Shown: one piece after another, positions 1 to 32,000 of the stretch
Numbering within the stretch: the first letter of the stretch is position 1
How the letters are laid out: the number at the start of each line of letters is the position of its first letter
Assembly: GCF_900199515.1 (NCBI RefSeq)
Contig: NZ_LT963434.1
Span: 753,272 to 785,271, forward strand
Origin: Massilicoli timonensis
GTDB taxonomy: Bacteria; Bacillota_I; Bacilli_A; Erysipelotrichales; Erysipelotrichaceae
DNA length: 32,000 nucleotides
Direction: 5' to 3'
The notes under the pieces: generated by a model
Database searches by the model: none
Told to the model about the DNA's origin: nothing
Seen by the model: the letters and a program-made list of their open reading frames with translations, nothing else
Program-made: the position numbers and the translations under genes

Positions 1-660
1 ATTTTCTTTCTGTCCATCGTACATATACGGACCGGTGCCGAGCGTTTTTGTCTTGGTGATTTCGGCAAGGCTTCCGTCTTCATTGTATCCGGCAGGGGAC
101 ATCATCGACATAGGCATGGGAACAGCGAAGTCCTGCAAAGCACCATAATATGGTGTTGTTAGCTTGACTGCCACAGTATATTCGTCCACAACAGTCACTT
201 CATCCAACAGGGTGCTGGTTAGCCCCCAGCCACCGTTGAACTCGGCCAGGATTCCCGGTATATTATCCAGATTGATTTTGACTGCCTCCGCATTAAAATC
301 GGTCCCATCTGAAAATTTTATTCCCTGCTTCAGATAAAAAGTATAAGTCAGTCCGTCGGGTGATACTTCCCATCGCTCCGCAAGGCCAGGAACGATTTCT
401 CCATCCTCATATCGCACCAGCGTTTCATAAAAGTTTGTCAGGAAGTAATACAGACCGTAAGTACCATTGGTCACATTGGGTGCCTGGAGTGAAAAGAAGC
501 CGCCTTCAAAATCCCAGCTTTCGCAGAAAGTCACTTCTTTGACGGTATTCTCTTGGCTGGTGGAAGGGGGCGAATCGGGGTCTGAAGCGCAGCCAGAAAA
601 AGATAAGGTGGTCATCACTGCAGTAAGAAGCAGTGCCAGTAGTTTTTTAATTCGTTTCAT
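1..660 (-). CDS. ABC transporter substrate-binding lipoprotein, family 5 (Opp/Dpp/Nik type), N-terminal part; gene runs off the left edge
   Basis: Absent from the ORF track because it is truncated. Minus-strand ATG at 658-660 follows GGAGGA (667-672). Translation MKRIKKLLALLLTAVMTTLSFSGCASD... has a signal peptide plus lipobox (LSFSGC) and later LGTGPYMY, a GTGPY-type motif of family-5 SBPs. Last gene of the importer operon. Confidence 0.8.
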   Translation of the reverse strand, partial: MKRIKKLLALLLTAVMTTLSFSGCASDPDSPPSTSQENTVKEVTFCESWDFEGGFFSLQAPNVTNGTYGLYYFLTNFYETLVRYEDGEIVPGLAERWEVSPDGLTYTFYLKQGIKFSDGTDFNAEAVKINLDNIPGILAEFNGGWGLTSTLLDEVTVVDEYTVAVKLTTPYYGALQDFAVPMPMSMMSPAGYNEDGSLAEITKTKTLGTGPYMYDGQKEN

Positions 661-671
661 TATGATTCCTC

Positions 672-1457
672 CTAACGATTATAAGGTGTTTTGGGAGGGA
701 GTGATTCGATCAACTCCCTCGAATATGGGTGGTTAAAGTCGTCATATCCATGAGCGTCAGTAATGGATTCGACGATTTTTCCCTCTTTCATGACAAAAAT
801 ATGATCGGCCATGTAAAGTGCCACATCAATATCATGTGTGATGAACAGAAAGGTGCTTTGATACTCCTGTCTCAAATTCAGAAGAAGGTCCAGAACCTTT
901 TTCTGGACGGTAACATCCAGTCCGCTGACGGACTCATCGAAAATCACCAGCCGCGGAGCAAGCGCCATAGCTCGCGCAATGCAAACCCTGCTTTGCTGGC
1001 CACCACTAAGTTCACTTGGAAAACGCATCAATATATCGTCCTGCAGCTGTACTTTGTGCAAAATGTCATGTACTGTGTGCTGTTCTTCCTGCCGGGTAAG
1101 ATGCCGTAATTTTCGCAAGGGTTCCGCAATGCTCTCATAGATGCGACGTCGAGGATCAAGCGCTCCCTGACTGTTTTGTAAAACTAATTGAACTTCTCCA
1201 TGCATCAGCCGAAGTTCCTTGGGGGAGAGGGCCCAGATATTATTTCCGTCTAACAGTATCTCACCGTTTGTGGGGGGAAGTATGGCTGCCAGCATCATCG
1301 CCAGCGTGCTCTTTCCGCTGCCACTTTCTCCGACCAGTGCATAAGGTGTATTTTCCAGCAGAGAAAAGGAAACATCATTTACGGATACAAATGGTTCTTT
1401 ACTTTTTGGCGATCTGCGTGACAAGTAAGTTCTTGTCAAGTGTCGAACTTCTATCAC
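672..1457 (-). CDS. ABC transporter ATP-binding protein (OppF/DppF/NikE-like)
   Basis: Walker A GESGSGKST, signature LSGGQQSR, Walker B LVIFDE. GTG start 4 nt after the upstream stop, preceded by AAGGGGGTGAT. Confidence 0.9.
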   Translation of the reverse strand: MIEVRHLTRTYLSRRSPKSKEPFVSVNDVSFSLLENTPYALVGESGSGKSTLAMMLAAILPPTNGEILLDGNNIWALSPKELRLMHGEVQLVLQNSQGALDPRRRIYESIAEPLRKLRHLTRQEEQHTVHDILHKVQLQDDILMRFPSELSGGQQSRVCIARAMALAPRLVIFDESVSGLDVTVQKKVLDLLLNLRQEYQSTFLFITHDIDVALYMADHIFVMKEGKIVESITDAHGYDDFNHPYSRELIESLPPKTPYNR

Positions 1458-1461
1458 AGAA

Positions 1462-2244
1462 TCACCCCCTTTTCAGATTGCTTGCTTGCAATAGTTCCTG
1501 CGTATAAGGCTGCGTAGGTTTATCAAAAATTTGATATACAGATCCGTGTTCTACCACTGAACCGTCATGTAGAACCACTACATCATCTGCCAGTTTTGCG
1601 AGGACGCCAAAATTGTGCGTGACAACAATCATCGAAATTCCCGCATTACGAATAGCAGTAAACTCTTCCAAAATAACTGCTTGTGTATGTACATCCAACG
1701 CAGTCGTAGCCTCATCCGCAATGATGAGCTCCGGGGAAAGTAGCAAAGCCAGTGCAATCATGATCCGCTGTAACATCCCACCGCTCAGTTCGTGAGGATA
1801 ACTGTTCAAAATGCGGGGAACATCATCCAAACCAAGTTTGGCTAATTCTTGCGTAATAGAAGCTATGGCCTGTTCCTTGGAGCTTTGCTGATGTGCGCGA
1901 AGGGTCTCCACCATTTGGCTGCCAATACGAGTAACAGGATCGAAAGCAGTCATGGGATTCTGCATAATCATAGCGATATGATTTCCACGCAACGGCCGCA
2001 GTTTTTTCGATGGTAGCTTGAATAAATCCTGACCTTTGAAAAGAGCTTCGCCACTGATGAGAAAACGACTGGGGTCCAAAAGCCCCATCAAGGCCCGGCA
2101 TGTCATGCTTTTGCCGCTACCGCTTTCCCCGATGATTCCTAAAATTTGACCTGAATTGGCTTGGAAACTCACATCGTTTACTAATGAAGTACCTTTTTTC
2201 TTTAATCTTACTGATAAATGATTGACTGTAAGCAATGGTTCCAT
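1462..2244 (-). CDS. ABC transporter ATP-binding protein (OppD/DppD/NikD-like)
   Basis: Walker A GESGSGKSM, signature LSGGMLQR, Walker B LIIADE. I moved the start from 2289 to the ATG at 2244 (MEPLLTVNHL), which follows GGAGGAGG and sits 1 nt past the permease stop. Confidence 0.9.
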   Translation of the reverse strand: MEPLLTVNHLSVRLKKKGTSLVNDVSFQANSGQILGIIGESGSGKSMTCRALMGLLDPSRFLISGEALFKGQDLFKLPSKKLRPLRGNHIAMIMQNPMTAFDPVTRIGSQMVETLRAHQQSSKEQAIASITQELAKLGLDDVPRILNSYPHELSGGMLQRIMIALALLLSPELIIADEATTALDVHTQAVILEEFTAIRNAGISMIVVTHNFGVLAKLADDVVVLHDGSVVEHGSVYQIFDKPTQPYTQELLQASNLKRG

Positions 2245-2245
2245 G

Positions 2246-3064
2246 TCATTCCTCCTCCGGAGAAAGAATATCGCGCAGGGCCTCACCAAAAAGGTTGAAG
2301 CCAGCTGCAGTCAACAGGATACAGGTGCCGGGGTAGACAATCAGCATGGGATTTGAATAAAGGTACTGCTTGGCGCTGTTCAGCATTGCACCCCATTCCG
2401 GAATATCATTTCCAAGCCCAAGGCCAAGAAATGAGTAGCCTGAAATCATCAGAATAATCGAAGCGATGCCTGTGCTAAAGTAAACGACAAGCAACGGCAG
2501 GATATTGGGCAAGATATGGGAGAATAAAATGTCTGCCCCGCTACACCCGGAAATTTTTGCAGCAGTGATATAATCCTTGTCTTTTTCTATCAGAACATAA
2601 CTGCGAACTACTTTTACAAACCATACCCACATGGAAAGGATAATGGAAAGAATGAGATTGACCGCTCCTTGACCGATTACACCAATAAGAGTCAGTACGA
2701 TGACCAACGGTGGAAAAGCCATAAAAATATCACAGACAATGGTCATAAGCCGATCAAATATCCCGCCAAACCAAGCGCACAACATACCAAGCGTTGTACC
2801 GATCAAAGCGAGAAATGCTAAAATCGGCAACGCCAGGCCAAGAGAGTATCTGGCCCCATACAATAAACGTGATAAAACACAGCGTCCCAACTGGTCTGTG
2901 CCGAAAGGATACTCATTGCATGGTTCTAAAAATTTTTTTGTGATGTCAACCGCCATAGGATCATGAGGCGCGAGAAAAGGAGCAAGCACGCCCATAAGCA
3001 GAATGATTGCAATTAAAAGGGTCCCTATGACAGCCTGTGGATTATGTAACAGCTTATTCCTCAA
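2246..3064 (-). CDS. ABC importer permease (OppC/DppC/NikC-like)
   Basis: 272-aa polytopic membrane protein with the layout of BPD-type inner-membrane components. TTG start overlaps the upstream permease stop. Confidence 0.85.
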   Translation of the reverse strand: MRNKLLHNPQAVIGTLLIAIILLMGVLAPFLAPHDPMAVDITKKFLEPCNEYPFGTDQLGRCVLSRLLYGARYSLGLALPILAFLALIGTTLGMLCAWFGGIFDRLMTIVCDIFMAFPPLVIVLTLIGVIGQGAVNLILSIILSMWVWFVKVVRSYVLIEKDKDYITAAKISGCSGADILFSHILPNILPLLVVYFSTGIASIILMISGYSFLGLGLGNDIPEWGAMLNSAKQYLYSNPMLIVYPGTCILLTAAGFNLFGEALRDILSPEEE

Positions 3065-4002
3065 ACTACCTTGCCCTCCTTTCCGCTTATCATGCGTGGA
3101 TTTAACGCTCGATTGACCAGTTCTCCTACCGTATTGCAGATAACAAAAATCAGTCCGAGAACCAAAACACAGCCTGTAATAACAGGAAGGTCCCGATTAA
3201 CAATGGCACTGACAAAATAATTTCCCAGCCCCGGCCAGGAAAACACACTCTCCACAATGGCACTACCGCCAATCATCATCCCAATGTTTTGGAAAAACAA
3301 GGTGACCATAGGGGGCAAGGCATTTTTCAGAACATGCTTCCAAAGGATCTGAGCGGTAGACAGTCCTCTGGCCTGTGCGTAAATCACATAATCTTTTTTC
3401 AGATTTTCCAGGATCGTGGCCCGGAGCATCCGGACGGAAGAAGACACAACTGATGCCGCCAGTGTGATCGACGGCAGAATCAGGCTGCGCAAATTTCCGT
3501 AATCCACGACCTTGAATACCGGAATACGAATTGCAAAAGCGGTTAATAGAAGATACCCAAGCCAAAAAGCAGGAATGGAAATCCCAAGAATCGTAATTAT
3601 CCGAATCAAATGGTCGCAAAACCGATCCTTTCTGACTGCTGACACAATTCCAAGCGGAATGGTAATCAGGACAATCCATAACAGTGCCATTCCCACCAGA
3701 AAAAGCGTAGCAGTCAATTTTCCTGCCATCTCCTGTATTACAGGCTGATTGCTCTGATAAGAAGTCCCGAGATCTCCGCGCAGGCAGTTGCCGACCCATC
3801 GAGCATATTGTGTCAGGATTGGTTGATCCAGCCCTTTTTCTGTACGAATGTCTTGGATCTGCTCTTGTGTTGGGTTGCTGTAAATACGTCGGGCAATCGC
3901 TTCTGCTGGATCGACCGAGGATAGATTTGCCAAAATGAAGGACAGCAGGCTCACACCGATGAGCACGATCAGAACTCTTATCAGTTTTTTTATGAAATGC
4001 AA
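3061..4002 (-). CDS. ABC importer permease (OppB/DppB/NikB-like)
   Basis: 313 aa. N-terminus xHFIKKLIRVLIVLIGVSLLSF is typical of DppB-type permeases. Non-ATG (TTG) start close to GGAGGA, so the exact start is uncertain. Confidence 0.85.
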   Translation of the reverse strand: MHFIKKLIRVLIVLIGVSLLSFILANLSSVDPAEAIARRIYSNPTQEQIQDIRTEKGLDQPILTQYARWVGNCLRGDLGTSYQSNQPVIQEMAGKLTATLFLVGMALLWIVLITIPLGIVSAVRKDRFCDHLIRIITILGISIPAFWLGYLLLTAFAIRIPVFKVVDYGNLRSLILPSITLAASVVSSSVRMLRATILENLKKDYVIYAQARGLSTAQILWKHVLKNALPPMVTLFFQNIGMMIGGSAIVESVFSWPGLGNYFVSAIVNRDLPVITGCVLVLGLIFVICNTVGELVNRALNPRMISGKEGKVV

Positions 4003-4035
4003 AATCCTCCTCTCTCCCTTCTTGCAAAAATAAAA

Positions 4036-4071
4036 ATGTGGAGTGATTAGCTGAAACTAACCAGTCCACAT
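4036..4071. terminator. Strong bidirectional terminator-like hairpin 34 nt upstream of the importer start; also carries the shared ATGTGG..TTAGCTG-N3-CTAAC motif
   Basis: GTGGAGTGATTAG (4038-4050) pairs with CTAACCAGTCCAC (4057-4069). On the minus strand it is followed by ATTTTTATTTTTG, on the plus strand by ATTTTATATT. Confidence 0.5.
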
Positions 4072-4228
4072 TTTATATTAAATCAGCGTTACTATCAATA
4101 GTGTGGCGATATTGGAAAGTACAATTTAGGAATCGTTGGAAACGCCATTAAACCCAGTGGTTTTCCATGATACAAACGAAAAAATTAAAAATATTGTGAT
4201 AGATAAAAACTGTATCGTGACACTATTA

Positions 4229-5206
4229 TCATTTAATCTTGTGAATGTTGCGGTACTCTTGTGGCCCCATGCCAAAGGTATCTCTGAATAATTTGGAAAA
4301 ATGACCTGCATTTCGATAGCCCACTTTGAGAGCCACGGTACGGATACTATCATCCGAATCCTGAAGAAGCAGCAAAGCGTAGTTCATTCGCATGACCTTG
4401 AGATATTCATAGGCTGTCGTTCCATACACTTGTCGAAAAGCCATCTGGAAACGGGAGGGACTCATATTTGCGGTTTGAGCCAATTCGGAGATCGAAGGGT
4501 AAGCCGCCAAATCCCGCTTCATCAGCGTAACAGCCTTTCCGAGAGATCGCTTATCCTTTTTATCCAATTTAACCGGCAGGTGTCGCCGGTTTTGCTCTTG
4601 CTCCAAATTATGTGTAACCAACGACAGGAGCTCCATGACCTTTCCTTCCATGTAGAGTGTGCGAGCGCTCCCCTCCGCAGGGCAGTCCTTGATCTGCTGA
4701 AAAACGAAGTTCAATTCAGGTGAGTTGGGGTTTTGCAACAGATAATCCAGCGCATTTTTGGAAGTTTCATAGGTGTCTCCATAACGCCGCTGTAAAAACT
4801 GATCAAAATAGGAGCGGGTAACGATCACCTTGGTAAATCGGGTTGGCTTGCCAGCTTCGCAAAACGCATAAGCAGTCTTGTGAGAGTTTGCATAGCAGCA
4901 GATTCCTCGATCCACTTGTTTGATTTTGCGCCCACCCACTTTGAAAGAGCTGGAATCTGTCTCGAACTGGCTGATTTCAAAATACTCCTGCTTAATTTCT
5001 GAAACCTTTTCAAAATTTTCCTGTGGCGTGAAATCCGCCAGGACAATGAGAAACTGCTGGTGAAAATTGAGAATGCGAACACTGCCAGAACCATAATCGG
5101 ACAACATCCGATAAGTGTCACAACATTCATCTGACTGCTCTGCCACACGCACAAAATGCAAGTGTTTTGGCAGATCCATATAATAGTCAATTACGGTCTG
5201 TTCCAT
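4229..5206 (-). CDS. AraC-family transcriptional regulator (PchR/YbtA-like architecture)
   Basis: C-terminal double HTH (...SISELAQTANMSPSRFQMAFRQVYG...VGYRNAGHFSKLFRDTFGMGPQEYR). Central LYMEGKVMELLSLV resembles the linker helix of siderophore-responsive AraC regulators. RBS GGAGGTG. Confidence 0.9.
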   Translation of the reverse strand: MEQTVIDYYMDLPKHLHFVRVAEQSDECCDTYRMLSDYGSGSVRILNFHQQFLIVLADFTPQENFEKVSEIKQEYFEISQFETDSSSFKVGGRKIKQVDRGICCYANSHKTAYAFCEAGKPTRFTKVIVTRSYFDQFLQRRYGDTYETSKNALDYLLQNPNSPELNFVFQQIKDCPAEGSARTLYMEGKVMELLSLVTHNLEQEQNRRHLPVKLDKKDKRSLGKAVTLMKRDLAAYPSISELAQTANMSPSRFQMAFRQVYGTTAYEYLKVMRMNYALLLLQDSDDSIRTVALKVGYRNAGHFSKLFRDTFGMGPQEYRNIHKIK

Positions 5207-5402
5207 AGGTTCACCTCCATATGTTCAGCATATCACAAGATAGTATCACAATCAAGTATTTTTATATCAAGATATTTCTAAAACGCTTGGCAAAAAGTTG
5301 ACAAAACCCTTGTGTTTACAATGCTTTTTCACCGGATTGAAAATCAAATTTGAAATGAACAGAATAATTGATTTTTGCTTTTCCAGGTTGTAATCTATAG
5401 CC

Positions 5403-5423
5403 ATGTGGTTAGCTGCTTCTAAC
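5403..5423 (+). promoter_or_regulatory. Second copy of the ATGTGG-TTAGCTG-N3-CTAAC motif, 30 nt upstream of the ABC gene start
   Basis: ATGTGGTTAGCTGCTTCTAAC versus ATGTGG(AGTGA)TTAGCTGAAACTAAC at 4036-4061, both on the plus strand. The half-sites GTTAG/CTAAC form an inverted repeat. Confidence 0.45.
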
Positions 5424-5452
5424 GAATAAATCTAACAAGGAGGAGGCTCAAT

Positions 5453-7183
5453 ATGCAACGCAAAAATACCTTGAGCGTTCTAACATTGATGAAAGAAGAG
5501 CGCGGTAGACTGTCAGCCGGTATTTTTTTGGCGATACTCTGCTCGGCGCTTTCCTTTGTACCGTATTTTGTAATCTATCAGATGATTTTGTCTCTGATCC
5601 GGCAAACGCTTTCTTTCTCCAACGCCCTATTTTGGGCTATGGTTGCCGTGGTGGCTGCTGTTTTACAAAATGTATTGCTCTCATGTGCCACTATTTGCAC
5701 ACACACGGCAGCATTCAATACCATGCACCGCCTGAAACTCCGTGTGCTGGAACATCTCTCCCGGCTGAATCTCGGCTTTTTCCATGACCATGCACCTGGC
5801 CGACTGAAAGGAGCATTGTTCGATGATATTGGACGGTTAGAAGACTTTATTGCTCACAATACTATTGAGCTTGCACAGGCGATTGTGGTTCCAGTGCTGC
5901 TATTCTTGCTTCTTCTGTTTCTCCAACCGGTCATGGCTCTGTGTATGTTGATTCCTGCAGTTTTAGGAATCGCCCTTCCTATGGCAATGATGCGGAGATA
6001 CCCAGATTTGACAAATGAATATGCGAAAACCATGTCGGAGCTGTCTGGCTCTGTCAATGAGTTTGTAAGCTGTATGCCCATTATCAAAATGTATGGACTT
6101 ACAGCAGAGAAATTCAAAAAATACAGTTCGGCAGCTTTAGCTTATACCGGATGTCTGAAAAAGATGGCTGGTTGCTCCTGCCGACCGATTGCCATTACGA
6201 TTGTTATTTTGGATTCTGGTATTTTGTTTACCCTTCCTATCGGGGGCCTTCTTTATTTGAACGGGGGACTTACCGCGGAAGTCTTTTTGCTGTTTATCCT
6301 GTTGACGATGTGCTTTTACAGCGCCTTTTTCAGTCTTCTGAATATCATGATGGGGCACATGGAGCTGGAAAGCGGGCTTGCCAGCATTAAAGAAATCTTA
6401 AATACCCAGCCCATTTGTGGCGGTGATAAGAAACTTCCGAAAACCGGGAGTTATGAAGTTCGTTTCGATGATGTGTGCTTTGGATATGACCGGGACAGAC
6501 AGGCTCTCTCCCATGTGTCACTGACGCTGAACCCCGGAACACTGACCGCCTTTGTCGGTCCATCCGGTGCCGGGAAAACAACTGCGGCCCAGTTGATTGG
6601 ACGGTATTGGGATACAGACAGTGGCACGATTTCTATTGGCGGAGTTCCCCTGCAAGATATAGATTCCGAATCGCTGATGGATTTGACAGCGTTTGTGTTT
6701 CAAGATGTTTTCTTGATGGAGGATACCCTGTTTGAGAATATCCGTATGGGAAGCAATGCAACGGAGGAGCAGGTCATAGCCGCTGCCAAGGCCGCGCAGA
6801 TCGATGATTTTATCTGCACACTTCCGCAAGGATACCAGACGAGAATTGGGGATAAGGGAGTGAAGTTGTCCGGAGGCCAGCAGCAGCGGATCGCCATTGC
6901 CCGTGCTATCCTGAAGGATGCTCCCATCGTGATTTTTGATGAAGCGACTTCCTATTCTGATATTGAAAACGAACATAAAATCCAGCTCGCCCTTCAAAGC
7001 CTTTTGAAAGGAAAGACAACCATCATGATTGCCCACCGTCTGCATACCATACGAAACGCAGATAACATTGTGGTATTCGATGCTGGTCAAATTGTAGAAC
7101 AGGGACGGCATGAGGACTTGGTGGCTGCCGGGGGGATATACAGTCATATGTGGAAGGCTTATTTGGGAAAGGAGGCGGTCTGA
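5453..7183 (+). CDS. ABC transporter, fused permease/ATP-binding protein (exporter fold; YbtP/IrtA-like or MDR-type)
   Basis: 576 aa. N-terminal 6-TM domain, then Walker A GPSGAGKTT, LSGGQQQRIAIARA and IVIFDEATS. RBS AAGGAGGAGG. Confidence 0.9.
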   Translation: MQRKNTLSVLTLMKEERGRLSAGIFLAILCSALSFVPYFVIYQMILSLIRQTLSFSNALFWAMVAVVAAVLQNVLLSCATICTHTAAFNTMHRLKLRVLEHLSRLNLGFFHDHAPGRLKGALFDDIGRLEDFIAHNTIELAQAIVVPVLLFLLLLFLQPVMALCMLIPAVLGIALPMAMMRRYPDLTNEYAKTMSELSGSVNEFVSCMPIIKMYGLTAEKFKKYSSAALAYTGCLKKMAGCSCRPIAITIVILDSGILFTLPIGGLLYLNGGLTAEVFLLFILLTMCFYSAFFSLLNIMMGHMELESGLASIKEILNTQPICGGDKKLPKTGSYEVRFDDVCFGYDRDRQALSHVSLTLNPGTLTAFVGPSGAGKTTAAQLIGRYWDTDSGTISIGGVPLQDIDSESLMDLTAFVFQDVFLMEDTLFENIRMGSNATEEQVIAAAKAAQIDDFICTLPQGYQTRIGDKGVKLSGGQQQRIAIARAILKDAPIVIFDEATSYSDIENEHKIQLALQSLLKGKTTIMIAHRLHTIRNADNIVVFDAGQIVEQGRHEDLVAAGGIYSHMWKAYLGKEAV

Positions 7184-8916
7184 TGCTACATACAATTCAA
7201 AAGTTGATTGGAAAGAGCAAAAAGGAATTATATTTTCCCATCTTTCTTATGTGCATTGATTCCATGGGCAGCATGGCACTTTATTTTGTCCTGTATCTAA
7301 CGGTGCTGGATCTCTTTTTCGGCACACTTACCATGAACAAAATTGGCATTTACACACTGGCCTGCTTGTTGGGGGTGATTTATCGGATCATCGTTTACCG
7401 GAAAAGCTATCTCCTTTGTTTTGAAAGAGCCTTCAATGTAACAGGACAGTTCCGAATTAAGCTGGCTGATCATTTCCGTAAATTGAGTCTTGGCTATTTC
7501 AACCAGAACAGTACGGGATACCTGATCAATACCATGACGAACGACATGGGGAGCTTCGAGGGCGTTTTGTCTCATGCACTGTCTTTCCTGATGAAAACCG
7601 TAACTCTTTGCGGTCTTATACTGGTTGGCACCTTTTTCATCAACTGGAAACTTGCACTGGCGGAATGCGTGGTTCTCCTTTTTGCTGTTCCGTTACTGCG
7701 TTGGGGAAACCGTTTGGTAGAGCAACTCGGAACAAAAAAGAGGACAATGACGGCCCGCATGGTCTCTACCGTAATGGAGTACATCAAAGGAATTAAAATA
7801 TTCAAGGCCCACAACATGACTTCCACCCACTTTGAGCGCCTGCTGGAGAGCTTGGAAAAAGTACGGAAAATCAGCGTACAAATTGAGTGTCAGATGGCTC
7901 CGCCTACGGCGATTTACTCGATCCTTGTCAATTTTCTGATGCCATTGGTCCTGTTGGGGGGCAGCTATTTATTGCTGGGCGGGCAGATTCCAAATGAATC
8001 CTTTATTGCGTTTCTTATTATGAGCATGGCAATCTCCGGCCTGCTAATCTCTTTTGAGCATTACTACATTATGCTCAAGGACTTGAAACTGGCTGCAGAT
8101 AATCTGGAAAAAGCAATGTCCCATGCCCCGCTGCCCTATCAGGATGATAGCTTTACTCTGGAACAGTATGATGTTGCATTTCAAAAGGTTTGCTTCTCCT
8201 ATGACAACGGAGAAGAAGTGCTACATCACATTAGCTTTACAGCTCCAGAAGGAAGTGTGACTGCGTTGATAGGCCCATCCGGCTCTGGGAAATCGACGGT
8301 TGCAAATCTGATCGCGCGTTTTTGGGATGTAAGTTCAGGTGTAATTACCATTGGTGGCCGGGATATTCGAGAGTTGGAGCCAGATCGTCTGTTGCAATCA
8401 ATCAGCGCTGTGTTCCAAGAAAATACACTGCTCTCCGACACGATTCTAAATAATATTCGTGTTGGAAAACCGGATGCGACCATGGAGGAAGTCATCGTTG
8501 CGGCAAAGGCGGCGTGCTGTCACGATTTCATCTCAAAACTGCCGGACGGATATAACACAGTTTTGGCAGAAGGTGGAGCTTCCCTGTCTGGAGGGGAGAA
8601 ACAGCGGATAGCTATCGCAAGAGCTATTTTGAAAAACGCTCCTATTCTGTTATTGGACGAATCCACAGCATCACTGGACGCAGATAACGAAGAGCGGATT
8701 AACCGGGCGTTAGACCACTTAATGAAGGGAAAGACAGTTTTTGTCATAGCGCACCGGCTTAACACTATTCAGAATGCCGATCAAATCATCCTATTAAACA
8801 ATGGGAACATTGAAGAAATTGGAACACATTTAGAACTGCTCAAAAAGAGAGGACACTATTATTCCATGATCCAGGAACAGGAAAAGGCAAAAGCCTGGAT
8901 TGCGAAAGGAGAGTAA
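7183..8916 (+). CDS. ABC transporter, fused permease/ATP-binding protein (heterodimer partner)
   Basis: Start moved to the ATG at 7183, an ATGA overlap with the upstream stop, after GGAGG at 7171-7175. Walker A GPSGSGKST, LSGGEKQRIAIARA, ILLLDEST. Confidence 0.9.
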   Translation: MLHTIQKLIGKSKKELYFPIFLMCIDSMGSMALYFVLYLTVLDLFFGTLTMNKIGIYTLACLLGVIYRIIVYRKSYLLCFERAFNVTGQFRIKLADHFRKLSLGYFNQNSTGYLINTMTNDMGSFEGVLSHALSFLMKTVTLCGLILVGTFFINWKLALAECVVLLFAVPLLRWGNRLVEQLGTKKRTMTARMVSTVMEYIKGIKIFKAHNMTSTHFERLLESLEKVRKISVQIECQMAPPTAIYSILVNFLMPLVLLGGSYLLLGGQIPNESFIAFLIMSMAISGLLISFEHYYIMLKDLKLAADNLEKAMSHAPLPYQDDSFTLEQYDVAFQKVCFSYDNGEEVLHHISFTAPEGSVTALIGPSGSGKSTVANLIARFWDVSSGVITIGGRDIRELEPDRLLQSISAVFQENTLLSDTILNNIRVGKPDATMEEVIVAAKAACCHDFISKLPDGYNTVLAEGGASLSGGEKQRIAIARAILKNAPILLLDESTASLDADNEERINRALDHLMKGKTVFVIAHRLNTIQNADQIILLNNGNIEEIGTHLELLKKRGHYYSMIQEQEKAKAWIAKGE

Positions 8917-8920
8917 GAAG

Positions 8921-10285
8921 ATGAAAACGGATCGTATCAAACTCATGAGTGAAGCACCCGTATCAAAAGCGTTGTTTCAGTTGGGAATCCCAATGGTCAT
9001 CAGTATGCTGGTGACTGCGCTCTACAACGTGGTAGATACATATTTTGTTTCCGGCCTTGGAAAACAGGCAGTGGCCGCTGTATCAGTTGCCTTTCCCATT
9101 TCCTTGATTTTTTCCGGCATTGGGCTGACATTCGGTGCCGGTGCGGGTTCCTATATCTCCCGGCTCCTCGGAAAAAAGGACAAAGAGATGGCGGAGCGGG
9201 TGGCTTCTACCGCCATGTTCAGTAGCATTGTTACTGGTCTGCTTGTGGCCGTGATACTATTAGTGGCATTAAATCCAGTCCTGGAATTTATGGGAGCAAT
9301 CCCTTCCATCTTTGATTTGGCAAAGGACTATGCTGTGCTCTTTATCATCAGCACTGTTTTCAGCACAGCGAATGTAACTGCGGGAAATCTGGCCGTTGCC
9401 CAGGGAGCGTCCAATATTTCGCTGACTGCAATGATCGGTGGCGCGGTACTCAATGTAATTTTAGACCCGATTTGTATTACTTCTTTGAACATGGGGGTTC
9501 GTGGTGCTGCGGTCGCCACGTTGATTTCACAGATTGTTACCAGTGCCATCTATGTTTGGTTTTTCGTGGGTGGAAAGAGCTATCTGAAGATTGCCTTTTC
9601 CAAATTTAAGCCTTCTGTCGGAATTTATGGTGAGATTTTGAAGGTGGGCGTTTCCATGCTGTTGCTTCAGCTGCTTTCCAGTCTTTCCATGAGCCGTATA
9701 TCCGCCGCTGCCGGAGTTTATGGCGAGGACGCGATTGCGGCCATGGGCATTGTGCTGAGGATTGTGACATTGGGGGTAAATGTAGTATTCGGGTATATGA
9801 AAGGTTTTCAACCCATGGCTGGGTTCAATTACGGAGCAAAAAACTATTCTCGCTTAAACGAAGCTATCCGGAGCTGTATGAAGTGGACTACCATTTTTTG
9901 TGTCGCATGGACGATATTGATTTTCCTACTGGCTACGCCTATTCTCTCCCTGTTTGGCGATGATCCGCAAGTCCTGGAGATTGCCGTTCCGGCTCTAAAA
10001 GCAAACACAATTTTGTTTTTTACCTTTGGTTTTCAGTTTACCTATTCTACGCTCTATCTCTCCATGGGAAAAGCATTGGGGGGTGGTTTCCTAAACATTT
10101 GTCGGCAAGGGATTATGTTTATGCCGGTCATTCTAATTCTGCCTGGAATCTTGGGACTAAATGGAGTGATATGGGCACAGGCGGTTGCAGACATCTTAAC
10201 CACTCTTGTAACGGTTGTATTTGCGGTTCATATTCACAAAGAGCTACAAAGATCCATTAAGATAATGAATCAAAGCGCAGATTGA
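8921..10285 (+). CDS. MATE-family efflux transporter
   Basis: About 12 TM segments. N-terminus PVSKALFQLGIPMVISMLVTALYNVVDTYFVSGLG is typical of MATE. Start taken at the ATG at 8921 after GGAGAG. Confidence 0.85.
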   Translation: MKTDRIKLMSEAPVSKALFQLGIPMVISMLVTALYNVVDTYFVSGLGKQAVAAVSVAFPISLIFSGIGLTFGAGAGSYISRLLGKKDKEMAERVASTAMFSSIVTGLLVAVILLVALNPVLEFMGAIPSIFDLAKDYAVLFIISTVFSTANVTAGNLAVAQGASNISLTAMIGGAVLNVILDPICITSLNMGVRGAAVATLISQIVTSAIYVWFFVGGKSYLKIAFSKFKPSVGIYGEILKVGVSMLLLQLLSSLSMSRISAAAGVYGEDAIAAMGIVLRIVTLGVNVVFGYMKGFQPMAGFNYGAKNYSRLNEAIRSCMKWTTIFCVAWTILIFLLATPILSLFGDDPQVLEIAVPALKANTILFFTFGFQFTYSTLYLSMGKALGGGFLNICRQGIMFMPVILILPGILGLNGVIWAQAVADILTTLVTVVFAVHIHKELQRSIKIMNQSAD

Positions 10286-10317
10286 TTATCAATATAGAAA
10301 AAGAGGGAATTTCAAAA

Positions 10318-10689
10318 ATGAAACTTCATGCGTCCGGGGAGGACTATCTGGAAAGCGTCCTTGTTCTCCAAAAGAAACTCGGTATGGTGCGCTCTGTAGA
10401 TGTTGCCCGGCACATGGGTGTGTCAAAGCCAAGTGTATGCGTGGCAGTCAATACTCTGAAAGATGGCGGCTTTCTCACAATGGACGAAAATCATTTTCTC
10501 CATTTGACCGATATTGGCAGAGAGGTTGCTGAACAGATTTATGAAAAGCACTGCTTTTTTACTGAGCAGCTTATCGCCGCAGGAGTTGACCCGAAAGTGG
10601 CGGAAGAAGATGCCTGCCGGATTGAACATATTATCAGCGATGAGAGCTTTTCACGGCTGAAAGAGGCAGCTGCACAAGAGCAAGAATAA
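10318..10689 (+). CDS. DtxR/MntR-family metal-dependent transcriptional regulator (short form, no SH3-like domain)
   Basis: GEDYLESVLVL...VRSVDVARHMGVSKPSVCVAVNTLKDGGFL...LTDIGREVAEQIYEKHCFFTEQL...ACRIEHIISDES matches the winged-HTH plus dimerisation/metal-site layout. Start taken at the ATG at 10318. Confidence 0.8.
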   Translation: MKLHASGEDYLESVLVLQKKLGMVRSVDVARHMGVSKPSVCVAVNTLKDGGFLTMDENHFLHLTDIGREVAEQIYEKHCFFTEQLIAAGVDPKVAEEDACRIEHIISDESFSRLKEAAAQEQE

Positions 10690-11021
10690 ACCGAATAAGC
10701 CAAGCTATCCTGCCCCGCCTGACGGGGAAAGAAAAAAACCGTTGCAGGGCAGGTAGCTTCGTGCGCCCATAATGGATTTTCAGGATACTGCGGCGGTTTT
10801 GAGTACATCAAGGCCGCCGTTTCTTATACCCTCGACAAAGGAGTGACGCCTATACGCTGACACGGCGGCTTTAGGAGGGAGCCGCCATGAAGCACAGAGA
10901 GCTTCGACATAATCTGACAGGAATCAACCTGCTAAAAAAATCCTGACCGTTTATCGGTCTCCATCTGCTTTTGAACAGGCACTATCATGGCTGGTTCAGA
11001 AGCACTATCAAATCCCTTTCG

Positions 11022-11075
11022 AAAGCGCCAGCCGCCGCACACCGGATGCTGGCGCTTTTGCTTGTCGTTTTTTCG
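11022..11075 (+). terminator. Rho-independent terminator
   Basis: AAAGCGCCAGC (11022-11032) pairs with GCTGGCGCTTT (11048-11058), followed by TGCTTGTCGTTTTTT. Confidence 0.6.
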
Positions 11076-11154
11076 GGAATTATCCCGAACGGTGTCGCCC
11101 ACCGCCTCCGTTTCTGTTCACCCGTCAACCCGTGAATCGAAATGGAGGTACATA

Positions 11155-11580
11155 ATGCAGAAGATCAATCTTCGGGAACTGTATCCCGATGTGTATAAAA
11201 CCGATGTCTTTGTGGATGTAGCTGAGGAAGTCCTGGCCGCGATCCGGGGCCAGGAGCAGGACGATGCCGCCTACGAACGCCGGATGTACCGGCACAAGGC
11301 CCATTACTCTCTGAACCGGGAGGATGGTATTGAAAACGATGCCCTCAACCGGCCGCTCACCCCGGAGGAAATTCTGGAGCAGAAGCAGCTGCGGGAGGAA
11401 GTGTACGCCGCGCTGATGCAGCTGACCGCCATCCAGGCCCGGCGTATCTACGCCCGGTTTTACCTGGGCATGACGGTGGCCGAGATCGCCCGAATCGAGG
11501 GCGCTGACCGCCGCCGCGTGTGGGAGAGCATCCGGCGCGGGCTGAAGAAGCTGGCACGTCTGCTGGACACGGCCCGATAA
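11155..11580 (+). CDS. Sigma-70 region-4-type HTH protein (Tn916 ORF7-like element regulator)
   Basis: 141 aa. C-terminal AIQARRIYARFYLGMTVAEIARIEGADRRRVWESIRRGLKKLARLL resembles sigma region 4. ATG at 11155 follows GGAGG. The longer track ORF (10987) would span a terminator. Confidence 0.6.
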   Translation: MQKINLRELYPDVYKTDVFVDVAEEVLAAIRGQEQDDAAYERRMYRHKAHYSLNREDGIENDALNRPLTPEEILEQKQLREEVYAALMQLTAIQARRIYARFYLGMTVAEIARIEGADRRRVWESIRRGLKKLARLLDTAR

Positions 11581-11608
11581 TCTGACCGCCGCATAGTGCC
11601 AAAAGAAA

Positions 11609-11639
11609 GCCGGTGGGGGATTTTTATTCCTCCACCGGC
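11609..11639. terminator. Bidirectional terminator between convergent genes
   Basis: GCCGGTGGGGGA / TCCTCCACCGGC stem (12 bp including one G-U) with loop TTTTTAT. It abuts the XRE stop codon. Confidence 0.6.
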
Positions 11640-12020
11640 TTACTTATCCTCTAAATGTTCATCTGGATCAACCCCGGCCGTCTGCACCATCTCTTTTAGC
11701 TCATCGGCCAAAGCACGGGTCGAATTTAACAGCACTTTTCTGGCAGCCGGAGGGCACGAAAGATAAAGCTGCCGCATATCGTTGGCGGCTTGCTCATCTT
11801 CTGGCAGATCGAGATTCATCAGGGAATCTAAAGATAAATTCAAGACTTTGCCAAAAGCGCGTAGAACCTCAAAAGAAGGGTTTTTCACCCCTCTTTCGCA
11901 GCCTTGAACGTGCTTCAGAGAAACATGGCTCAGATCTGCGAGTTCCTGCTGCGTCAGACCTTTTTCCTTACGCGCTTTTTGTATCCTTCGTCCTAGCTCT
12001 TTTAACAGTTCCATAGGCAC
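11640..12020 (-). CDS. XRE-family HTH transcriptional regulator (element repressor-like)
   Basis: LGRRIQKARKEKGLTQQELADLSHVSLKHVQGCERGVKNPSFEVL is a classic Cro/C1-type HTH. GTG at 12020 lies 6 nt after AAGGAG; an alternative ATG is at 12014. Confidence 0.85.
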   Translation of the reverse strand: MPMELLKELGRRIQKARKEKGLTQQELADLSHVSLKHVQGCERGVKNPSFEVLRAFGKVLNLSLDSLMNLDLPEDEQAANDMRQLYLSCPPAARKVLLNSTRALADELKEMVQTAGVDPDEHLEDK

Positions 12021-12282
12021 TATCGTCTCCTTAATAATATTTTATCGTGCCCATTTTCTTGCCGGAAGAACCTTATAAAAGGTATTTTAGGGTACGATAG
12101 TACCTATTTTATTGTGCTTGCTGGGTACTTGCTCTTCACTAAACTCCTTGTAAGGCGGCAAGACCAAAAATATTTTCAAAAAATCGCATTACCAGACAGG
12201 ACAAATCATCTATTTTTGTCATGGTTGTCAAGAAGGAGTTTTTCTTCTCTGTTCTTTGACAAACGAATAGACGGCATTTCTG

Positions 12283-12650
12283 GTACATAGCCCATGTACG
12301 AGCGAATCAGGCGCGCCGCCAAGAAGGACAAGCCAAGGAGGTGATGAACCGGCTGTCCTGAGCGATCAACGCAAGCCTGAAACCCGGAGGTGGCACTTCG
12401 GGTCGCGGTGACTGCATGGGGGCTTAAAGATACTTCCTCACGGCCTCCTAAAGACTTGGGGGGAACCCTGCGGCGCACGAGCAAAACGACGCTGCGGAGT
12501 TATGACAGCCGCGCCAGCGGAGACCAGGAATGTCCCTATCGTCAGGGGCGCGTGGCAAATGTGACGAAAGTAACGGATATTATCTGAAAGGCTGCGTCCA
12601 TTTGCTGTTAGCAACAACAAGGCATCATTTGGGTGCAGTCCTTTCTTTTC
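12283..12650 (+). ncRNA. Candidate structured RNA or long leader (unclassified; strand and ends tentative)
   Basis: GC-rich, no credible ORF, multiple local helices. A terminal 14-bp helix (12587-12600 / 12630-12644) is followed by CTTTTC. A possible extended -10, TGgTACATA, lies at 12281-12289. Confidence 0.3.
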
Positions 12651-12663
12651 AAAGTCAGATACC

Positions 12664-12693
12664 ATGAGCTGGCAGCTCTGGTTGCCAGCTCAT
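12664..12693. repeat. Perfect 11-bp inverted repeat with 8-nt spacer, 43 nt upstream of the recombinase operon
   Basis: ATGAGCTGGCA-gctctggt-TGCCAGCTCAT, followed by TCATGTGATTTTG. Confidence 0.6.
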
Positions 12694-12735
12694 TCATGTG
12701 ATTTTGAAACCGACTTCAAAGAAAGGAGAACCCTT

Positions 12736-12948
12736 ATGAGCCAGCTAACACAAACATCAACCGATGAATTGGTTGACATCCGTGAAGTCACGGTAGACAA
12801 AGACCTCCCCAAAGAGGAACGAATCGCGGCCTTTCTTCACCAGATCAAAAATCCCTATCGCTTTCGCTGCGGTGATTTTGTGGTAAACGCCGCATTTGCC
12901 AGCAACGGGGTCACATTGGAGGAATGCCTGCAAGGGATTTTAAGGTGA
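12736..12948 (+). CDS. Small conserved element protein (DUF6870-like, from memory) preceding serine recombinases
   Basis: 70 aa: MSQLTQTSTDELVDIREVTVDKDLPKEERIAAFLHQIKNPYRFRCGDFVVNAAFA... RBS AAAGGAGAA. I recall this type of protein upstream of clostridial LSR genes; unverified. Confidence 0.55.
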   Translation: MSQLTQTSTDELVDIREVTVDKDLPKEERIAAFLHQIKNPYRFRCGDFVVNAAFASNGVTLEECLQGILR

Positions 12949-13070
12949 TCGACATCCTCGCTCTTTTTCCAAAAGCGTGCTACGATGTGTATGGAAAAGG
13001 ATGAAAACTGAAAACCTCGAAATCCACTCTTTTCTTGCGGGAGCTTCCAGGAGGAAAGGAGTGCTTTTTC

Positions 13071-14699
13071 ATGCCAAAATATCAGGCAACAGCTTACATT
13101 CGTCTGTCTTACACCGATGATCGCTCCAGCGAGAGCGACAGCGTTACCAACCAGCGGAAGCTGATTGAGAACTTCATTGAACGAAACCCGGACATTCAAA
13201 TCGTATCCGAAAAAATCGACGATGGTTACAGCGGTATCATTTTTGACCGTCCGGCGTTTAAGGAAATGATGCAGGACATCACCGATGGCAAGATCAACTG
13301 CGTCATTGTAAAGGACCTCTCCCGTCTGGGACGGGAGTACATCGAAACCGGACGCTATCTGCGCCGGGTGTTCCCCACTTATGGGGTTCGTTTTATTGCC
13401 ATCACGGATAACATCGATACCGCCCATGAAGGCAGCGGTGACGATCTGACCGTATCCGTCAAGAACATTATGAACGAAGCCTACTGCCGGGACATTTCCA
13501 TCAAGACCCGTACCTCTTTGGATATAAAGCGGCGGAACGGAGATTTTGTTGGAGCTTTCCCTGTTTACGGCTATATGAAATCCGAGGAAAACAAAAATCT
13601 GCTTGTACCTGACCCGTATGCTTCCCGCGTTGTCCGCGACATCTTCCGTATGCGTCTGGATGGGACAAGCGCCCTGCGGATCGCCACTACCTTAAATGAG
13701 ATGGGCGTCCTGTCGCCACTGGCCTATAAGAAAAACAATGGTTTCCCTTATGCCAAACACGGCTATGCCGACAAAGAGGATTGCAAGTGGTCTGCTACAA
13801 CGATTATTCGTATTTTGCAGGATGAAACCTACATTGGCACATTAGTACAGGGGAAGCAAGGCACCCCGCACTATAAAATCAAGCAGATGGAGCAGCGGCC
13901 ATCCTCTGAATGGATTCGCGTTCCTGATGCCCATGAGCCGCTGATTGCCAAGCAGGATTTTGAACTGGTCCAGCGTATCCGCAGACTGGATACCCGGACT
14001 TCTCCCAAGCAGGATACAGTGTATCTGTTTTCCGGCGTCTTGATCTGCGGGTGCTGTGGGAGCCGCATGACGCGAAAAACAAACCGGGTCAAGGGCAAGG
14101 AATATCACTATTATTATTGCCCCACCGGGAAAAAGCATGGCTGCACCAACCCGGTAATGCTCAAGGAAAGCGATCTTGTAGAGTGCGTCAAGGACAGTCT
14201 GAAAGGCTACATCGACAATGTAAGCTGCCTGCAAGCCATCCTGGACGGCATCGACCAGAGCAGCATCAACCAAGCACTTGCCAATGAATACGCCTCCCAC
14301 ATCGCCGCCAATGAGCAGCAGGTGGAACAGGCGCTTGAATTTAAGGCCCGACTGTATGAAAGCCTGATTACCGGCACCATCAGCAAAGAGGAATATACCG
14401 ACTATAAGGCCAGATACACGAGGATTGCGGAAAACGCGAAAGAGAGTATTCGGGTCTTAAAGGAAAAGCTGGCTGATGTTCTGGAGAACCGGAGTGAACG
14501 GAACCGCTGGATTTCCCACTTCACACAGTTTTCTACGATGGAGACCCTGGACCGCAAAGCTGTGGTTCACATGATACAGAGTATCAAGGTGATTGGAAAA
14601 AAGGAATTGGAGATCACCTTTACATACCAGGACGAATACCAGAAAGCGATCCAGCTGATCCAGCTGGCAGAGCAAACAAGCCAAAGAAAGGTGGGATGA
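13071..14699 (+). CDS. Large serine recombinase 1
   Basis: AYIRLSYTDD (nucleophile Ser), VIVKDLSRLGREY, Zn-ribbon CGCCGSRM...YYYCPTGKKHGC, C-terminal coiled coil. ATG at 13071 follows GGAGGAAAGGAG. Confidence 0.92.
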   Translation: MPKYQATAYIRLSYTDDRSSESDSVTNQRKLIENFIERNPDIQIVSEKIDDGYSGIIFDRPAFKEMMQDITDGKINCVIVKDLSRLGREYIETGRYLRRVFPTYGVRFIAITDNIDTAHEGSGDDLTVSVKNIMNEAYCRDISIKTRTSLDIKRRNGDFVGAFPVYGYMKSEENKNLLVPDPYASRVVRDIFRMRLDGTSALRIATTLNEMGVLSPLAYKKNNGFPYAKHGYADKEDCKWSATTIIRILQDETYIGTLVQGKQGTPHYKIKQMEQRPSSEWIRVPDAHEPLIAKQDFELVQRIRRLDTRTSPKQDTVYLFSGVLICGCCGSRMTRKTNRVKGKEYHYYYCPTGKKHGCTNPVMLKESDLVECVKDSLKGYIDNVSCLQAILDGIDQSSINQALANEYASHIAANEQQVEQALEFKARLYESLITGTISKEEYTDYKARYTRIAENAKESIRVLKEKLADVLENRSERNRWISHFTQFSTMETLDRKAVVHMIQSIKVIGKKELEITFTYQDEYQKAIQLIQLAEQTSQRKVG

Positions 14700-14702
14700 T
14701 TT

Positions 14703-16361
14703 GTGGCAAGAAAAAGCAGAAAGGAAACTGTGGTGCTCCCTGCACCGGAGATAGATCCCTCTTGCCGCGCTGGAGTTTATGTGCGGCTTTCCGTTGAGGA
14801 TAAGCATACCCACACCGTTTCTATCGAAACCCAGCAGCTGATTATCGCCCGGTATCTGGAGCAGAACCCGGAGATTATTGTGGTACAGACCTACATTGAC
14901 AATGGCGCAACGGGTACGAACTTCCACCGCCCCGGCTTCCAGCAGATGCTCTCCGATATTGAAGCGGGTCTTATCAACTGCGTCATTGTAAAGGACCTCT
15001 CCCGCCTGGGGCGAAATGTCATAGACACAGGCTACTATATCGAGCGTTACTTTCCCATGCAGAAAGTCCGCTTTATTGCCGTAAATGACCGCTACGATTC
15101 TTCTTCCCCGGATAATGCCCACGATGGTATCATCATCCCGCTGCGGAACATGATTAACGAAGCCTATGCGATGGATATTGCCAGGAAAATCAAAGCCCAG
15201 CAGCGGCAGGCCATGAAAGACGGCAAGTATGTTGGTGGGCGCACACCCTATGGATATTTGAAAGCTCCAGATGATTGCCACCAGCTGATTGTTGATCCTG
15301 TGGCTGCCGAGGTAGTCAAAACCATGTTCCAATGGGCCGCCGAGGGCGCAGGATTAAACACCATAGCGGTACGATTGAACGAGGCCGGGTATCTCTCTCC
15401 CAGCCACTACAAGAGGACTTTGGGAGAGATCACCCATGAAAATCTGGTAGGCAATGGGCATTGGCAAACCCGCACCGTAGCCAAAATTCTTCGCGCAGAG
15501 GTTTATACCGGAGATCTGGTGCAAGGGGTATCTAAAATCATTGACCACAAGCAGGTCAGAGCCAGCGCCGATGAATGGACAACGGTACGCGGCACCCATG
15601 AAGCCATCATCAGCCGGGAGCTGTTTGCCGCTGTTCAGAAAGCGTTGGACCAGGCTGCACAGCAGGCAAAAGACAGGGAGATCCATTCCTGGTCCCCCAA
15701 TCTTTTGAAAGGCAAAATCTTCTGCGCCCACTGCGGACGCAGCCTTCACCGACAGAAATGCGTCCGCAGAAAGTCACAGGAGGTATATGTCTACCACTGT
15801 ATCAGCAACAACCGTATCAAAAAGGGCGTTTGTCCTGGTGCATTTATCTTTGAAAAAGAGCTGCTGGATACCTTGGCCGATATGATACAGGAACAGCTTG
15901 ATACCACGCTGGGGCAATACTCTCTTGGTCTGGAAAACCTCTCCAAAGAAGCCGAGGAACAGAAAAACATACAGGCTAAAATCGCCAGCCGGAAACAGGA
16001 AATCCAGCAGCTGCGAACCTATCAGCGTGGATTGTATGAGGGCCTGATCCAGAACCGTCTTTCAAAAGACGAGTATTTTACCTTCAAAGAAAAATACGAA
16101 GCCAAAATCGAGGCCATCAGCAAAGAAATCGAGCAGCTGAAAGCAGGGCTTGCGATTCTCGCCAAGCAGCTGGAACAGTATAAAATGCTGTCCCAGGATG
16201 CACAGCATATCAAGGAAGATCGCCAGCTGACGGCAGCTCTGATTGACCGCCTGATTGACCGTGTAGAGGTCTCAAGAGAAAAGCGGATTACGGTTCGTTT
16301 CCGCTTCCAGAGCGAATTTGAGCATTGTGAGGAGGTGCTGAGCCAGTGCAGAAATATGTGA
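14703..16361 (+). CDS. Large serine recombinase 2
   Basis: VYVRLSVEDK, VIVKDLSRLGRN, CAHCGRSL...VYHCISNN...GVC, coiled-coil tail. GTG start 3 nt after the rec1 stop, preceded by AAGGTGGG. Confidence 0.9.
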   Translation: MARKSRKETVVLPAPEIDPSCRAGVYVRLSVEDKHTHTVSIETQQLIIARYLEQNPEIIVVQTYIDNGATGTNFHRPGFQQMLSDIEAGLINCVIVKDLSRLGRNVIDTGYYIERYFPMQKVRFIAVNDRYDSSSPDNAHDGIIIPLRNMINEAYAMDIARKIKAQQRQAMKDGKYVGGRTPYGYLKAPDDCHQLIVDPVAAEVVKTMFQWAAEGAGLNTIAVRLNEAGYLSPSHYKRTLGEITHENLVGNGHWQTRTVAKILRAEVYTGDLVQGVSKIIDHKQVRASADEWTTVRGTHEAIISRELFAAVQKALDQAAQQAKDREIHSWSPNLLKGKIFCAHCGRSLHRQKCVRRKSQEVYVYHCISNNRIKKGVCPGAFIFEKELLDTLADMIQEQLDTTLGQYSLGLENLSKEAEEQKNIQAKIASRKQEIQQLRTYQRGLYEGLIQNRLSKDEYFTFKEKYEAKIEAISKEIEQLKAGLAILAKQLEQYKMLSQDAQHIKEDRQLTAALIDRLIDRVEVSREKRITVRFRFQSEFEHCEEVLSQCRNM

Positions 16362-17872
16362 TTGCCCTTTATATCCGCCTTTCCCTGGAGGATTATAAAT
16401 ACGACAGTATGAGCATTGAAAACCAGCACCTTGCGCTGAACGAATTTATTTCTTCCATGCCGGAGTCCACTCATGCAGAAGTCCTTGAGTTTATCGACAA
16501 CGGGTATAGCGGGACAAACTTTGAGCGTCCCAAAGTCCAGGAGCTGATTGAGATGGTACGGGCCAATAAGATCGACTGTATCATCGTAAAAGACTTTTCC
16601 CGATTTGGACGAAACAGCATTGAGACTGGCTATTTCATTGAGCGTGTGTTCCCGCTGTTTCACACCCGGTTCATTTCCATCAACGATGATTTTGACAGCG
16701 ATCAGCACAAGGGCGATACTGGCGGTATGGATGTAGCTTTCAAGTATCTGATCAGCGAGTATTACAGCCGTGATATGTCCATCAAGACCAAAAGCGCCAA
16801 GTACGCCAAAATGCAGCGCGGCGAATACCAGAGCAAAGTTTGCCCTTACGGGTATCGCAAAAGCGCCGATGGCAGAATGGAACCGAACCCGGAAACCGCT
16901 GCTGTGGTACAGCTTATTTTCCAACTTGCCGCAACCGGAATTGGAGCGGCAGCCGTTACCAGGGAACTCTTTAAGCGAGGCATCCCGACCCCCGGAGAAT
17001 ACAAAGCAACTCATGGGCAGCAGTACCACGATGTCTCCCGCTCCCGTGGACGCTGGAGCAGTTCTACGGTTCTCCGTATCCTGGAGGACGAACGCTATAT
17101 CGGCTCCTATGTCATCGGGCGTCGTGCAGTCATTGAAGTGGGCGGCACAAGGAGCCGCAAGAAGGACCGGGACAAGTGGTTCATTATCCCAGACCATCAT
17201 CCGGCAATCGTTGATAAAGAACTATTTGAAAAGGTGCAGGCTGTGCAGCGCCGATTCTCCTTGCCGACCAAGAAAACCAGGGAGTACCCACTAAAAGGCA
17301 AGGTCTATTGTGGCTGCTGTGATCATGCACTCTCCCGCATCGTCCCCAAAAGACCATTTTATATGTGCCGCCATTCTACCGCTGATGTGAACAGCCGCTG
17401 CCGAGATGTCCGGGCAGATGCTGCCGGTCTGGAGGAAGCCGTCCTCCTCACTTTGAAAAAGCAGCTGGAAATCCTGCTGCCCGTACATAAAGACGGCACC
17501 ATTCACTTGGAGGCCACCGCTGCCAAATGCTCTGAGTATGAGAAGCAGATGGAAGTTCTGAAGGACCAGAAGCAAGCTCTCTTTGAACGGTATCTCTTGG
17601 GGCAGATCGAGCTGGACACATATAAATCGGAGAAAGCAGTTTATGACGCAGAAATACTGAAAGTCAAAAATGCCTATGCTGCTGTCACCGCTCAGGCAAA
17701 GTTGAAGCGGGAAGAACAGGCCCGCCAAAGCAGCCGACAAGAGATTGCTCACTCGATTGAGGAAGCAGATGCGCTAACCTCCGAGTTGACCGATCTGCTG
17801 ATTGAAAAGGTGTATGTATTCCCCGACAATCGCATTGAGATTGTTTACAAGGTCCATGACCTCTTTGGATAA
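16346..17872 (+). CDS. Large serine recombinase 3
   Basis: LYIRLSLEDY, IIVKDFSRFGRN, CGCCDHAL...FYMCRHS...SRC, coiled-coil tail. GTG start after GGAGGTG overlaps rec2 by 16 nt. Confidence 0.9.
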   Translation: MQKYVIALYIRLSLEDYKYDSMSIENQHLALNEFISSMPESTHAEVLEFIDNGYSGTNFERPKVQELIEMVRANKIDCIIVKDFSRFGRNSIETGYFIERVFPLFHTRFISINDDFDSDQHKGDTGGMDVAFKYLISEYYSRDMSIKTKSAKYAKMQRGEYQSKVCPYGYRKSADGRMEPNPETAAVVQLIFQLAATGIGAAAVTRELFKRGIPTPGEYKATHGQQYHDVSRSRGRWSSSTVLRILEDERYIGSYVIGRRAVIEVGGTRSRKKDRDKWFIIPDHHPAIVDKELFEKVQAVQRRFSLPTKKTREYPLKGKVYCGCCDHALSRIVPKRPFYMCRHSTADVNSRCRDVRADAAGLEEAVLLTLKKQLEILLPVHKDGTIHLEATAAKCSEYEKQMEVLKDQKQALFERYLLGQIELDTYKSEKAVYDAEILKVKNAYAAVTAQAKLKREEQARQSSRQEIAHSIEEADALTSELTDLLIEKVYVFPDNRIEIVYKVHDLFG

Positions 17873-17890
17873 TTGAAGATACAAAAACGG

Positions 17891-17931
17891 AAAACCCAGG
17901 CCATCAAATCCATCTTAGTGGCTTGGGTTTT
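17891..17931. terminator. Hairpin S1 (bidirectional terminator-like; member of a repeated hairpin family)
   Basis: AAAACCCAGGCCA / TGGCTTGGGTTTT 13-bp stem (one G-U), followed by CTGCTCTTT on the plus strand and by CCGTTTTTGT on the minus strand. Confidence 0.7.
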
Positions 17932-17965
17932 CTGCTCTTTGGCGCTTTTATAGTCAAACGACAAG

Positions 17966-17974
17966 TGGTACAAT
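17966..17974 (+). promoter_or_regulatory. Extended -10 promoter (TGgTACAAT) for the orphan gene
   Basis: TG-n-TACAAT lies 48 nt upstream of the ATG at 18022. No good -35, which is acceptable for extended -10 promoters. Confidence 0.45.
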
Positions 17975-18021
17975 ATAGTTAAATTCTATTTACTATGAAA
18001 GCTGTACCAGGGGGAACAAAA

Positions 18022-18936
18022 ATGGGAAATCGAACATTTGAAGATGTGAAAAGCTATGTAGAATGGCAATCTCAAGGGAAATGCACAGTATTGAGCGCAA
18101 AAACAGAGCAACACTTCGATGATTTGGGTGTTGATGTGCGCGTCTGGAATGTCAAAACCGATACTGATGGAGATTGGTGGGTAGTGGAGGGCGACGGGAT
18201 TCCGATGAATCTCTATCCCCAAAGTGCATATTATTTTGGAGCAGATGAAGTGTATTCTTTCCACATGGGCTTAATGCAGAGAATGAGCGCAGCCCAGGGT
18301 GAATATAGTCCAGAGGATTTTGTAAATGGTGTGACGCTCGATGCAGAAATTGCTCCTCAACTTTTCCGAAAGCTCAAAAGTGTCGCTGCGCTAATTGATA
18401 CCGCTAAGGAGATTGAAGATTTTCAAGCGATAGGTGTTCAGTGCAGAGAAACATTGATTGAGCTCGGCAACCACATTTATGCCCCTGCAATGGCTGGTGA
18501 TGGGGAGCAGCCCCAAGCATCGAATTTCAAGCGAAAATGTGAACTATTTATTCAGTTCTATTTGAAAGGATCGGAAAACGCAGATTACAGAAGTATTATT
18601 AAGAAACTAACAGAATCCACCTGGGATTACGCCAATAAGATTACACATTCGCGTAGTGCTACATACTACGAAGCCTCAACCTGTGTTACGCTTTGTATTT
18701 CTCTTGTTGGCGTTTATGAAAACATCCTTCAGAAAGTTTTCGATCCACTTTCTCAATACCATTGCTCAGTTTGCCAAAGTAAGAAATTAAGCATTGATGG
18801 TGATGATTCGGATGAAGATGGAATGGTGAAAAAACTATATCTCCGTTGTGAAGAATGCGGTGCTACAACAGAAGTAGTCTTTGAAGGAAATGATGGAGAT
18901 AATCCCACCTATACTACGGGCAAAGTCGTAGAATAA
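18022..18936 (+). CDS. Orphan hypothetical protein with C-terminal CxxC...CxxC zinc ribbon (cargo gene; function unknown)
   Basis: 304 aa from the ATG at 18022 (AGGGGGAAC upstream). C-terminus is YHCSVCQSKK-(24 aa)-LRCEECGATTEVVF. The central helical region has a DUF4145/HEPN-like feel (...WDYANKITHSRSATYYEA...), unverified. Visibly AT-richer than its neighbours. Confidence 0.7.
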   Translation: MGNRTFEDVKSYVEWQSQGKCTVLSAKTEQHFDDLGVDVRVWNVKTDTDGDWWVVEGDGIPMNLYPQSAYYFGADEVYSFHMGLMQRMSAAQGEYSPEDFVNGVTLDAEIAPQLFRKLKSVAALIDTAKEIEDFQAIGVQCRETLIELGNHIYAPAMAGDGEQPQASNFKRKCELFIQFYLKGSENADYRSIIKKLTESTWDYANKITHSRSATYYEASTCVTLCISLVGVYENILQKVFDPLSQYHCSVCQSKKLSIDGDDSDEDGMVKKLYLRCEECGATTEVVFEGNDGDNPTYTTGKVVE

Positions 18937-19951
18937 AAAGCAAAAACAGAAAACCCAGACTATCAGCACTAAGATTGGTAGTTTGGGTTTTCTGCTTTTC
19001 AGAATTATATTTTTTTGTCGTGTGCTTGACATACGGGTGGCGAAGATCGTGGATACGAATACGCTTTACCCCGGCTTCTTTTGCACCCCTGTCCATCTCG
19101 TGGTGCAGATAGCTTTTGGTAACGGTAAAAACACGGTCTTTCTTTTTCAGCCCGTACTGCATACTGAAAAATTCCTGCATTTCGGTACAAAGAAAATCAG
19201 GCATTTGCACGGTACGGTTGCTTTTCTTTGTTTTCGGTGAGGTGATTACATCCTGACCTTTCAAACGCTGATAAGTCTTGCTGATTTTTACCGTTCCTTT
19301 TTCAAAGTCAAAATCGGCAGGGGTAAGAGCAAGCAACTCACCCTCACGGATACCTGTCCAATAAAGCATTTGAAATGCGTAATAGGAAAGCGGCTTATCC
19401 ATCATCACCTCGGAAAACTTTTGATACTCTTCCTTCGTCCAAAACAGCATTTCCTTTCGTTCCTCACTGCCCATATTGCCTGCTTTTGAGGCGGGATTGC
19501 TGCGCAAGTCATAAAATCTGACTGCATAGTTAAAGATGGCTGAAAGCTGATTGTGCAAAGTCTTAAGATAAGATGATGAGTAGGGCTTGTTTTCCTCGTT
19601 GCGGTAAGCCAGCATTTCATTTTGCCACGCTCTCACATCTTTGGTGGTAATCTCGTTAATTTTGCGGTCTTTAAAGTACGGCAGAATTTTCTGCTGAATA
19701 ATGTTCTCTTTGGTCTGCCAAGTGCTTTCCTTTAATCGTGGCTGCTGTTCTCTGCAATAAATTTCAACGAAGGCAGAAAAGGGCATATCCAAATCTCCTG
19801 AGCTTTGCTGCTGAAATTTCTGTTCCCAATCCTGCGCCTCTCGTTTTGTGGCAAAGCCACGCTTGCACTTTGGTTTGCGTTCGCCTTTCCAGTCGGTATA
19901 CTGCGTCATCACATACCAAGTGCCGTTGTCTTTATTCTTGTAAACGGGCAT
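18914..19951 (-). pseudogene. Tyrosine integrase (Tn916/phage-integrase family), 3'-truncated; homology ends at 19037
   Basis: Arm-binding-type N-terminus MPVYKNKDNGTWYV...KRGFATKREAQDWE, core WTGIREGELLAL and box II RIRIHDLRH. It then gives 40 junk residues (PYVKHTTKKYNSEKQKT...) read through hairpin S2. The ~60-70 aa region carrying the catalytic Tyr is missing. Confidence 0.8.
18950..18991. terminator. Hairpin S2 (bidirectional terminator-like; diverged copy of S1)
   Basis: AAAACCCAGACTA / TAGTTTGGGTTTT stem, followed by CTGCTTTTC on the plus strand and by CTGTTTTTGC on the minus strand. Its flanks align with S1. Confidence 0.7.
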
Positions 19952-20142
19952 TAATCATCTCTCCTTTCTGCTCCGTAAATTCTTTCACTAAAATACTGTC
20001 GGCTGACACGCCCTGCAACTGTAATAAATCCCTTTGCTCTCAGTTCATCGTTGAGCTGTCGGATAATCTTGTAGGCGTAAGCCTTTGAAACATCAAGTTC
20101 CTCTGCAACTTCATCTGCTCGCATAAAAGTCTTATCTGTCAT
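19951..20142 (-). CDS. Excisionase-family / MerR-like HTH DNA-binding protein (Xis-like)
   Basis: MTDKTFMRADEVAEELDVSKAYAYKIIRQLNDELRAKGFITVAGRVSRQYF. ATG at 20142 lies 8 nt after AAGGAG. Its stop overlaps the integrase ATG (TAATG). Confidence 0.75.
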   Translation of the reverse strand: MTDKTFMRADEVAEELDVSKAYAYKIIRQLNDELRAKGFITVAGRVSRQYFSERIYGAERRDD

Positions 20143-20367
20143 AAAATCAACTCCTTTAAAAATAGTCATCCTTATTTCGTGTCGGAATGCTTTCTGACCG
20201 CCTTCCGATTTGCCCGGGCGGGTACGCCATTACCGTGGTGTACGACGGTTATTCAGTTTTCACAGACTTAACGCTATTAGTTTAAGTCTGTATCATTATT
20301 ATACTAAGCAAATTCCGTAAAGTCAAGTGGTTACGAGAAAATATTAAACTTTTTTGTTTTTGTAGTC

Positions 20368-20396
20368 TTGACATATGCTAAGCGTATCTGTATAAT
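20368..20396 (+). promoter_or_regulatory. Consensus sigma-A promoter TTGACA-17-TATAAT
   Basis: TTGACA at 20368-20373, exactly 17 nt, TATAAT at 20391-20396; 35 nt upstream of the ATG at 20431. Confidence 0.75.
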
Positions 20397-20430
20397 GTAT
20401 ATTATCAATAGATCGTTAGGAGGAAGCGCA

Positions 20431-20955
20431 ATGGCAATCGGTGAAAGAATCCGTTTCTTTAGAAATTTAAGGGGTATGACCCAAAAGTGGCTCGGTCAGG
20501 CTGTGGGCTTTCCGCAAAAAACTGCTGACATTCGTATGGCACAGTATGAATCAGGATCAAGAACGCCGAAAGAGGATTTGGTAAAGGCTCTTGCAGGCGT
20601 ACTTGAGGTTTCGCCTTTGGCACTCAGAATTCCCGATATTGACAGTGATCTCGGCTTTATACATACTCTTTTTACCGTGGAGGATTTGCACGGCGTAAGA
20701 GTGGAGAAGAATGAAAACGAAGTACATATCGTCTTTGACGGAAACAAGCCGAATGTTGACCGCTCTGTTTTCCAAATGCTTATTGCTTGGGCAGAACAGG
20801 CTGAAAAATACAGAAACGGCGAGATTTCCAAAGAGCAATACGATGAGTGGCGCTATACTTATCCCGAAAAAGATACCACGCAGCATTGGGCGAAAGTTCC
20901 GTCACAGGAACTCAGCGATGCCTTTGTAGAAGCCTTTAAGGATAAACTGAAATAA
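20431..20955 (+). CDS. XRE-family HTH regulator with C-terminal extension
   Basis: IGERIRFFRNLRGMTQKWLGQAVGF...DIRMAQYESGSRTPKEDLVKALAGVLEVSPLAL. ATG follows GGAGGA. Confidence 0.85.
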   Translation: MAIGERIRFFRNLRGMTQKWLGQAVGFPQKTADIRMAQYESGSRTPKEDLVKALAGVLEVSPLALRIPDIDSDLGFIHTLFTVEDLHGVRVEKNENEVHIVFDGNKPNVDRSVFQMLIAWAEQAEKYRNGEISKEQYDEWRYTYPEKDTTQHWAKVPSQELSDAFVEAFKDKLK

Positions 20956-20970
20956 CCCTGCAAACGACAA

Positions 20971-21008
20971 AAACCCCGTACTGACTTTATTCCGTCAGTA
21001 CGGGGTTT
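20971..21008. terminator. Strong hairpin terminator (15-bp perfect stem), strongest on the minus strand, so it probably ends guaA transcripts
   Basis: AAACCCCGTACTGAC-tttattcc-GTCAGTACGGGGTTT. The minus-strand version is followed by TTGTCGTTTG. Confidence 0.8.
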
Positions 21009-21137
21009 AATGTTAATATGGAGTTTTTGTGAGCCTTCAGAAATTACTCTTTACCCACAAACCACTTGATACATCCGATAAAGGGGTTCAAGTGCAATCT
21101 TATCAAAATCTTATCAACGAGGGTTTTGAAATCCTGC

Positions 21138-21162
21138 AAACCCGCATTATTACTGGGTTTTC
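21138..21162. repeat. Hairpin S3 (AAACCC...TGGGTTTTC), guaA-proximal copy of the S1/S2 core
   Basis: AAACCC (21138-21143) pairs with GGGTTT (21155-21160). TGGGTTTTC at 21154-21162 is identical to 17924-17932 and 18984-18992. Confidence 0.55.
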
Positions 21163-21175
21163 AGACTTTTTCAAT

Positions 21176-22717
21176 TTATTCCCACTCAATCGTCGCCGGC
21201 GGTTTGCTCGTCACATCATACAGCACCCGATTCACATGCTTCACCTCATTCACGATCCGCACCGAAATCACATCCAGCACCTCATACGGAATCTTCGCCC
21301 AATCCCCGGTCATCCCATCAATCGAAGTCACCGCTCTGATCGCCACCGCATAATCATACGTCCGCTGATCCCCCATTACCCCAACACTCTGCATATTCGT
21401 CAAAGCCGTAAAATACTGCCAAATCTCACGATCCAGCCCCGCCTTCGCAATTTCCTCCCGCAAGATAAAATCCGACTCCCGAACGATCTCCAACTTTTCC
21501 TCCGTAATTTCCCCCAGAATACGAATTCCAAGCCCCGGCCCCGGGAACGGCTGCCGCCATACCATCTCATCAGGCAACCCCAACTCCGTACCCAGCGCAC
21601 GCACCTCATCCTTAAACAGCGTATTCAACGGCTCGATCAACTGAAACTGCATATCCGCAGGCAATCCCCCCACATTATGATGCGACTTGATCGTCTGCGC
21701 CGTCTTCGTCCCCGACTCGATCACATCCGTATAAAGCGTCCCCTGCGCAAGCCATTTAATATCCTCACCCTGCGTCAGCTTCTTCACTTCCTCATCAAAT
21801 GTATAAACAAACTCATTCCCGATGATCTTACGCTTCTGCTCAGGATCGCTGACCCCCTTCAACTTCGCCAAAAACCGCTCTTTCGCATCGATCTTTACCA
21901 AATGCACATTCATCTCCCGGCCAAACGTCTCCATGACGCCCTCTGCTTCCCCTTTTCTCAGCAAGCCATGATCAATAAACATACAGATCAGCTGATCCCC
22001 GATCGCCTTATGCAAAAGCGCCGCCACTACCGACGAATCCACCCCGCCGGATAACCCCAACAGCACCTTATCCTTTCCAACCTTTGCTCTGATCTTTTCA
22101 ATCTGCATATCTACAAAAGAATGCATCGACCAGTCATTTTTCGCATGGCAGATTTCAAATACGAAATTGCGCAAAATATCCAGACCGAATTCCGAATTTC
22201 TGACTTCCGGATGGAATTGCAGCGTATAAATCTGCTTCTCGGCATGAGCCGTTGCCGCGTAAGGGCAAGTATCGCTCGACGCTTCCACCGTAAATCCATC
22301 CGCCAGCACATCCACCTGATCCCCATGCGACATCCAAACCGTCTGCATTTTAGGAAGTCCCTTAAACAGCGCAGAATCCCCCTTCACCTCGATCTGTGTT
22401 CTGCCATATTCCTTCGTCTCACATGCCTTCACGCTGCCCCCGTTCATATAATGCGTCATCTGCATGCCATAACAAATACCCAAGATCGGAATACCGCTCT
22501 CAAAAATAGCCGGATCACACTGAAAAGAATCCTCATCATACACACTGTTCGGCCCCCCGCTGAATATGATTCCCTTCACATCGCCTAACGCTTCGATCTG
22601 CGCAATCGTCAAAGTGTGAGGATGAAGTTCACTGTAAACGCCAAACTCACGGATCCGTCGCGCAATCAACTGATTATACTGACTTCCAAAATCCAAAACA
22701 ATAATTTTATCTGCCAT
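21176..22717 (-). CDS. guaA: GMP synthase (glutamine-hydrolysing)
   Basis: 513 aa. GATase domain GICYGMQ, ATP-PPase P-loop [11 protein letters not shown]-terminal ...[18 protein letters not shown]. Confidence 0.97.
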
Positions 22718-22780
22718 TTTCTATTCTCCTTTTATCGTAAAAAAGTTTACCACAGTTCCCTGTCGATTTCCATAGTTTTA

Positions 22781-24583
22781 TTACGAATCATCACGATTGC
22801 TTTCCTGTCTGCCGTTTCGATATTCCTGTATTTCCTGCGCTTTCTCCTGTAAATACATCCAGCGCTGCGTCAACGCCTCTAATTCCTGCTCCAGCTGTTC
22901 ACGCTTGACAGATAATTCATGAAGCAAGGCAAACGCATCTCCCGCCGTTTCCATCTGCTGATCCACTGCCGCGATCTTCCCTTCCACTTCTGCCAATCGA
23001 TCATCAATTTCCGCAAATTCCTTTTTCTCCGCCGAGGTGAATCTTGGCGCCTGCGCATCTTTCCAGCTTTTTGCAACGGATCGTGTGCACTTTTGAACCT
23101 CCTCACCTTCCTGCATCTTTGCCAGATAATCGCTGTATCCGCCCGCATATTGCTTCAATGTTCCATCTTCCTGAAAAACAAACACTTTATCACAAACCCG
23201 ATCTAAAAAATAACGATCATGACTGACAGCGATCACCGCCCCCTCAAATGCATCCAAATAATCCTCCAATACACTTAAAGTCTGAATATCCAAATCATTC
23301 GTCGGTTCATCCAACAATAAGATATTCGGTGCCTGTATCAAGATCTTCAACAGATAAAGACGTCTGCGCTCACCGCCGGACAGTCTGCCGATCTTTGCAT
23401 ATTGCAAATTGCGGTCAAATAAAAACTGCTCTAAGATCTGTGAAGCATTCAGCCTGCTTCCATCATGCATTTCCACCTCCCCGCTCTCCTTGATATAATC
23501 GATGACCCGCATCTCCCCATCCATTTCCACATCATGTTGCTTAAAGTAACCGATTCGTACCGTTTCCCCATAAATGATCATTCCGCTTTTCACCGTTTTT
23601 TCCTTTGCGATCAGATCCAACAACGTCGATTTCCCGCATCCATTCGCCCCGATGATCCCAACCCGATCACGTCTAAGCAAATGATATGTTACATCATGAA
23701 ATAATTCTTTTTCGCCATAGCCAAAGCCCACCTGCTCCAATTCGATCGTTTTCTTTCCTAAACGCGACACGACCGTATCGATCTGAATATGCTCTTCGAT
23801 TTCCTCATAACGCTTCTTGCGCAGCTCCTCAAAACGCTGCAACCGGCTTTTGCTTTTCGTCGTACGCGCCTGCACGCCTGCTCTTACCCATTCCAATTCT
23901 TTGCGATATAACTGACGGCGTTTATGCTCCTGCTCTTTTAACAGCTCCAGCCGTTTTTCCTTTGCTTCTAAATAGTCGCTGTAATTGCCTTCATGCACGT
24001 ACAGCTCCCCTTGATGCAGTTCGATCAGCCGCGTACAGATACGATCCAAAAAATAGCGGTCATGCGTTACCATAAAGATCGCACAATGGCTCTTTAGCAA
24101 ATATCCCTCCAGCCATTCCACCATATCACGATCCAAATGATTCGTCGGCTCATCTAACAGCAGTAAATCACATCTTGTGATCAGGGCACATGCCAAAGCG
24201 ACCCGTTTCTTCTGCCCGCCGGATAAAGCGGCGATCGGCTGTTCAAAGTCAAAGATGCCCAGCTTTGTCAAAATTGAACGAATTTCATATTACTCAACAG
24301 GGCTTTCCTGCATATGATTGCGATGATACATTTCCTCCATGATCGTTTCTTTTTCGAATACCGGCGTCTGCGGCAGATAATGAATGCGAATCCCATTTTT
24401 CATGATGATCCTGCCGCTGTCATAATGCTCCTTATCGGCAAGGATCTTGAGCAGTGTCGATTTCCCTGTGCCGTTGACACCGATCACACCGATCTTATCC
24501 TGTGCTTCGATCGCAAAAGAAGCGTTTTCCAAAATCCTTTTCTCATTGTGATATTTCTTTAATCGTTCTGCGCTCAACAACAT
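22781..24583 (-). pseudogene. ABC-F family ATPase (Uup/YfmR-like, two NBDs plus C-terminal coiled coil) interrupted by one in-frame TAA at 24290-24292
   Basis: The two track ORFs (24290-24601 and 22781-24271) share one frame: ...HMQESPVE*YEIRSILTKLGIFDFEQPIAALSGGQKKRVALA... NBD1 GVNGTGKST, NBD2 GANGCGKST. ATG at 24583 follows AAAGGAG. Confidence 0.65.
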
Positions 24584-24660
24584 ACGATCGCTCCTTTCCA
24601 CTGATGCACCGGCACATTTCTCATTTACCCATCTGCCTTATTTCCGTTATTCATTTATTT

Positions 24661-25134
24661 TTAACACTTTTCATGTGCTTTTATTCGTCTTTGATGTTTC
24701 TCCTTTAACCCAAAATACAATCTTGTCAAAGTAGATACCACCACGATGCCAAGTGCCAAGGCTCCGGCTTTCGATAAGGTATCCAGTCCGATCTTCAGCG
24801 CCTGATCGATATCTCCCTGCAATACTTCCACCATTGTTTCATACATACCGCCGCCCGGCACCAGCGGAAGCAGCGCACAGATCACAAATGTCGTAACCGG
24901 TGTGCGATAATAGCGCGCACAGATTTCCGAATACAGCGAAAACAGCACCGCCGCAAGAAACAGCGCCATCACTGCCCCCATTCCCTGTTTTACCAAAAAC
25001 ACATATGCAAAACCGCCAATGCTGCCGCCGGCCGCCGCTGCCCACAGTTTCGCCCCGCGGATATTGAATAAGATCGCAAAGCCCAACGTTGCCAAATAAG
25101 CAGAAATTGCCGCAACGATAAGATGATCGCTCAT
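24661..25134 (-). CDS. Threonine/serine exporter family protein, small subunit (DUF3815-type)
   Basis: 157-aa 4-5 TM protein. ATGA overlap with the upstream ThrE-like gene. Confidence 0.7.
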   Translation of the reverse strand: MSDHLIVAAISAYLATLGFAILFNIRGAKLWAAAAGGSIGGFAYVFLVKQGMGAVMALFLAAVLFSLYSEICARYYRTPVTTFVICALLPLVPGGGMYETMVEVLQGDIDQALKIGLDTLSKAGALALGIVVVSTLTRLYFGLKEKHQRRIKAHEKC

Positions 25135-25904
25135 AAAGCACCTCCGATCCAGCTCATACACATACTAAGCGCAAACCCGACACCGAGCGCAATCGCCACT
25201 GCAACCAAAAATGCTTCACAAGCCCGTGTAAGTCCCGACACCAGATCACCGGCAACCGTATCCCTGATCGCATTGGTAATGGCAATGCCCGGCACCAGCA
25301 GCATGATACTGGAAATAATGATGATATCCAAGTTGCTTCCGATTTCGATCCACACCGTAAACACCGATAAAAATCCGGCTACCACCGAAGAAACAACAAT
25401 ATTAAAAAAAGTGTTGATCTGCAGCGTCTCCATTTTCAAGCTGACTGTTTTGATCGCCATTCCCACTAAGAAACTGGAAAACGCCTCACCCAATCCACCG
25501 CCGAAAAAAAACGCAAAACCAAATGCACTCAGCCCGGAAAACAGCCAAATCAGCAGTTCCGAATATCGCTGCCCGTTTTTTATCAAGGTCAGTTCCGCTT
25601 CCAGATCACGAACCGAAATCTTTTCATCACCGATACGCCGTGATAAATCATTGATCAAGTGGATCTTGTTTAAGTCCGTTCCCCGTTCATAGACTCGTTC
25701 TACCCTTGCATAATTGCGATCCTCATAAAAGAAAGAAGTCATGATCCCGGTCGGCATGACAAAACTGCTGGCATGCTGTACCCCGTAAGCATTGCAGATC
25801 CGAATGATCGTCTCTTCGACCCGATACGTCTCCGCACCGCTTTCCAAAAGCATACGTCCGGCAACGCTGGCAGCTTTCAATAATCGATTGGCATCTAGTG
25901 TCAT
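25131..25904 (-). CDS. Threonine/serine exporter family protein (ThrE/DUF1212-type)
   Basis: N-terminal LLESGAETYRVEETIIRI motif plus a C-terminal TM bundle. RBS AGGAAAGG. Confidence 0.75.
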   Translation of the reverse strand: MTLDANRLLKAASVAGRMLLESGAETYRVEETIIRICNAYGVQHASSFVMPTGIMTSFFYEDRNYARVERVYERGTDLNKIHLINDLSRRIGDEKISVRDLEAELTLIKNGQRYSELLIWLFSGLSAFGFAFFFGGGLGEAFSSFLVGMAIKTVSLKMETLQINTFFNIVVSSVVAGFLSVFTVWIEIGSNLDIIIISSIMLLVPGIAITNAIRDTVAGDLVSGLTRACEAFLVAVAIALGVGFALSMCMSWIGGAL

Positions 25905-25959
25905 ACGCCTTTCCTAGTATGAAGCGATGTGCCTCATATCCCTTTCTTTCAACGTGATT

Positions 25960-25988
25960 ATTATAAACTATTTCGCTCTTGCTGGAAA
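25960..25988 (-). promoter_or_regulatory. Candidate sigma-A promoter for the ThrE-type pair (TTTCCA-17-TATAAT)
   Basis: Minus strand: TTTCCA (25988-25983), 17 nt, TATAAT (25965-25960). Confidence 0.4.
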
Positions 25989-26191
25989 CCGTTTTTCATC
26001 AGAGAAAGCAATTCCTGCTCTTTTCCGCTCATTCGCCGCATTTATGCGCAGCTTCTTTATGGCAGCCATGAAAAAAAGGCGTTCTGCCTAATGCGAGCGC
26101 CCCGTTTCATTTCATCATTTCCTTACTATCTGCATGGATTCTGCTGCACTCTGTTTTTTTGCCCTTTTCTGTCTTGCTGGTCGCTTTCATT

Positions 26192-26836
26192 TTACATCTG
26201 TTCGATCAAAGCCATCGCACCAAGCAGATCCTCCACCACTTCCGCATCACACTTTAACAATGCTTCCCTGCTTTGATGTCCGGCTGCCACCAAGATACAC
26301 GTACACCCAACGCTGCAAGCTACTTCATAATCATGTACGCTGTCGCCGATAAACACGACTTCCTCTTTTCGCAGCCCTTTTTCTTCTATCATCCGTTTTG
26401 CCAATTCTGCCTTGCTGTGCGCATAATAATCCGATAAACCCCAAATATCTGAAAAATAATCGCTGATATCATACTGTGCCAGCTGCTCCTTTAGAAAAGA
26501 TAACTGTGAAGCTGACAATAAGATTTGTTCTTTCCCTTTATGATGTAAACTTGCCAATGCCGTTTCTGCCTGTGCATATAAAGAACAATGCAGAGAAGCC
26601 GGCTGATATACCTCCATATAGCGTTGTGCCAGTATCGGAAACGGCTTTTTCTCAAAGTCAAAGCCGACTTTTTCATAATAAGCGATGACCGGAAACTGAA
26701 ATACCGCGCGATACTGTGCTAGTGTTGCCAGAGGTGCTAATCCTTCTTCCCGCAGCAGCACATTGATTGTCTGAAATCCCAGCTCCACATCATTCAACAG
26801 CGTTCCGTTCCAATCCCATACGACATATCGTTTCAT
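26192..26836 (-). CDS. HAD-superfamily hydrolase (phosphatase-like)
   Basis: Motif I VWDWNGTLLND (Asn, not Asp, at the +2 position) and motif IV VVFIGDSVHDYEVA. Start moved to the ATG at 26836 after GGAGAG. Confidence 0.8.
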   Translation of the reverse strand: MKRYVVWDWNGTLLNDVELGFQTINVLLREEGLAPLATLAQYRAVFQFPVIAYYEKVGFDFEKKPFPILAQRYMEVYQPASLHCSLYAQAETALASLHHKGKEQILLSASQLSFLKEQLAQYDISDYFSDIWGLSDYYAHSKAELAKRMIEEKGLRKEEVVFIGDSVHDYEVACSVGCTCILVAAGHQSREALLKCDAEVVEDLLGAMALIEQM

Positions 26837-27133
26837 CTTCTTCACTCTCCAATGATCGTATTCTACCATAAGCAGGAGAAGAAGGGAAAACAATTTTTAC
26901 AAGTTTTCCTGCTCACTGAAATGATTTCTGTTGATTGCTGCTGTTTTCCCAATAACGCTTACTGCCTGCTTATTACTTTATCATCTTCATCATCTCTTTC
27001 CTTTCTCCACTATCACTTTTTTCCTTCATGCTCCCTTTCCTCTTTCGCCTCTATTTCTTCTTGTTCTTCTTTGTAACCAAGTCCTTATCAAGATGCAAGC
27101 ACTGCTTATCAACAAAAAAACAGCACGATGCAC

Positions 27134-27166
27134 AAAAGCAAAGGACTTCTCCTGCCCTTTGCTTTT
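27134..27166. terminator. Bidirectional terminator hairpin downstream of the cotJB-like gene
   Basis: AAAAGCAAAGG-acttctcctgc-CCTTTGCTTTT (11-bp perfect stem). Confidence 0.6.
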
Positions 27167-27201
27167 TCATTTGCCATGCTTGACGATCGCATCCGTTCCT
27201 T

Positions 27202-27420
27202 TCATAAGGAATCGTCCAATTTATCAAAGCGTTCCTCATACTGCTTCATCAAACAGCAGACAAGACGCTCATAATAGCGATAAGCGCGTCTTGCACAGCA
27301 GTCATCCGGATTTTGTTCCAAATAACGATACACCGTTTTGCGATGCTGTTCAACAATCTGAATTTGCTTTAGCAGCTCTGCTTCAAAATTACAGTCTGCC
27401 CTCTCCACAGCAGTGGCCAT
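27202..27420 (-). CDS. CotJB-like spore coat protein (start uncertain: 27420, 27447 or 27498)
   Basis: LLKQIQIVEQHRKTVYRYLEQNPDDCCARRAYRYYERLVCCLMKQYEERF parallels the CotJB pattern LL..IQ..DF.L.EL.LYLDTHPDD..A...Y... It overlaps the end of the upstream ORF. Confidence 0.55.
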   Translation of the reverse strand: MATAVERADCNFEAELLKQIQIVEQHRKTVYRYLEQNPDDCCARRAYRYYERLVCCLMKQYEERFDKLDDSL

Positions 27421-27700
27421 CTTCTGCTGCTTCTTCCGCAAAGACATTGTCAAATCCCTGTTCTTCGCCAAACGGACCGAAGCCGCCGCGATTTTCAACG
27501 ACTGCGTTTACCCGCCAATGAGAGCAGCGGTTTGCACAGCCACAGTTAGAACGGCGACATCCGCACTGACGGCATCCACACTGATTGCGGCAGCCGCAGG
27601 TATGGCGCGCACAACCACAGCCACAGCGATTGGTATTGCCATTGTTGCCTACTTCACGCACTCTGACATCTGCGATAAAACGATTACTTCTACAAGTCAT
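27389..27700 (-). CDS. Cys-rich (CGC-repeat) small protein with a CotJA-like C-terminal part
   Basis: Strong RBS AAGGAGGAAAATCAT-ATG. Residues 25-59 are RCGCGCARHTCGCRNQCGCRQCGCRRSNCGCANRC. The tail GFGPFGEEQGFDNVFAEEAAEDGH loosely follows the CotJA core (YVPFQ...EAL..GT). Confidence 0.5.
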   Translation of the reverse strand: MTCRSNRFIADVRVREVGNNGNTNRCGCGCARHTCGCRNQCGCRQCGCRRSNCGCANRCSHWRVNAVVENRGGFGPFGEEQGFDNVFAEEAAEDGHCCGEGRL

Positions 27701-27809
27701 ATGATTTTCCTCCTTGGACTTATCTGTTGTCCACTGTATCTTATGTGAGGAACATCTTTACAGGTAGGCTTTTTCTATGGAAACTGTTTTATCGCCTAAT
27801 GATACAAAA

Positions 27810-27838
27810 AAGCGTCTTTCCTTTTTCAAAAAACGCTT
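27810..27838 (-). terminator. Terminator downstream of the deacetylase gene
   Basis: Minus strand AAGCGT-(17 nt)-ACGCTT followed by TTTTGTATC. Confidence 0.45.
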
Positions 27839-27886
27839 CTTTCTTCATTTGCATATGATATTTACCGTTTTCTTTGCCTTGCTTCT

Positions 27887-28693
27887 TTATTGATTCAAAT
27901 ACCAGCGAAACAGAAACATCGGCGTATAGGCGTTGATACTGAAACGCGGCAGTTCATAAGCATCATCACTGCGTTTCATCTTATGGTATTGATGATAACT
28001 GAATGCCAGTTTTACCTTTTCCCTGCGCAGTGCGGCTTTTACCGCATCGTTATATTTACCGTATGGATATGCCATATAATCAGTAGAAACCGCTTCTTTG
28101 GCTGCTTTGATATCTTCGATCAGTTCTTTTTCACTATAAACATTGACCGCATACGTGCCTTCGATCTTACGGTGCAGATGGTAAAAGTGCGAATAGTAGC
28201 GCATCGTGCGATCATCTTGCAGTAAATCATATGGAATATGTGCTTTAGAAGGCGGATCCCATTTTTCATAGTCATATGGAATGCTGTATCCGATCACAAA
28301 GGTGCTCGCTTCAAAGCCATACTTTTCCAAGATCGGTTTCGCCAGTTCATAGGTGGAATAATAACTATCATCAAAAGTGATGACCACTGCCTTGCTGTCT
28401 AATTCCCGCTTCCCCTCATACCACTCATAAAGTTCATCAAGGGAGATCGTATGATAACCGTTCTCCTTCAGATAACGCATCTGTCTTTCAAATGAGGATA
28501 GCGTTGCTGTCCATGGATCAAACAAATATTCACGATATTTATCACCGTCTTCTGCCAAATGATGATAACCGAGTATCGCAATGCGATCTGTTTTTTCAGC
28601 CAACGGTTTTTCCCGGCTCATCCACATGATGCTAATGACAAGCAAAAGCAAGACAAGTAGGCAGCCGATCAAAATGCGATCACGCTTCTTCAT
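27887..28693 (-). CDS. Polysaccharide deacetylase (NodB-homology) with N-terminal membrane anchor
   Basis: MKKRDRILIGCLLVLLLLVISIMW TM segment, then VVITFDDSYYSTYE (TFDD motif). ATG at 28693 forms an ATGA overlap with the upstream stop. Confidence 0.85.
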   Translation of the reverse strand: MKKRDRILIGCLLVLLLLVISIMWMSREKPLAEKTDRIAILGYHHLAEDGDKYREYLFDPWTATLSSFERQMRYLKENGYHTISLDELYEWYEGKRELDSKAVVITFDDSYYSTYELAKPILEKYGFEASTFVIGYSIPYDYEKWDPPSKAHIPYDLLQDDRTMRYYSHFYHLHRKIEGTYAVNVYSEKELIEDIKAAKEAVSTDYMAYPYGKYNDAVKAALRREKVKLAFSYHQYHKMKRSDDAYELPRFSINAYTPMFLFRWYLNQ

Positions 28694-28998
28694 GATTCCT
28701 TCCACTGCGGCAGTGCCACATGACGATCGATCGGCAAAACAAAGATCGCCGCCCGATGCAACAGCGCCTTTTTCGCTTCTTCCACGTGTTCAACAAAACG
28801 CACTGTCGTATGCGCTTGGATACATTGCGCGATTTGATCGATCTGCGATGGCTCACATCCAAGCAAAAAAGTCGTATTGCCATATTGCAAGAACTCCCCG
28901 GTCGTAGCGATCATCGTTGCCTGATAGCCATGCTCGCTTAATGCACTGCTGACACTGTCGCGATCTTCTTCTTTTACGATAAACAGTAATAATACCAT
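28690..28998 (-). CDS. darA: PII-like cyclic-di-AMP receptor family protein (DarA/YaaQ, DUF970)
   Basis: MVLLLFIVKEEDRDSVSSALSEHGYQATMIATTGEFLQYGNTTFLLG...AAIFVLPIDRH aligns by eye with B. subtilis YaaQ (...[21 protein letters not shown]...ATVFVLPVDEF). ATG at 28998 follows GGGAGG. Confidence 0.8.
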   Translation of the reverse strand: MVLLLFIVKEEDRDSVSSALSEHGYQATMIATTGEFLQYGNTTFLLGCEPSQIDQIAQCIQAHTTVRFVEHVEEAKKALLHRAAIFVLPIDRHVALPQWKES

Positions 28999-29012
28999 AG
29001 AGCCTCCCATCG

Positions 29013-30170
29013 CTATTTCTTTTCCTGCTTCAACGTTTCGCACGGTTCTTCCGTTTTCAGCCGATCATCAAACCATGAAATGATCGCATCGGCGATTCGC
29101 TCGCTCGCATGCCCATCACCATATGGATTAGAAGCATGGTGCATGGCCGCATATGCCTGTGCATCACACAGCAGTTTTTTGGTTTCCTGATAAATCGTTT
29201 CTTCTTCTGTGCCCACCAGTTTCAACGTACCGGCCGCAATGCCTTCAGGGCGTTCCGTCGTATCACGCAGTACCAGCACCGGCTTGCCTAATGAGGGCGC
29301 TTCCTCCTGAATGCCGCCGCTATCCGTCAAGATCAAAGTCGCTTGATTTTGGAAGTTATGAAAATCCAGCACCTCCAGCGGTTCGATCAGCCGTACACGC
29401 TCCATTCCCGCGAATACCTCATTGGCAATCTCTCTGACCAAAGGATTTTTATGAATCGGGTAAAGTACCTTCACATCGTCAAATTCTTCGATGATCCGTT
29501 TGATTCCCTGAAAGATCTGCCGCATCGGTTCACCCAGATTTTCTCTTCGATGCGCAGTCAAAAGGATCATCCTGCTGCCTTTTGCCCATTCCAGCTGCGG
29601 ATGGGTATAATCTTTCTTTATCGTTGTCGCCATCGCGTCAATTGCCGTATTGCCGGTAATCACGACCGTTTCCGGACGTTTCCCTTCCCTTAACAAATTT
29701 TGCGCGCTTTGTTTGGTTGGGGCAAAATGCAGATCTGCCAGCACGCCGACCATCTGCCGATTCATTTCTTCCGGATAAGGAGAATATTTATGCCAAGTAC
29801 GCAGTCCCGCTTCCACATGTCCAACCGCGATCTGTTCATAAAAAGCCGCAAGCGCACCGGCAAAGGTCGTCGTCGTATCGCCATGCACCAACACGATATC
29901 CACACGCTCTTGCCGCATCACTTCCTGTAATCCCAAAAGCGCCCTTGTCGTTACATCTGCCAAACTTTGTCCCTGCTTCATAATGTTCAGATCATGATCC
30001 GGAATGAGATCAAATGCGTGCAGCACCTGGTCCAGCATTTCCCGATGCTGCGCCGTTACACAAAGCGTACAGTCGATCTCTTCACGCCGTTTTAATTCCT
30101 TTACCAGCGGCGCCATCTTGATGGCTTCCGGTCTTGTCCCAAACACACACATTACTTTGATCTTTCGCAT
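29013..30170 (-). CDS. wecB: UDP-N-acetylglucosamine 2-epimerase (non-hydrolysing)
   Basis: MRKIKVMCVFGTRPEAIKMAPLV..., HVEAGLRT, LTDSGGIQEEAPSLGKPVLVLRDTTERPE. RBS GGAGG. Confidence 0.92.
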   Translation of the reverse strand: MRKIKVMCVFGTRPEAIKMAPLVKELKRREEIDCTLCVTAQHREMLDQVLHAFDLIPDHDLNIMKQGQSLADVTTRALLGLQEVMRQERVDIVLVHGDTTTTFAGALAAFYEQIAVGHVEAGLRTWHKYSPYPEEMNRQMVGVLADLHFAPTKQSAQNLLREGKRPETVVITGNTAIDAMATTIKKDYTHPQLEWAKGSRMILLTAHRRENLGEPMRQIFQGIKRIIEEFDDVKVLYPIHKNPLVREIANEVFAGMERVRLIEPLEVLDFHNFQNQATLILTDSGGIQEEAPSLGKPVLVLRDTTERPEGIAAGTLKLVGTEEETIYQETKKLLCDAQAYAAMHHASNPYGDGHASERIADAIISWFDDRLKTEEPCETLKQEKK

Positions 30171-30181
30171 GCGCCGCCTCC

Positions 30182-30892
30182 TTACTTCAATCGTTTTATT
30201 TCTCTTACAAAACGGATATTATTTTTCAAAAAACGCTTCATGCGCTTCGGCTCCTTGCCGATGCGATACAGCCATTCCATGCCATGATCGACAAAGAAAT
30301 CCGGCGCCCGCCGCTTTGTACCGCTCAAGACGTCAATACTGCCGCCGACCCCGATAAAGATGCCTGATGAAAACTGATCCAAATACTGATAAAGCAAAAG
30401 TTCCTGCGCAGGAACACCTAATGCCGCCAATACGATATCCGCCTGCTCCTTACAGTTCTCAAGCAGGGCCGCTTCCTTATCCGCAACATAGCCGTTAATC
30501 AGTTTTGTGACGATGATCTGCGGATAGTGCTTTTCGATCTGCCTTGCAAAGCGATCCAGTACCTCCTGCGTACAGCCAAGCACCATGAGCTTTTTATGAC
30601 AGCGGTTTGCCTCTTCCAATAAATGCGCAACTACATCTACGCCCGCAATTTTTTCCACCGATCGTTTCCCGATGCGATGACAGGCCTTTACCACGCCGAT
30701 GCCGTCGGCAATGATCTCTGTTCGCTCATCTAATAACATCGCGGCAATTCTCACTGAATCCAAGGAAGCCATGATGATCTCCGGATTGGCAGTTACAATA
30801 AAACGCTTCTCTCCATGAATCAAACTTTCGCTCAATTCCTGAAAAAAAGCCTGTTTCCGATCCTGATATACTTTTTCCAGTATTTTCTTCAT
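30182..30892 (-). CDS. tagA: WecG/TagA/CpsF-family glycosyltransferase (N-acetylmannosaminyltransferase-like)
   Basis: 236 aa: IIADGIGVVKACHRIG, VLAALGVPAQELLLYQ, GVGGSIDVLSGTKRRAP. Confidence 0.8.
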   Translation of the reverse strand: MKKILEKVYQDRKQAFFQELSESLIHGEKRFIVTANPEIIMASLDSVRIAAMLLDERTEIIADGIGVVKACHRIGKRSVEKIAGVDVVAHLLEEANRCHKKLMVLGCTQEVLDRFARQIEKHYPQIIVTKLINGYVADKEAALLENCKEQADIVLAALGVPAQELLLYQYLDQFSSGIFIGVGGSIDVLSGTKRRAPDFFVDHGMEWLYRIGKEPKRMKRFLKNNIRFVREIKRLK

Positions 30893-30972
30893 CCAATCAC
30901 CAGTTAGATTATATCATAAGTCATGCCATTATCCCAATAGCTTCCAAGACAGATTGTAAAAGAAACATTGCT

Positions 30973-32000
30973 TCATGCTTTTATAAGGGGATGGGAACAG
31001 ATAAAAAGTCCGGCATCCTTGGTGATGGTAAGCGCACCCTGTTCTTGTATCTGTGTTTCGATAAACTGTTTGAACTGCGGCACATGATTGCCGATGATCT
31101 CGTTTTGGTTGCCATGACAACTCAAAATATAATCGACCAGCGGCTGTGCCTGATCTACGACCAGCTTATCTTCATAACGCACGAACTGTACCTGTGCAAA
31201 ATGCTCCTTTAACAGCGCATGGCCGTTTTCTAAGCCAAAGCGTTCATATAAACATTCATCAGATAATGAGATCCGCTCATCAAATGCCTTTGCCAGTTCA
31301 CTTAATTCAGCCATATGTGCTTTGCCATACGTACTGCAATATAAAATGCCCTGTTTTCCCAAGACCCGCGTGATTTCATGCAGGCAGCTCTGCACATCCT
31401 TCACATAAAACAGCATATGATTGGCGATCACCGTATCAAAGTAAGCATTCTTAAAAGGGATCTGTTTGGCATCAATGACAAGATAACTGAAATCATCGCC
31501 GGCGATCTGCTTGGCCTGTGCCAACATGCCTTCGGAAATGTCAGACAGAAAAAACTCCCGGTTGCGCACATTGATCTTATGATACTCCCACAGTTTGCCA
31601 TTCCCGCATCCCAGCTCCAGCAGTTTATTTACCTTGGAAAAATCGATCTGCTGATAAAGCCAGTCAAACCAGTGGATCGGGCTGATCGAATAACGCTCAT
31701 GCAGGTGAATGCGCACATTGAGGTTGGTCGCATCTTTATAATGCGAGATGATTTTTTCTTCTTGCGTCGTCTGTCGAATCAGCGCCGCGATTCGTTCTGC
31801 ATTCAGTTCCTGCTTCTCCAATAAGGAAATCCCGGTACGCAAAGAATCCTTTAACCCTTTTAAGTGCGCCAGACGCTGATCAATGAAAGCGATCTGTGTT
31901 TCAAAGGATTCTTTCAGCGTATGACGATCCTCATTCAAGATCATCGGAAAGATCTCTTCCAAAGAGAATCCCAGCTGCTTGTAAAAAACGATTTTTTGCA
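30973..32000 (-). CDS. MerR-family HTH fused to class-I SAM-dependent methyltransferase; N-terminus runs off the right edge
   Basis: The frame stays open upstream of the track start (...KKIVFYKQLGFSLEEIFPMI, a MerR wing/linker pattern). SAM motif LLELGCGNGKLW. The track start is only a TTG inside the ORF. Confidence 0.75.
   Translation of the reverse strand, partial: QKIVFYKQLGFSLEEIFPMILNEDRHTLKESFETQIAFIDQRLAHLKGLKDSLRTGISLLEKQELNAERIAALIRQTTQEEKIISHYKDATNLNVRIHLHERYSISPIHWFDWLYQQIDFSKVNKLLELGCGNGKLWEYHKINVRNREFFLSDISEGMLAQAKQIAGDDFSYLVIDAKQIPFKNAYFDTVIANHMLFYVKDVQSCLHEITRVLGKQGILYCSTYGKAHMAELSELAKAFDERISLSDECLYERFGLENGHALLKEHFAQVQFVRYEDKLVVDQAQPLVDYILSCHGNQNEIIGNHVPQFKQFIETQIQEQGALTITKDAGLFICSHPLIKA

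Follow-up and report, generated by a model that had tools for sequence, protein, structure and literature searches.

A conserved, covarying leader RNA ahead of a serine recombinase module in Massilicoli timonensis is a probable relative of the Tn916 antitermination RNA canT

The put elements of phage HK022 and the EAR element of the Bacillus eps operon are cis-acting, structured leader RNAs with which RNA polymerase ignores downstream terminators. In conjugative elements, the conAn system of pLS20 and other Gram-positive elements provides bipartite processive antitermination in the leader of the conjugative operon (PMC8191782). The conjugation-associated antitermination RNA of Tn916, canT, lies between orf8 and xis; Wirachman & Grossman (PLoS Genet 2024; PMC11658703) described it as a processive antiterminator, most likely an RNA, that works in cis and in one orientation only. 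canT suffices alone, acts on heterologous terminators without other factors of the element, does not complement in trans, depends on promoter and orientation for its activity, and is dispensable for Tn916 excision (PMC11658703). The active fragment spans 452 bp, from 126 to 577 nt after the orf8 stop codon, and a 3-bp change from ATA to TGC at nt 283 after that stop, canT(S3), inactivates it; structure prediction was inconclusive and comparative analysis was not pursued by its authors (PMC11658703). The pemK RNA motif (Rfam RF02913) is a candidate cis-regulatory motif that came from comparative genomics and to which Rfam assigns no function.

The window, as we call the whole 32,000-nt stretch of Massilicoli timonensis DNA analysed here, contains a locus that can be compared with Tn916 gene by gene. 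Tn916 has the order orf9 (minus strand), orf7 encoding a sigma factor, orf8, canT, xis and int. The window has a sigma-70 region-4 protein gene (11152-11580, plus strand), an XRE repressor-like gene (11640-12020, minus strand), the RNA described below (12254-12706, plus strand), a DUF6870 gene and three large serine recombinase (LSR) genes, all coding assignments being from Pfam. The DUF6870 gene (12736-12948, plus strand; PF21757, E=1.6e-26), whose RBS AAAGGAGA extends the feature to 12723-12948, is the first gene behind the RNA leader; a literature search on DUF6870 found nothing. Resolvase, Recombinase and Zn_ribbon_recom domains are present in all three LSR genes (13071-14699, 14703-16361 and 16346-17872), which share the strand of the RNA. 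The XRE protein is 25% identical to Tn916 Orf9 (E=4e-8), and the sigma protein has a weak match to Orf7 (24% identity, E=0.014). Judged by these protein similarities, the sigma-70 and XRE genes are counterparts of orf7 and orf9, and the gene arrangement is that of the Tn916 regulatory module, with the XRE gene inserted between the sigma gene and the RNA. Like canT, the RNA of the window has the sense orientation and is placed between the sigma/HTH regulatory genes and the recombination genes, immediately ahead of the latter.

The gap between the XRE and DUF6870 genes is 715 nt long, and the preliminary description of this DNA had characterized it as free of genuine ORFs, rich in GC, and potentially the site of a large structured RNA or regulatory leader. 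All three points stand. GC content rises from 0.38 to 0.58 near 12250, and the three overlapping ORFs in the region (65-92 aa) have no Pfam match. Folding of the plus strand of 12260-12735 gave z=-5.05, with 0 of 100 shuffles as good, and folding of the minus strand gave z=-1.37. We collected homologues in two ways. A protein search with DUF6870, keeping one genome per species, yielded 51 loci, mainly from Oscillospiraceae and Lachnospiraceae, and in about 45 of these blastn recovered 12256-12735 as a conserved stretch ahead of DUF6870, at identities to the window as low as ~57% in the alignment. A pattern search of IMG/VR contigs with the RNA core added 113 further stretches, and the total diversity amounts to about 35 sequence clusters at 93% identity. 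The upstream regions of related elements, to which the preliminary description had pointed as the place to look for covariation, thus proved both conserved and covarying. In several loci the conservation begins sharply at 12254-56 (CTTTGACAA), and the DNA farther upstream differs. Searches of the region by blastn returned nothing from plasmids and a single partial match from phages. Altogether the RNA is found in one copy per locus at ~150 loci of gut Clostridia, upstream of recombination modules.

The ORFs of 65-92 aa that overlap the region could be taken as the remnant of a decayed or frameshifted gene. Among pairwise indel runs in the family alignment, however, 346 of 356 are not multiples of three, which identifies the region as RNA and not as a decayed gene; variation tracks base pairing, not codons. 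Together with the lack of any Pfam match, this leaves the remnant next to no probability. We conclude that 12254-12706 (plus strand) encodes a conserved, covarying folded RNA that is supported as a leader directly 5′ of the recombination genes.

The RNA core (12273-12534, plus strand) is closed by P1, a long-range helix of 12 bp (12273-84/12523-34) predicted by RNAalifold and by the alignment to a covariance model, R1. A conserved 5′ box, CTTTGACAAACGAATAG (12254-12270, plus strand), directly abuts the 5′ side of P1 and is near-invariant in the alignments, with the consensus CnTTGAMAACTGAATAnAC. On the same strand inside P1 are P2 (12291-97/12414-20, CCCAUGU/GCAUGGG), with compensatory changes at 6 of 7 pairs; P3 (12308-15/12370-79 and 12317-19/12362-64); P4 (12325-34/12351-59), with compensatory changes at all 9 of its pairs; the covarying P5 (12383-87/12398-402); and P9 (12509-12/12517-20). 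Although R1 was built without pairs at the P2 columns, these score 89% paired.

RNAalifold predicted 80 pairs from 21 representatives, and 46 of these show a compensatory change. Model R1 comprises 273 positions and 57 pairs over 12272-12536; P10 and the terminal hairpin described below were handled separately. It matches the window at 12272-12536 with 270 bits (E=1.8e-79) and detects a single copy in each locus; in L049-L051, which are distant DUF6870 loci, it has no match. Over 57 distinct sequences, 92.2% of the cells of the 57-pair model are paired, compared with 74.5% after shuffling (0 of 500 shuffles attain the observed level) and 35-45% with slid partners, and 48 of the 57 pairs have compensatory changes. 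The full structure of 65 pairs behaves in the same manner: 92.0% of its cells are paired, shuffles give 75.2% (0/500 reach the real value) and slid partners 36-46%, and compensatory changes occur at 54 of 65 pairs.

This fold can be set against the helices that had been proposed from the window's letters. AGGAC-AGCC/GGCT-GTCCT (12325-34/12351-59) is P4, ACCCGG/TCGGGT (12382-87/12398-403) is the covariation-supported P5, and CCTCC at 12444-48 has a local partner, GGGGG at 12459-63, with which it forms P7. Two other proposals did not survive the comparison. GTACAT/ATGTAC (12283-88/12294-99) can pair in only 16-25 of 40 sequences, and the true partnerships around this site are those of GGU 12282-84 in P1 and of CCCAUGU 12291-97 with GCAUGGG 12414-20. 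The long-range pairing GCGCCGC/GCGGCGC (12313-19/12470-76) is replaced by two separate helices, since 12313-19 pairs with 12362-72 (P3) and 12470-75 with 12490-97 (P8). P1, P2, P3, P6-P10 and the terminal hairpin at 12650-12706 had not been described before.

At the centre of the core is a pemK-like domain (12424-12505, plus strand), in which UUAAAGAUACU (12424-34) is followed by a closing pair, U12435-A12502, around three hairpins and then by UGA. All but one of 55 sequences (54) have UA as the closing pair, and all three plus-strand hairpins covary: P6 (12436-37/12442-43), P7 (12444-48/12459-63) and P8 (12464-75/12490-501). This is the architecture of the pemK consensus, AUAAUGAUACU-U(hp1)(hp2)(hp3)A-UGa. 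Both have (A/U)UAAWGAUACU ahead of the three-hairpin domain and UGA behind it, and some members of the family stand directly upstream of a PemK toxin gene. The two differ in that the window has a hairpin 1 of just 2 bp and a long hairpin 3, and in that the motif covers only the centre of a P1-closed fold of ~260 nt. The window motif also reads UUAAAGAUACUU and not AUAAUGAUACUU; the family consensus is AUAAUGAUACU, and the form of the window's clade, UUAAAGAUACU, retains two of the three bases altered in canT(S3). An Rfam search of the window at gathering and E-value thresholds, which the preliminary description had put forward as a check, returned no significant family; the only match of note in the region was the sub-threshold one to pemK at 12424-12505 (18.2 bits against a gathering threshold of 34.8; E=1.4 in a 1-kb search). 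At the gathering level pemK was found neither in the window nor in ten family loci.

We used the Tn916 copy from pCF10 (L166) as reference, in which the canT fragment corresponds to 2166-2617, and a second Tn916-like element from Vescimonas (L167). The Rfam pemK model matches L166 at 2323-2423, inside the canT fragment, with 55 bits (E=5e-9), and matches L167 at 1873-1936, between orf8 and xis, with 39.8 bits. The triplet changed in canT(S3) corresponds to L166 2323-2325, with which the pemK consensus AUAAUGAUACU begins. In the literature we searched, a connection between pemK and canT is not stated. On this comparative analysis we conclude that the pemK motif appears to be the core of the canT RNA family.

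The remainder of the fold can also be followed in Tn916. Model R1 aligns at full length to L166 2180-2451 (plus strand), its best match in that locus, with 15 bits (E=1.4e-4), and it aligns to L167 1733-1964 with E=1.3e-3. The score on Tn916 is low, and a short unrelated hairpin comes close to it with 13.4 bits. When P1, P2, P3, P4, P5, the closing pair and P9 are threaded onto Tn916, all 49 of 49 pairs are canonical. A counterpart of the 5′ box, CTTTGAAAACTGAATA, occupies L166 2164-2179, the 5′ end of the active canT fragment of 452 bp. The two RNAs have in common CTTTGAAAACTGAATA, CCGCCAWGA, CCGCCAUGA, GAGCGAU, GAUACU and UGA, and share the succession of 5′ box, P1-P5, a three-hairpin domain flanked by GAUACU...UGA, and P9. 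They differ in composition, the RNA of the window having a GC content of 0.60 and canT one of 0.44; in the genes that follow, which are DUF6870 and three serine recombinases here and xis and int in Tn916; and in the anti-16S loop of P4, P10, the terminator-like hairpin and the terminal hairpin, all without a counterpart in Tn916. The case for homology rests on collinear helices and motifs, the model score being weak, and by these the RNA of the window is probably a GC-rich homologue of canT. It joins the recently described canT/pemK class and is not a new kind of RNA. The search of the window gave no match to any Rfam antiterminator family of the put/EAR type; put and EAR are likewise cis-acting structured leader antiterminators, but both are much smaller and have no sequence or structural similarity to this RNA.

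The loop of P4, AAGGAGGUGAUGAACC (12335-12350, plus strand), carries a stretch perfectly complementary to the 3′ end of 16S rRNA. Its AAGGAGGUGAU is conserved as GGAGGUGA in 36 of 43 distinct P4 regions and is missing in seven lineages and in Tn916, where the loop has 3 nt. L027, L137, L040, L041 and L145 have either an extended helix or a short loop in place of the anti-16S loop. We considered a leader peptide behind this Shine-Dalgarno-like loop and rejected it, as the ATG 2 bases downstream is not conserved and reads ATT, ATC or AAG in other clades, which agrees with the earlier judgement that this ATG is unlikely to be a real start. A kissing interaction of GUGA in the P4 loop with UCAC in the P6 loop was also rejected on the absence of covariation.

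Behind the core, three hairpins precede the DUF6870 gene. P10 (12540-12566, stem 12540-44/12562-66, plus strand) pairs CGUCA with UGACG around a conserved loop, GGGGCGCGUGGCAAAUG. Each of its 5 pairs is formed in 37-40 of 40 sequences, with CG/UA, GC/AU, UA/CG and AU/GC exchanges. The pairing formerly proposed here, TGTCCCT/AGGGGCG (12531-37/12544-50), is partly supported: UGUC is part of the 3′ strand of P1, CCC and GGG are invariant, and the covarying helix at this place is P10. CCC 12534-36 and GGG 12545-47 may form a pseudoknot.

The second hairpin (12586-12649, plus strand; -24.3 kcal/mol, z=-3.1) varies in sequence and is followed by UUUU, making it a candidate intrinsic terminator. It contains the 14-bp helix 12587-600/12630-44 of the preliminary description, which holds. 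Terminator-like calls were made by inspection and four explicit folds, and on this basis a GC-rich hairpin with a U-rich tail is present at the equivalent position in most lineages, as in L081 (-41.6 kcal/mol), L073 (-23.0) and L015 (-34.1); it is absent in L037 and in the L046 clade.

The third, a conserved terminal hairpin (12650-12706, plus strand; -35.2 kcal/mol, z=-8.0), stands just ahead of the RBS and consists of outer arms CAAAGUCAGAU/AUGUGAUUUUG and an inner stem AUGAGCUGGCAGC/GUUGCCAGCUCAU. Compensatory changes occur at 13 of its 23 pairs. It is present in loci of the DUF6870 and Xis/Int types and absent from those of the PemK and 'YKEV' types. We rejected a pairing between the 5′ box and CAAAG 12650-54, for which there was no covariation.

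The conserved sequence of the outer arms might instead reflect a function of the DNA, as a site of attachment or recombination, as a single-strand origin, or as a single-stranded-DNA promoter of the transferred strand. Two loci with DUF6870 and LSR genes have breaks in this area, L026 within the P10 loop and L047 within the 5′ arm of the terminal hairpin, and both run on as inverted recombinase genes. However, these are short MAG contigs that may be chimeric. Many of the covarying pairs are G-U on the plus strand and would be A-C on the opposite strand, including in the terminal hairpin, folding is strand-asymmetric, and canT activity depends on promoter and orientation (PMC11658703). We regard a DNA-level element as very improbable.

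We then counted what follows the RNA in the 142 loci whose downstream sequence extends for at least 1.5 kb. DUF6870 and an LSR follow in 119, an unrelated protein of 56-66 aa and an LSR in 15, a PemK/MazF toxin (PF02452, E=1e-31), a 53-aa protein and a serine recombinase in 3, and an HTH_17 excisionase-like (Xis-like) protein with a Tn916-type tyrosine integrase in 3. The RNA precedes Xis-like and tyrosine integrase genes in L054, L074, L083 and L091 and the PemK toxin gene in L060, L073, L119 and L134, and at loci of both types it scores 245-260 bits with the same model R1. On the upstream side, a sigma-70 region-4 gene is present in 75 of the 97 loci with enough sequence. In every case the RNA has the strand of the genes and immediately precedes the recombination module of the element.

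This distribution bears on the proposal that the RNA is a trans-acting guide or cofactor of serine recombinases. Such a role would suit a big, ornate RNA that resembles those of other mobile-element recombinases and nucleases, and 137 of 142 copies do precede LSR genes. However, the same RNA is also found ahead of tyrosine integrase modules and PemK, so that it lacks the restriction to one recombinase family that would be expected of a guide of the IS110 bridge-RNA type. It is homologous to canT of a tyrosine-recombinase element, already described and failing to complement in trans (PMC11658703). DUF6870 and LSR genes occur without the RNA core in L026 and L047, and the variable parts of the RNA are helix extensions and the terminator-like hairpin, not loops that track the type of recombinase. 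The association of the RNA is not limited to serine recombinases, the earlier suggestion of a new RNA partner for them is not supported, and we attach very little probability to a role as their cofactor.

We consider it likely, by homology, that 12254-12706 is instead a cis-acting leader RNA of the canT family and a processive antiterminator. RNA polymerase, having transcribed the core, would keep the folded RNA bound and become resistant to terminators. The modified polymerase would pass the hairpin and U-tract at 12586-12649 and later terminators to reach DUF6870 and the three LSR genes, and expression of these genes would need read-through of both the 12586-12649 and the 12650-12706 hairpins. 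After excision and circularisation, transcription could continue across the joint into the genes at the other end of the element. This proposal shares with conAn the principle of processive antitermination from an operon leader in conjugative elements (PMC8191782), and differs from it in that, in the window as in Tn916, the RNA by itself is taken to be enough and stands ahead of the recombination module. Since Tn916 lacks P10, an adjoining terminator, the terminal hairpin and the anti-16S loop, the mechanism here may differ in part.

The origin of the transcript may differ as well. A strong hairpin at 11607-11641 intervenes between the sigma gene and the RNA, and the XRE gene is antisense in the same interval, so that co-transcription of the RNA with the sigma gene in the fashion of Tn916 is doubtful in the window. 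Given this hairpin, the RNA probably has its own promoter within 12021-12255. A search of 12021-12255 yielded no convincing promoter candidate, and TTGACA at 12256-61 was rejected as a -35 element because any matching -10 element would put the start inside P1.

The same layout can be read as a signal-responsive attenuator, riboswitch-like or controlled by a protein, in which the P1-closed core would sense a ligand, a protein (such as sigma, XRE or DUF6870) or the ribosome, and would thereby set whether the hairpin and U-tract at 12586-12649 terminate, gating recombinase expression and excision. A closed multi-helix junction, a terminator-like hairpin, a second conserved hairpin and an RBS follow one another as in an aptamer with its expression platform, the conserved anti-16S loop is a potential sensor, and Tn916 canT has no terminator directly behind it. 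However, the RNA is homologous to canT, which acts on heterologous terminators without other element factors (PMC11658703). The sequence of the terminator hairpin changes freely next to a conserved core, no covarying alternative pairing was noticed by eye, and L037 and the L046 clade lack the terminator-like hairpin. We think an attenuator of this kind unlikely.

Between these two readings, a canT-type RNA could serve in this lineage as a conditional gate, such that DUF6870 and the LSRs are made only when the RNA is active and the anti-16S loop couples it to the 30S subunit, the ribosome or another factor. We hold this to be unlikely; if true, excision would be coupled to the cell's translational state, and nothing comparable is known for canT of Tn916, which is dispensable for excision. 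Gating of excision may occur here, as the RNA and the recombinase genes are separated by a terminator-like hairpin.

As a putative member of the canT family, the RNA has several implications. canT was described only in 2024 and from a single element, and the ~150 relatives found here widen the family and supply a covariation-supported architecture of ~13 helices, closed by P1 and with its invariant nucleotides identified. The orphan pemK motif of Rfam would be the functional centre of the family, the inactivating canT mutation falling on the first bases of the motif. Compensatory mutants make the mechanism testable, as does a defined minimal RNA suited to structural studies with RNA polymerase. 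The device would be used by serine recombinase elements, which abound in gut Clostridia of humans and animals, and not only by Tn916-type transposons with tyrosine integrases, which suggests that control of read-through may be a general feature that times the expression of recombinase and transfer genes in these elements.

The interval between the sigma gene (11152-11580, + strand) and the canT-like structured leader upstream of the DUF6870 gene and the three large serine recombinase (LSR) genes carries two candidate control elements. The sigma and XRE genes converge on a strong hairpin (AAGCCGGTGGGGG / CCTCCACCGGCTT, 11607-11641), probably a bidirectional terminator; the large RNA would therefore have a promoter of its own. 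In the spacer between the XRE gene and the RNA, we found an inverted repeat, GACAAA-N9-TTTGTC (12200-12220), that is kept in loci with an XRE gene and may be the operator to which the XRE protein binds. Farther upstream, the non-coding gap of ~460 nt from a DtxR-like repressor gene to the sigma gene (10690-11150) is overlapped by a weak Rfam match (10646-10837; 27.5 bits versus a gathering score of 100) to SQ2397, described in Rfam as a 'cis-regulator of HTH transcription factor'.

Downstream, a 313-aa ORF to which no Pfam family could be assigned (17995-18936) immediately follows the third recombinase gene. Directly adjoining the end of the serine-recombinase array is a second integration module on the minus strand (18914-20169), composed of a tyrosine integrase with Arm-DNA-bind_4, Phage_int_SAM_3 and Phage_integrase domains and a small Xis-like ORF. 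This module contains no canT or pemK-like RNA, and its integrase ORF, which ends in an unusual hydrophobic C-terminus, is possibly disrupted. A bona fide Rfam pemK RNA (42.8 bits) was observed on the contig of a related locus, L091, at 12678-12730, ~270 nt upstream of another LSR gene (12999-14795); both are within an AT-rich element, and a copy of the large RNA is on the same contig.

Related loci also vary in the leader and in the genes it precedes. In two lineages (L128 and L140), the 3′ strand of P1, the helix closing the RNA core, is split by an 11-12-nt insertion (CATGAATAAGAG / CATGAAGAAGAA), yielding a large bulge in what is elsewhere a strict helix. In an Oscillospiraceae MAG (L007), the first serine-recombinase gene after DUF6870 is an 86-aa ORF with an LSR N-terminus (~3310-3570); since this gene appears to be truncated, the recombination module may be decaying.

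Two further loci encode DUF6870 and LSRs without the RNA core. Upstream of the DUF6870 gene, the family sequence is interrupted within the loop of hairpin P10 in L026 (~1640-1700; CAGCAAATAGG where the family has TGGCAAATAGG) and in the 5′ arm of the terminal hairpin in L047 (~2890-2920; TTTCAGTACCATG where the family has AAGTCAGATACCATG). Beyond these breaks lies reverse-complement DNA, serine-recombinase-like in L026 and tyrosine-integrase-like in L047. The breaks are either MAG chimeras or genuine junctions, formed by insertion or recombination at conserved sites of the leader.
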